A stretch of 60,664 bases of DNA, the filler included. It is 6 parts of 6 records of this genome, joined end to end, with 100 filler letters (N's around TTAATTAATTAA, not from the genome) between each part and the next. Parts side by side here need not be neighbours in the genome. Positions count along the whole stretch, not along the records: positions 26,122 to 37,990 come from SRR31156797_13728; 5 more parts are not named here. One strand, given 5' to 3'. Position 1 is the first letter of the stretch. Every line of letters starts with the position of its first letter. The notes under the pieces are model-generated. The model worked only from the letters and a program-made list of their open reading frames with translations, did not search any database and was not told where the DNA came from. Below, piece after piece: positions 1 to 60,664 of the stretch. Both the position numbers and the translations under genes were made by a program.

Positions 1-126
1 CAGACGGAGCTGCAGAGCGCTTCCAAAAACGTACTGGACGAGAAATTCAACTATATTACCAATCTGCTGGACCTGGAGTATGCCCTGAACAGCGAGGACA
101 TCGCCGAACTGCTGGAGGAACAATGA
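1..126 (+). CDS. TolC-family outer membrane channel, C-terminal fragment (5' truncated)
   Basis: Frame 1 is open from the window start: QTELQSASKNVLDEKFNYITNLLDLEYALN...EEQ*. Its TGA overlaps the MFP ATG (ATGA), and it lies directly upstream of MFP+RND. Confidence 0.6.
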   Translation, partial: QTELQSASKNVLDEKFNYITNLLDLEYALNSEDIAELLEEQ

Positions 127-1109
127 GAAACAAGGAAAACCGGGACGGGGCTAACCCTTCTGAAAAGAGAAAGAAGTCAAGAGGAAGGATCCTCCTGATC
201 GCGTTACTGATCCTGATCGTTATCGCCGCCGTCGTCACGGTGGTGCTCGGAAACGGCAAAACCGGTCCCCGGAGGGGCGCTCCCGCAGCGGAAGAAACGG
301 GAGAAACGACCTTTGCCGTGACCGTCACCGATGCGGTGTCCGGGCAGATTAAGGACCTGCTGGAGGTAAACGGCGACGTGATCCCCGACAGCTCGGTCGA
401 CCTCTACGCCGACAACTCGGGAAAACTGTCCCGCCTCTACGTGGAACTGGGAGACTATGTGCGCAAAAACCAGGTGATCGCAGAGGTGGATCCCTCCAAA
501 CCGGGCATGTCCTATACGGCCAACCCCGTGAAGGCCCAGATCAGCGGAACCGTCACCAGCCTGCCCTTCGATATCGGCGACACCGTCAGCACCCAGGTCC
601 CCATCGCCACGGTGGGCCGGCTGCAGCGCCTCCAGGTGCGGACCTTTATCCCCGAACGCTTTATCGCCAGGATCAGTCTGGGTATGGAGGCCAATCTGGC
701 CTTCGAGGCCTATCCGGGAGAGGAGTTCAAGGCCGTTGTCACTGAGCTCAGCCCTGTGGTTGACGAGCTGTCCCGGACCATGGAGATCAAGATGAACCTC
801 CATGACGACAGCAAGAGGGTCAAGGCGGGAATGTACGCCAAGATCAGTCTGATCACCGAGGTGAAGGAAGGCATCGTCCGCGTTCCCTCGGACTGCATCC
901 TCGAACGTTTCGGCGAGACCTTCGTCTTCGTTATGGACGGAGGTGACAGGGCTGTAAAGAGAACCGTCAGCGAGGGGATCCGCATCGGGGGCGTCTCCGA
1001 GATCCTGAGCGGCCTGGAGGCGGGCGAGGTCGTCGTCTATCAGGGACAGACCCTTCTGGACGACGGTGCGGCGGTCAAGGTCGTCCGCACCGTTCAGCCC
1101 CTCAAGTGA
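123..1109 (+). CDS. RND efflux periplasmic adaptor (MFP), lacking the alpha-helical hairpin
   Basis: N-terminal TM anchor; lipoyl halves (GKLSRLYVELGDYVRKNQVIAEVD / PVKAQISGTV) joined by only ~10 aa; beta-barrel and membrane-proximal motifs (ISPVVD-like LSPVVD, VRVPSDCI, EILSGLEAGEVVV). Confidence 0.9.
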   Translation: MRNKENRDGANPSEKRKKSRGRILLIALLILIVIAAVVTVVLGNGKTGPRRGAPAAEETGETTFAVTVTDAVSGQIKDLLEVNGDVIPDSSVDLYADNSGKLSRLYVELGDYVRKNQVIAEVDPSKPGMSYTANPVKAQISGTVTSLPFDIGDTVSTQVPIATVGRLQRLQVRTFIPERFIARISLGMEANLAFEAYPGEEFKAVVTELSPVVDELSRTMEIKMNLHDDSKRVKAGMYAKISLITEVKEGIVRVPSDCILERFGETFVFVMDGGDRAVKRTVSEGIRIGGVSEILSGLEAGEVVVYQGQTLLDDGAAVKVVRTVQPLK

Positions 1110-1281
1110 TAAGCGTATGAATGGTGGACGCGTCAGGCCGCCCCGGACTCCGAGCCGCCTGTGCGGCCCATTCCGAGGCGAAGACCCGGCGCACACGCCC
1201 TTCGGTCGCTGCCTTTATCCGGCAATGCCCCGCCTGCGGCTCATTGCACCCATTATCATTAGCGAATAAGGAAGTAAGGAT

Positions 1282-4200
1282 ATGAGCGTATCCAGAACCA
1301 TAGTCAACCGTCCGACCACCGTGCTGGTCCTCTTCTCCATCCTGATCGGACTCGGACTCTACATCGTCCCGCAGATTCCCATCGATCTCTATCCGGAGAT
1401 CAACCCGCCCATCCTGGTGGTCTACACCACCTACGAGGGAGCGGGTCCGGAAGAGATAGAACAGACCACCACCCGCCTTCTGGAAGGGCAGATGGGAAAC
1501 GTCTCGGACGTCAAGGAGATCACCTCCACCTCCTCCGAGGGCCTGAGCATGATCATCCTGGAGTTCGGATGGGACACCAATCTCTCCGAGGCGGCCCAGG
1601 AGGTCCGGGATAAGCTGGAGTTCGTCAAGGACTACCTCCCCGAGGATGTGGACAGTCCCCAGATTTTCAAATTCGATCCCTCCATGATCCCCATCCTCTT
1701 TCTGGTGGTCCGGGGGAACCGGAGCCCTGAGGAGGTCCGCGACATCGCCGACGACCAGATCCTCCCCTACCTGGAGCAGATCCCCGGCGTCGCCACCACC
1801 GGACTCTACGGGGGCCGGGAGAAGGCGGTGCGGATCGAGATCTCCCAGAACCGCCTGGAGGCCTACGACCTGAGCCTGACAGGCGTGGCGGGCGTTCTGG
1901 CGGGGCAGAACCTTCAGATCGGTGCCGGTTCGGTGGAAGAGGGCTCCAAGAAGTACCTGGTCCGTACAGCCGGCGAGTACAAGAGCATTGAAGAAATAGC
2001 CAATACGGTGATCTCCTACAAGAGCTCGGGAGGCACCACCAGGGAGGTCCGCCTGCGCGACATCGCCACTGTGGAGGAGAGCTACAAGGACGCCACGAGC
2101 ACGGTCTTTATCAACGGCAAGCCCGGCGTCTACATCATCGTGCAGAAGCAGAGCGGGGTGAACTCACTGGAGACGGCGGACAGCGTCATCGCCAAGCTGG
2201 AGCAGATCAACGCCAACCTGCCCCAGGACATGAACGTCTCCGTCATGAATAACACGACCAAGATGATCCGGGGCTCCCTGCAGCAGGTGACCAGCTCCGC
2301 CGCCATCGGAGCCGCCCTGGCCATGATCATCCTCTTCCTCTTCCTCAGGAGCATCAAAAGCACCATCATCATCGGCCTGTCCATCCCCATCTCCCTGCTG
2401 GTGACCATCATGTTCATGTACCTTGCCGGACTGACCCTCAACCTGATCACCCTGGCGGGGCTGACGCTGGGGGTCGGAATGATCGTGGACAGCTCCATCG
2501 TTATCCTGGAGAATATCTTCCGCTACCGCCAGAAGGGAGCCAAGCTCAAACCCTCGGCGATCCTGGGCTCTCAGGAGATGTTCACCGCCATCGTGGCGTC
2601 CACCCTGACCACGGTCTGCGTCTTCCTGCCGGTGATCATGTTCAAGAAGGAGCTGGAGATGATCGGCGTCCTCTTCCAGGACCTGGCCTTTACCATCATC
2701 ATAGCCCTGTTGACATCCCTGCTGGTGGCCATCACCCTGGTCCCCGTCCTGGCCAGCCAGTACATCACCATCTACACCCGGAAGCAGCGTCCCCTGCGCC
2801 TGGGCCTCACGAGAAGGATCGACGACGGCATGGACCGGTTCTTCACGAACATGGACAACGGCTACAAGAAGATCCTGGCGGTCTGCCTGGACAACAAGCT
2901 TCTCACCGTCCTGATCATAATCGCCCTCTTCGCATGGAGCATTCTGATGTTTCCCACCATAGGAATCAACTTCATGCCAGACAGCGAAGAGGACTCCATC
3001 ACCCTCAACCTCTCCATGCCCATAGGAACCCGCCTGGGACTGACCGAGGAGTATATGGCCCAGATGGCCCGGATCGCGTCGGAAGAGATAGAAAGCTATC
3101 AGGACATCATCGTGGCCAACGGAACGGAGGGGGGATTCCTGGCCTCCGACGAAAGCCACAAAGGCTCCATGACCATAACCCTGAAAAGCTTCGACCGGAG
3201 AACCGAGAGCAACGACGAAATCAAGGAGAAATTGCGCAAGCACTTCGAAAAATTCCCTTCGGCGGATTTCAGCTTCGGCCAGCAGGATCAGGGAGGAGGC
3301 AGCGCCTCGCCCATCGATATCGTGATCAAGACGGAGGACCTGGCAAAGGCCAAGGCCATCGCCGACAGGATACGGGAACTCCTGATAGACGAGCTGCCCG
3401 AGGTCACCGAGCCGGAGGTCAGCCTTGTGGAGGGGCTCCCCCAGGCCGAGATCATTGTAGACAGGGAGAAGGCGGCGTCTCTGGGGCTTTCCATCAGCAC
3501 CATAGGCAATGAGATAGCCGCCAATGTGGACGGCAAGACCGCCTCCCGTTACCGCGTGGGGGGAGACGAGTACGACATCATGGTCATCCTGGAGGAGCAG
3601 GACCGCAGCGCCATCCCCGACCTGGAGAAGATCTTTATGATCAATTCCATGGGCAGGCGCGTCCCCCTCTCCAGCGTAGCCCGGATAGAGAAGACCTCGG
3701 GACCCGTGGATATCTCCCGTGAGGATCAGGCCCGGGTGGTCCATGTGACCGGCGGCCTCAAGCCGGGACACCCGGCAAACAAAGTGGAGCCCCTGGTCAG
3801 GCAGCTGATCAAGGAGAACATCGTGGCCGACGAATCGGTGGTCATAGATTTCAGCGGGGACTACGCGGAGATCCAGTCCTATATCTTCAAATTCGCGGTG
3901 ATCATGACCATCGCCGTGGCCTTGGTTTTCGGTGTCATGGCCAGCCAGTTCGAGTCCCTGCGCGATCCCTTTATCATCTTCTTCACCATCCCCCTGATGG
4001 CCATCGGAATCGTCTTTCTCTACAAGCTGACCGGCGAGGCCTTGAGCATGTACTCCGCCGTGGGGGTGGTCATGCTGGCGGGCATCGTCGTCAACAACGG
4101 CATCGTCATGGTGGACTACACCAACCTGCTGAGGGAGAGGGGGCTGTGCATCCGGGACGCCTGTATCGAGGCAGGGGGCAACAGACTCCGTCCCGTGCTG

Positions 4201-4461
4201 ATGACAAGCCTCACCACCATCCTGGGGATGTTGCCCATGGCCTTCTCTTCGGGACAGGGATCGGAATTGGTCAAACCCTTCGGACAGACCGTCGTGGGGG
4301 GCCTGACCATGAGCACGGTGCTGACCCTCTTCCTGGTGCCCGTGCTCTATGCCGTGTTCAACAGGAAGCATAAGAGCAACGGCGGCGAGTGCAACGACCC
4401 TGAGGATTTTCTGACCCTCAGCGCCGGAAGCCTTGAAACACCCGAAGGAGCAGAATCATGA
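1282..4461 (+). CDS. AcrB/AcrD/AcrF-family RND transporter
   Basis: 1059 aa, 12-TM RND layout; GMIVDSSIVILENI, GIVVNNGIVMVD and RLRPVLMTSLTTILGMLP motifs. Confidence 0.95.
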   Translation: MSVSRTIVNRPTTVLVLFSILIGLGLYIVPQIPIDLYPEINPPILVVYTTYEGAGPEEIEQTTTRLLEGQMGNVSDVKEITSTSSEGLSMIILEFGWDTNLSEAAQEVRDKLEFVKDYLPEDVDSPQIFKFDPSMIPILFLVVRGNRSPEEVRDIADDQILPYLEQIPGVATTGLYGGREKAVRIEISQNRLEAYDLSLTGVAGVLAGQNLQIGAGSVEEGSKKYLVRTAGEYKSIEEIANTVISYKSSGGTTREVRLRDIATVEESYKDATSTVFINGKPGVYIIVQKQSGVNSLETADSVIAKLEQINANLPQDMNVSVMNNTTKMIRGSLQQVTSSAAIGAALAMIILFLFLRSIKSTIIIGLSIPISLLVTIMFMYLAGLTLNLITLAGLTLGVGMIVDSSIVILENIFRYRQKGAKLKPSAILGSQEMFTAIVASTLTTVCVFLPVIMFKKELEMIGVLFQDLAFTIIIALLTSLLVAITLVPVLASQYITIYTRKQRPLRLGLTRRIDDGMDRFFTNMDNGYKKILAVCLDNKLLTVLIIIALFAWSILMFPTIGINFMPDSEEDSITLNLSMPIGTRLGLTEEYMAQMARIASEEIESYQDIIVANGTEGGFLASDESHKGSMTITLKSFDRRTESNDEIKEKLRKHFEKFPSADFSFGQQDQGGGSASPIDIVIKTEDLAKAKAIADRIRELLIDELPEVTEPEVSLVEGLPQAEIIVDREKAASLGLSISTIGNEIAANVDGKTASRYRVGGDEYDIMVILEEQDRSAIPDLEKIFMINSMGRRVPLSSVARIEKTSGPVDISREDQARVVHVTGGLKPGHPANKVEPLVRQLIKENIVADESVVIDFSGDYAEIQSYIFKFAVIMTIAVALVFGVMASQFESLRDPFIIFFTIPLMAIGIVFLYKLTGEALSMYSAVGVVMLAGIVVNNGIVMVDYTNLLRERGLCIRDACIEAGGNRLRPVLMTSLTTILGMLPMAFSSGQGSELVKPFGQTVVGGLTMSTVLTLFLVPVLYAVFNRKHKSNGGECNDPEDFLTLSAGSLETPEGAES

Positions 4462-4736
4462 AGCGTCTTGAGATCATCGTCAACCAGTCCATCGAAGCGG
4501 ACCTCTTCGAGGCCTTTCGCCGCCGCTCGGCGGGCAGCCATTTCACAAAGATCCCCGGAGCCATGGGAGCGGGGAACTCGGACCCCAAGATGGGTGACCA
4601 TATCTGGCCTGAAGAGAACGTCATCCTGATCATCTACTGCGGGGATGAAGAGGCGGCCCGGATCGAGGACGCCGTTGCCGAGACCAAGGAGCACTTCCCC
4701 TCGGAGGGACTGAAGCTCTTTACCATGAACGGCTGA
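4458..4736 (+). CDS. PII-like transporter-associated small protein (PG0541-like)
   Basis: 92 aa overlapping the RND stop (ATGA); PII-type pattern MKRLEII...FTKIPGAMGAG...GDHIWPEEN. Confidence 0.7.
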   Translation: MKRLEIIVNQSIEADLFEAFRRRSAGSHFTKIPGAMGAGNSDPKMGDHIWPEENVILIIYCGDEEAARIEDAVAETKEHFPSEGLKLFTMNG

Positions 4737-4780
4737 GCCCCAGCCGAAGGAGCATCCCCTCTCGGGGGGATGACTCTTCC

Positions 4781-4809
4781 TTGCCAGTTCCCACCCCTAA
4801 TGATACAAT
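4781..4809 (+). promoter_or_regulatory. sigma70-type promoter of the ABC operon
   Basis: TTGCCA-17 bp-TACAAT with extended -10 TG; GGAGG RBS and TTG start follow. Confidence 0.65.
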
Positions 4810-4855
4810 TCCCCCGCCAAGAACAGTTATAAAATAATCCTCCGGGAGGACGACA

Positions 4856-5830
4856 TTGATAAAAGCGATTGATCTGACGAAACGCTATGGAAAGCATACG
4901 GCGGTCAACGGCATCAACTTTGAGATAGGCAAAGGGGAGATCATCGGATTTCTCGGGCCCAACGGTGCCGGCAAATCGACGACCATGAATATGATAACAG
5001 GCTATATTGCCCCTACAGACGGCAAGATCCTGGTAGACGGGATGGATATCCTGGAAGAACCGGAGGAAACCCGGTCCAGAATAGGATACCTTCCCGAGCA
5101 CCCGCCCCTCTATATGGACATGACGGTCAACGAATACCTGACCTTCGCCGGAGAGCTGAAAAAGGTCGGCCGGACCCAGATGAAACAGGACCTGGACAGG
5201 ATCACCGAACTGGTGAAGATCGGCGATGTGAGAAAGCGCCTGATCAGGAACCTCTCCAAGGGTTACAGGCAGAGGGTCGGCCTGGCCCAGGCCCTCCTCG
5301 GGAATCCCCAGCTCCTTATCCTGGACGAGCCCACGGTGGGGCTGGATCCCAAGCAGATCATAGAGATCCGGAACCTGATCAGGGAGCTCAGCGACGACCA
5401 TACCATCGTCTTGAGTTCCCATATTCTGCCGGAGATATCGGCGGTGTGCGACAGGGTCCTTATCATCGACAAGGGAAATATCGTCGCCAAGGACAGCCCC
5501 GAAAACCTGGCGAAGGAACTGACGGGCATGCACAAACTCCATCTCAGGGTGAAAGGGACGGAACAGCTGATCCGCAGCGCCCTGGAGCCCATGGGCTTCC
5601 TGAAGGAGTTCCGCCTGGAGAGCTCCGGCGAGGAAGGGGCCCTCAACCTGGTGGTGGAAGCCGCCCGGGAAGAAGACATCCGGGAAGAGGTCTTCTACGC
5701 CCTGGCGGAGAAGCGCTGCCCCATACTTCAGATGCGCCCCCTGGATATGACCCTGGAGGAGATTTTCCTTAATCTGACCACCGTGGAAAGCTCTTCGTCA
5801 ACGAACTCAGAGAGCGAAGGAGAGCTTTAA
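4856..5830 (+). CDS. ABC transporter ATP-binding protein (GldA-like)
   Basis: Walker A GPNGAGKST, signature LSKGYRQRVGLA, Walker B LILDEPTVGLDP; TTG start after GGAGG. Confidence 0.9.
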   Translation: MIKAIDLTKRYGKHTAVNGINFEIGKGEIIGFLGPNGAGKSTTMNMITGYIAPTDGKILVDGMDILEEPEETRSRIGYLPEHPPLYMDMTVNEYLTFAGELKKVGRTQMKQDLDRITELVKIGDVRKRLIRNLSKGYRQRVGLAQALLGNPQLLILDEPTVGLDPKQIIEIRNLIRELSDDHTIVLSSHILPEISAVCDRVLIIDKGNIVAKDSPENLAKELTGMHKLHLRVKGTEQLIRSALEPMGFLKEFRLESSGEEGALNLVVEAAREEDIREEVFYALAEKRCPILQMRPLDMTLEEIFLNLTTVESSSSTNSESEGEL

Positions 5831-6693
5831 TGTTTGCCGTATTCAAGAAAGAGATGCTGACCTACTTCACCACATCGGTGGGGTATATCTTTATGGCCGT
5901 GTTCCTGCTCATATCGGGAATACTCTTCACCGTGGGGAACATCTTCTCCATGAACTCCGATTACGCCTCCTTTATGGGGAGCCTGATCATGATCTTCCTG
6001 CTGGTGGTTCCCCTGCTGACCATGAAGATCTTCAGCGAAGAGAAGAGGCAGAAGACCGACCAGCTGTTGCTGACCTCTCCCCGCCCCGTGGCGTCGGTTG
6101 TGCTCGGCAAGTTCCTGGCCGCCGCCGCCCTCTTCCTGATGACCCTTCTGATCACCGGGCTCTACCCCCTTCTCCTGTCCTTTCACGGAAGGATGGATGC
6201 GGCCCAAATCATGGGGACCTACATCGGGTTCTTCCTGCTGGGATGCGCCTTCATCTCCATAGGGATCTACATCTCGAGCCTGACTGAAAGCCAGGCGGGA
6301 GCGGCCATCCTGACCTTCTGCATGCTGATCGTCACCTGGATCATCGACTTCCTGGGCGGCTTCATGCCCGTCAGCATCGTCTCCGGACTGATCTTCGCCC
6401 TCCTGATCACAGCCCTGACGGCCCTGTGGATGTACAACGCCACCAAGAACATACCCGCCGCGGCCCTGCCGGTTATCGCCGGCCTGGTCATTATCACGGG
6501 GATCTATCTGATCAACAGGGACCTTTACATCAACCTGATAGGCAAGACCCTGTCCTGGTTCTCCCTGACCAAGCGCTTTGCCAACTTCCCCATGGGCATA
6601 CTCAAGCTGAACGCCCTGATCTACTACCTCTCCTTCACCGGTTTCTTCCTCTTTCTGACCGCCGGCAGGATCGAGAAACAGAGATGGAGCTAA
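5830..6693 (+). CDS. ABC-2 type permease (GldF-like)
   Basis: Multi-TM; PLLTMKIFSEEKRQKTDQLLLTSP motif typical of GldF-like permeases. Confidence 0.85.
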   Translation: MFAVFKKEMLTYFTTSVGYIFMAVFLLISGILFTVGNIFSMNSDYASFMGSLIMIFLLVVPLLTMKIFSEEKRQKTDQLLLTSPRPVASVVLGKFLAAAALFLMTLLITGLYPLLLSFHGRMDAAQIMGTYIGFFLLGCAFISIGIYISSLTESQAGAAILTFCMLIVTWIIDFLGGFMPVSIVSGLIFALLITALTALWMYNATKNIPAAALPVIAGLVIITGIYLINRDLYINLIGKTLSWFSLTKRFANFPMGILKLNALIYYLSFTGFFLFLTAGRIEKQRWS

Positions 6694-6704
6694 GGAGAGA
6701 CACA

Positions 6705-8141
6705 ATGAACCTGAAATTAAACTTCAAAGCCCGCCATGCCGGTATGGCGGCCCTGGTAAACGTAGCCGTTCTGGGGGCCCTGGTGCTCTTCAATCTCCTG
6801 GTCCAGAACATCCCCGCCCAATGGGACATGACCCGGAAGAAGCTCTTCTCCCTGACAGAGCCCACCCTGGAGCTGATCGAATCATTGGACAGGGAGATCA
6901 TGATCTATCTGCTGGCCGTTCCCGGACAGGAGCCCAAAGACATCCGGGAGGTACTGGAACGCTATGCGGGCGCCTCTTCCCTCATCCATCTGGAGACCCT
7001 CGATCCCGACAGGAACCCTGGCCTGATAGAGCGCTACAGCGAAGAGGGACAGACCGTCGCCGACGGCAGCGTCATCGTCGCCTCGGGAGAGCACTCCCGG
7101 ATCATAGACAGGATGGACCTGTACAGCGTCAGCCGGAACCAGCAGGGCCAGGCCCAGGTGCTGGGCATGACCGTCGAACAGCGCGTCAGTTCCGCCCTCT
7201 CCTACGTGACCACGGGAAGGGAACCGAAGATCTATGTGCTGGAGGGACATAACGAGTACTCACTGGAAGCCCTGAGTCTGGAGACGGTGATCAAAAAGGC
7301 CAACTACAGCGTGGCCTCGCTGAACCTTCTGAAGATGGGCAAGGTCCCGGCCGACGCGGACGCGGTCCTCATCCTCTCCCCGGACTGGGACATCACCGGC
7401 AATGAGTCAGATGCCCTGGGAGCCTATCTGGAGGAAGGGGGCTCCCTCTTCGTCTCCCTGGATCTGAGCGACACGGACATGCGCCATACCCTGGACCTTC
7501 TGGAGCGCTACAACCTGGAGCTGATGCACGGCATCGTCATGGAAAAGGATACGAACCGGCTCCTGGCGGGAATGGGCAACAACACCATCTTCTTCTCCCC
7601 CCGTATGGCGGAGGACAATCCCATAACCGATCCACTGACAGAGAACAAGCTGGACGCCTTCGTCTTTACGGCCATGGGAATCAAGGAGACGGCCACACGG
7701 AAACGGAACCTTGAGTTCACCCCTCTGCTCAGCTCCTCCAAAAGCAGCTGGCTCCGCCAGGACATGAGCAACGCCTCCGAGTTCAGGACCGCTTCGGATA
7801 TCCCCGGCCCCATCACCGTAGCCGCCTCGCTGGCCCGGATAGACAGGGATACGGGCAAGAAAGAGGGAGCGCGGATCGTCATCCTGTCCAGCGGAAACTC
7901 CCTGGCCTCCATGCCCGGACTGGGACAGATAAAGGCCAATATCGAGTTCCTCGTCAGCAGCCTCGGCTGGCTGACCGGCCAGGAGGACGCCGTCACCATC
8001 TCCAGCAAAAGCCTCTTCCGCCTGCCCCTGAGACTGACGGCCACCCAGGCCTGGATCTACGCGGGGATCTGTATGATCCTCATCCCCCTGATCATAATCG
8101 TCACCGCATCGGTCGTACTGATCCGGAGGAAACAGCTTTGA
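6705..8141 (+). CDS. ABC transporter auxiliary component (GldG-like)
   Basis: Start placed at ATG 6705 after AAGGAG (ORF track start 6426 is too long); WDMTRKKLFSL, IYVLEGHNE, N- and C-terminal TM helices. Confidence 0.8.
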   Translation: MNLKLNFKARHAGMAALVNVAVLGALVLFNLLVQNIPAQWDMTRKKLFSLTEPTLELIESLDREIMIYLLAVPGQEPKDIREVLERYAGASSLIHLETLDPDRNPGLIERYSEEGQTVADGSVIVASGEHSRIIDRMDLYSVSRNQQGQAQVLGMTVEQRVSSALSYVTTGREPKIYVLEGHNEYSLEALSLETVIKKANYSVASLNLLKMGKVPADADAVLILSPDWDITGNESDALGAYLEEGGSLFVSLDLSDTDMRHTLDLLERYNLELMHGIVMEKDTNRLLAGMGNNTIFFSPRMAEDNPITDPLTENKLDAFVFTAMGIKETATRKRNLEFTPLLSSSKSSWLRQDMSNASEFRTASDIPGPITVAASLARIDRDTGKKEGARIVILSSGNSLASMPGLGQIKANIEFLVSSLGWLTGQEDAVTISSKSLFRLPLRLTATQAWIYAGICMILIPLIIIVTASVVLIRRKQL

Positions 8142-9420
8142 AGAAACGAAAACAACTCTATACGGCCCTGGCGGTCCTCGTCGTCCTGGCGGCGGGATCT
8201 CTGATCCTCAGGGGCCGCGATAAAGACGCTGCGGAAACAGCGGCTCCCGCAGCGCCCGTCGAGATCTTCGAACTGACGAATATCGCCGAAGACGAGCTGG
8301 CCTCCCTGAGGGTGGAAAACAGCTCAGGGGGCTATACCCTTATACCGGGGGACGGAGGTTTCGCCCTTGAGAACGGGAAGAGGCCCCTGAACCAGAACGC
8401 AGCCGCGGGGATCGCCTACACCCTCCGCTCCCTGAAAAGCCCGGAAAGGCTGGAGAAGTCCATCGACAATCCCTCCGATTACGGCCTGGATAAGCCGTCC
8501 GTACTCCTCACCCTGGTCAAGAGGGACGGAGGACGCGACGTTATCAGGCTGGGTAGGACCACCCCCTCGGGGTCGGACTTCTACTGCATGAAGGAAGGCG
8601 ACCCCGCCCTCTATGTGCTGCCGTCCTACCTCTCCCAGGGGATGACGGCTCCCGCGACGGTGCTTTACGACCGCAGCCTTCCCGGGATCAACCTTCAGGA
8701 ACTGCAGCGTATGACCATAAGGGGAGAACGGACCATAGACATCGTTCCCTACTTCCCCTTCGAAGCCCTTCCCAGCAGTCTCGGCACCCTGCTGATGGTA
8801 AAACCCTACGCCCGGCCCGTGTCGGTGAACGGACAGAGCTACGGCGAGAATCTGGAGCTTTTCGCCAAGAACTTTCAGATCCTGGACTTCGCCGAAGAGG
8901 GAGAGGAAACGGGTCTTTCCGGAGAAAAGGCCGCCGGAGGCGAGCTTTATCTGCAGGACATGGCCGGAGCGGAATTGACCATTCGCTTCGGCGAGACGAC
9001 GGAGGACGGCTCTCAGGTCTACTGCCGGATATCGGGACGCGAGGGAATCGTCACCATCCCTGCAGAGGCGGCCTCGCTGATGCGGCTCACCCCCTTCGAT
9101 CTGTCTGACCATTTCGTCCGGCTGATCGCCATAGACAGCATCAGCGCCTTCTCCATCAGCACACCCGATGAGAGCTGGGAGGGAACCCTGCGTTACCTGG
9201 ACGAGGAGAAACAGACGGGAGAGTACAGCTTCCAGGGCAAGGCTGTCGAAGAGGATCATTTCAAGAAACTCTATCAGGAGATCCTCTACCTTCTGTTCGA
9301 GGGAGAGATCGGAGCGGAATTCACTCCCGCCGGAGATCCTCAGTTCACCCTGAGCTATACGGGGATTGACGGCCGGGCCCGGACAGGCGCAGATTTCTAT
9401 GAGTTCGACAGGGATTATTA
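8138..9420 (+). CDS. DUF4340-like membrane-anchored protein (3' truncated)
   Basis: N-terminal TM, DYGLDKP motif and repeated domain; usual fourth gene of GldAFG-like modules; runs into the spacer. Confidence 0.65.
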
Positions 9421-9520
9421 NNNNNNNNNNNNNNNNNNNNNNNNNNNNNNNNNNNNNNNNNNNNTTAATTAATTAANNNNNNNNNNNNNNNNNNNNNNNN
9501 NNNNNNNNNNNNNNNNNNNN
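9421..9520. other. Artificial contig spacer
   Basis: N-run with central TTAATTAATTAA (stop codons in all six frames); base composition and gene content change across it. Confidence 0.98.
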
Positions 9521-9550
9521 AAAAAACGGAGCCAATTGGCTCCGTTTTTT
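9521..9550 (-). terminator. Rho-independent terminator after rplS
   Basis: Perfect inverted repeat AAAAAACGGAGCCAATTGGCTCCGTTTTTT. Confidence 0.85.
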
Positions 9551-9573
9551 CTATGAGAATGCGACTTGAAGCA

Positions 9574-9927
9574 TTACTTCTTAGCAAGTTTCTCTTTAAT
9601 ACGAGCAGACTTACCAGAACGCTCACGCAGGTAGTACAACTTGGCACGACGTACTGCACCGCGACGTTTAACTTCAATTCCGCCGATAGCAGGAGAGTGA
9701 GTTTGGAACGTACGTTCAACACCTTCACCGTTAGAAATCTTACGTACAGTGAATGCTGAGTGTAGACCACGGTTACGGATAGCGATTACAACACCTTCGA
9801 ATGCCTGTAGACGCTCACGTTCACCTTCTTTTACCTTAACTTGAACGATAACAGTGTCACCTGGTGCAAATTTAGGTAGGTCTTGTTTCATTTGCTCTTG
9901 CTCAAGAGCTTTGATGATGTTACTCAT
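9574..9927 (-). CDS. rplS: 50S ribosomal protein L19
   Basis: [14 protein letters not shown]...[14 protein letters not shown]; last gene of the rpsP operon. Confidence 0.99.
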
Positions 9928-9968
9928 TTTTTAAATTCCTAGAATAAACTGATACTAAATTTAATAGG

Positions 9969-10712
9969 TTACTGATTCTGTGTTTCTTTAATGAACTCAG
10001 CCAGTAATTGTTCCTGTTCGTCAGTCAGAGCTAGGTTTTCCAGGAGTTCCGGTCTTCTTAGCCAAGTTCGGCCTAGCGACGATTTAAGTCGCCAGCGACG
10101 AATGTCCTCGTGATTTCCGGATTTCAGTACCGAAGGTACCTCTTTTCCGTCTAACAACTCTGGACGCGTATAGTGCGGACAATCTAACAAGCCATTGGCA
10201 AAAGAATCTTCTTCTGCTGACGCAAAATCTCCAAGTACCCCCGGAATAAACCGAGACACTGAATCAATGAGCGTCATGGCTGGGATTTCCCCTCCCGTCA
10301 TTACGAAATCTCCAATTGACCATTCTTCGTCAACTTCAGATTCAATAATGCGTTCATCTACCCCTTCATAGCGACCACAGATAAGAACAATGTTCTCGTT
10401 TGTTGCCAGCTCTTCAACTCCTTGCTGGTCGAGTTTTCGACCTTGAGGAGAAAGGTAAATCACTTTCGCCTTTCCCGGTGCGGCTTCTTTCGCTTTATGA
10501 ATAGCATCGCGCAAAGGCTGAACCATCATAAGCATACCAGGGCCACCACCGTAGGGTTTGTCGTCGACAGTGCGACGTTTATCATGAGTGAAATCGCGAG
10601 GATTCCAAGTCTCAACTGATAACAACCCTTTTTTAACCGCTTGACCTGTTACTCCAAAATCCGTAATGCTGCGGAACATTTCAGGAAATAGGCTTATTAC
10701 GCCAACCCACAT
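9969..10712 (-). CDS. trmD: tRNA (guanine-N1)-methyltransferase
   Basis: Start at [45 protein letters not shown] motifs. Confidence 0.98.
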
Positions 10713-10737
10713 GTGTTCTTTGCCTTGTCTTTTAGAG

Positions 10738-11289
10738 TTAAAACGCTGGATCCCAGTCAACTTCGATCCGTTGAGCTGTGCGATCAATATTTTTGATCAC
10801 TTGCTCTTCAAGGAACGGGATTAATCGTTCCTTTTGCCCAAAAGCATCTTTTAGATTTGCTTTCACTACTAGAACATCGTTCGAGCCAGTTTCTAACATA
10901 TCTGTGACTTTCCCAAGATCGTAACCTTGAGTGGTCACAACTTGCATACCAAACAATTCACGCCAGTAGAACTCATCTTCTGGCAATTCTGGTAGCACAG
11001 CAGGGTCGATTGAAATTTCAAAATTAGTCAGCAGGTGCGCATCTTCACGAATATCCAGACCTTCCAGTTTAACTACAAGACCTTTGTTGTGACGCTTCCA
11101 ACTTTCCACTTTGTACTCAACCCACGTACCTTTATGGTTAACAAACCAAGGTGCGTAATCGAAAATGCTTTCAGTATTGTCTGTATAGGAAAAAACTTTA
11201 AGCCAACCACGAATGCCATAAGTAGCACCAAACTTGCCTACAACAATTCTGTCGTTTTGCTTATTCATTTCTTTACCTTTCATCGACAT
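10738..11289 (-). CDS. rimM: Ribosome maturation factor RimM
   Basis: [35 protein letters not shown]; between rpsP and trmD. Confidence 0.98.
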
Positions 11290-11315
11290 AAACTAGTTAC
11301 TCACTAATGTAAGAA

Positions 11316-11564
11316 TTAAGCCGCTTTTTGAGCGTCTTTAACTAGCTTAGCTACGCGGTCAGATACAGTAGCACCTTGTGATACCCAGTGGTTCACACGG
11401 TCTAGATCTAGACGTAGGCCTTCTTCTTGACCAGTTGCAGTAGGGTTAAAGAAACCTACTTTCTCAATGAAGCGGCCAGTAGCTGCGTTGCGGCTGTCTG
11501 CAACAACGATTTGATAGAATGGACGCTTCTTAGCGCCGTGACGTGCCAAACGAATGGTTACCAT
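11316..11564 (-). CDS. rpsP: 30S ribosomal protein S16
   Basis: [25 protein letters not shown]. Confidence 0.99.
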
Positions 11565-11817
11565 GTCGTCCTCTTTGCTTTCTCAAAAATAAAATTAACC
11601 CCAGTAACCGTTTAAATAAAACAGCTTGGGGTCTCGTGCCAAAATAAAGCCCCGGAATTTTACTCTTATTCCGAGGCATTGCAAGGATTTTAGCTAATTT
11701 TCCACCACCAGAAGCAGGGGTAAAATTCCGTGACCTTGCTAACACTTTGAAAAGTTGAGTTCAATATTTAAACAAGCTTTGCTCTCAACCCAACAAATTA
11801 AAGGGGAAGCACTAACG

Positions 11818-13206
11818 TTAACGGCCGAAGAAACCGCCGCCGCCACCGCCCATGCCTCCCATTCCGCCCATCATGCCTTGCATGTTGCGCATCATGCCTT
11901 TCATTCCACCTTTTTGCATTTTCTTCATCATCTTCTGCATTTGGGTGAACTGTTTTAATAGACGATTGACATCTTGAACCTGAGTTCCCGAACCCGCAGC
12001 AATACGCTTTTTACGTGAGCCCTTAATCAATTCAGGGCGCTGACGCTCTTTCATCGTCATTGAGTTGATGATCGCTTCCATTTGCTTGAACATCTTGTCA
12101 TCAACTTTGTCTTTTACATTATCAGGAAGCTTAGACATACCTGGCAATTTATCCATCATGCCCATCATGCCACCCATGTTGGACATCTGACCTAACTGCT
12201 CACGGAAGTCTTCAAGGTCGAAACCTTTTTTCTCTTTAAACTTCTTCGCCAGTTTTTCAGCTTTATCTTGGTCAACATTACGTTGCAGGTCTTCAATCAG
12301 TGACAGAACGTCACCCATACCAAGAATACGAGAAGCAACACGGTCTGGATGGAAAGGTTCTAACGCATCAGTTTTCTCACCAACACCCAAGAACTTAATT
12401 GGCTTACCCGTAATATGACGAACAGAAAGCGCAGCACCACCACGAGCATCACCATCGACTTTGGTCAGTATCACACCCGTTAGTGGAAGTGCATCACCAA
12501 ATGCTTTTGCCGTGTTAGCCGCATCCTGACCTGTCATTGCATCAACAACGAAAAGCGTTTCTACAGGTGTAATCGCTTTATGCAGGTCCTTAATTTCAGA
12601 CATCATATCTTCATCGATAGCAAGACGACCTGCTGTATCGACAATTAATACGTCATAGAATTTTTTCTTCGCATGATCAATTGCTGCATTCGCAATATCA
12701 ATTGGCTTTTGGTCTGCTGAAGACGGAAAGAAATCAACACCGATGTCTGTTGCTAGTGTTTCCAACTGTTTGATCGCCGCAGGACGATAAACGTCGGCAG
12801 AAACTACCAGCACGTTTTTCTTATCACGCTCTTTTAATAGCTTAGATAATTTACCAACACTGGTTGTTTTACCTGCACCCTGCAGACCTGCCATCAAAAT
12901 AACCGCAGGAGGCTGAGCCGCAAGATTAAGAGCCTCGTTGGACTCCCCCATAACATGTTCAAGTTCGCTTTGAACGATCTTGATAAATTCTTGGCCCGGT
13001 GTCAGGGACTTAGAGACTTGAACACCAACAGCACTCTCTTTTACGCGCTTTACAAAATCACGCACAACAGGAAGGGCAACATCCGCTTCCAGTAACGCCA
13101 TACGCACTTCGCGCAGGGTTTCTTTAATATTATCTTCAGTAAGACGCCCTTTGCCGCTGATGTTCTTCAGCGTACTGGACAGTCGATCCGTTAAATTCTC
13201 AAACAT
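11818..13206 (-). CDS. ffh: Signal recognition particle protein
   Basis: GLQGAGKTT, DTAGR, TKVDGDARGG; Met-rich M domain. Confidence 0.99.
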   Translation of the reverse strand: MFENLTDRLSSTLKNISGKGRLTEDNIKETLREVRMALLEADVALPVVRDFVKRVKESAVGVQVSKSLTPGQEFIKIVQSELEHVMGESNEALNLAAQPPAVILMAGLQGAGKTTSVGKLSKLLKERDKKNVLVVSADVYRPAAIKQLETLATDIGVDFFPSSADQKPIDIANAAIDHAKKKFYDVLIVDTAGRLAIDEDMMSEIKDLHKAITPVETLFVVDAMTGQDAANTAKAFGDALPLTGVILTKVDGDARGGAALSVRHITGKPIKFLGVGEKTDALEPFHPDRVASRILGMGDVLSLIEDLQRNVDQDKAEKLAKKFKEKKGFDLEDFREQLGQMSNMGGMMGMMDKLPGMSKLPDNVKDKVDDKMFKQMEAIINSMTMKERQRPELIKGSRKKRIAAGSGTQVQDVNRLLKQFTQMQKMMKKMQKGGMKGMMRNMQGMMGGMGGMGGGGGGFFGR

Positions 13207-13419
13207 TTTTCTTCTCTTCGCGGTACGGCGATAAATTATGGTGAGTATACCTTAGCCAAGTGAATAGGCATACCCATAGCAGGGCGCATTGAGGTTTCTA
13301 TTGTAGATTGGGTTTACTTTGTGAGATCTCAACTCTCAAAATCGAGCAATATCTGTCATAGCCCATTGCATTCAGTCAATGTATAATCCGTTAATTCAGC
13401 AGCTATTTATGTGAGAAGT

Positions 13420-14214
13420 ATGGATAACGTAATCGCTATCGTTGCCACTTTATTGTACATTTTATCAATTGCAACCATAGTGCCTAGCCTAGTACATCAA
13501 ACAGGTATCAGAGCAAAATCGGTGTTTATATCCGCTTCGTTTGCTCTAGTTTTTCATGCCTGGCTATTGGGTGATCTCATCTTAAACGGAACTGGTCAGA
13601 ACTTGAGTATGCTTAATGTCGCTTCTTTGATTAGCTTCATTATTTCTCTGGTCATGAGTGTGGCAATGTTCAAAACTCGTTTGTGGTTTCTGTTACCTGT
13701 TGTCTATAGCTTCTCTGCAATTAATGTTGCTGCTGCAGCCTTTCTTCCAGGCACTTTCATCACTCACCTGGAAAATGACCCTAAGTTACTCATCCATATC
13801 TCTCTGGCGCTGTTTTCTTACTCGACGCTCTCCATCGGGGCACTGTATGCCATCCAACTGGCTTGGCTTGATTACAAATTGAAAAAGAAAAAAGCTTTGG
13901 CAATCAATCCAAATTTGCCACCATTGCTGATGGTTGAACGTCAGTTGTTTAAAATCATACTGATTGGCAACTTGTTACTTACAGGAACCTTACTAACAGG
14001 TTTTGTGTTTGTACAAGACATGTTAGCTCAAGGGAAAGCACACAAAGCTATCCTTTCGTTTATTGCTTGGATTGTTTACTCAGTTCTGCTGTGGGGCCAC
14101 TATCAACAAGGGTGGCGAGGTAGAAAAGTGACTTGGTTCGCCATTGCTGGAGCAACGCTTTTGACCTTGGCTTACTTCGGTAGTCGTTTTGTCAGAGAAA
14201 TAATTCTAGGCTAA
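13420..14214 (+). CDS. ypjD: Cytochrome c assembly family inner membrane protein YpjD
   Basis: Multi-TM, HKAILS...GWRG...LAYFGSRFV; divergent from ffh as in gammaproteobacteria. Confidence 0.88.
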   Translation: MDNVIAIVATLLYILSIATIVPSLVHQTGIRAKSVFISASFALVFHAWLLGDLILNGTGQNLSMLNVASLISFIISLVMSVAMFKTRLWFLLPVVYSFSAINVAAAAFLPGTFITHLENDPKLLIHISLALFSYSTLSIGALYAIQLAWLDYKLKKKKALAINPNLPPLLMVERQLFKIILIGNLLLTGTLLTGFVFVQDMLAQGKAHKAILSFIAWIVYSVLLWGHYQQGWRGRKVTWFAIAGATLLTLAYFGSRFVREIILG

Positions 14215-14301
14215 TTTCATAACTTCTCTGGAAGCCATTATTGACATCCAGCTGTTAATCATCCATTAATTACAAAAATTGTTATAAGGAAAACGACCGT
14301 T

Positions 14302-15573
14302 TTGGACGACATATCAACGGGTATCTTGTTTGCGCTACTCGCGTGTCTTATTGTTATTTCAGCTTACTTTTCTGGTTCCGAGACAGGCATGATGTCTCTC
14401 AACCGCTACCGTTTAAAGCACTTGGCCAATACTGGTCACAAAGGTGCGAAACGGGTTGAAAGACTTCTAAGTCGCCCAGACCGTTTAATTGGTCTTATTC
14501 TTATCGGCAATAACCTCGTTAACATCCTTGCTTCCGCTATTGCGACCATTATTGGTATGCGCCTATACGGAGACTATGGTGTTGCTATTGCGACCGGTGC
14601 ACTAACTTTAGTCGTTCTGGTGTTTGCAGAGGTCACACCAAAAACGCTGGCAGCTCTGTTTCCAGAGAAGGTTTCCTACGCAAGCAGTATTGTACTAACA
14701 ATCCTGATGAAAGTTTTCGCACCATTAGTGGTATTCGTAAACTTCATTACCAATAACTTCATTCGTTTATTGGGCGTCAAAAATCTCGACGGTAGTGATG
14801 ACCACTTAAGCTCAGAGGAGCTCAGAACGGTCGTCAATGAAGCCGGCGGACTTATCCCTCGTCGTCACCAAGATATGCTGTTGTCGATTCTTGACTTAGA
14901 GCACGTAACGGTAAACGACATCATGATCCCACGTAATGAGATTACGGGGATTAACATTAATGATGATTGGAAATCTATCGTTCGTCAGTTGACTCACTCT
15001 CCTCATGGTCGAGTGGTGTTATATCGCGATCAAATTGACGAAGCGGTCGGTATTTTGCGTCTGCGTGAAGCCTCTCGCTTCATGCTAGAGAAAAACGAGT
15101 TCAATAAAGAGACCATTCTGCGTGCAGCTGATGAAGTCTACTTTATTCCAGAGAGCACGCCACTCAACGTTCAACTATTAAAGTTCCAACGTAATAAAGA
15201 GCGTATTGGCCTGATTGTAGATGAATACGGTGACATTATTGGCTTAATCACCCTTGAAGATATTCTGGAAGAAATTGTCGGTGAGTTCACCACATCGATT
15301 GCCCCAAGCCTATCAGAAGAGATCACGCCACAAGGTGATGGCAGTTTCCTGATTGAAGGTAGTGCAAACATTCGTGATATCAACAAGAGCTTGAAGTGGA
15401 AATTGCCAACCGATGGTCCAAGAACGTTAAATGGTTTGATTTTGGAACATCTTGAAGAGATTCCCGAAAGCCACTTGAGCGTCAAAGTGGCCAGCCACCC
15501 GATGGAAATCGTTGAGCTAGAAGAAAATCGAATTAAGCTGGTTAGGGTTCACCCTAAGAAAGCGAAAAAATAA
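14302..15573 (+). CDS. CNNM/DUF21-CBS-CorC domain protein (YfjD/CorB-like)
   Basis: SAYFSGSETG, AEVTPKTLA, CBS pair with VDEYGDIIGLITLEDILEEIVG, CorC C-terminus; TTG start. Confidence 0.92.
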   Translation: MDDISTGILFALLACLIVISAYFSGSETGMMSLNRYRLKHLANTGHKGAKRVERLLSRPDRLIGLILIGNNLVNILASAIATIIGMRLYGDYGVAIATGALTLVVLVFAEVTPKTLAALFPEKVSYASSIVLTILMKVFAPLVVFVNFITNNFIRLLGVKNLDGSDDHLSSEELRTVVNEAGGLIPRRHQDMLLSILDLEHVTVNDIMIPRNEITGININDDWKSIVRQLTHSPHGRVVLYRDQIDEAVGILRLREASRFMLEKNEFNKETILRAADEVYFIPESTPLNVQLLKFQRNKERIGLIVDEYGDIIGLITLEDILEEIVGEFTTSIAPSLSEEITPQGDGSFLIEGSANIRDINKSLKWKLPTDGPRTLNGLILEHLEEIPESHLSVKVASHPMEIVELEENRIKLVRVHPKKAKK

Positions 15574-15585
15574 ATCTGCACCATT

Positions 15586-15621
15586 AAAAAAGGCTTGGAA
15601 TCCATATCCCAAGCCTTTTTT
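15586..15621. terminator. Bidirectional terminator between convergent genes
   Basis: AAAAAAGGCTTGG...CCAAGCCTTTTTT. Confidence 0.8.
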
Positions 15622-15645
15622 GCATTCGATGTCTACGAGTCGTAA

Positions 15646-16164
15646 TTAGTCGACTTTAAGTTCTTTTAGCATATCTTCTGGAAGTGCTAGCTCGTCATTT
15701 TTGTTAACACTGATGCCAGCTGCAATGATTGCTTTCGCGATCTCTTTTGCTTCTTCTAGAGAGTGCATTGCAGCCGTACCACACTGGTACTCATTCAATT
15801 CAGGAATCTTGTTCTGAGACTCTACTTTCAATACATCTTGCATTGCAGCAAGCCAAGCGTCTGCAACTTGAGATTCAGTAGGTGTACCAATTAAGCTCAT
15901 GTAGAAACCAGTACGACAACCCATCGGTGAAATATCAATGATCTCTACATCAGAGCCATTCAAGTGAGCACGCATAAAGCCTGCGTAAAGGTGCTCAAGG
16001 GTATGGATACCTTTTTCAGACAGAATGTCTTTATTTGGCGCAGTAAAACGTAAATCAAAAACAGTGATTGTATCGCCTTTAGGCGTTTGCATCGTTTTCG
16101 CCACACGAACAGCAGGTGCATTCATTCGTGTGTGGTCAACGGTAAAACTGTCTAGTAATGGCAT
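15646..16164 (-). CDS. luxS: S-ribosylhomocysteine lyase (AI-2 synthase)
   Basis: [30 protein letters not shown]. Confidence 0.99.
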
Positions 16165-16259
16165 TGTTCTTTCTCTCCATTGGTGCTGGTCGATTTTGTC
16201 TAACCAGCATCGTGTGTAGTTGGTGTTATGATAGCTATCTTCAGTTCAATGGTGAAGCT

Positions 16260-17831
16260 CTATGCTTTGTTTAGATAAGCAAAATAGTTTTCTAGGAAAG
16301 CATCAAAGCTAAGTTCGTCACTTTGCTCAATTTGCTTCTGCTCTTCAAATGAACGAACGACTTCGTCTTCCATCAAGGTTGTTGAATACGTTTGGTAAGC
16401 ATGATTCAAATTATCTTCGCGATACTCTTTCCCTAAAGCGCATCCGGCTTTACCCAATCCACCCGCTTGCTTTACCTTCTCAAGCAACTGTGCTGACAAT
16501 GTTTTTTCAGGGTTATCAATCCAGCTTTCTAGTTCAAGACAAACACTTTGATAGGCTTCACCACCAAGAGCGCCATCCATCACTTCAGCAATTTGACGTA
16601 AATCGCCAAATACGCGTTTCGCCCACTCTTGCAGAGACAACTTCTCACCATGACAACCTATTTGTAGCTCTAAACCTGGCTTACGGCCTTCTTCAATCAC
16701 TTTGTTCCAGTTGTCTCGCCAGCATTCCAACTCACAGTTATCCATAGGATCAGAATCTGAAAGCGCCGCCCATGCTAAGAAAAGATCTAAGAAACGAACT
16801 TGCTGCTCAGTAATACCAACCGGACTAAATGGGTTTACATCTAATGAGCGCACTTCGATGTATTCAACCCCACCGCGACCTAACGCTTCGGAAGGTTTCT
16901 CGCCACTTTTCGCCACACGCTTAGGACGAATAGGGGCATACAGCTCATTTTCAATTTGCAGCACATTGCTATTAAGTTGACGATATTCACCATCCACCTT
17001 AACGCCAATCTCCGCAAATTCTTCAGAAGGAGTGCGAATCGCTTTGTTCAAACCTTCTAAGTATTGATCAATGCTGTTAAAACCAATTTTAAGGCCACTT
17101 TGAGCACTGTTGGTATAACCCAAGTCACTCAGTCTCAAAGAGGTCGAATAAGGTAAATACAGTGTGCCACCAAGTTTCTCAAATGGCAGGTTCGTCTCTC
17201 GGCCTTTAATGAAAGATGAACACAGAGCAGGAGAGGCACCAAAGAAATAAGGAATCAACCAACCAAATCGATAGTAATTGCGGATAAGCGCAAAGTAAGC
17301 GTCTGATTTCGTTGATTGACGCTGCTGTTCATTTTGCTCACCGTAAAGCGCATCCCAGAAAGACTCTGGAAATGAAAAGTTAAAATGCACACCTGAAATA
17401 ATCTGCATTAAGCTACCGTAGCGCTTCTTGAGCCCGGTACGGTAAAGCGTTTTCATTCGACCTGAATTTGATGTGCCATATTGCGCTAAGTTAATGTCAT
17501 CTTCACTGCCAACATAACAAGGCATAGACAGAGGCCATAACTTCTCATCATCGAGCTTAGATTGGGCAAAATGATGAATATCTTGCAGTTGAGACATCAA
17601 TACAGAAACATCATTTGAAACCGGAGTAATGAACTCTAGCAGTGATTCTGAAAAGTCTGTGGTAATCCAGCGATTGGTAAAGGCAGAACCCAAAGACTTG
17701 GGATGAGGCGTGGTCGCCAGATCGCCACCCGAGGTATAGCGTAAGGTTTCACGTTCAACACCACGGCCAAACTGTTGAAATACATTCGGTTTATTTGCAA
17801 CTCGTTGGAGTCGCTCGGCAAAATTAGTCAA
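16260..17831 (-). CDS. gshA: Glutamate-cysteine ligase
   Basis: [51 protein letters not shown]. Confidence 0.98.
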
Positions 17832-17942
17832 ATTGAAATTCGCTTATATATAGTGAGCCAACGGAAAGCGACCTATTCTTAGATTAAATTACTAAGAATA
17901 GATGGGAGGCGTGTGAACGTCGCCTCCTCATTTATGTGTACT

Positions 17943-20798
17943 CTAGCGGATGATTTCAAGCTCTTCTACGGGAATTGTTAATTTTTCTAGTTGAGGCTTG
18001 AGCGTTTTAGCGTCGCCAACGACGATAATTTGGTAATTCTCAGGATTAAACCACTTAGCAGCGATATGATCCAGCGTTGCTTTATCCACATTTTTCACAA
18101 TATCGTTGCGTACCTGTAAATAATCTCGATCCAAACTGTAAGTCAAAATACTGCTTAACAACGAAGCTTTCTGTCCCGGCGTTTCGTATTTCAGAGCATC
18201 TTGTTGTCCAACCGCGAGACGCAAGAACTCCATTTCGGAATCAGTCAGTCCGTCTTGGCTAAACTTAGCCATCTCTTGTTGCAACTCAATGATCGCATCT
18301 AAAGTAGAATCCGAACGGATCTGAGCACTAAATACGATGGCTCCTACTTCGCGGTTACTGGCAAAATAACTGCTTGCCCCGTAAGTGTATGCCTTGTCTT
18401 CTCGCAAGTTTTGATTCACCCGGCTATTGAAGTTTCCAGCCAGATTAAAGTTGGCTAATTGAGAAAGATAGAGCTCACCCGTGGCGTCAAACGTCAGACC
18501 TCGACGAACGAGACGAATAGAGGATTGCGGTGCATCTGGCTTATCGACTAGATACACTTTTCTCTGCTGAAGATTTGGCACTATCTGCGGGTCTAATAGC
18601 GGAGAGGCTTCCCCTTGCCATTGGGCAAAGAACTCAAGTTGTGAGCGTATTTCCGATTTGGAAATATCCCCGACTACAACCACTTGAGCACCATTGGGTG
18701 TGTAGTGTTTCCGATAGAACTGCTTCACATCTTCAAGGGTTAGCTGAGTAATAGACTGCTCAGTACCGCCACTCGAACGAGCAAAAATTGATGAACCAAA
18801 CAGTACCTGTCGCGTTGCTTGAGAAGCTAACCAACTTGGGGTTTGATGCTGGAAAACCACCCCTTGAATCATTTGACGTTTAATTCTCTCGAAATCTTGC
18901 TGCTTAAAAGCAGGCTGGAACAACATTTCCTGCAACACAGAAAGAGTCTCGGGTAAGTTTTTCTCCAAACTAGAAACAACCACACTTGTCGAATAAGAGC
19001 CTGCACTGACACTGATACTCGAACCAAGCTTATCGAGCTGAGCCTGAATCGCTTCAACGTCACGTAATCTTGAGCCTTCTTCCATCATCGCTGCAGTTAA
19101 ACCAGCAAGGCCTTCCTTGCCTCGAGCGACATGACGCTCACCTGCAGGGAGGTTAAACAAAATAGCGACTGTTGGAGTTTCGCTGGTTTTGGTTCCTAGC
19201 AGTTCGGCACCATTGCGGAAATATATGTCATACAGTTTAGGGCTGCGAGCTTGTACGGCCTGAGCAACTTCAGGCATCACTGAACGGTCAAAGTTATCAA
19301 TAACTTCTCTCAGCTCAAGCTGCTGTTCAGTCACGGATTGATGTTGATCCAGTTGACGTTTAGCGGTTACGTAATTGGCTTTGCTAACGGCAAAGCTCAA
19401 CTTACCTTTTGGTACCACGCTTAAGGTAACCTTGTTTTTTCCATCAACGTAGCGCTCGAAAGCCGACTCTATTTGTTGTGGAGAAACACCTCGTATTTGC
19501 TGTAGCTGGGATTCAATACGATCGGGTTGGGCAAAGAAAGTTTCATTTGAAGCAAGTTGAGAGACTTTACCCGCAACACTTTGCAGAGCAAAAACTGCGT
19601 TTGCTTCTGCCATTCCGGTGATCTCTTCTAATCGTTCTGAAGAAACGCCTTGGCGTTTAAACTGCTCTAAAGTATCCATCAATTCTTGATAGAGTGGTTT
19701 TAAATTGCCTTTCGGGCCAGCAGGAGCCATGGCGTAAACATATAAATTACAAGCAAGCTCTGAGCAGTCATTAAACGCACCCGCGCTAACCGCTTTTTGA
19801 GTTTTGACCAAATTCTGGTAGAGAAAACTATTAGTTCCACCGCCCAAAACACTCGCCAGCATGTCTGTTGCTATTTGATCTTCAGCACCGCGATAAGATG
19901 TTGGCCAGCCAATTACGACCATAGGTTGTTGAATGCGGTCCTCTAACGTGACATACCGGTCTTGTTTGAGAATGGCAGGCTGCTTAGGTGCATTTTCAAC
20001 ATTCGGGCCCTTAGGAATGGAGCCAAAGTACTTACTTACCCACTCCAACGTCTGTTGAACATCAATATCTCCGCCAATGGTTAGCACGGCATTGTTCGGT
20101 CCATACCAGCGAAGAAAAAATGCTTTTAAATCATTAACATTAACTTTATCGAGATCTTCTACGTAACCAATAGTCTGCCAAGAATAAGGATGGCCTTGTG
20201 GATAGATCGCTTCACCCATTCTCTCCCACATCAAACCATAAGGTCGATTATCGTAATTCTGGGCGCGTTCGTTTTTCACCGTATCTCTTTGAATTTCAAA
20301 CTTACGCTGAGACACCGCATCAAGTAAGAAGCCCATACGGTCAGATTCCAACCACAATACTTTTTCTAACTGATTGGAAGGCACTGTCTGATAATAGTTA
20401 GTACGATCTCGGTTCGTTGTCCCATTTAATGAACCACCAGCTTCAGTCACGATTTTAAAGTGCTGCTGATCACCAACATGCTTAGATCCCTGAAACATCA
20501 TATGTTCAAAGAAGTGTGCGAAACCTGATTTACCGACTTCTTCACGTGCAGAGCCAACATGATAAGTCACATCAACATGCACAAGTGGATCAGAATCATC
20601 AGGGGATAGGATGACGGTTAACCCATTATCCAAACGATATTTTGAATATGGGATCATCACTTTCCCTGCTTCAGGTTCCACCTGCTCGATTAGGTGGATA
20701 CCTTGAGGAAAAAAAGAATCGACCGTTTCTGGTTTGGTTGATGAACTACAGCCATATAAGGCTATCAAGAAGAAGGCACCAGCCCAGATTTTTTTCAT
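17943..20798 (-). CDS. M16 family zinc peptidase lipoprotein (PqqL/insulinase-like)
   Basis: Lipobox LYGC; inverted zinc motif HFFEH; two M16 halves. Confidence 0.92.
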   Translation of the reverse strand: MKKIWAGAFFLIALYGCSSSTKPETVDSFFPQGIHLIEQVEPEAGKVMIPYSKYRLDNGLTVILSPDDSDPLVHVDVTYHVGSAREEVGKSGFAHFFEHMMFQGSKHVGDQQHFKIVTEAGGSLNGTTNRDRTNYYQTVPSNQLEKVLWLESDRMGFLLDAVSQRKFEIQRDTVKNERAQNYDNRPYGLMWERMGEAIYPQGHPYSWQTIGYVEDLDKVNVNDLKAFFLRWYGPNNAVLTIGGDIDVQQTLEWVSKYFGSIPKGPNVENAPKQPAILKQDRYVTLEDRIQQPMVVIGWPTSYRGAEDQIATDMLASVLGGGTNSFLYQNLVKTQKAVSAGAFNDCSELACNLYVYAMAPAGPKGNLKPLYQELMDTLEQFKRQGVSSERLEEITGMAEANAVFALQSVAGKVSQLASNETFFAQPDRIESQLQQIRGVSPQQIESAFERYVDGKNKVTLSVVPKGKLSFAVSKANYVTAKRQLDQHQSVTEQQLELREVIDNFDRSVMPEVAQAVQARSPKLYDIYFRNGAELLGTKTSETPTVAILFNLPAGERHVARGKEGLAGLTAAMMEEGSRLRDVEAIQAQLDKLGSSISVSAGSYSTSVVVSSLEKNLPETLSVLQEMLFQPAFKQQDFERIKRQMIQGVVFQHQTPSWLASQATRQVLFGSSIFARSSGGTEQSITQLTLEDVKQFYRKHYTPNGAQVVVVGDISKSEIRSQLEFFAQWQGEASPLLDPQIVPNLQQRKVYLVDKPDAPQSSIRLVRRGLTFDATGELYLSQLANFNLAGNFNSRVNQNLREDKAYTYGASSYFASNREVGAIVFSAQIRSDSTLDAIIELQQEMAKFSQDGLTDSEMEFLRLAVGQQDALKYETPGQKASLLSSILTYSLDRDYLQVRNDIVKNVDKATLDHIAAKWFNPENYQIIVVGDAKTLKPQLEKLTIPVEELEIIR

Positions 20799-20849
20799 AA
20801 CACATCCTTAAATCAAACACCCATTCCGGCATGAGTTTGTGTCTAAAAC

Positions 20850-21317
20850 CTAACCACCGGTATGCGCATAAAACAAAACAGCAAGAATGGAGTATCGAAA
20901 AGCCTTACCAATCAAAACCATGACAAATGAAGGTAAAAATTTCATTCTTAGCCAACCAGCAGCTAAACAAAGAGGATCACCAATGACAGGGAGCCAGCTA
21001 AAAAGCAGTGACCAGTAGCCATATTTCGTTAACCATACTAAAGCTTTATGACCATGTTTTTCTTGATGAGTTCGATTAGGAATCCACAACCCTAGCCAAT
21101 AATTAACCATTCCACCTAAGGTATTTCCTATTGTCGCGACGGTAATGACAGAAAACACAGTATATTGATTAAGCGCTAGCGTTGCGATTAACGCGGCCTC
21201 TGACCCGCCGGGAAGCAAAGTCGCACTAAGAAAACCGCCGAAGAAAAGCACCCAAAGCGCAGAATCTGAAAAGAACTGCGCAAGCTGAGTGAACTGAGAA
21301 TTGAAAAACTCAATCAT
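20850..21317 (-). CDS. yqaA: YqaA/DedA family membrane protein
   Basis: FLSATLLPGGSE, GNTLGG, SWLPVIGDPLC. Confidence 0.88.
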   Translation of the reverse strand: MIEFFNSQFTQLAQFFSDSALWVLFFGGFLSATLLPGGSEAALIATLALNQYTVFSVITVATIGNTLGGMVNYWLGLWIPNRTHQEKHGHKALVWLTKYGYWSLLFSWLPVIGDPLCLAAGWLRMKFLPSFVMVLIGKAFRYSILAVLFYAHTGG

Positions 21318-22261
21318 TTCATATCGAGCAAGACCTTACCTCTGGTATGTCCCGATTCAATTTGGATATGCGCTTGTTGTACTTCAGACATTGGGTAAAT
21401 GTGCTGAATTTCTGTTTTCAGTAAGCCGACACTCACCATATAAAGCATGGTTTCTAACTGCTCAAGGTTTGGATCAACCAACATGCCTGTGGCTTCAAAA
21501 CCAAGCAGCTTCGCTTTTTCACAAATCAGCTCGGCACTCAACGTAGGTACAGTGACCACTCTTGCATTATCTTTCAGACATTTCAGTGCATCTAAAGCAG
21601 CATCACCACCAACCAAGTCAATCAGTACATCCACTTCTTCTATACGCTGTGAAACCGGCGCAAACTCATAGTTGATAGCATGCGCACCTAATGTCGCTAA
21701 GTAATCCAGGTTGCGCTCACTACAGGTTGTATAGACTTCCGCTTTCGCCGCAAGTGCAAATTGAACAGCTAAATGCCCCACACCACCTGCACCGGCAAGA
21801 ACTAAAACCACATCCCCTTCTTTTACTTCCGCTTTATTCAAGGCTTGGGCAGCCGTTTGACCAGCCAAGGGAAGAACAGCTGCCGCTTCTAAAGTAACCG
21901 ATTCAGGCACAAGGCTTAACTCAGATTCAGGGACACAAATATATTGACTGTATCCACCTCCGGTTAAAGGGAAGCCAATAAAACCCGCGACATTATCACC
22001 TTGTTTGAAACGCGAAACAGCCTGACCCGCTTTTAATACCTGCCCTGAAATATCGTATCCTGGCACCCAAGGAAGATTATCTTTGTTCTGAGCCGCTGCC
22101 CAACCTAACCCTGCTCGAGTTTTGACATCTATCGGGTTAAGACCAGCGAACGCAACACGAACGAGTACTTCGCCTTCTTTTGGTTCAGGAATTGGTGCAG
22201 ATAAAATTGAGAGTACTTCAGGCCCACCAAACTGGGTAATAGCGATTTGCTTGTTTTCCAT
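21314..22261 (-). CDS. NADP-dependent quinone oxidoreductase (MDR family)
   Basis: Start at MENKQ; FGGPEVL, GLNPID, AGAGGVGH, GHTRGKVLL. Confidence 0.9.
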   Translation of the reverse strand: MENKQIAITQFGGPEVLSILSAPIPEPKEGEVLVRVAFAGLNPIDVKTRAGLGWAAAQNKDNLPWVPGYDISGQVLKAGQAVSRFKQGDNVAGFIGFPLTGGGYSQYICVPESELSLVPESVTLEAAAVLPLAGQTAAQALNKAEVKEGDVVLVLAGAGGVGHLAVQFALAAKAEVYTTCSERNLDYLATLGAHAINYEFAPVSQRIEEVDVLIDLVGGDAALDALKCLKDNARVVTVPTLSAELICEKAKLLGFEATGMLVDPNLEQLETMLYMVSVGLLKTEIQHIYPMSEVQQAHIQIESGHTRGKVLLDMK

Positions 22262-22380
22262 TTCTACTGTCCCTATAGAGCAAAAAATAAAGGGATGCTT
22301 CAGCATCCCTTTGAATATATACCATTATTTACAAACTCTACAGTTTCAAACTGATAATCCGTTAGCTATTCGGCCAAAAT

Positions 22381-23511
22381 TTACCCGACCAAAGCCAACA
22401 ATATACCCGCCGCAACTGCTGAACCTAATACGCCAGCAACGTTTGGTCCCATCGCATGCATTAATAGGAAGTTCTGTGGGTTAGCTTGCAAGCCAACTTT
22501 ATTAACCACACGAGCTGCCATTGGTACCGCAGAGACACCCGCCGCACCAATCAGTGGGTTAATGTCTTCTTTAGAGAACTTATTCAAGATCTTAGCCATG
22601 ATAACGCCCCCCGCAGTACCCACACTGAACGCGACAGCTCCCAAAGCCAAAATACCTAAAGTCTCTAGGTTTAAGAACTTATCTGACTGCAGTTTAGAAC
22701 CAACACCAAGGCCCAAGAAGATAGTCACGATGTTGATCAATTCATTCTGTGCTGTCTTAGACAAACGCTCTACTACACCAGCTTCACGCATTAAGTTACC
22801 TAAACAGAACATACCTACTAGCGGCGTTGCTGCTGGTAGGAACAGAATGGTCATCAATAGAACGATAAGTGGGAAAATGATTTTTTCAGCTTTCCCAACG
22901 TGACGTAATTGAGCCATTTTGATAGTGCGTTCTTCAGGTGTTGTTAGTGCTTTCATGATTGGCGGTTGAATAATCGGCACCAAAGCCATGTAGCTGTACG
23001 CTGCTACCGCGATAGCTCCTAACAGATCAGGAGATAACTGGCTCGCTAGGAAGATAGCGGTTGGGCCATCTGCACCACCGATAATGGCAATAGATGAAGC
23101 GTCTGCCATGGTAAATTCCATTCCCGGAACATAGTTAAGCATAATCGCACCAAACAGGGTGGTGAAAATACCTAACTGAGCAGCAGCACCTAACCACAGC
23201 GTCTTAGGGTTAGCGATCAAAGCACCGAAATCTGTCATTGCCCCAACGCCCATAAAGATCAGCAGTGGGAACACACCAGACTCAATACCAACATGGTAGA
23301 CGTAGTACAACAAACCACCAGGCTCTGTAAAACCAGCATTAGGGATGTTGGCTAAAATCGCACCAAAACCAATCGGCAATAATAGTAGCGGTTCAAAACC
23401 TTTACGAATAGCAAGAAACAGAAGCAAACAGCCAACCAAGATCATTACGATCTGGCCAAGCTCAAAATTGGCTATGCCCGTCTCTCGCCATAAGGTCAAT
23501 AATCCGTCCAT
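22381..23511 (-). CDS. oadB: Oxaloacetate decarboxylase beta subunit
   Basis: [34 protein letters not shown]. Confidence 0.96.
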
Positions 23512-23520
23512 GGTACTCCC

Positions 23521-25311
23521 TTACGCTAAGCTCAATAAAGGTGAACCGACAGAGACAGCATCCCCTTCTTTCACATGAACACTTTGAACTAAACCAGAGC
23601 GAGCCGCTCGAACTTCAGTTTCCATCTTCATCGCTTCAAGAATCAGTAATACATCGCCTTCGGCAACTTCTTCACCACTAGCTACATTCACTTTGAAAAT
23701 GGTTCCAGCCAATGGAGCAGGGACATCTTCTGCGTTACCTGCATCTGCTACGGGTGCCGATGCTACTGGCGCAGAAGCAGTACTCGCTGGTGATACCGAT
23801 GTCAGTTGGCCTTGAGGACCCACTTCAACATCATAAACCTGACCATCAACTTTCACGCTGTAGCTTTCAATACCACCTGTTGCTGGAGCTGCAATTGCAG
23901 GCGCAGGTTGAACCACAGGTTCACTACCAGGAGCTGGCTCAAACGCATCCGGATTATGACGATTTTTCAGGAACTTCAAACCAACTTGTGGGAACAATGC
24001 GTAAGTCAGAACATCATCTACGGTATCTTCCGCTAAGGAAATCCCTTCCGCTTTGGCTTTTTCCAATAGGTCGGTTGTTAAATGATCCATCTCTGCTTCT
24101 AATAAGTCCGCAGGACGACAAGTGATCACTTCTTTTCCTTCAAGCACACGAGCTTGTAGCTCAGCATTGATTTCTGCCGGCGCTGCGCCATATTCACCTT
24201 TCAACAGACCCGCTGTTTCTTTGGTAATACTTTTGTAGCGTTCACCCGTTAATACGTTGATGACCGCTTGAGTTCCGACAATTTGGGAAGTCGGAGTTAC
24301 CAGTGGAATGTAGCCAAGATCTTTACGAACGCGAGGGATCTCTTCAAGTACTTCATCGATACGATCCGCAGCACCTTGCTCTTTTAATTGGCCTTCCATG
24401 TTGGTCAACATACCACCAGGAACCTGAGCAATAAGAATTCGAGAATCAACACCTTTAAGCTGCCCTTCCCATTTCGCGTATTTCTTACGAACTTCGCGGA
24501 AGTAGGCTGCGATTGGTTCAATTTGCTCAAGTTTCAGATTAGTATCACGTTCAGTACCTTGTAGCATAGCTACGACAGTTTCTGTTGGTGTATGACCGTA
24601 AGTTTGGCTCATTGAGGAGATAGCGGTATCAAGAATATCAATACCAGCTTCTACGGCTTTAACCGCGGTTGCTGTTGATAAGCCTGTTGTGGCATGACAG
24701 TGCAGTGCTAAAGGCACATCACACGACTCTTTGATACGAGAGATCAACTCTTCAGCTTCATAAGGTTTCAATAGACCTGACATATCTTTAATACATAAAG
24801 AGTGACAGCCAAGATCTTCAAGACGCTTTGCCAAGTCAACCCAAGTATCGGCATTGTGAACCGGACTCGTAGTGTAAGACAGAGTACCTTGAGCGTGAGC
24901 ACCCACGTCAATCGTTGCTTTTACCGCTTTCTCAAAGTTACGGACGTCATTCATCGCATCAAAGATACGGAAAACATCCATACCATTGCTATGAGCGCGC
25001 TCTACGAACTTTTCCACCACATCATCAGCATAATGACGATAGCCGAGTAAGTTCTGACCACGTAAAAGCATTTGCATTGGTGTATTAGGCATTGCTTTTT
25101 TCAGCTCACGTAAACGCTCCCAAGGGTCTTCTCCTAAGAATCGAATACAAGCATCAAATGTTGCGCCGCCCCATGTTTCTAGCGACCAATAACCGACCTT
25201 ATCCAACTCTGCTGCGATAGGCAGCATATCTTCGATACGCATACGCGTAGCAAATAATGATTGGTGGGCATCACGAAGGACCACATCAGTAATGGCAAGT
25301 GGTTTAGACAT
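23521..25311 (-). CDS. oadA: Oxaloacetate decarboxylase alpha subunit
   Basis: LRDAHQSL carboxyltransferase domain; biotin attachment motif EAMKM. Confidence 0.97.
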
Positions 25312-25330
25312 GCTTATTAACTCCTTTTAA

Positions 25331-25615
25331 TTATTTACTACTCTTCGCAGCAACTAGATTACGGTGTTGGTGAACCGCAGCAGAAATAGCTGCTACAACC
25401 TGTGGACTAACCATATGTTGGTTAGAAGCCGCAGATTTCACTGGTACTTTTTTATTTTGATTAGGTGTACTGATCGGTTGAGGTACTTCTTCTGGCACCA
25501 ATTTAGACATTAACCGAACAAGATAAACCAGAATGGTTAGGAATAGAAAGACGAAGCCCATCCCAGTAATCATAAGGGTGGCTGCGTCTGCTAGCAGGCT
25601 TCCAATATTTGTCAT
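25331..25615 (-). CDS. oadG: Oxaloacetate decarboxylase gamma subunit
   Basis: Start at MTNIGSLL; one TM (GMGFVFLFL), Pro-rich linker, AAISAAVHQHR. Confidence 0.92.
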   Translation of the reverse strand: MTNIGSLLADAATLMITGMGFVFLFLTILVYLVRLMSKLVPEEVPQPISTPNQNKKVPVKSAASNQHMVSPQVVAAISAAVHQHRNLVAAKSSK

Positions 25616-25962
25616 GTTGCTTCCTTTCTTTGTCATCCTGACAACAATTACCCAAAAATGTGCATAAATTCAGGTAAGTGAACAAGGATTATCTCGACTG
25701 ATTAAAAATTGTCAATTTTGTTTAAGGCAACCTTCAAGAAACAGCACAAAATGCGTGAAAACTTCATGGCACGATCGACAAAATATCCCAAAATTGACAA
25801 TAGGAAACATTACTTACGGGTGTAATTACAGCTAGGTTAATGAATATTCGAAATGAAATTTGAGATCTGAACGATAAACTCAAATCAGTTAGATAGAAAA
25901 CAGTGAGTTGATACTCATAATTTAACAAAATTGTAAGTATTGAAGGATGATCGCTAGATACG

Positions 25963-25990
25963 AAAAAGCCCCGCATATAGCGAGGCTTTT
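25963..25990 (-). terminator. Terminator downstream of tRNA
   Basis: AAAAAGCCCCGC-ATATA-GCGAGGCTTTT hairpin next to the tRNA 3' end. Confidence 0.7.
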
Positions 25991-25996
25991 CAATAG

Positions 25997-26021
25997 TGGC
26001 GCGTCCTGGAGGATTCGAACC
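25997..26021 (-). tRNA. 3' fragment of a tRNA (probably tRNA-Arg of the csrA-linked cluster)
   Basis: Reverse complement GGTTCGAATCCTCCAGGACGCGCCA gives T-loop, acceptor strand and CCA. The anticodon lies outside the contig; identity is inferred from Vibrio synteny. Confidence 0.75.
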
Positions 26022-26121
26022 NNNNNNNNNNNNNNNNNNNNNNNNNNNNNNNNNNNNNNNNNNNNTTAATTAATTAANNNNNNNNNNNNNNNNNNNNNNN
26101 NNNNNNNNNNNNNNNNNNNNN
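26022..26121. other. Artificial contig spacer
   Basis: N-run with TTAATTAATTAA. Confidence 0.98.
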
Positions 26122-26123
26122 GG

Positions 26124-26477
26124 AAATGGGTTTTGATCGGTGTCGGACTTGGAGCAATTCTTCACGGAGTTGTTCCTGAATCCTTTGTTGTTGAAAATCT
26201 AGGCAAAGGTCAGTGGTGGACAGTTCCAGCTGCAGTTTTCATTGGAATTCCACTTTATTCAAACGCTACGGGGATTATTCCAGTTGCTGAAAGCCTGCTT
26301 GCAAAAGGACTTCCTGTGGGAACTACTTTAGCTTTTATGATGAGTACAGTTGCCGCTTCGTTTCCTGAATTTATGCTGTTAAAACAGGTGATGAAAAAGG
26401 AACTCCTTTTTATATTTTTTGGAATGCTTCTGGTTCTTTTCACTTTTACAGGTTTAACACTTAACTATATTTTTTGA
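26124..26477 (+). CDS. ArsP/DUF318-type permease, C-terminal fragment
   Basis: GIPLYSNATGIIP, GTTLAFMMS, SFPE motifs; open to the contig edge; within an ars operon. Confidence 0.82.
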   Translation, partial: KWVLIGVGLGAILHGVVPESFVVENLGKGQWWTVPAAVFIGIPLYSNATGIIPVAESLLAKGLPVGTTLAFMMSTVAASFPEFMLLKQVMKKELLFIFFGMLLVLFTFTGLTLNYIF

Positions 26478-26486
26478 GGTAAAATC

Positions 26487-26726
26487 ATGAAGAAATTACA
26501 GATCTTAGGTGGCGGTTGCGCAAAGTGCGGAAAGCTTGCTGAAATTACAAAACTTGCGGCTACTGAACTTGGAATCGAGTTTGAAATTGAAAAGGTAACA
26601 GACATGGCGCGAATAATTGAGTTTGGAGTTATGACTACTCCTGCCCTAGTTGTTGATGGTGATATAAAGGTCAGCGGAAAAGTTCCGTCTCTTGCAGATA
26701 TTAAGAAACTCATTGGTGGAGGCTGA
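26487..26726 (+). CDS. Small thioredoxin-like redox protein (MTH895/ArsE-like)
   Basis: ILGGGCAKC, GVMTTPALVVDG. Confidence 0.88.
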   Translation: MKKLQILGGGCAKCGKLAEITKLAATELGIEFEIEKVTDMARIIEFGVMTTPALVVDGDIKVSGKVPSLADIKKLIGGG

Positions 26727-26727
26727 A

Positions 26728-27786
26728 ATGAGCAAACAAAAATCTGAAGGGATCAGCTTTTTTGAGAAATACCTTACTCTATGGGTCATTCTGTGTATGG
26801 CAATTGGAGTTTTAATAGGAAAATTTGCTCCCGCCATACCTGAACTTCTCGGACAATTCGAATATGCGCAGGTGTCAATTCCAATCGCTGTACTGATCTG
26901 GCTTATGATCTATCCAATGATGATGAAAGTCGATTTTGCAAGCATAAAAAACGTCGGTAGAAATCCAAAAGGACTTTTTATTACCTGGATAACTAACTGG
27001 CTGATAAAACCTTTCACAATGTATGCGATTGCATGGTTTTTCTTCTTTGTGGTGTTTAAAACATTAATTCCAGCTGATCTTGCAAAAGATTATCTTGCCG
27101 GAGCTATCCTGCTTGGTGCAGCTCCATGTACTGCGATGGTCTTTGTCTGGTCTCACCTCACAAAGGGAAATCCTGCTTACACTGTGGTTCAGGTCGCAAC
27201 CAATGATCTGATAATTCTTGCAGCTTTTACTCCAATAGTCGCTCTCCTTCTTGGAATAAGTGGAATAACCATACCCTGGAACACTCTTTTTCTTTCCGTA
27301 GTTCTCTTTGTCGTCATACCGCTTGCGGGAGGAATTATTACTAGAAAAACTGTAATAAAGAAAAAAGGCATTGAATATTTCAACACTAAATTCATCAGCA
27401 AATTCAACAATATAACTATTGGAGGACTGTTACTGACGCTTGTTATCATCTTTTCATTTCAAGGTCATGTTATCCTTGAAAATCCGCTTCATATCCTGCT
27501 TATTGCTATCCCGCTTACAATTCAGACTTTTTTCATTTTCTTTGTTGCATATTTCAGCTCTAAAAAGCTCAAACTGTGCCACAGCATTGCAGCTCCGGCA
27601 GGAATGATCGGCGCATCAAACTTTTTTGAACTTGCTGTTGCTGTGGCCATTGCTCTTTTCGGAACTACTTCACCCGTTGCACTTGCCACAATAGTTGGAG
27701 TTCTGGTTGAAGTTCCGGTAATGCTGACTCTTGTTAAAATTGCAAATAAAACTAAATACTGGTTTCCGAAGGAGGAAGTCAAATGA
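26728..27786 (+). CDS. acr3: Arsenite efflux transporter Acr3
   Basis: Start at ATG 26728 after [51 protein letters not shown]. Confidence 0.95.
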
Positions 27787-28226
27787 AAAAAAATGTAATA
27801 TTTATCTGCATACACAATTCGGCAAGAAGCCAGATGGCTGAAGCATATCTTAAACACTTCGCGTCCGACAAATTTGATGTATGGAGCGCAGGACTTGAAC
27901 CGGGAATACTCAATCCGGTCGTAATTAAGGCAATGGCTCAGGAAGGTATTAATATTTCCGGAAATTCGACAAACTCTGTGGATGAATTCATTGACGGGCA
28001 CATCAAATTTGATCTTGTTATTACAGTTTGTGATGAAACAGCGGCAGAGGCATGTCCAATATTTCCGGGACAGGGGAAAAGACTTCACTGGGGGTTTCAA
28101 GATCCATCAGGACTTAGCGGAACCGATGAGGAAAAGCTTGCTTCAACCGTAAAGATCAGAGATCAGATAAAGGAAAAAGTTCAAACATTTATTGCTAAAA
28201 CTATTAACGGAAAGGAACTAAGATGA
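27783..28226 (+). CDS. arsC: Arsenate reductase, LMW-PTP/thioredoxin-coupled type
   Basis: [13 protein letters not shown]-loop, TVCD...ACP, HWGFQDP. Confidence 0.92.
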
Positions 28227-28702
28227 AAAAAACTATTAATATCATTCTTGGACTTTTTGTTGCCGCAAGCATTGTCTATCTTGTAGTAACAGAGCTCAGA
28301 ACTCCTGAAACAAAACAGGAAAAAAAGACAGTTGAAAAGGAAGAAAAAAAACTAGAAGATGATAAACTAAACATCTATTATTTCCATGCTACAGCAAGAT
28401 GTAACAGCTGTATGAAAATTGAGAAGTTCACAAAAACTGCAGTTGAAACAGGATTTGAAAAAGAACTGACAAACAAAAAGATCGTCTTTAAACTTGTCAA
28501 CATCGATAAAGAAGAAAACAAACATTTCATTAACGATTTTCAGCTGTACACAAAATCAGTTATCGTTGAACAGATAAAGAACGGCAAGCAGAAAAAATGG
28601 GTCAATCTTGAAAAGGTCTGGGACCTGCTTGATAATGAAACTCAGTTTTCCCTCTACATTCAGGATGAAGTGAAAAAGAATCTTGATGAGGCAAAATTAT
28701 GA
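28223..28702 (+). CDS. Membrane-anchored thioredoxin-fold protein (ArsF-like)
   Basis: N-terminal TM; YYFHATARCNSC with CxxC; followed by an ArsG-like gene. Confidence 0.72.
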   Translation: MKKTINIILGLFVAASIVYLVVTELRTPETKQEKKTVEKEEKKLEDDKLNIYYFHATARCNSCMKIEKFTKTAVETGFEKELTNKKIVFKLVNIDKEENKHFINDFQLYTKSVIVEQIKNGKQKKWVNLEKVWDLLDNETQFSLYIQDEVKKNLDEAKL

Positions 28703-29373
28703 CCGGTTTCTTTCTTGCAACCTTTTCTGCTTTCTGGCTGGGAATACTGACATCGATCAGCCCCTGCCCGCTTGCTGCAAACATTGCCGCAGTTTCATAT
28801 ATTTCTAAAAAGCTTGAAAAGAAAAGTCTCATCTTAAGCTCACTGCTTTACACTGCCGGAAGAATGACCGCCTACTTTATCATCAGTATGATCATTGTTT
28901 CAGCTCTTGTCTCAATTCCTGCACTTTCTAACTTTCTTCAGTCATTTATGCCAAAGATCATCGGCCCGATCCTTATTGTTACGGGAATGTTTCTGCTTGA
29001 ACTTATCTCAATTGATATTCCCGGATTTAAAGGACTGTCAGAAGAAAAAAAGTTGGGATTTTTCGCGGAGTTTATGCTGGGATTTCTTCTTGCTCTATCT
29101 TTTTGTCCAGTTTCTGCAGCTCTCTTTTTCGGATCTTTGATCCCGCTTGCCGTATCAAATGAATCAAGAGTTATCCTGCCACTTTTTTATGGTATTGGAA
29201 CTGCGCTCCCTGTTGTTGCCTTTGCTATTTTACTTACGATCAGTGCTGAAAAGATGAGTCAGTGGTTTAACAAAGTTACAAGGGTTGAAAAGTGGGTGAG
29301 AAGAGTTTTTGGAGTTGTACTGATCTTAATTGGCTTTTTCTATACTTTGAGATTTGTTTTTAAAATTATTTAG
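28699..29373 (+). CDS. CcdA/DsbD-like membrane protein (ArsG-like)
   Basis: LGILTSISPCPLAANIAA and LSFCPVSAALFFG motifs; about 6 TM. Confidence 0.78.
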   Translation: MTGFFLATFSAFWLGILTSISPCPLAANIAAVSYISKKLEKKSLILSSLLYTAGRMTAYFIISMIIVSALVSIPALSNFLQSFMPKIIGPILIVTGMFLLELISIDIPGFKGLSEEKKLGFFAEFMLGFLLALSFCPVSAALFFGSLIPLAVSNESRVILPLFYGIGTALPVVAFAILLTISAEKMSQWFNKVTRVEKWVRRVFGVVLILIGFFYTLRFVFKII

Positions 29374-29395
29374 ACCCCAATATCCGAAAAACTGC

Positions 29396-29423
29396 TTGAC
29401 TATAGTTTCAACAACACTACAAT
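29396..29423 (+). promoter_or_regulatory. sigma70-type promoter upstream of the leader + metallothionein-like pair
   Basis: TTGACT-16 bp-TACAAT, 27 nt before the ATG at 29451. Confidence 0.6.
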
Positions 29424-29450
29424 TTATATGAGTAATTTACTGGGGATAAA

Positions 29451-29822
29451 ATGAAGCTCGCGATCCTGCTAATCATCTTTTCATTATTCAGCACAATTTT
29501 TGATGGTGGAGAACTTTGCTTTTCACATAATGGAGAGATTCATCTTAACTGTTGTTGCAAAACTGAGATCGCTATAAAAAAACCATGCTGTGGTTCAAAA
29601 TGCGTAGACGTTTCATTTCCATCAGTTGATGTTGCAGCAAGTCAAACAAGAGAAGATGATCAAATTCATTTTGAAATAGATCCGACTGTTCTATCCTATC
29701 ACCAGACAATCTGTGCTCTACCCACATTCTCAAAGAAAAAAGGTTTGGATAATAAGCACCGGTTTTCCGAGGATAGATCTTACCGTTCCCTAGTACTTTC
29801 AAAAACAATTTTTAGATGTTGA
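29451..29822 (+). CDS. Cys/His-cluster exported small protein, possible metal-responsive leader
   Basis: Signal-like N-terminus; LCFSHNGEIH, CCC, PCC..KCVD; hydrophobic C-terminal end SLVLSKTIFRC; GGGGA RBS. Confidence 0.6.
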   Translation: MKLAILLIIFSLFSTIFDGGELCFSHNGEIHLNCCCKTEIAIKKPCCGSKCVDVSFPSVDVAASQTREDDQIHFEIDPTVLSYHQTICALPTFSKKKGLDNKHRFSEDRSYRSLVLSKTIFRC

Positions 29823-29879
29823 GACTCAAGGTGTCAGCTTTATTTTATTTTTTATAAGTTAATTTATTTGGAGATTTTT

Positions 29880-30305
29880 ATGTTAAAAAAGATATTAGGT
29901 TTTTCATTGATGTTTGTGGCAGTTTCACTTCTCACAACAAGTTACGTTTCAGCCGGCGAGAAAAAAGACACAGTAAAAAAAGAGTGTAGTTGCAAATCCT
30001 GTGACTGCGGATGCAAAGAAGGAAAAAAATGCGAGTGCAAGAAAGGAAAAAAGTGTGACTGTAAGTCATGCGATAACTGCAAATGCGGCTGTAAAGATGG
30101 AAAGAAATGTGACTGCAAGTCCTGTGACAACTGCAAGTGCGGCTGTAAAGATGGAAAGAAATATGACTGCAAAAAAATGAAAAGTGGATGTGGATGCAAC
30201 GAAGGAAAGAAAGACTGTAAGTGTGATAAAAAGAAAAGCTGTGGTAAAAAGAAGAAACATTGCGGCGGCAAGAAGAAAAAACACTGTGGCGGACACAAAC
30301 ACTAG
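29880..30305 (+). CDS. Exported Cys/Lys-rich metallothionein-like protein
   Basis: ATG after GGAG; signal peptide ending VSA; 27 Cys mostly in CxC/CxxC; its internal repeat differs only at synonymous sites. Confidence 0.78.
   Translation: MLKKILGFSLMFVAVSLLTTSYVSAGEKKDTVKKECSCKSCDCGCKEGKKCECKKGKKCDCKSCDNCKCGCKDGKKCDCKSCDNCKCGCKDGKKYDCKKMKSGCGCNEGKKDCKCDKKKSCGKKKKHCGGKKKKHCGGHKH
30045..30152 (+). repeat. Two tandem 54-nt units, each encoding GKKCDCKSCDNCKCGCKD
   Basis: 30045-30098 vs 30099-30152: 7 nucleotide differences, all synonymous. Confidence 0.9.
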
Positions 30306-30358
30306 CCATCTCTAACAATTTATTCCAAAATATTTTCAACAACTTACACACTTTCTCC

Positions 30359-30387
30359 CTTGACTATACAAATCTCATGCATATAAA
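30359..30387 (+). promoter_or_regulatory. hsp20 promoter with overlapping HAIR-like operator
   Basis: TTGACT-16-TATAAA; CTTGACT-N7-TCTCATG resembles the HspR HAIR consensus CTTGAGT-N7-ACTCAAG. Confidence 0.45.
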
Positions 30388-30461
30388 AGATAGTGACGGC
30401 CGAAACGAGCATAACAGCTCGATATTATTAGTTATTATTTAGTTTTATACTGGAGGAGACC

Positions 30462-30902
30462 ATGAGATTAGTACGTTATCATGAACCAACAAAAAGTTCA
30501 CCAACACTTTTAAACAACTGGATGGACGATCTTTTCAGCGAATTCTTTGACAACAGCTTCAAAGGAGTTTCAAAACATCCGGGCTATCCACTTGTAGACA
30601 TTGAGGAAAGTGACACCGCTTATCATTTCAGAGTTGAGCTTCCAGGAGTTCCAAAAGAAAATGTCAGCATTGAGATCGAGAACAGACTGCTGACAATTAG
30701 CGGTGAGAAAAATGTAAAAAAAGAAGAAAATGAGAACAACTGCTTTAGAAAAGAAACTTTCAGCGGAACTTTCACTCGTTCGTTCACACTTCCTGACCAC
30801 GTTGAAACAGATCAGGCAAAAGCTAATTACGAAAACGGTGTTCTTGAATTGACAGTTCCCAAAAGCACTGAGAAAGCGAAAAAGAAGATCGAGATCAAGT
30901 AA
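30462..30902 (+). CDS. Small heat shock protein, Hsp20/alpha-crystallin family
   Basis: PLVDIEE, VELPGV, FTRSFTLP, ANYENGVLELTVPK, C-terminal IEI. Confidence 0.95.
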   Translation: MRLVRYHEPTKSSPTLLNNWMDDLFSEFFDNSFKGVSKHPGYPLVDIEESDTAYHFRVELPGVPKENVSIEIENRLLTISGEKNVKKEENENNCFRKETFSGTFTRSFTLPDHVETDQAKANYENGVLELTVPKSTEKAKKKIEIK

Positions 30903-30929
30903 AACCAACTCACTCATCTTTTTCTGATT

Positions 30930-30956
30930 AAGGCTCCCGAAAGGGGGCCTTTTTAT
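30930..30956 (+). terminator. Rho-independent terminator after hsp20
   Basis: AAGGCTCCC-GAAA-GGGGGCCTT followed by a T-run. Confidence 0.8.
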
Positions 30957-31150
30957 TAAAAATCACTTAAGCCACTTTAAAGAAAAGACTACCAAATTAT
31001 TATACATCGCTTTAATGTTAATCAAAGAACTTTGCAATATCTACAGTTAATTAACTAATACCACTTAAGTTTTTGAAAGAAATTGCATTTTATTCATGCT
31101 TCAGATATTATACATTGCGACCGGTAATCAAAACAACTTAGGGAGTAGCT

Positions 31151-34100
31151 ATGAGAGTTTTTAATGTATTCTTATTTATTTTTCTTCCTGTGAGCTTGTT
31201 CGGAGCAACTTATACTGTTACATCATCATCAGCATGCGGTGCAGGATCTTTTATGGAAGCAATAAGCAACGCTAATTCCAATCCGGGTACTGACCGTATT
31301 GAGTTTGCATCTGGACTGACTGAGATTATTGCAGATGGGTGCATGATGGCACCTCCTGATTTTGACGAGTTCTTTCTTGCAAAAATTACCGAGTCTGTTG
31401 ATATTATCGGAATAGACGATCTTGACCCGGGAACTCCGAAGAAAGATCGTTTACGCTTCATTGGACACAATCAATGGATATCAAAAAGCGGAACCTTGAA
31501 CCCTGATAGATGTCCATTGTCTTCAGATATATTTGTTAACCAGGTGGCAGGCTTGCTTGCAGTTGGTACATATGGAGCTGATAACAGCACTATCACTGTA
31601 AATATGAGTAATATCGATGTTGATGGTCTGACTGCATTGGCATTCATTAATAAATCAGCAACCCTCAATATTTCAGATGGTTCTTTTACAAATATGCTAT
31701 CCAGTCACAGAAGCTGTACACATAGCATTATTAATGTTAAAGATGGTGGAAAATTAGATATTGAGCGCACATACTTTTATCACAATAAAGTAATGGCTTC
31801 GTACGACATGCATTATATGTGGTTTGGTTTAATTACAGCAGGCGCAAACAGCTCCGTAACCATTCAGGATTCTGATTTTTTCAATAACCATACAGCGGGT
31901 TTTATATCACAAAGCGGTGGAACTCTGGATATTATAAATTCAAAAATTGATAATAGTGAAGGAATCGGTGCAACAAATACTGCTACTCGTATTGTAAATA
32001 CAGCTATTTACACACAGAACTTTGCTTACGGCAGTACTCATGACGGTGTGCATTTATATGGTGGAAGCATATTACTTGATGCAGTATCAATATATGTTCC
32101 AGCCTGGTCTCATGCTCACTCACCTGATGACTCTGCCGGCTATACATCAAATAATGTTCACTTCTCTGCAAGGGGTGGTGCTGTAGTCACAATAACAGAT
32201 TCTGCAATAGGTGCACTTGCTGCGTCATCAACTCTGCTACCTCTCTCCTATACAACTGGTGCTGGAAGTGTGTCAGTGACACGATCCTGGGTTAGGGATG
32301 GATCTTTGCCAGGTGCTGATGACACTATACCTGGACTGTCAGATACGATATTTTTCCTTGCGGATCTAATTCCTGATCATGATGGAGTACTGGTTGACGC
32401 ATCTGTTGGAACTCCACTCATAAATCCGGTAACCGGGTTTGAAATTACAACAGATGTACTGGGTAATCCAAGGTTAAGTGGAGCAACCAGAGATATCGGC
32501 GCAGTTGAAGTGGTTGGTTGTCTGGCGCATACAGACTGCTCTGCTCTTGATGATCAGTGTAGTACAGGATACTGCAATACTACTCTTGGCTACTGTATTA
32601 GAGAATTTTCTTCAAAAGATGGAGATTCTTGTGACGATGGACATTACTGTACTGAAAATGAAACCTGCGACAATGGCAGTTGTAAGGATGGAGCAGCAAG
32701 AGACTGTTCCAATCTTGACAATCAATGTAATTCTGGTATCTGCAATGAATTAACCGATCAATGCCACCAAGTACAAATTGCCGATGACACTCCCTGTGAT
32801 GACACTCTTTTCTGCACAGCTAACGACACTTGTCAGTCAGGAACGTGTACTGGAGGAGCTCAACCGGATTGTGATGACGGGAACGTCTGTACTGCTGATG
32901 TATGTGATGAAAATTCAAAAGCTTGTGAGAATCATGTTATTGCTGGTTGTAATACAAATGATGATGACATAATTACAAACGATATTGATGCTATGATGGA
33001 TAATGATCAGATAATGAGCGATGGTGACACAATAGTCTCTGATGAAGACACAGATCTTTCAATATCAGATGCAGATACTGTTGTTATGGATGATGATGAT
33101 TTAACAGATACAGATAATGTAATTCAGGACAATGAAGTAGTCAGTGATTTGGACCAAGATACAGTGATTGAAAATGATAATGATACGGAATCAAATGATA
33201 ATGATGAAAAAAATGATATGGATAGCATTTACCTTTTTGGTGGTGGATGCGGATGTTCGATAGTAGTTGAAGCTGAGAATGATTCTAAACATTCTATCAT
33301 GTTATTGTCAATTTTTGGGATTATTCTTTCTTTATATCTCGCATTAAAAAGCAGAAAAAAGAAAAGAGGGAAATTATTGGGTTTTTTGCTGCTTCTTATG
33401 GTGTTTTTTTTGCCGAAGCCATCTCATGCACAGATAAAAATTCCAGCAGACAACTTTAAACCATCTACATCTCCCTATAGTCTCTATATGACAGAAAGCG
33501 GCAAACTTCTTCCTCACCTTTCTTTCTCAGGAGGTTTAATATTTAACTATGACCACCATCCTCTCATAATGTGGGACAATGAAAACAATAAGGTTTCATC
33601 CATGCCTCTGGAGCATAGAGTAGATATGAATGTCTTAGCCGGATTCGGACTTTGGAACAGATTGGAACTTGGATTGGCACTTCCAGTTTCTCTTTACCAG
33701 AAATCAGATGATAAATCTATTGATCAGGGTATTTTGAATTCATCTGCCGGAACAGCAATGGGAGATTTGAGGTTCATAGCAAAGGTCAGACTTTTTACTG
33801 TCAAATCTTTCACAATGTCAGTTGCATTACCACTTTCATTTCCTACTGGGAACAGAGAGAATCTTACAGGTGAAGACGGGGTAACTTTTTCACCGAAGTT
33901 AATAGCCGGATTAAGCACATCATTTCTATCAGTTTTTCTAAATGCAGGGTTCTTAATTAGAAAAGATCAGAGTTTAAATCTTGGAACGGGACAGGGAAAA
34001 ATTGTTGTTGACGATGAATTTCTTTTAGCCGCCGGAACTTTGATTCCTGTTTGGAAAAAACACATAGATCTTTTTGCTGATTTCAACATGTCAATGGCAC

Positions 34101-34858
34101 TTAAAGAACAGGACAGTGAAGAACTGGGATTTGACCTTATCGGTGGAGCAAAATTTTATCTTCCACTTGGATTTCAGGCTAACATTGGTATTGGCCCTGG
34201 ACTTGGCAGAGGAATTGGAACACCCCAGTTCAGAGCAATTGCTGGAATTAGCTACACCTATACTCCTAAAAAGAAAAAACCGAAGAAAAAAACGGCTAAA
34301 GAACCTCCCAAAAAGAAAGAACCGTTAAAAACACCGAAAAAAATGGAAAAAACAGAAAAGAAACCTCAGAAAAAAGAAGCTCCTGAAAAAGATTCTGATA
34401 ATGACGGGATTCCTGATTCAGTCGACAAATGTAAAGATAAACCGGAAGTTTTTAATGGTATTGAAGATGAAGATGGATGTCCTGATAAAGCGGAAAAAGA
34501 AGTGCACATAAAAGAATCAATGATACATACTCCTGTTCTTCATTTTGATGTTGATAAAGATATTGAGGATTCGCAAAGTCATGAACATCTTCAGGAAGTT
34601 GTAAAATTGCTAAAAGACAACTTATGGATAAAGAAGCTAATAATTGAAGGATATGCTGACAGCATAGGCCCCTCTAAATATAACAAAGACCTTTCAATTA
34701 AAAGAGCGGAACATGTACGCAAATACCTGATAAAACATGGCATTAAAGCTTCAAGATTACAAATTAAAGGGTTTGGCGAAAAAGATGCTGCTGATACAAA
34801 TAAGACAGAAGAGGGAAGATACCGCAACAGAAGGGTTATTTTTCATATTATGAATTAA
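31151..34858 (+). CDS. Fused surface adhesin / OmpA-family beta-barrel protein (TraA+TraB-like architecture)
   Basis: Signal peptide; beta-helix-like domain ending TDVLGNPR..DIGAVE; Cys-rich repeats; Asp-rich linker; GGGCGC + TM + KSRKKKR; second signal peptide ending SHA|Q; barrel; TSP3-like repeat; OmpA C-terminal domain (IEGYADS...NRRV). Confidence 0.8.
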   Translation: MRVFNVFLFIFLPVSLFGATYTVTSSSACGAGSFMEAISNANSNPGTDRIEFASGLTEIIADGCMMAPPDFDEFFLAKITESVDIIGIDDLDPGTPKKDRLRFIGHNQWISKSGTLNPDRCPLSSDIFVNQVAGLLAVGTYGADNSTITVNMSNIDVDGLTALAFINKSATLNISDGSFTNMLSSHRSCTHSIINVKDGGKLDIERTYFYHNKVMASYDMHYMWFGLITAGANSSVTIQDSDFFNNHTAGFISQSGGTLDIINSKIDNSEGIGATNTATRIVNTAIYTQNFAYGSTHDGVHLYGGSILLDAVSIYVPAWSHAHSPDDSAGYTSNNVHFSARGGAVVTITDSAIGALAASSTLLPLSYTTGAGSVSVTRSWVRDGSLPGADDTIPGLSDTIFFLADLIPDHDGVLVDASVGTPLINPVTGFEITTDVLGNPRLSGATRDIGAVEVVGCLAHTDCSALDDQCSTGYCNTTLGYCIREFSSKDGDSCDDGHYCTENETCDNGSCKDGAARDCSNLDNQCNSGICNELTDQCHQVQIADDTPCDDTLFCTANDTCQSGTCTGGAQPDCDDGNVCTADVCDENSKACENHVIAGCNTNDDDIITNDIDAMMDNDQIMSDGDTIVSDEDTDLSISDADTVVMDDDDLTDTDNVIQDNEVVSDLDQDTVIENDNDTESNDNDEKNDMDSIYLFGGGCGCSIVVEAENDSKHSIMLLSIFGIILSLYLALKSRKKKRGKLLGFLLLLMVFFLPKPSHAQIKIPADNFKPSTSPYSLYMTESGKLLPHLSFSGGLIFNYDHHPLIMWDNENNKVSSMPLEHRVDMNVLAGFGLWNRLELGLALPVSLYQKSDDKSIDQGILNSSAGTAMGDLRFIAKVRLFTVKSFTMSVALPLSFPTGNRENLTGEDGVTFSPKLIAGLSTSFLSVFLNAGFLIRKDQSLNLGTGQGKIVVDDEFLLAAGTLIPVWKKHIDLFADFNMSMALKEQDSEELGFDLIGGAKFYLPLGFQANIGIGPGLGRGIGTPQFRAIAGISYTYTPKKKKPKKKTAKEPPKKKEPLKTPKKMEKTEKKPQKKEAPEKDSDNDGIPDSVDKCKDKPEVFNGIEDEDGCPDKAEKEVHIKESMIHTPVLHFDVDKDIEDSQSHEHLQEVVKLLKDNLWIKKLIIEGYADSIGPSKYNKDLSIKRAEHVRKYLIKHGIKASRLQIKGFGEKDAADTNKTEEGRYRNRRVIFHIMN

Positions 34859-34861
34859 GGA

Positions 34862-36568
34862 TCAGTCTCCCCAATTATCAGCCACATTAATCTTCAGCTC
34901 ATATCCGTCATCAGCATTCTTTGATGTGCAACTGATAGTCACATCTGGAGCGTTTAGAGACATTCCCGGCTTAAGTACCATATCTCTTTTATCTGGAACT
35001 TCACCCCAATCATAACTCAGATATGGCGATGGCGATGCATCAAGAAGCCAAGATGTATAGCCATCATTAAAAGTTACCATAACACCTTTTGTGTTCTCTT
35101 CAAGTTGAGCTGATTTCAAACCACTATCCCACTTGTTATCAGTGGTTCTTACCTCTAGAAAGTACCCATCATTGAGTCTATTCTCTCCAGACATTGAAAA
35201 GAATTCATCAACTTTATATGGCAGTCTGATCTCAACTGAATGCACCCCTTTTGTATTGCCTACAGGGTAGACTGCTACACTATGAACACCAGGAGTGGCT
35301 ATCGTCTTTTGAGTTGTATCATCATACCAACCTAGCATATCTCTGTAAGCTGTACAGACAGATGTTGCAAATTCGCCACTTCCCATCATTGAAAATTTAT
35401 CACCATACTCTTCATGGTGAAATTCATTGTCATCGTTCGGAGAATAAAGAGACACTCCATCAGCCAACGAACTGTCTGCATGAGTCTGAACGCCCATTGC
35501 ATGAATTAACTCATGAATAAAGGTTCTTTCAAATCTTGTCATATTATGATCAGGGTGATCAACGGTCACTTCCCCGCCTTCCACAATTTCATTCGGAACA
35601 AATACCGTACCCGTCTGTTTTTCAGTATATTCATTAAAAAGATCGTAGTCTGTATCACGGTGATTATAACCAATATGCATAGCCTGAACAGTTGAGTAGT
35701 AATTCATCACATCAGCATCGTTTATCCTGAAAGTCCACATACCGGTCAATCCACCGGGATTCCAGCTGTAGTCATCATAGGCTATGAACTGGATTGAGTC
35801 GTAATTTGCAGCATCAAACCCGAGAATCTGAATTGCAGAGCCTGTGTCCAAAAGATAATTTTCTGGATAATCGTCCTTTGCATAATCTCCCGAACTTACC
35901 AAATCTGCAATTGTTCTAGGATGGGTAAAAGGACCAAAAACATCACCTGTGAGCCTTGTAAATTTTCCGTAGCTCATATCTTTAAGGTATTCATTTATCA
36001 GGCTACTGCTATCAAAGAAAAGAGTCTCCAGATCACTGTTTGTTGGATACATCGCTCGAATATTCGGATCTGTATCAGAAAAATCAACAATTATGACAGC
36101 TATGTTGAACTTAGTAACAGGATCTTTAGATTCGCCCCCCTGTATTATACAGTCCAGATTACCATCTTTGTCATAATCCTTTTCAGGAAGATCACAGCCA
36201 CAGGTTCCTGCAGTAACCTTTCTTTTTTCATCAGGACACTCGTCATTACAGTCTGCAGTGCCGTCTCCATCAGTATCCACATCAGAAACTCCGCAGCCAC
36301 ATATTCCCGGTTCAGTCTTGTCCGGATCGTCAGGACATTTATCTGAAGGATCAACATCATTATCAACAGGCGTATTATCATCTGTTTCATTTATTTCATC
36401 AACGTCATCACCTTCCACTCCTCCGTCATTTTCCATGTCGGAGATCTCTTTATCATTGTCTGTTAAAAAGACGTCATCATCTGTCGACTCTTCTTTCTTT
36501 TCATTTCCACATGAAGTCAAAAAAAACAAGAAAGCAGTTAATAGAAAAACACTTCCGAACGCTCTCAT
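34862..36568 (-). CDS. Lipoprotein zinc metallopeptidase (M6/M11-like) with TSP3-like repeats
   Basis: Lipobox LTSC; Asp-rich linker; DKCPDDPDKTEPGICGCG/DTDGDG repeats; HELIHAMG and EYGDKFSMMG. Confidence 0.72.
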   Translation of the reverse strand: MRAFGSVFLLTAFLFFLTSCGNEKKEESTDDDVFLTDNDKEISDMENDGGVEGDDVDEINETDDNTPVDNDVDPSDKCPDDPDKTEPGICGCGVSDVDTDGDGTADCNDECPDEKRKVTAGTCGCDLPEKDYDKDGNLDCIIQGGESKDPVTKFNIAVIIVDFSDTDPNIRAMYPTNSDLETLFFDSSSLINEYLKDMSYGKFTRLTGDVFGPFTHPRTIADLVSSGDYAKDDYPENYLLDTGSAIQILGFDAANYDSIQFIAYDDYSWNPGGLTGMWTFRINDADVMNYYSTVQAMHIGYNHRDTDYDLFNEYTEKQTGTVFVPNEIVEGGEVTVDHPDHNMTRFERTFIHELIHAMGVQTHADSSLADGVSLYSPNDDNEFHHEEYGDKFSMMGSGEFATSVCTAYRDMLGWYDDTTQKTIATPGVHSVAVYPVGNTKGVHSVEIRLPYKVDEFFSMSGENRLNDGYFLEVRTTDNKWDSGLKSAQLEENTKGVMVTFNDGYTSWLLDASPSPYLSYDWGEVPDKRDMVLKPGMSLNAPDVTISCTSKNADDGYELKINVADNWGD

Positions 36569-36639
36569 TTATGCCTCCAATTTATCAAATACTATAAATA
36601 AATTATACCGTTGTTGAATTTTTTGGCAATTTTGAGAGA

Positions 36640-37650
36640 TTAATTATCAAGCACCTTCTTCACTGCGTTATAACCACGTAGAACAAGAATTTTCAGGTCA
36701 GGATCTAAACCCATGAGAGCTTTTTCCGCGTCCACATCAGTTGAAACGGGAACTTTTATTTCAATAACGGGACAGTTCATTTTTGGAGTGTGCATGATCT
36801 CATCTCCGGTAACATTTACAGCATAGATCACAGCAGGGCCAAAAAGTCTGCAAGCATCTTCAACAGGAGTTGCGCTCACTCTGTCAAAGCCGGGATCGAG
36901 ATTTTCAATTTTATTGATCGGTTCAGAGAAGATAAGCGGGTTGTTGATACTTCCTGAAACCGCGTAGGCGAGATTTCCGCTTTCAAGAACGTTAAGGGAT
37001 ATCCTTCCATCCTTTATCTTAAAAAATGAAGTCGCAAATGGAATTGTCGTCTCTTCGATCTTTATACTGTTATTAAGATCATCAAATTTCTTTCTGAAAA
37101 CATCATTCTTTAAGCCGAAAAGAAGCGCTTTCACCTGTGAAACAACTGAACTGTTCACAACTGAGTTTATCAGTTTTCTATATCTTGAAATCAGGTCCTG
37201 ATTTGGAGCGATAGCATATAGACTTCCCATCAGAGATCCCATGCTGTTGCCAAAAACTCCTTCAAACTTTATACCAGCCTCGTTAAATGCTCTGATCGCA
37301 CCAATATGTGCAAAACCTTTGTCCGCTCCAACTGAAAGAACGAGCACCTTTTTATTTGTGCATATTCCACCGATATCTCTAAATCCCTCATCACAGGAAC
37401 AGGTGAATTTTTCCTTATCAGCAGTGCAAACTGAACGGTTTTTGTCTTTGCATGGATTAGGCTCACAAGGATCAACTAGCTTAACAGGTTCAGGCTCAAC
37501 CACCTTCACCTCGACCTCTTCTTCCACCTTTTTTACAGGCTTATCCACCTTCTTCTCTTCCTTTTTCTCAACAGTTGAGCATGTCACAAGAAAAGAAACC
37601 GACAAAATCAAAACTAAAAACTTCACAACAAACCTCATATCAAACTCCAT
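36640..37650 (-). CDS. Patatin-like phospholipase lipoprotein with EGF-like domain
   Basis: Lipobox LVTC; DPCEPNPC..C..C.CDEGF..C; SVGADKGFAHIG, GNSMG nucleophile elbow, DPG. Confidence 0.72.
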   Translation of the reverse strand: MEFDMRFVVKFLVLILSVSFLVTCSTVEKKEEKKVDKPVKKVEEEVEVKVVEPEPVKLVDPCEPNPCKDKNRSVCTADKEKFTCSCDEGFRDIGGICTNKKVLVLSVGADKGFAHIGAIRAFNEAGIKFEGVFGNSMGSLMGSLYAIAPNQDLISRYRKLINSVVNSSVVSQVKALLFGLKNDVFRKKFDDLNNSIKIEETTIPFATSFFKIKDGRISLNVLESGNLAYAVSGSINNPLIFSEPINKIENLDPGFDRVSATPVEDACRLFGPAVIYAVNVTGDEIMHTPKMNCPVIEIKVPVSTDVDAEKALMGLDPDLKILVLRGYNAVKKVLDN

Positions 37651-37747
37651 CAGTCAAAAATCTTTTTTAGGTTAGCAGATTTGGGGAAAATTTAAAATGA
37701 TTGTTTAAGAATTAATTATATGAAAGAATGATACTTATGAAATATTT

Positions 37748-37990
37748 TTAGTCTTCTCCTTCGTCTCCCTCATCTCCTTCTTCACCATCTTCACCACCAT
37801 GCTCTTCTGTTCCTGATTCCGGATGAGCTACATACCATTCGAACACCTGACCCTCTGCAGAAAGTTCAATATCCATTTTTTCTCCAGCAGCAAGATCTTT
37901 TGGAATTGTGGGTCCTAGCTCAAGTCCATTTGATAAGTGAACTTCTACTCGAACTTTTTCTATTGTTTCTTCTGTATCATTTTCAACTGT
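37748..37990 (-). CDS. Hypothetical protein, C-terminal fragment with acidic tail
   Basis: Open frame from the contig edge: TVENDTEETIEKVRVEVHLSNGLELGPT...HPESGTEEHGGEDGEEGDEGDEGED*; not in the ORF track. Confidence 0.55.
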   Translation of the reverse strand, partial: TVENDTEETIEKVRVEVHLSNGLELGPTIPKDLAAGEKMDIELSAEGQVFEWYVAHPESGTEEHGGEDGEEGDEGDEGED

Positions 37991-38090
37991 NNNNNNNNNN
38001 NNNNNNNNNNNNNNNNNNNNNNNNNNNNNNNNNNTTAATTAATTAANNNNNNNNNNNNNNNNNNNNNNNNNNNNNNNNNNNNNNNNNNNN
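37991..38090. other. Artificial contig spacer
   Basis: N-run with TTAATTAATTAA. Confidence 0.98.
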
Positions 38091-38091
38091 C

Positions 38092-39309
38092 ATCCGCGGC
38101 GGTTCCGGCCAGCCCCAGATCCTGAACAACAACGCTGTAATCCAGCGTACCCTAGCCCGCTTTGCGCAGTACCCCGACGGCATCACCCTTGAAGATGCCC
38201 GTAACTGCGGTAACTACGGCTGCGTATCCACCGGTGTCTGCGGCAAAGGTAGCTTCATTACTCAGGAAGACCAGCCGTGCCTCGCAAAAGTAGTTGAGCT
38301 GGTGCTCAACAACGGTAAATGCCCGGTGACCAAGAAAAAGGTCGGCGCAGAAACCGGTGATCCCACCACTTTCGAAACTTTCGAAGAACTCTACGAAGCA
38401 GTAAAAGGCCAGCTGGACAATCTGTTCCGCATTTCCCGCGCCCACTCTGACCTCAGCCAGATGGCACGTCTGCAGGTTGTACCGAGCGTATTCCGCTCCG
38501 CTATGTATGACGGCTGCATTGAAAAAGGTATGTGCGAAGAAGCAGGCGGAACCCGCTACCCGCAGGTTAACCCCATCATGACCGCAGGTGTCGACGCTGC
38601 CAACTCCATTCTCGCTATCAAACACCTTGTTTTCGATACCAAGGCAGTCACCATGGAAGAGTTGGTTGAAGCACTCAAAGCCAACTTCGAAGGGTACGAT
38701 GAACTTCGCCAGATGTGCTTTGATGCTCCCAAGCACGGCAACGACTACGAAGACGTGCAGGGATTCGTAAAACGTTTCTACCGTGACGTGGACGAAATCC
38801 ACCACTCTCAGGGACCGGACTGCTTCGGACAGCGCACCCCGCTTGATGCTTACTCCCTGTCCTACCACAACTACTTCGGCGGACTCATGGGCGCACTGCC
38901 CAACGGCCGTAAAGCAGGCGTGGCTCTCACTGACGGCAGTGTTTCCGCAATGCCCGGTACTGACAAGGAAGGTATCACCGCACTGATCAAGTCCGGTGCT
39001 GAAGCAATCGACACCGTCCGCTACGGCGCGAACCACTTCAACGTGAAGTTCTCCCCCTCCGTGCTGGAAGGTCCTCAGGGCGCTAAGACACTGATCTCCC
39101 TGATCAAGACCTACTGCGACTTCGGCGGCTCCCACATCCAGTTCAACTGCGTAAGCTCCGACACCCTCAAAGATGCGCAGCAGAACCCGCAGGATTACTC
39201 CGACCTCATCGTCCGTGTTGCAGGCTTCAGCGCCTACTTCACCAGACTGGATTGCGGTGTTCAGAACGAAATCATCAAACGTACTGAATACGACGCAGGT
39301 CGTTGCTAG
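38092..39309 (+). CDS. Glycyl radical enzyme of unassigned function, C-terminal half (5' truncated)
   Basis: Frame open from the contig edge (IRGGSGQPQILN...EDARNCGNYGCVSTG); glycyl motif IVRVAGFSAYF; PKHGND, ALPNGR. Confidence 0.92.
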   Translation: MRGGSGQPQILNNNAVIQRTLARFAQYPDGITLEDARNCGNYGCVSTGVCGKGSFITQEDQPCLAKVVELVLNNGKCPVTKKKVGAETGDPTTFETFEELYEAVKGQLDNLFRISRAHSDLSQMARLQVVPSVFRSAMYDGCIEKGMCEEAGGTRYPQVNPIMTAGVDAANSILAIKHLVFDTKAVTMEELVEALKANFEGYDELRQMCFDAPKHGNDYEDVQGFVKRFYRDVDEIHHSQGPDCFGQRTPLDAYSLSYHNYFGGLMGALPNGRKAGVALTDGSVSAMPGTDKEGITALIKSGAEAIDTVRYGANHFNVKFSPSVLEGPQGAKTLISLIKTYCDFGGSHIQFNCVSSDTLKDAQQNPQDYSDLIVRVAGFSAYFTRLDCGVQNEIIKRTEYDAGRC

Positions 39310-39370
39310 ATAAGATAATCATATTGAAGGAGAGAGCGTACCCCGCGCTCTCTCCCTTTCGGAGGCTACA

Positions 39371-40264
39371 ATGAGCCAAGGGATGATCTACAATATTCAG
39401 CGTATGTCGCTTCATGATGGGCCGGGCCTGCGCACCACTGTTTTCCTGAAAGGCTGCCCGCTGTCCTGCTTATGGTGCAGCAACCCTGAATCTCAGCAGG
39501 TCAAGCCTCAAATGATGTGCTTTTCCGAACTGTGCACCGGCTGCGGAAAGTGTGCTGAAATCTGTCCCAACGGAGCCGTCATTGAAATTGACGGCAAATT
39601 CGGACGCGATACTGAGAAGTGTACCCACTGCGGAGCCTGTACAGAAAATTGCGCAGGTAAAGCCCGTGAGATGTCCGGTAAGACCATGACCGTTGAAGAA
39701 GTGATGGACGTAGTCCGCAAGGACTCCCTTTTCTACGACAACTCCGGCGGCGGGGTGACTTTCGGCGGCGGCGAACCGACCTCCGGCGGACAGTTCTTCC
39801 TTGATATGGTCGAAGCTGCGGTCAATGAAGGCTACCATGTAACCGTTGATACCTGCGGCTACTGCCCGGAAGAACGTTTCGACAAGACCATCGAACTTGC
39901 GGACCTGTTCCTCTTCGACTGTAAGCACATGGCCCCGGAGGAACATAAAAAACTGACCGGGGTTGATAACGGGATAATCCTGCGCAACTTGGGCGCGGCC
40001 CTTTCATCTAATAAGGAAGTGCGGGTACGCATGCCGCTCATGCCGGGGATGAACGATTCCGAAGAGAACATCGCAGCCATGGCAAAATTCCTGAAGGAAT
40101 ATGGCCGCGACAAAGTGGAAGTAATGCCCTGCCACGCATTCGGCCGTAATAAATACGCCGCACTGGGCTGGAAATATAAAATGGACCGGGAATACACCCC
40201 GGAACAGCTGGATGTGGTTTTCAAACGCTTTGCCGAGCACGGCTTGAAAACCGAGATCATCTAA
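39371..40264 (+). CDS. Glycyl-radical activating enzyme (radical SAM) with 2x[4Fe-4S] insert
   Basis: HDGPGLRTTVFLKGCPLSCLWCSNPES; CTGCGKC..CP and CTHCGAC..C; GGGEP. Confidence 0.95.
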   Translation: MSQGMIYNIQRMSLHDGPGLRTTVFLKGCPLSCLWCSNPESQQVKPQMMCFSELCTGCGKCAEICPNGAVIEIDGKFGRDTEKCTHCGACTENCAGKAREMSGKTMTVEEVMDVVRKDSLFYDNSGGGVTFGGGEPTSGGQFFLDMVEAAVNEGYHVTVDTCGYCPEERFDKTIELADLFLFDCKHMAPEEHKKLTGVDNGIILRNLGAALSSNKEVRVRMPLMPGMNDSEENIAAMAKFLKEYGRDKVEVMPCHAFGRNKYAALGWKYKMDREYTPEQLDVVFKRFAEHGLKTEII

Positions 40265-40290
40265 ACATTTTTTTAACGGCGCAAAGTACA

Positions 40291-40818
40291 ATGAACTGTT
40301 CACTGACTGAAAAGCTGATCTGCGAATCCACCGGGCGTGAGGCCAAAGAGCTATACGGCAGCGATGCAATGTGCTGTTCCGAGGCTGTGCTCTGGACCAT
40401 CAATCACGAATTCGGCGGAGGTCTGAGCAAAGAAACAGTCATTGCGCTGAGTAAAGGGTTTTGCGGCGGCATCGGTGACGCAGGCTGTGTCTGCGGAGCC
40501 CTGTCCGGCGCGGTCATGGGTTTATCCCTGATCCTCGGCAAAGGACCACTCCCCGCTGGCGAGGATCAGGTACGCTCCCTTTCCAAGGAACTTCATGACC
40601 GTTTTCTAACCGCACACGGATCAGTCTGCTGCCGAATCTTAAGCCGGGACCGGGATCACGAGGCCGAAACCAAAGGTATCTGCCTTGATTATGTGTATTC
40701 TGCAGCAGCTATCTGCACCGGACTGTTGCTCAACCCGCAACCAGTTGAGCATCCAGAGAAGAAAAACTCCGGTCCATTCATGAAAGATTCAACAGCGGGT
40801 CAAACCGCTTTGATATAA
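40291..40818 (+). CDS. C-GCAxxG-C-C family putative redox protein
   Basis: CCSEAV, GFCGGIG..GCVCGALSG, GSVCCRIL, C-terminal Cys. Confidence 0.82.
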   Translation: MNCSLTEKLICESTGREAKELYGSDAMCCSEAVLWTINHEFGGGLSKETVIALSKGFCGGIGDAGCVCGALSGAVMGLSLILGKGPLPAGEDQVRSLSKELHDRFLTAHGSVCCRILSRDRDHEAETKGICLDYVYSAAAICTGLLLNPQPVEHPEKKNSGPFMKDSTAGQTALI

Positions 40819-40843
40819 ACAAAAACATAATTGGAGAGAGAAT

Positions 40844-41137
40844 ATGTTTAACGTAACTGTTCCCGAAGAGATGCTTGAAAAGCTCCGGGATATGCTTGAA
40901 GACGAAGATGAAGAAAGCTGCGTTCGCCTGAGAGAATACAAAGTAGGCGGCGGCTGACACGCTAAAATCGTGCTCGGTCTGGGCATTGACGAAGCGGATG
41001 AAGATGAAGACGTACAGGTTGAAGTCAGCGATGTTCCCTTTATCGCGGAAGAAGACTTCCTCACCAAATACGGCAAAGATTTTTCCCTCACTTTCAGCGA
41101 GAACAAGGAAGTCGTACTGACTGCACTCAGCGCATAA
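40844..41137 (+). CDS. HesB/IscA/ErpA-like selenoprotein (Sec at TGA 40955-40957), 97 aa
   Basis: GGAGA RBS; MFNVTV...CVRLREYKVGGG-U-HAKIVLGLGIDE; 59 further open codons after TGA; downstream SECIS-like hairpin. Confidence 0.82.
40970..40986 (+). promoter_or_regulatory. Putative bacterial SECIS element
   Basis: GTGCTC/GGGCAT stem with G-initial loop GGTCT; loop begins 18 nt after the UGA. Confidence 0.65.
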
Positions 41138-41188
41138 CTCCTTGACAGAACCATATACCCCTTAAGCGAAAACCCCTTTCGCGAAATT

Positions 41189-41225
41189 AATGGACCTGCG
41201 ACCTCCCTTGCAGGTCCATTTTTTA
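41189..41225 (+). terminator. Terminator ending the GRE-activase-accessory operon
   Basis: AATGGACCTGC-loop-GCAGGTCCATT followed by a T-run. Confidence 0.8.
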
Positions 41226-41235
41226 TTCACTGCCC

Positions 41236-41350
41236 CCTCGGTTGCAAAACTGAAACCACTCAACCTCGGTTGCAAAACTGCACAAAGTGATTACTCCCCG
41301 TTTTACTTGGATAAACCGGTCTTGGCTCCTTCCGGTTTCCAAAATGCAAC
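41236..41350. promoter_or_regulatory. Three putative sigma54 enhancer (UAS) sites, consensus GTTGCA-N4-TGCAAC
   Basis: 41241-41256, 41269-41284, 41335-41350; the first two lie in an exact 17-bp direct repeat CCTCGGTTGCAAAACTG. Confidence 0.65.
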
Positions 41351-41437
41351 ATCGACACAATTACCTACCAATATCATCCAAAAACAGCTGTCCTCCAAAA
41401 GTATTCAATTACAGCTACTTACGTAGCTTGTTCATTT

Positions 41438-41453
41438 TGGCACACTCCATGCT
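41438..41453 (+). promoter_or_regulatory. sigma54 (-24/-12) promoter of the islA-like gene
   Basis: TGGCACACTCCATGCT, GG-N10-GC spacing. Confidence 0.75.
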
Positions 41454-41522
41454 CAAGGAAAAACAATTCGCCCACAATTGTGGTCAAAAATTTTCCACAG
41501 TAAACATAGAAGGAGAATCCAA

Positions 41523-44003
41523 ATGGAATGTTGTCGTTCACCTCATGAGCAGATGCTCGAAGATAAGATTGCAGGTAAAGCTAACCCTTTCCGCGAAACT
41601 CACAAACGCGTTTTCAAAATTCTCGATACCATTGAGAACCAGAAACCCGCCATTGACGTTGAGCGCGCTCTTTACTTCACCAAATCCATGGAAAAAACCG
41701 AAGGCCAGCCCCTGATCCTGCGCTGGGCCAAAGCCATGAAGAACGTTGCTGAAAACATCACCGTATACATTGATGATGACAACCTTCTCTGCGGTCGCGC
41801 AGGCTACCCCGGTCGTTACGGCATCCTCTACCCTGAACTTGACGGTGACTTCCTCGACATGGCTGTTGAAGAACTTCCCAAACGTTCCGGTTCCCCCTTC
41901 TCCATTACTGAAGAAGACGCTAAAATCGTTATTGAAGAAATCGCTCCTTTCTGGAAAGGAAAAACCTACCACGAAGCACTGAACCAGGCTCTGCCCGAAG
42001 ATGTTCACGCTCTGACCTACGATGATCCAGAAGGGCTCATCTCCCGCTTCATCGTTAACGAAACTTCTTCCTTCCGCTCCTCCCTGCAGTGGGTTCACGA
42101 CTTCGAAAAGATCCTGAAACGCGGTTTCGGCGGCATCCGTGCAGAAGCACAGGAAAGACTCGACAACATCGATACTTTCTCCCCCAAAGCCAACACTCAG
42201 GAAATCCCTTTCCTCGAAGCTATCGTCATCATCTGCGACGCAGTAGTTCTCTGGGCTAACCGCCATGCAGATCTCGCTGCTGAAAAAGCTGCTGCTGAAA
42301 CTGATCCCACCCGCAAAGCTGAACTGGAAACCATGGCTGCAATCTGCCGCAAGGTTCCCGAACAGCCTGCTACCAACTTTCACGAAGCTGTACAGTCCCA
42401 GTGGTTCACCCAGATGTTCTCCCGTCTCGAGCAGAAGACCGGTACCATCATCTCCAACGGCCGCATGGACCAGTACCTCTACCCCTACTACGAGCAGGAT
42501 GTAGAAGCCGGTATTCTCACCGACGATCAGGCTATTGAATTCATCGAATGCATGTACGTAGGCATGGCTCAGTTCATCGACCTCTACATCTCCCCTCAGG
42601 GCGGCGCATTCAACGAAGGCTACGCACACTGGGAAGCTGTTACCGTCGGTGGTCAGACCAAAGACGGCATTGATGCAACTAACGATCTCACTTACCTGTT
42701 CCTGCGTTCCAAGCGTGAGTTCCCGCATCACTACCCCGACCTCGCTGCACGTATCCACGCACGTTCCCCCGAACGTTTCCTTGCTGAAGTTGCTGAAACC
42801 ATCAAAGAAGGTTCCGGCTTCCCGAAACTGATCAACGATGAAGAAGTAATTCCCCTGCACCTCTCCAAGGGCGCTAAGTTCGAAGAAATTTACGACTACG
42901 CTGTATCCGGTTGCGCTGAAATCAGAATGCCCAACCGCGACACCTACACTTCCGGTAACCCCTACATCAACTTTGCAGCAGCAGTTGAGATGGTTCTTTA
43001 CAACGGAAAGATGCAGAAATACGGCGACAAGCAGCTTTCCATTGAAACCGGTGATCCTTGTTCCTTCAAGACTTGGGATGAGTTCTACGATGCTTACAAA
43101 GCACAGCACAATAACTTCCTGAAGAACGCTTTTGTTCAGCAGGCTAATGTTATCCGTCTGCGTAAAAACCACTTCGCAACACCTTTCGGTTCCGCAATGC
43201 ACGACCTGTGCATGGAAAGCTGCACCGACCTGCACCAGCCCGACGTACCCGGCGGAATCGACCTCGGTTACTTCGAATTCATGGGCCTCGGTACTGTTGT
43301 TGACTCCCTCGTTGCCATCAAGAAGCTTGTCTTCGAAGACAAAGCTCTGACCATGGAACAGGTTATCGAAGCTTGTAAGGCAAACTTCGAAGGTCACGAA
43401 GACGTTCGCGCAATGCTCCAGAACATCCCCTGCTACGGCAACAATGATCCTTACCCGGATTCCATTGCCAAGGAACTGGATGAACTCTGCGTAAGCTTCG
43501 CCAACAAATACCAGATGGAACTCGGCGTACACCTCGACGTTCGTTACGTGCCTTTCACTTCCCACGTGCCTTTCGGTAAAGTTGTATCCGCTACTCCTAA
43601 CGGACGTTACGCATACACCCCGCTTTCCGACGGTTCCTCCGCATCCCACGGTGCAGACAAGAACGGTCCTACCGCGGTTATGCTCTCCAACTACACCACC
43701 AAGAACTTCAACTACCGTGAACGTGCAGCACGTCTGGTAAACATCAAGTTCACCCCTAAATGTGTAGAAGGCGAAGAAGGCACCAAGAAACTGGTCGACT
43801 TCATCCGTACTTACTGCGACCTGCGCCTCTGGCACATCCAGTTCAACGTGGTCAACGCAGACACCCTGAAGAAAGCACAGGAAAACCCCGAGCAGTACCG
43901 CGACCTGATCGTACGTATCGCCGGTTACTCCGCATACTTCTGCGACCTGTCCAAAGATCTTCAGGATGACCTGATCAGAAGAACCGCACACGAAACCATC
44001 TAG
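41523..44003 (+). CDS. islA: Isethionate sulfite-lyase-like glycyl radical enzyme (IslA/IseG clade)
   Basis: Start at ATG 41523 after [47 protein letters not shown] match remembered IslA/IseG motifs. Confidence 0.82.
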
Positions 44004-44052
44004 TAGTATTGAGATAAATCAACACCCCTTTATGGCCTCATACGTGAGTCCG

Positions 44053-44089
44053 GTCGGCGGGCTGATCCTCCTCAGCCCGCCGACTTTTT
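44053..44089 (+). terminator. Terminator after the islA-like gene
   Basis: 13-bp stem GTCGGCGGGCTGA/TCAGCCCGCCGAC, loop TCCTCC, T-run. Confidence 0.85.
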
Positions 44090-44151
44090 AAATTTGAGGC
44101 GCTCAGCGCTTTAAGTCTTCAGATTTCGCCTCCGGCGGCCAAAGGAGCTAA

Positions 44152-44251
44152 NNNNNNNNNNNNNNNNNNNNNNNNNNNNNNNNNNNNNNNNNNNNTTAAT
44201 TAATTAANNNNNNNNNNNNNNNNNNNNNNNNNNNNNNNNNNNNNNNNNNNN
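44152..44251. other. Artificial contig spacer
   Basis: N-run with TTAATTAATTAA. Confidence 0.98.
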
Positions 44252-44252
44252 T

Positions 44253-45350
44253 CATGAAGGGGATTATGTTATCCTTGGCGTGTCAAGTATCTATGGGGAT
44301 TCCTGGAGTGCTATACTTGCTAATAATACAGATATTTCCAACAATACTGTTTTTGATGACAGGTTAAATGTTACAGCTTTTGAAATTGTAACAGGCAATG
44401 ATATTCCCTCACCATATACTACTCTGAGCGTTGCAATATCTAATGCTACAGATTTTTTACCTGTGACAACCACATGGATAAATGCTACATTTGACTTTAA
44501 GGACAGGCCGGCTGATGAAGTTTACATTGATGAAAGAGCTCATTTTGCACTGGAAATTACTAACAAAAAAAGTATTTCTCTTGATGAAGTGAGTATCAGC
44601 AGGATTTTTCCTCAGGAACTGGTACTGGATCCTGACTCTGATAATATATGGAACCTTACATTTGATCCTTATGAGAAAAAAACTCTTGAGTATTCACTTA
44701 AGGCTCTTAAACCTGGAACTTATAATATTAGCGGCTCATTGATTGCAGTCCAGTATGATGGAAGAGGCTATTCAAGGCAGTTGAACGAATCAAACCTGAC
44801 AATACATGGCCCTTTTATAAATTTGAGTAAATCTTTTTCCAGTGACACTGTCAGTTTAAACGATGAAGTTAATTTTGTTCTAAACATAACAAATGAAGGG
44901 GACAGGGCAGCCCATGTTACAGTTTCAGACCAGCTTCCATTGGGTGCTGTTCTCCTTTCAGGTGAGATGGATCTAAGACGTGTTCTCCCTGCAGAAGAAA
45001 GTATCTCTTTAAATTATTCAGTACGTATGGATAAGGCAGGGGACATCGTGGTCCCTGCATCACAGGTCCGGTTTATTGATTCAAAAGAGTATGAAGGGAC
45101 AGTATATTCATCAAAGCAATTAATCCATGTTCAGGATCCCAATGAAGCTTTCTCTGGTGCTTATGATGAAGAAGCTTATTTGAATGACACATATGAACCT
45201 GATGAATATACAGATGGATTATCGCAAACCGGGAAAAATATCACTGAAGCTGCTGAATTAAAAGAAGATCATGGTAAGTTACAGTTCCTGTATGATATTC
45301 TGGATTCAATTACAGGCTTTTTGAAAAATACCAAAGACAAAATACTATGA
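44253..45350 (+). CDS. Archaeal cell-surface protein with DUF11/BatD-like Ig domains (5' truncated)
   Basis: Open from the contig edge; LSKS..V..NITNEGDRAAHVTVSDQLP motif; many N-x-S/T sequons. Confidence 0.6.
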   Translation, partial: HEGDYVILGVSSIYGDSWSAILANNTDISNNTVFDDRLNVTAFEIVTGNDIPSPYTTLSVAISNATDFLPVTTTWINATFDFKDRPADEVYIDERAHFALEITNKKSISLDEVSISRIFPQELVLDPDSDNIWNLTFDPYEKKTLEYSLKALKPGTYNISGSLIAVQYDGRGYSRQLNESNLTIHGPFINLSKSFSSDTVSLNDEVNFVLNITNEGDRAAHVTVSDQLPLGAVLLSGEMDLRRVLPAEESISLNYSVRMDKAGDIVVPASQVRFIDSKEYEGTVYSSKQLIHVQDPNEAFSGAYDEEAYLNDTYEPDEYTDGLSQTGKNITEAAELKEDHGKLQFLYDILDSITGFLKNTKDKIL

Positions 45351-45411
45351 GCGCAAACTCTCATAAAAAAGCATTGATATTTGTTCTTTTTATATTTGGT
45401 AAAATGTTTCC

Positions 45412-46422
45412 ATGACCCGATCCAACAAAAATGTGCATAATCACAGGAAAAATCATAATTCATCTTTAATCCTGACCCACGGTGATTCTGACGGTGTTTG
45501 CTCAGGTGCTATTGCAAAGAATGCTTATCCTGATGCAGACGTCTATTTTACATCTCCTATCGGTGTGATTGACGATCTTCAACTTGCAGGGAATTATAAG
45601 AATGTGATAATCTGCGATATTGCTGTGGACGAAAGCAAGTGTTCAGAGCTTTTCAGAAGATTGAATGAGCTTGCTGAAACTGCAAACCTCACATATATTG
45701 ACCATCATCCACTGCCGCAGAAATGCTCTCATCCCGAGTGGTTTCATCATGATCCGACGGTTTGTGCATCAGAGCTGACATACAAAGTCCTGGAAAAAAG
45801 ACTTAACAGGGACATGCGCAGGGTTGCTATCTATGGTGCCATTGGTGATTATTATGACAACACTCCTTCCGTGAAAGAGTGGCTTCGTGACTGGGACAAA
45901 CGCAGTCTTTTTTTCCAGGCAGGGACGCTTATACAGGCACTTATATTTTCAGGACGTAATTATGATTTTAAGAGGAAATTGGTTCTTCCACTGTCCCATG
46001 ATAAAATACCTACGGAGATACCGCATGTACTTAATTATGCTAGGGAAGGTGCGGAACTTGAGGAAAGCCTGCGCATACGTGTGAAAAAAGAGGTCAGGTC
46101 TCTTCGAAACCTGGCGTACGTTGTGGATCCGGAAGGTTACATGTCTAAATCTGCCATATATGCAGCTTCATATGGACGTAAAGATGTAGGTCTGGCAGCG
46201 GAATTCCGACATAAGAGAAATGCTTATGATATGAGCCTGCGTTCAAGGGATACAGTGGATCTTAACAAGCTGTTGCGTCGTATTGCACCGCAGTTCGGAG
46301 GTAGTGGTGGAGGCCATGCAGCAGCAGCAGGTGCCAGGGTACCAAAGGAATCCTTTGATGAATTTATCCATGAACTAGACAGGGCTATTGGGGAAGAAGA
46401 ACGTAAGAATGAAGGGAACTAG
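45412..46422 (+). CDS. DHH/DHHA1 family phosphoesterase
   Basis: THGDSDG, ICDI, IDHH, GGGHAAAAG. Confidence 0.9.
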   Translation: MTRSNKNVHNHRKNHNSSLILTHGDSDGVCSGAIAKNAYPDADVYFTSPIGVIDDLQLAGNYKNVIICDIAVDESKCSELFRRLNELAETANLTYIDHHPLPQKCSHPEWFHHDPTVCASELTYKVLEKRLNRDMRRVAIYGAIGDYYDNTPSVKEWLRDWDKRSLFFQAGTLIQALIFSGRNYDFKRKLVLPLSHDKIPTEIPHVLNYAREGAELEESLRIRVKKEVRSLRNLAYVVDPEGYMSKSAIYAASYGRKDVGLAAEFRHKRNAYDMSLRSRDTVDLNKLLRRIAPQFGGSGGGHAAAAGARVPKESFDEFIHELDRAIGEEERKNEGN

Positions 46423-46431
46423 TGGTAAAAA

Positions 46432-47058
46432 ATGGCAAGAAAAGTTGATAATCAGGAAGGTGTGAATTTCGAGGTTCTTTTTGCTGGCAGGTCAAATGTT
46501 GGCAAATCCTCTATTATCAGAAAGATCACCGGAAAGAACGTAAAAGTGGGCAAGCGCCCGGGTGTGACACTAAAGCCTACGCATATTCGTAATTCTGACC
46601 TGCTCATTACCGATCTTCCGGGTTTTGGGTTTATGAGTGGTGTTAAGGATCGTAAACAGGATATTGTTAAGGACCAGATCGTACGCTACATTGAGGATAA
46701 TGCAGAAAGGATAAGTATTGTGGTTCTTGTGATCGATGGGGCTACTTTTCTTGACATTGTCCAGCGCTGGGAAGACAGAAATGAGATGCCGATTGATATT
46801 GAATTATTTGAGTTGTTCCGGGAACTTGGGATCGACACAATACTGGCTGTGAATAAGACTGATAAGATAGATGATTCAGAATTTGATAAAACTCTTGATG
46901 GTATCTGCGAAAAGCTTAATATGCTGCCACCATGGAAGCAGTGGCTTGATACTGTTGCTCCTGTCTGCGCCAAGAAAGATGATCTTAAGGCTTTGAAGTC
47001 ACTCATCAGACAGCGCCTGCATAGTGCAAAAAGGGATGATCTGTTCAGGTATTTCTGA
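46432..47058 (+). CDS. engB: GTP-binding protein EngB/YsxC family
   Basis: GRSNVGKS, PGVT, DLPGFG, NKTD; archaeal-type PPWKQW. Confidence 0.9.
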   Translation: MARKVDNQEGVNFEVLFAGRSNVGKSSIIRKITGKNVKVGKRPGVTLKPTHIRNSDLLITDLPGFGFMSGVKDRKQDIVKDQIVRYIEDNAERISIVVLVIDGATFLDIVQRWEDRNEMPIDIELFELFRELGIDTILAVNKTDKIDDSEFDKTLDGICEKLNMLPPWKQWLDTVAPVCAKKDDLKALKSLIRQRLHSAKRDDLFRYF

Positions 47059-47080
47059 ACGATTTCACCATAAATTTAAG

Positions 47081-47698
47081 TTACCTGACCCTAAAGGAAG
47101 CACCAATATTGTTTGCTATTCTTTCACATTCTTCTATGTCGATTTCATTGTCGCCTACAACTGTCATCCGTGTTTTAATTCCTGCCTGGACTGCTCTTTT
47201 TGCAAAATCAAGCATTGCATCGTAGGATCCTACAAAAGCAGGTTTGCAGAGTTCATTGTATTTCTCTTCGGATTCGGCATTAAGACTTATAGAAACATCA
47301 TCAAGACCTGCGGATTTTAATTCAGAAACGACGTCTCTGCCCGGATTCATGAGTGCTGCGTGGCCATTGGTGTCAAGCCTGACAATTATACCTTTGTCGT
47401 GCAGCCATTTTGTTATGTGAAGTACTGTATCGAAGCGACAGGCCGGTTCACCAAAACCAGTAAAAACGACCTCATGATATCTTTTAAGGTCATGGCCTTC
47501 AAGGTCTCTGATTATCTCTTCTTCTGTAGGTTCCCTTGAAAGGCGGAGGTTGTAGCCATACACGCCATCACACAGGTCCCTGATACAGAACACACAGTTG
47601 GCACTGCACTGGTTGGTTATGTTGAGGTAAAGGTTCCCGAATGCCTCATAGCTTATTGTGCCTTTGAACATTGGAATGCTGTTCTTATTGTCTGGCAT
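47081..47698 (-). CDS. TatD-associated type radical SAM protein
   Basis: LYLNITNQCSANCVFCIR, EVVFTGFGEP, RLDTNG. Confidence 0.85.
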   Translation of the reverse strand: MPDNKNSIPMFKGTISYEAFGNLYLNITNQCSANCVFCIRDLCDGVYGYNLRLSREPTEEEIIRDLEGHDLKRYHEVVFTGFGEPACRFDTVLHITKWLHDKGIIVRLDTNGHAALMNPGRDVVSELKSAGLDDVSISLNAESEEKYNELCKPAFVGSYDAMLDFAKRAVQAGIKTRMTVVGDNEIDIEECERIANNIGASFRVR

Positions 47699-47744
47699 TT
47701 GTCCTCTCCACTTTTTTCTTTTTTCCTGTTATGGTGCTCCGGTT

Positions 47745-48101
47745 TTATCTGCCGGTCCAGTTCCCGTCAGGAACTATCCTGTATTCCAGAGGTGGTATCT
47801 TTCTAAGAAAATACATCAGTGCTGTGATTCCTGCTTTAAGTTCCACTTCTTCACGGAAATACCAGTCTCCTTCATATGTATCGAGGTTTATGAGTGTTTG
47901 CTCGTCGACATCGTAGACCTCTCCATGTATTGATGCAGCCCCGTCTGATAATTCCTCTTTAAGAACTCCGGGGAAGCGCTCCATGTCGAGCATGGTGTAT
48001 GATTCCTTTGTTGCTGTGGAACAGATGAATTCTGAACCGTTCAACAAATAGTGATTCGGATCGCCTTTTTTCAGGGTTCCGTAGACGAATATATACATCA
48101 A
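47745..48101 (-). CDS. Gamma-glutamylcyclotransferase-family protein
   Basis: IFVYGTLKKG, GEVY, LDTYEG. Confidence 0.85.
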   Translation of the reverse strand: MMYIFVYGTLKKGDPNHYLLNGSEFICSTATKESYTMLDMERFPGVLKEELSDGAASIHGEVYDVDEQTLINLDTYEGDWYFREEVELKAGITALMYFLRKIPPLEYRIVPDGNWTGR

Positions 48102-49288
48102 CTGAGTCCTACGTTCAGCTTCATCAATGTCTTTTTAACCGGATCAGGAAGCTGTCCGCACTGTATAGCCTTCATCTGTTCAGGACTTATCATTTTAATA
48201 GCTGTGGTCATAAGCCTGTCGGAGAGCATGAGCTTGTCCATCAGTTTGCGGACGTAGACTGCTGTCCTGATTTCAAGTCCCATCTGTTTTCTCCATCTTG
48301 TCTCGTATTCCTGGAGGTTGCATTTGCCTGCGAGGAATTCTGCTGCTGTCTCTCCTGCAAGCTTCCCTCCCACCATAGCTGTGGATATGCCTCCTCCGTT
48401 GGTTGCTATAATATGTCCGGCTGCATCACCTGCTATGAGTGTGTTATGGGTTGCGGTTACCTTTGGTGCACCACCTACGGGAACAAGTCCGGCGATAACT
48501 GAGGTTATGGATGCACCGCTGAGCCTTTCGCTTGCTATGGGGTGCTTGTACATGAAACGTTCGAGGTAGTCCCTTGCGCAGAGGTGCTCTTCAAAGAGCG
48601 CTTCCCTGATGCCCACTCCGATGTTGGCAGTGTCTCCGCCCTGTGATATGATCCACGCGTATCCTCCGGGGACATAATCCTTGCCGAAGTACATCTCTAC
48701 GGCGTCCTTATCGATGTCCACACCTGTAAGTTCGTATTCGAAGGCTGTACCTGTTCCCATTGGGTCAGCATCACGTAACATATTGTTTGCCTTTGCGACC
48801 ATGGAGTTTGGTCCGTCGGCGCCTATGATCACTTTTCCTTCGACCTCGAACGCACCGAATGCGCCATCCATTAAGAGCTTTGTGTCGTTGACCTCGGTGA
48901 CATTCGTTCCTACAAGAAGCTCTGCACCTGCTCTGGCTGCTTCTTTTGCAAGGTGTTTGTCAAAACGTCTTCTGTCTATCGCATCGGCGTCTACGTCAAA
49001 ACCTTTGGAAATACCATTGGGTGCTATGAAACGCTGGTATGTAGCTGTGGCGTGTATGCAGTCCGATGGTATCTCTTCAAGTGTTACCGGGAGCTCGGCA
49101 TTGGGTACAAGTTCCTGCAATACAGGATAGTGAGGAAGGAAACCTCCGCATTGCAGAGGTACTCCTATGTCCTTCTTTTTTTCTACAAGGAGTACGGAGA
49201 GGTCGTTCTCTGCTGCGTACATAGCTGCCGTGGAGCCTGCAGGGCCTGCGCCGACAACGATAACATCATATGAGTTTTCAGGGGTCAT
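48098..49288 (-). CDS. Geranylgeranyl reductase-family flavoprotein (archaeal lipid DGGGPL reductase-like)
   Basis: VVGAGPAG, PLQCGG, IGADG, PGGYAW, GDAAG...GGGI. Confidence 0.88.
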   Translation of the reverse strand: MTPENSYDVIVVGAGPAGSTAAMYAAENDLSVLLVEKKKDIGVPLQCGGFLPHYPVLQELVPNAELPVTLEEIPSDCIHATATYQRFIAPNGISKGFDVDADAIDRRRFDKHLAKEAARAGAELLVGTNVTEVNDTKLLMDGAFGAFEVEGKVIIGADGPNSMVAKANNMLRDADPMGTGTAFEYELTGVDIDKDAVEMYFGKDYVPGGYAWIISQGGDTANIGVGIREALFEEHLCARDYLERFMYKHPIASERLSGASITSVIAGLVPVGGAPKVTATHNTLIAGDAAGHIIATNGGGISTAMVGGKLAGETAAEFLAGKCNLQEYETRWRKQMGLEIRTAVYVRKLMDKLMLSDRLMTTAIKMISPEQMKAIQCGQLPDPVKKTLMKLNVGLS

Positions 49289-49484
49289 GGTACTTTTTTG
49301 CTTTTATACTTTTATTCATGCCTTTATGCATTTGTCTTCTGGTTAGATGTATGGAGATGTACGGGGTTTTTGGGTGTTCGTGTGGTTCTGTTCCACCGCA
49401 ATCTCTTTTATCATTGGCTCAATATCTTATCACAAAACACATTCTATTAGATATATCTAACTATTATCCATTATGGTGAGAGAT

Positions 49485-50225
49485 ATGGTACGCGAACACA
49501 GGAATAATGTATGGGTAGTGCGCACAGGTTATTGTGGACTTCAGGAAAAGACCTGCATAGAGAGAGATTTTATTTCCTTTGACCTGAACCTGCATATCAT
49601 GGATCTTTTCGGAAATGAACTGATGGAGATGAAACACCAGCCACATAGCTACAAGAAATACCTGCATTTTGGCGATAAGTACAGGGATTTTGATCAGAAG
49701 TTCAGAAAAGAGTTCGAGGATGCGCTCAAGAATGTCGATCAGTCAAAAGACAGGCCTGAGATGATCAGGAAGATGAAAGGTCTTAACAGCAAACTTCAGA
49801 AGTTCGATGAGGAGGTCAAACAGTTCGATGCCACTATGCATGAGTTCGATGAGTTCGAGAGGCTGGAGCAGATGAAAAAAGCACTGCTGGAGAGAATGAG
49901 CACTCCTCCTGTGGATATGCTTGAGATCTGGGCAAAGGATGTGCTTCATTTTGTGAACGATATAAGGATTTATGATCTCATTGCGATCCCTCTCATGTCC
50001 GACAGGCAGGTGGCCATTGGCAGGGTGCGGGATAATTACAAGTACCGTGAAGGAAAGGGTGTTCTGAGCCATAGCAGGAAGATGGACTGGCATGATACCA
50101 GGGTTCCTTTTGAGAATATGTTCCACGGTTTTGAGGCGATACTGGACTCTCCGGCATCGATCACACTTCTTGAAGGCAATGACAGGGAGTTCGTTAAGGG
50201 TATTGTTGTGGACGATACTTTCTGA
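49485..50225 (+). CDS. Hypothetical protein resembling a restriction-system N-terminal domain with a coiled-coil insert
   Basis: ATG after GGTGA; VWVVRTG ... DLIAIP..VAIGRV...Y.Y...HSRKMDW pattern around a charged helical middle. Confidence 0.55.
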   Translation: MVREHRNNVWVVRTGYCGLQEKTCIERDFISFDLNLHIMDLFGNELMEMKHQPHSYKKYLHFGDKYRDFDQKFRKEFEDALKNVDQSKDRPEMIRKMKGLNSKLQKFDEEVKQFDATMHEFDEFERLEQMKKALLERMSTPPVDMLEIWAKDVLHFVNDIRIYDLIAIPLMSDRQVAIGRVRDNYKYREGKGVLSHSRKMDWHDTRVPFENMFHGFEAILDSPASITLLEGNDREFVKGIVVDDTF

Positions 50226-50395
50226 GACAGTCTTAAACTCTCTGGAATATGGTCAATTCTGACCTTTCTAAGTCTTTTTTTCGCTCCGCTGGCAAAAGAT
50301 TCTTAAAGACCTATGCGTATAGCGTGCAGGTAATTCAATTCACAGATTCCATTAATGGATCTTACTATTAATCAAATAACATCGAGTTGATCGAT

Positions 50396-51142
50396 TTGAC
50401 TATTGAGAAAGGCGATTTCATAAAGATAAACTATACCGGTAAGTTCAATGAAGGACAGATCTTCGACACTACCGACGAACAGCTTGCAAAAGACAATGGT
50501 ATCTTCAATCCACGTGGCGTTTACGGTGGAGATGTCGTGATAGTTGGTTCCGGTCACACTATCAAGGGTCTTGATGAGGATTTCGTAGGTAAGGATGTAG
50601 GTTACTCCGGTACTGTCACAATTGAACCTGAGCTGGCATTCGGACCACACAACCCTGCCCTTGTAGAGACTGTTTCACTTACAAAGATAAAGGACCAGCT
50701 TGAGGACCAGAGACCATACCCTGGAATGCCAATTGAGCTTAACGGCAAACGTGGTGTAATTTCCCAGGTAATTGGCCGCAGAGTACGCGTAGACCTTAAT
50801 CATGCACTTGCAGGTAAGGAAGTCGAGTACGAATATACCGTCGAAGAGAAGATTGAGGAACCTGTCGCAAAGGCACAGGGTCTGCTCTCACTCTACACAG
50901 GTATGCCTGAGATCGAGATAGAGGTAACTGATGACCTTATCAGGGTCTTCACTCCTATCGAGCTCGGATTCAACCAGAGATGGCTCGTATCAAAACTCAC
51001 TATCGCAAACGAGCTTATCGACAAACTCGGTATTCCAAACCTTGAATACGTCGAGAAGCACCCATACGTCCCTGAGACAGCAGAAGTGCCTGAGGCAACC
51101 GAAGCTCCTGCAGAGGACGAAGAGGAAGCAACAGAGGAATAA
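50396..51142 (+). CDS. Long-type archaeal FKBP peptidyl-prolyl isomerase
   Basis: GDFIKINYTG, FDTT, IKGLDE, PELAFG, VDLNHALAGK; acidic tail. Start codon uncertain (50387 or 50396). Confidence 0.92.
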   Translation: MTIEKGDFIKINYTGKFNEGQIFDTTDEQLAKDNGIFNPRGVYGGDVVIVGSGHTIKGLDEDFVGKDVGYSGTVTIEPELAFGPHNPALVETVSLTKIKDQLEDQRPYPGMPIELNGKRGVISQVIGRRVRVDLNHALAGKEVEYEYTVEEKIEEPVAKAQGLLSLYTGMPEIEIEVTDDLIRVFTPIELGFNQRWLVSKLTIANELIDKLGIPNLEYVEKHPYVPETAEVPEATEAPAEDEEEATEE

Positions 51143-51285
51143 TTTTCCTCTTTTTCTTTCCCTTTATATTTCACTTATAATTACAACCTATAAATTCAAT
51201 TCATAATCTCTGACAATTACTGTCAATATCGATTTTGAATCAAAACCCTTATATTCTAGCTCGCTATTAAGATACCATCCGACAT

Positions 51286-51371
51286 GCTGAAGTAGCCAAG
51301 TGGACTACGGCGCCGGTCTTGAAAACCGGTAGTGCTAACGCGCTGCAAGAGTTCGAATCTCTTCTTCAGCG
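51286..51371 (+). tRNA. tRNA-Ser (anticodon UGA)
   Basis: Acceptor GCTGAAG/CTTCAGC + G discriminator; anticodon arm CCGGT-CTTGAAA-ACCGG; long variable arm; GTTCGAATC; CCA not encoded. Confidence 0.95.
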
Positions 51372-51654
51372 TCGATATTTTTTTTGAATTGATTTTTTGG
51401 TTTTGATAATCTTTTGGTTTAGTTGTTATGCTGGATTATCTATTTCTATTGTTGATTGATTTAATTGGTTGTATATTTTATATGTCAGATCAAAAAGCAT
51501 TTTAATTATACTAAAACTTCATGTTTATTGTGTACAAGTGAGTAGAACTCGAACAATACTGCTGTGACATCGTCCAGCAGTTGAAGATTGAGGTGGAAAT
51601 GTTTGTCCAGACCGGCAACATTTGTATTTGTCTAAACATGAGTGAGGTAATTTT

Positions 51655-51966
51655 TTGAATATCAAAGAGTTCCAGGAAATACTTGAGGCTGTGGAGATCA
51701 CCGACCTGATATTCACAAAACATTTCAAACTAAGGGCAGAACAACGGGGTTTGTACCAATTTGCGGATGGAATCCAACTACACAATATCTTAACAACTGA
51801 AGTCCCAAAAGGAATAGTCGACCAGGACGACAATAAGTTTCAAATAATTTACAGGCATAATGACAATTACGATGCTATTCTCATCTGTGCCATCAGAAGT
51901 GAAAGTCCATTAAAGTTATCGTTAGTAACATGTATCAAGCAGGAAACAAACAGGCGGGTGAAATGA
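51655..51966 (+). CDS. DUF4258-like small protein (candidate toxin)
   Basis: TTG start after GTGAGGT; IFTKHFKLRAEQRG motif; C-terminal LVT. Confidence 0.55.
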   Translation: MNIKEFQEILEAVEITDLIFTKHFKLRAEQRGLYQFADGIQLHNILTTEVPKGIVDQDDNKFQIIYRHNDNYDAILICAIRSESPLKLSLVTCIKQETNRRVK

Positions 51967-52341
51967 ATGCCAGGAAACCATATTAGTTACGAAAGCGAAA
52001 TTGACTACGATGCGCACAATGATACAATTTATGCTTTCGCTTTGGATCAAGATTACGTATCATCGTTGGTGTTTGGTGACATCATAATGGACCTGAACAA
52101 AGACAACGAGTTTGTTGGTACCGAGGTTCTAAACGCATCAACTAAGTTTAATGTAAGCTCATATGAATTCCTTTCTCCGGTTGAGTTGAAAGTTGATTAC
52201 GAAATCACTGACGACAAGATTGAAATTGCTGTGACGTTTACATTTGTAAAAAGGAACCAGTCAATTGCAAGAACAATTTCTGCGACTGGCGATAATGATC
52301 TGAAATTAGCGCCCGCATCAGCCACTCTTGCACTGGCATAG
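51967..52341 (+). CDS. DUF2283-like protein (candidate antitoxin)
   Basis: DYDAHNDTIY...IIMDLNKDNEFVGTEVLNAS; ATG immediately after the upstream stop. Confidence 0.7.
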   Translation: MPGNHISYESEIDYDAHNDTIYAFALDQDYVSSLVFGDIIMDLNKDNEFVGTEVLNASTKFNVSSYEFLSPVELKVDYEITDDKIEIAVTFTFVKRNQSIARTISATGDNDLKLAPASATLALA

Positions 52342-52575
52342 TTCATTTCTTTTTTCACATTCTACACTTTTTAGATCATCAGTATGTACATGTCATTTTA
52401 TGATAAGGTACATATCCAACCTTTTCCATAATGTATCATTGTAAGTGTGTAAGCGTTGAATTGCTGGTAGAATTCTCTTCCTAGTATCGATATCTTTTTT
52501 TCTTGTAGTTATAATTTCAAAAAAAGAATGTGATGATTTCCATCACACAATACTTTAAATTTAATTTAACTATTG

Positions 52576-52659
52576 CTACTCCAATGAACCTTTCCCTTTC
52601 AAGGACTGAAGATGCTTCCTTGCGGCTTCAGCTTTTGCTTTCTCAACCTGAGTTGCTTT
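52576..52659 (-). CDS. Possible C-terminal fragment of an unknown protein
   Basis: Open frame from the contig edge: KATQVEKAKAEAARKHLQSLKGKGSLE*; too short to be sure. Confidence 0.3.
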   Translation of the reverse strand, partial: KATQVEKAKAEAARKHLQSLKGKGSLE

Positions 52660-52660
52660 T

Positions 52661-52760
52661 NNNNNNNNNNNNNNNNNNNNNNNNNNNNNNNNNNNNNNNN
52701 NNNNTTAATTAATTAANNNNNNNNNNNNNNNNNNNNNNNNNNNNNNNNNNNNNNNNNNNN
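52661..52760. other. Artificial contig spacer
   Basis: N-run with TTAATTAATTAA. Confidence 0.98.
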
Positions 52761-53016
52761 AATCCCACGAGCCAGTTGTAGGATTTCAGGTTAAATGTCT
52801 CGCGTTGTCAGAGTATTGCCGCATGTAACTGTTCACATTAAGCCGTATACCGATCACTTTCAACGTACGCCTGTTCCACAAAAGGCCGATACCAAACATG
52901 CAGCGCTTCCTTTTCTCTTGCTCCACAGTTCGGTTTTCTCTATGCTAATCGCCGGAAAAGCAATGTATTATCTCCTCACCGTTAAGCGCCGCGATAAACC
53001 TTGACAACATGTAGCC

Positions 53017-54552
53017 ATGATGACAACGGATAAGCAAAATCAACATCCTGCTCTGGCTTTAAAAACATTGCCGGTGCAATTCGTCCTCCCGGTGGCCCTT
53101 ACCATTGCCCTGTTTATCCTTACCATTTATCTTGTCATGATTCCACAGCTTGAAAAAAGTATGATGTCCACCAAAAGAGAGGGGCTTAAACGATTGACGG
53201 AGGGCGCCTGGAGCACACTGGATATTTTTCATAAAAAAGCCCTTCAAGGCGTTTTAACCGATGAACAGGCAAAAGAGGCGGCCATTGCCCATTTTGGGCA
53301 ATTGCGCTACGGACCTGAACAGGTGGACTATTTCTGGATCAATGATATGATACCGGTAATGATCATGCATCCCTACCGTCCGGATCTTGTGGGCACCGAT
53401 GTCTCAGGGTTCAAAGATCCGTCCGGCAAGCTTCTTTTTGTGGAGATGGTCAAAACCGTTGAACAAAAGGATGCCGGTTTTGTGGAATATCTGTGGCAGC
53501 GGCAGGATGATCCGGAAAACCTTGTTCCGAAAATCTCTTTTGTAAAAGCCTTTGCCCCGTGGGGATGGGTTATCGGCACAGGGATTTATGTTGAGGATGT
53601 CAAGCAGGAAATCCGGGCGGTGACCCGTCATGTGACCCTGGTCTGTTTGGGAATTTTAATTTTATTCATCATCCTCTCCGGGTATATGGTCTGGCAGGGG
53701 GCCAAGGCCAAAAAAGATCAGATTTTTGCCATGGATCAGGCAAGAATAAAGGAAAAACAGCTCATCCAGGCGGACAAGATGACATCCCTGGGCATCCTTG
53801 TGTCAGGTGTTGCCCACGAGGTCAACAATCCCGTAACATCCATTATGCTCAATGCCCCCAACCTTAAAAAGGCCTGGCAGTCATTTACCCCGATTTTGGA
53901 GGACCATTTTAGAGACCGGCCCGAGGCCCAGGTCTGCAATATGCCGTACACGGAACTTGCCGGACGCATATTCATGATGATCACCGCCATTGAGGAGAGT
54001 GCCGCGCGAATAAAAAAGATCATCACCGAACTGAAGGATTTTTCCCGGCCCGGCGGCGGCGGCATGGACCGGCCCGTTGACATCAACCTCATGGTCGGTA
54101 AAGCCATTGATCTCACCCGGTCGCTGCTTAAAAAATCAACCCGGCACTTTTCCGCCCGGCTGGACGAAAACCTGCCCATGATCCGCGCCAATGAACAAAA
54201 GCTGCAACAGGTGATCATCAACCTGATTGTGAATGCTTGCCAGGCCCTTGAAAATCAGGATCAGTCCATCACGGTATCGACCCTGTTTCTTCCGGAATCC
54301 GGCACCATCCGGATCCGCGTAGAGGATACGGGCTCGGGAATTGCGATAGAAGATCTGGCAAGGATCAAGGAACCGTTTTTTACCACCAAGCGGGACGACG
54401 GCGGAACCGGTCTTGGGTTGTCAATCTGTGAAAAAATTGCTAATGACCATAGGGGGACTCTCGATTTTGAATCAACCCCCGGACAGGGAGTGACCGCCAC
54501 ATTGGATCTCCCCGTAATGCATCCGGATGAAAAAAAAGTGCTTGAGCCGTAA
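53017..54552 (+). CDS. Sensor histidine kinase with single Cache_2 domain
   Basis: Two TMs flanking YFWIND..MHPY...GTGIY; H-box VAHEVNNP; NLIVNA, DTGSG, FFTTK, GTGLGL. Confidence 0.92.
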   Translation: MMTTDKQNQHPALALKTLPVQFVLPVALTIALFILTIYLVMIPQLEKSMMSTKREGLKRLTEGAWSTLDIFHKKALQGVLTDEQAKEAAIAHFGQLRYGPEQVDYFWINDMIPVMIMHPYRPDLVGTDVSGFKDPSGKLLFVEMVKTVEQKDAGFVEYLWQRQDDPENLVPKISFVKAFAPWGWVIGTGIYVEDVKQEIRAVTRHVTLVCLGILILFIILSGYMVWQGAKAKKDQIFAMDQARIKEKQLIQADKMTSLGILVSGVAHEVNNPVTSIMLNAPNLKKAWQSFTPILEDHFRDRPEAQVCNMPYTELAGRIFMMITAIEESAARIKKIITELKDFSRPGGGGMDRPVDINLMVGKAIDLTRSLLKKSTRHFSARLDENLPMIRANEQKLQQVIINLIVNACQALENQDQSITVSTLFLPESGTIRIRVEDTGSGIAIEDLARIKEPFFTTKRDDGGTGLGLSICEKIANDHRGTLDFESTPGQGVTATLDLPVMHPDEKKVLEP

Positions 54553-54574
54553 TATGATAAACCAGGAAAATACA

Positions 54575-55990
54575 ATGGGACGTCCCATTCTGATCGTGGA
54601 TGATGAACCGGAAATACTTTTGGCGGTTGATACCACCCTGCGTATGGCCGGTTTCAGCAATATTATCACGTTAAATGACTCCCGGGATGTGATCCGGCTA
54701 ATGGAACGGCAGCGTCCCTGTCTCGTGATTCTGGATCTGAACATGCCCCATATCAACGGCAGCCGGATCTTAAAGATAATCCGGAAGACATACCGGAAAA
54801 TCCCCGTGATTATCCTCACCGGCGCCATTGATGTGGATACCGCCGTCAGGTGCATGAAGATCGGCGCCGTGGATTACATCTTAAAACCGGTTGAAGAAGA
54901 CAAGCTTCTGGCATCGGTAAAACAGGCCCTCGAGTTCATAAACCTCGGCAATAAGGACCGGATTGTATCGAACGGTGAACTCTACTCGCAGATCAAAAAC
55001 CCGGAGGCATTTTCACATATCATCACCCAGGATAAGAAGATGCACTCCATCTTCCACTATATCGAGGCGGTTGCACCCTCTTCCCGGCCGGTTCTGATCT
55101 TCGGCGAAACCGGTGTGGGCAAGGAGCTCATCGGCAGGGCCATCCATACCCTGAGCAACCGGCAGGGGAAACTGATTGTGGTGAATGTGGCCGGCCTCGA
55201 TGACAATATTTTTTCAGACACCCTGTTCGGACATGTTCCGGGCGCATTTACCGGTGCTCAGAAACAGAGATCCGGTCTAATCGAACAGGCTGCCGGCGGG
55301 ACCCTGTTCCTGGATGAAATCGGCGATCTGACACTCACCAGCCAGGTCAAGCTCTTAAGACTGCTCCAGGAAGGAGAGTACCTCCCTTTGGGTTCGGATA
55401 ATACGCGAAAGTCAGATGCCAGAATCGTTGCCTCCACCAACCGGGATCTATGGGTGCTTGAAAAAAAAGGGAGTTTCAGAAAAGATCTGATCTACCGTCT
55501 GTCAACCCACACCCTGACCCTGCCGCCCCTCCGCCAAAGGCTTCTTGATCTGCCCTTGCTCCTTGACCGGTTCATTTGCCAGGCCGCGGACGAGCTCGAT
55601 AAACCGATCCCGGATATTCCAAAATCGTTAATGGAACAAATGGAAGCCTATCCCTATAAAGGCAATATCCGGGAGTTGAAATCCATGGTGTACGATGCCA
55701 TGAGTCGCTATAAGAAAGGACCCATAACGGCTGATCTTTTCAAGGAGGTTACCCCTGATTCCGCCGGAATGGCATCCAACCTGAATGCATCTGCCAGCTT
55801 TAATGGATCTAATGGCGCGGCACAACCCGCCCAAGATCTGCCCACCCTGAAACAGGCGTCAAACGAGCTGGTCCAACAGGCCATGGCCCAGACCGGCGGC
55901 AACCAGTCGGCTGCGGCAAAAATTCTCGGCATCTCCCAACAGGCCTTAAGCAAACGCCTTAAAAAATTAAAATCCAAAAAAAAATCCTGA
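54575..55990 (+). CDS. sigma54-dependent response regulator (NtrC/AtoC family)
   Basis: Receiver ILIVDDE/LDLNMP; GETGVGKE, GAFTGA, LFLDEIG; Fis-type HTH. Start could be 54554. Confidence 0.95.
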   Translation: MGRPILIVDDEPEILLAVDTTLRMAGFSNIITLNDSRDVIRLMERQRPCLVILDLNMPHINGSRILKIIRKTYRKIPVIILTGAIDVDTAVRCMKIGAVDYILKPVEEDKLLASVKQALEFINLGNKDRIVSNGELYSQIKNPEAFSHIITQDKKMHSIFHYIEAVAPSSRPVLIFGETGVGKELIGRAIHTLSNRQGKLIVVNVAGLDDNIFSDTLFGHVPGAFTGAQKQRSGLIEQAAGGTLFLDEIGDLTLTSQVKLLRLLQEGEYLPLGSDNTRKSDARIVASTNRDLWVLEKKGSFRKDLIYRLSTHTLTLPPLRQRLLDLPLLLDRFICQAADELDKPIPDIPKSLMEQMEAYPYKGNIRELKSMVYDAMSRYKKGPITADLFKEVTPDSAGMASNLNASASFNGSNGAAQPAQDLPTLKQASNELVQQAMAQTGGNQSAAAKILGISQQALSKRLKKLKSKKKS

Positions 55991-56013
55991 TACGGCCTCA
56001 CCCGAATCCAGGG

Positions 56014-56119
56014 TACAACCAAAGTTGTAGTCACAACTTCGGTTGTAAAAAAGACTGAACAACCGACCCCAAGAAGCGTCCCGGCCCTTTTGTGATCCAC
56101 ATCCACAACTTTTGTTGTA
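56014..56119. promoter_or_regulatory. Three palindromic enhancer sites ACAAC-N4-GTTGT
   Basis: TACAACCAAAGTTGTA 56014-56029, CACAACTTCGGTTGTA 56032-56047, CACAACTTTTGTTGTA 56104-56119. Confidence 0.72.
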
Positions 56120-56196
56120 ATCATGAAAAGTCCCGTCCATGGTTACCAAACAATAAAGCCCAAATATAACAGTGGCATACATTGATCAAGCCCCAA

Positions 56197-56212
56197 TGGC
56201 ACAATGATTGCT
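56197..56212 (+). promoter_or_regulatory. sigma54 promoter of the MFS-acs operon
   Basis: TGGCACAATGATTGCT matches TGGCAC-N5-TTGC. Confidence 0.85.
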
Positions 56213-56261
56213 ATTAGTAAAGATTCAAAACGACAATCATAGATGACGGGAGGCTTTAACA

Positions 56262-57581
56262 ATGAATCAGGTCAAAAATATCGGTTGGCGTGTTACCACG
56301 GCAGGCTTGGGAATCAATCTCGCATTGGGTATTCTTTACACATGGAGTATCTTTAAAATGACCATCAAGGAGTCCATTGTTGCCCAGGACGGACTCTTTA
56401 ACTGGAGTCTGGCCAGTTTAAACGATCCCTATGCGGTCTGCTGTCTTGTCTTTGCATTTGCCATGATCTTTGCGGGCCGTGTCCAGGACAAATTCAGTCC
56501 CAGGGTCACTGCCGTGATCGGCGGCATTTTCACGGGTCTGGGCCTGATGATCATCTCCCTTTCAAACGCCTGGATCGCCTGGATTGTGGGGTTCGGGATC
56601 ATGACGGGCATAGGGCTCGGATTCGGATACGCCTCCGCCACGCCGCCTGCCATCAAATGGTTCCCGCCGGCCAAAACCGGTATGATCGCCGGCATCGTGG
56701 TGGCCGGTTTCGGACTGGCATCCGTCTATATCGCTCCTTTGGCCACCTTTCTGATCAACGGTTTCGGTTTAAGCCGGTCCATGATGATTTTCGGTGTTTC
56801 GTTTCTCGTGATTGTCTCGGTGCTGGCCCGGTTTCTGGTGAACCCGCCCAAAGGTTATGTTCATCCCGATACAAAAAAAACCTCCCTTGTGGTACAAGAT
56901 GAAACCATTGATTATTCTCCCACCCAGATGCTCCGTACGGCTGCATTTTTCAAACTCTGGTTGATCTTTGCCATCGGGTCCGGTGCGGGGCTGATGATTA
57001 TCGGCGGCATCGCCGGTATGGCAAAACAGGGCATGGGTCACCTGGCCTGGATCGTGGTGGCCCTGATGGCGGTGGGGAATGCCTCCGGCCGGGTTATTGC
57101 CGGTATCCTGTCGGACCGGATCGGCCGCACCACCACCCTCTTCATCATGCTGGTCTTCCAGGCCATTGTGATCTTTTCACTCTTGTTTATCACACCGGAG
57201 CAGGTGGGACTGCTTGTACTTGCCGCCACATTGATCGGGTTTAATTACGGTACCAACCTCTCCCTGTTTCCATCCGCCACCAAGGATTATTTCGGCCTCA
57301 AGAATTTCGGCGTCAATTACGGCCTGGTCTTCTCCGCCTGGGGTGTGGGCGGTTTCATATTCCCAAGGGTTTCACAGATGATCATCGCCCACACCAACAG
57401 CCCCGGGATGGCCTATATTCTGGCTGCCTTGCTCCTGCTTGTGAGTGCCGTGCTGGCGTTGATGACCAGATCCCCCGCGGCTGCCACCGAAGAAACCCTC
57501 GAATTTCCAGCGGTTGCCGCCGATAAAATCAGTCCGCGCCTGGCGCCCGCCGCCGAAAAAATCATGGTGATCCGCAGATGA
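56262..57581 (+). CDS. OFA (oxalate:formate antiporter-like) family MFS transporter
   Basis: LGILYTWS, GRVQDKFSPR, KWFPPAKTG, DYFGLKNFGVNYG. Confidence 0.88.
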   Translation: MNQVKNIGWRVTTAGLGINLALGILYTWSIFKMTIKESIVAQDGLFNWSLASLNDPYAVCCLVFAFAMIFAGRVQDKFSPRVTAVIGGIFTGLGLMIISLSNAWIAWIVGFGIMTGIGLGFGYASATPPAIKWFPPAKTGMIAGIVVAGFGLASVYIAPLATFLINGFGLSRSMMIFGVSFLVIVSVLARFLVNPPKGYVHPDTKKTSLVVQDETIDYSPTQMLRTAAFFKLWLIFAIGSGAGLMIIGGIAGMAKQGMGHLAWIVVALMAVGNASGRVIAGILSDRIGRTTTLFIMLVFQAIVIFSLLFITPEQVGLLVLAATLIGFNYGTNLSLFPSATKDYFGLKNFGVNYGLVFSAWGVGGFIFPRVSQMIIAHTNSPGMAYILAALLLLVSAVLALMTRSPAAATEETLEFPAVAADKISPRLAPAAEKIMVIRR

Positions 57582-57640
57582 ATCGACGCTCTAAAATATA
57601 CGCCTGCTTGAAAAAAGGGTGATTGTCATAAGGAGGGAAC

Positions 57641-59608
<1,968 letters not shown>

Positions 59609-60065
59609 TTTTTGCATAACCTTTTAAGTGGGATTATTTTTAAAAAATATGATATCGTGTCTTCAAGTGCCAGCGGTCGGCTTTAACACCTCTAAGAAAA
59701 CCACGTGCGGGATAAAACCCCACAAAGGTTACATTTTAAAAATGAAAGTTGGATTGGCACTTAATTCCACGGCTTCTCGGGTGTGCGTGCATCTTTTCTT
59801 TGCGGCCCGGAAAAAGAAAAATGATGGGCTGTACGTAAGAGAATAACGGCATTCCGGGAAGCCGATAAATTTGGGACCCGGGGATCGGCCCGGCCCGCGG
59901 CGGGTGGCACCTGACGCGGGTCCGGAAAATTGAAATCCCTAATCTTCCATGAATGGATGAAATATTCTTTCTGAGTGTGGGTGTCCAAAGCGATAAATCC
60001 TTACCGGAGTCTTCTTTCACATGAATGGTGGCAAGGGCTGAAGCTGTCAGGCCGAACTGATCCTC

Positions 60066-60422
60066 GACGTATTGTGCAACAACACCGATGACCATCTCAG
60101 AAATCACGGGTTTATCCATATTTCAGGCCAAGGTTGGCGGCTTTCGCCTGCCTACGATATTGTTCCGCAACCGGACATGGGGCCTGAAGAGCCCCGGAGG
60201 TTAACCCTCGGCGTGGGAATGAACGGGAGCCGGGAGGCAACCCTGAAAAACGCCTTATCTTCCTGCGGTGTTTTTGGTTTGCCAGAGGAAGACGGTGAAA
60301 AGATCATAGATCAAATGAAAACGAAGTTTCTGTCCCAGTGGGAAGAGGTATATTCGGAATATCATGTCCCTCCGGAAAACTTTCCGGGACTGGCCAAAGC
60401 GTTTGTCAATCATCTGCGGTGA
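60066..60422 (+). pseudogene. HipA-family kinase toxin, 3' remnant
   Basis: NNTDDHLRNHGF and WRLSPAYD catalytic motifs; in-frame TGA at 60039 and no N-lobe upstream. Confidence 0.75.
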
Positions 60423-60664
60423 GGGTAAGAGTCTATGGAAAGGAAGGCACAAGATTACATTTTGATCTTTCCCTATACCACTGCCCAGAATATAGAAATG
60501 TCGGAAATCTGAAAGAAAAACCTAAGAAAAGTTTGAACTCATTTTCGATTTGTATTGAGGAATTTGCATATGGCGACTATATTCCAGGAGGAGCTTAGAC
60601 GCAGTTTTTCTTAACCGTTATAACAAACAAATCTACCCATCCAAACAGGAGGCAACATGTCGAC

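What the first reader, a model, noticed from the sequence alone, without database searches (positions are those of the whole stretch)
31151..34858. TraA+TraB-like contact/kin-recognition protein encoded as one polyprotein in an AT-rich bacterium
Seen, in one uninterrupted frame: signal peptide; large beta-helix-like head (to ~32510); Cys-rich repeats (32519-32950, e.g. CDDGNVCTADVC); Asp-rich stalk; sorting-tag-like GGGCGCS (33239-33259) + TM + KSRKKKR; then a second signal peptide, a predicted OM beta-barrel (~33431-34263), a Lys/Pro linker, a TSP3-like repeat (DSDNDGIPD..C..PE.FNG.EDEDGCPD) and an OmpA peptidoglycan-binding domain. Known: in Myxococcus, TraA (variable head, Cys-rich stalk, MYXO-CTERM) and TraB (barrel, TSP3, OmpA) mediate self-recognition and outer membrane exchange; I recall fused forms in some myxobacteria. 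Inference: an analogous adhesion or recognition module in an AT-rich lineage unlike the GC-rich myxobacteria, with a different head replacing the PA14-like domain.
Basis: partly seen in the sequence, partly recalled or inferred. Interest (0 to 1): 0.82.

Follow-up and report, generated by a model that had tools for sequence, protein, structure and literature searches.

The report
Beta-helix adhesin fused to membrane anchor
One gene of an unidentified low-GC bacterium encodes a predicted surface adhesin and a predicted outer-membrane, cell-wall-binding anchor in a single chain that is likely cut into two partner proteins; this layout is widespread and already noted in print for Myxococcus, and nothing here shows kin recognition.

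Summary
The C-terminal half is TraB-like: NF033763 covers it end to end, at 193 bits against a cut-off of 700. Its model is a 12-strand FapF-like barrel plus OmpA. The fusion is no accident: 85 of the best 150 hits share the joint of Cys tag, helix, basic loop, second signal peptide and barrel. AgmC-type proteins are among them. The layout is in print for MXAN_5598 (PMC11980579), and this scan found it before on other DNA. The front half shows no TraA hallmark. Its head is a beta-helix, 55-58% identical to heads of barrel-less secreted proteins. Best reading: a two-cut polyprotein yielding a lipid-anchored adhesin and a wall-anchored barrel. The cuts are untested; kin recognition and membrane exchange are unsupported; the host is unidentified. 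New detail: the same head family also sits on IPTL-CTERM and internal GlyGly-CTERM/barrel proteins. Verdict: new member of a known kind.

The parts
31151..34858 (+). Single ORF, 1235 aa (P0001), likely monocistronic
   Evidence: terminator-like hairpin 30930-30951 after the upstream hsp20; the next gene is convergent and ends at 34862
31151..31204 (+). First signal peptide (residues 1-18, predicted cut LFG|AT)
   Evidence: hydropathy; head homologues align from the mature start
31205..32515 (+). Head: predicted right-handed parallel beta-helix ending in a choice-of-anchor-Q-like motif; variable long loops
   Evidence: AF2 pLDDT 74.9; VIA Z 25.0 PfbA, 24.9 Vag8, 24.1 AlgE4; NF041518 18.7-20 bits, cut-off 25; 55-58% identity to P0162-P0165 and the L005 protein
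32516..32950 (+). Cys-rich repeats (22 Cys; CDD-type, Dictyostelium-repeat-like), likely a disulfide-stiffened stalk
   Evidence: weak PF00526 E 0.064; matches 3 of 85 fused relatives, P0066, P0090, P0142
32951..33235 (+). Acidic low-complexity spacer (35 of 95 residues D/E)
33239..33259 (+). Cys tag GGGCGCS (GCGC as in MYXO-CTERM); predicted lipidation and first cut
   Evidence: sequence; PMC11980579 Fig. 7 legend names a generic GCGC motif; no TIGR03901 hit for this copy; own tag profile 7.2 bits, above 500 of 500 shuffles
33290..33346 (+). Membrane helix 1 (residues about 714-732)
   Evidence: hydropathy 2.11 over 19 residues
33347..33373 (+). Basic loop KSRKKKRGK; predicted cytoplasmic, serving as tag tail and as n-region of the second signal
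   Evidence: sequence; median 3 K/R in 6 residues among 83 relatives
33374..33430 (+). Second signal peptide (h-region LLGFLLLLMVFF, predicted signal peptidase I site SHA|Q); in-frame TTG at 33377 behind an SD-like AGAGGG at 33365-33370
   Evidence: small-x-Ala site after helix 2 in 75 of 83 fused relatives, after helix 1 in 15 of 83, in stand-alone barrels 40 of 47
33431..34261 (+). TraB-like outer-membrane barrel, predicted 12 strands, FapF/COG4313 fold
   Evidence: NF033763 E 1e-25 on this part; AF2 pLDDT 91 for the half; Foldseek FapF E 1e-10, COG4313 channel E 2e-9
34274..34384 (+). Lys/Pro-rich linker
   Evidence: 24 of 37 residues K or P; low pLDDT
34385..34495 (+). Thrombospondin type 3 repeat unit
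   Evidence: PF02412 27 bits, cut-off 25
34538..34855 (+). OmpA-type peptidoglycan-binding domain, with Asp1170 and Arg1185 fifteen apart
   Evidence: PF00691 E 5e-20; residues read; their role in binding the wall peptide is recalled knowledge

Best explanation
The gene encodes one chain with two export signals and an internal cysteine tag, and this chain is likely cut twice into a lipid-anchored surface adhesin with a predicted beta-helix head and a TraB-like outer-membrane barrel predicted to hold on to the cell wall. Steps: (1) the first signal exports head and stalk, and helix 1 stops transfer (inferred from sequence). (2) The basic loop stays in the cytoplasm and helix 2 acts as a second Sec signal; signal peptidase I cuts at SHA|Q and frees barrel-TSP3-OmpA for outer-membrane insertion (inferred; the site is conserved). 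(3) The tag Cys is lipidated, a myxosortase-type protease cuts behind it and type II secretion moves the adhesin out (by analogy with TraA, shown only in M. xanthus). (4) The adhesin likely docks on its barrel, which ties it to peptidoglycan; the single gene fixes a 1:1 supply (inferred). The head most likely binds a foreign ligand, such as a glycan or another cell's surface, through variable loops along the beta-helix groove, and is an exchangeable module. It works like the mechanical part of TraA/TraB and belongs with the MXAN_5598/AgmC-type fusions, not with TraAB itself.
For: Joint conserved in 85 of the best 150 hits (80 by script, 5 by eye), at no more than about 44% identity over joint and barrel. 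Peptidase site after helix 2 in 75 of 83 against 15 of 83 after helix 1. Four of 14 relatives tested pass a MYXO-CTERM cut-off at the joint: P0015, P0052, P0149 for TIGR03901, P0087 for TIGR03382. An uncut chain would thread an outer-membrane barrel behind two inner-membrane helices (sequence logic). Barrel model confident, FapF-like. Front parts are swapped freely: 48 long ones fall into 24 clusters, and 0 of 85 match this head. The head recurs at 55-58% on barrel-less secreted proteins. Its top fold matches include the adhesins PfbA and Vag8. Candidate groove positions vary among six heads and show no shared acidic pair. Same layout proposed to be processed for MXAN_5598 (PMC11980579 Discussion).
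Against: No cut has been observed for this or, in the passages read, any fused member. This tag does not hit TIGR03901 and scores only 7.2 bits on a profile from 51 relatives. None of the contig's main ORFs hit a CPBP protease family, and the genome is not held, so the processing enzyme and type II secretion are unverified. The 85 of 150 is inflated because the query held the joint. Polysaccharide lyases and epimerases tie with the adhesins in the fold search, so an enzyme head is not excluded. A 95-residue acidic spacer lies between the Cys repeats and the tag, so TraA-style docking on the barrel is a guess. The strongest SD-like site of 52 in-frame starts sits in the joint.
Confidence: 0.68

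Rival explanations
1. It is a true TraAB analogue: heads bind like heads on kin cells, and the wall-anchored barrel pulls on the outer membranes to allow exchange.
For: Same order of parts as traA-traB, with Cys-rich stalk, GCGC tag, barrel, TSP3 and OmpA. Head loops vary more than the rest: 18 of 72 loop positions invariant against 196 of 437 overall, and among five relatives heads (69-87%) differ more than stalks (79-88%) in 8 of 10 pairs.
Against: No PA14 head, no TIGR04201 hit, TraB score 193 of 700. The close heads sit on proteins with no barrel, so the head does not need one. A forward screen suggests TraAB are the only dedicated exchange proteins of M. xanthus (PMC12045341 passage), although that species has such a fusion too. 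No alleles from the same lineage were found.
Confidence: 0.12
2. The head is a surface-held polysaccharide lyase or epimerase, and the barrel anchors it or takes up its products.
For: Foldseek's best hits are AlgE4, PL6 lyases and RbmB (E 1e-4 to 8e-4); VIA Z 24.5 and 24.1 for alginate enzymes. The barrel fold matches the COG4313 channel. His283 is invariant among six heads.
Against: Identities 8-16% only; adhesins tie for first place. Outward groove positions differ among heads that are 55-87% alike, unlike a conserved active site. Most fused relatives scanned carry Ig, TSP3-type or Cys repeats.
Confidence: 0.12
3. The barrel half is made, wholly or in part, from an internal start at TTG-743, so the two halves behave as coupled genes, as traA and traB do.
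For: The best anti-SD pairing of 52 in-frame start codons (-6.3 kcal/mol, the gene's own start -6.6) lies before TTG-743, at the head of the second signal. traA and traB overlap by four bases (PMC3325183).
Against: Lys, Arg and Gly codons give purine runs in any case. The product would lack basic residues before its h-region. Relatives show no Met excess there, 25 of 996 against 20 of 996 in helix 1. The frame has no stop, so the long chain would still be made and need a cut.
Confidence: 0.06
4. The fusion is an assembly error or a recent loss of a stop codon without meaning.
For: Depth is low (about 6.9) and only one sample holds the DNA.
Against: A second assembly spans the joint with 0 differences; 85 of 150 distant relatives keep the same in-frame joint.
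Confidence: 0.02

Closest known systems
MXAN_5598 of Myxococcus xanthus (PMC11980579, Discussion passage)
   Same: Adhesin region, internal MYXO-CTERM, outer-membrane barrel and OmpA in one ORF; likened by the authors to TraA plus TraB; N-part proposed to be processed and surface-anchored.
   Different: Here the head is a beta-helix on a Cys-rich and acidic stalk, the tag is diverged and Lys-rich, and the neighbours are an arsenic-resistance-type cluster and hsp20, not ftsA/ftsZ. The passage read does not mention the second signal peptide. The MXAN_5598 sequence was not on hand, so no direct alignment was made.
AgmC-type proteins (NCBIfam NF047640; P0041, P0043, P0044)
   Same: Same joint and a homologous barrel-TSP3-OmpA half.
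   Different: No AgmC N-domain here; the barrels fall on opposite sides of a well-supported branch.
TraA/TraB (PMC3325183, PMC6372800, PMC12045341; NF033763)
   Same: Order of parts; homologous barrel, TSP3 and OmpA; Cys-rich stalk; GCGC-type tag.
   Different: One ORF, not two; beta-helix, not PA14-like; different Cys repeat with 22 Cys against more than 70; TraB score far below cut-off; no functional data.
Parallel beta-helix adhesins and glycan enzymes (PfbA 3zpp, Vag8 7akv, AlgE4 2pyg, rhombotarget A 9cdu)
   Same: Fold of the head, Z 22-25.
   Different: 12-16% identity; function cannot be carried over.
FapF / COG4313 12-stranded barrels
   Same: Fold of the barrel, TM 0.70-0.73 to the target.
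   Different: 13-14% identity; followed here by TSP3 and OmpA.

Membership tests
Internal-CTERM adhesin-barrel-OmpA fusions (MXAN_5598/AgmC type) | Adhesin region, internal Cys tag with helix and basic tail, then barrel and OmpA in one ORF | tested here: met
Internal-CTERM adhesin-barrel-OmpA fusions (MXAN_5598/AgmC type) | Barrel homologous to that of the known fused members | tested here: met
   AgmC-domain proteins P0041, P0043, P0044 found by joint plus barrel at E 3e-31 to 6e-31
Internal-CTERM adhesin-barrel-OmpA fusions (MXAN_5598/AgmC type) | Processing at the tag and at the second signal | not testable with these tools
   only conservation of the sites
AgmC proper (NF047640) | AgmC N-terminal domain at 275 bits or more | tested here: not met
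   no hit for residues 1-743 at E up to 10
TraB (NF033763) | Barrel, TSP3 and OmpA architecture | tested here: met
   profile positions 18-498 of 522 matched
TraB (NF033763) | Score at or above the curated cut-off of 700 bits | tested here: not met
   193.5 bits; none of the 32 relatives or the 48 passes, best 315
TraA | PA14-like variable domain | tested here: not met
   head models as a parallel beta-helix; no PA14 hit
TraA | TIGR04201 cysteine repeats | tested here: not met
   model is in the library; no hit for the Cys-rich part at E up to 10, though HMMER filters drop weak hits
TraA | Allele-specific homotypic binding and outer membrane exchange | not testable with these tools
   needs experiments
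MYXO-CTERM (TIGR03901/TIGR03382) | Cys motif, membrane helix, basic cluster | tested here: met
   GGGCGCS, helix 714-732, KSRKKKR
MYXO-CTERM (TIGR03901/TIGR03382) | HMM score above cut-off | tested here: not met
   no hit; 4 of 14 relatives pass at the same place
MYXO-CTERM (TIGR03901/TIGR03382) | Myxosortase and type II secretion in the host; host in Myxococcota or Bradymonadales | not testable with these tools
   no genome held; none among the contig's scanned ORFs

The most novel reading that the evidence does not exclude
The beta-helix head is a new polymorphic recognition domain, with variable groove loops, that bacteria plug into three unrelated sorting systems (MYXO-CTERM-like tag with TraB-like barrel here, IPTL-CTERM in P0163, internal GlyGly-CTERM with an OmpA-type barrel in P0167). 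In this low-GC host it drives TraAB-style self recognition and outer membrane exchange from a single polyprotein, outside the classical myxobacteria.
Probability: 0.08. Interest if true: 0.8.

Novelty: new member of a known kind. Interest (0 to 1): 0.3.

Why it matters
The family is under-studied: bacterial polyproteins that are cut into an adhesin and its own barrel anchor have one paragraph in the papers I found, and their processing is untested. This copy is compact (1235 aa, against up to 4861 in relatives), so it is a handy test substrate for the two-cut model. It also shows that the barrel-anchor cassette takes unrelated heads, and that one head family moves between sorting systems. It does not change what is known about kin recognition unless exchange is shown.

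Tried and rejected
Head homodimer prediction: no answer, score 0.00, not counted either way. Close full-length relatives: word search with the barrel among 679-2162-aa proteins found none, a sensitivity miss shown up; none of 10 contig proteins is in the collection exactly. Genome scan with the barrel gave one weak Clostridium match, judged spurious. No barrel relatives in viral contigs by one pattern or in 50,697 phage records. No RNA holder listed. Host taxonomy stayed open: no genome held; Atlas rows for the joint and barrel are mostly Myxococcota but score 0.87, leads only; named barrel relatives are Corallococcus, 'Proteobacteria bacterium' and 'Deltaproteobacteria bacterium'. Recent import of the head from a 50%-GC donor: rejected, its GC3 (0.28) matches the rest of the gene (0.22-0.30). 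Promoter scan at chance level, 12 against 13.4. Literature on AgmC: none found, so its phenotype and its identity with MXAN_5598 are not established here. Whether the library holds a whole-protein TraA model was not established (one search named another family). The many fused/stand-alone switches on the tree were not used as proof of repeated fusion, because some stand-alone rows look like mis-called starts.
Full report
Observation. The frame 31151-34858 is open for 1235 codons. The window is a string of separate contigs; this one runs 26122-37990 and is low in GC. All listed elements are present at the stated places. A terminator-like hairpin closes the upstream hsp20 and the next gene is convergent, so the gene is likely on its own. 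Its neighbours are an arsenic-resistance-type cluster, hsp20, a lipoprotein and a patatin.

The rear half. NF033763 (TraB) matches residues 762-1234 at 193.5 bits, cut-off 700. The barrel alone gives 89.6 bits, so the likeness is not due to OmpA only. AF2 on 74 sequences gives pLDDT 91 and twelve long strands; Foldseek returns FapF and the COG4313 channel, then OmpA C-domains. None of the 32 relatives or the 48 reaches the cut-off (best 315). This is the wider TraB-like family, not TraB proper.

The joint. A search with joint plus barrel found 3218 proteins at E up to 0.001. Of the best 150, 80 show Cys motif, helix, basic residues and second helix by script and 5 more by eye; 63 start near or inside the barrel and 2 have long leaders. 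The query held the joint, so fused forms are favoured, and 2 of the 85 (P0069, P0107) gave no joint in the stricter script and were left out of later counts. A small-x-Ala site follows helix 2 in 75 of 83, helix 1 in 15 of 83, and the signal of stand-alone barrels in 40 of 47. Four of 14 relatives pass a MYXO-CTERM cut-off at this place; our copy does not. It scores 7.2 bits on a profile of 51 more distant relatives, above all 500 shuffles: a weak, diverged, Lys-rich tag that keeps the GCGC core. One oddity: the best SD-like site of 52 in-frame starts lies before TTG-743. Purine-rich codons can explain it, and relatives show no Met excess there.

The front half. The head models as a right-handed beta-helix (pLDDT 74.9 from 7 sequences). 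Best VIA matches tie between adhesins and glycan enzymes: PfbA Z 25.0 (312 aligned, rmsd 3.7), Vag8 24.9, alginate epimerase/lyase 24.5, AlgE4 24.1. None of the 85 fused relatives has this head; 3 share the Cys repeats; 48 long front parts fall into 24 clusters. The head's closest relatives (55-58%) are secreted proteins with tandem-95/Ig and FN3 stalks and no barrel; P0163 ends in IPTL-CTERM. A more distant one, P0167 (31% over about half the head), has Ig repeats, an internal GlyGly-CTERM above cut-off, a second hydrophobic segment and an OMP_b-brl barrel above cut-off: the same two-part design built from other parts. Among six close heads, 17 of the 42 most variable positions lie in five long loops that hold 72 of 437 positions. 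I picked these loops after seeing the variation. Four of them recur at the same point of the coil in the model's strand pattern, which I infer to flank the groove. This fits a binding surface with shifting specificity, whether for self or for foreign ligands.

Mechanism. The reading that fits topology and conservation is a two-cut precursor. Signal peptidase I frees the barrel half at SHA|Q. A myxosortase-type enzyme cuts behind a lipidated Cys and leaves a surface adhesin, as shown for TraA and proposed for lipidation in PMC11980579. Shown here: parts, order, conservation of both sites. Inferred: both cuts, the routes, docking of adhesin on barrel, and the ligand. Rivals are TraAB-style exchange (0.12), an enzyme head (0.12), internal initiation (0.06) and artefact (0.02).

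What is known. PMC11980579 (I read the abstract, introduction, part of the reference list, passages of Results and Discussion, and searched its one held supplement) describes MXAN_5598 with this layout and likens it to TraA plus TraB. PMC4158809 lists MXAN_5598 among proteins of vesicle fractions (one passage). TraAB features come from passages of PMC6372800, PMC3325183 and PMC12045341. The myxosortase preprint 10.1101/2023.06.07.544157 extends the tag to Bradymonadales and has no 'internal' or 'OmpA' in its main text (passages; its supplements are closed and might list such proteins). Searches for MXAN_5598, MYXO-CTERM, AgmC and internal GlyGly-CTERM with barrel and a look into PMC3237569 gave no test of processing and no mention of the second signal; most subscription papers are not in the library. 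AgmC-type proteins carry the same joint but lie across a strongly supported branch from this barrel (147 rows, 4 short ones left out, quick method, uneven composition). Earlier notes of this scan report the design in at least 9 genomes and the GlyGly version too; none matched this sequence.

Verdict. It is a new member of a known, widespread, little-tested kind, with a new head. Kin recognition is unsupported, and the claim of a non-myxobacterial host is untested. Interest 0.3.

Noticed in passing
P0167 (protein only), residues about 1310-1518: Relative of the head that carries an internal GlyGly-CTERM (18.1 bits, cut-off 15.5), a basic RKR, a second hydrophobic segment and an OMP_b-brl barrel (32.7 bits, cut-off 28.7): a parallel polyprotein design.
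   Followed up: partly
window 29868-30305 (+): About 144-aa ORF with a signal-like start and dense Cys/Lys repeats (CKSCDCGCKEGKKC type), no Pfam hit, right behind the arsenic-type cluster; looks like an exported metallothionein-like protein.
   Followed up: no
window 26133-29822 (+): Arsenic-resistance-type cluster: ArsP permease, thioredoxin-like, SBF/Acr3-like transporter, LMW phosphatase/ArsC-like, a 159-aa ORF without Pfam hit, a DsbD_2 membrane protein.
   Followed up: partly
window 34862-36568 (-): 568-aa lipoprotein-like ORF with an acidic linker, TSP3-like repeats and an HELIH zinc-protease-like motif; unnamed family with a 79% relative P0168 and eight at 51-56%.
   Followed up: partly
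window 36640-37650 (-): Lipoprotein-like patatin with an EGF-like repeat before the catalytic domain.
   Followed up: no
P0016, P0023, P0026, P0033, P0034, P0035, P0039, P0042 and kin (proteins only): A branch of fused relatives with short front parts and a short tail of about 145 residues, several of AT-rich make-up; may be the phage-borne form of note e1-5410905, not checked.
   Followed up: no
window 33365-33379 (+): SD-like AGAGGG six bases before in-frame TTG-743 at the start of the second signal, the strongest of 52 in-frame starts.
   Followed up: partly
whole window: The window joins six contigs of clearly different organisms (N gaps near 9.4, 26.0, 38.0, 44.2 and 52.7 kb), so genes outside 26122-37990 say nothing about this host.
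   Followed up: yes
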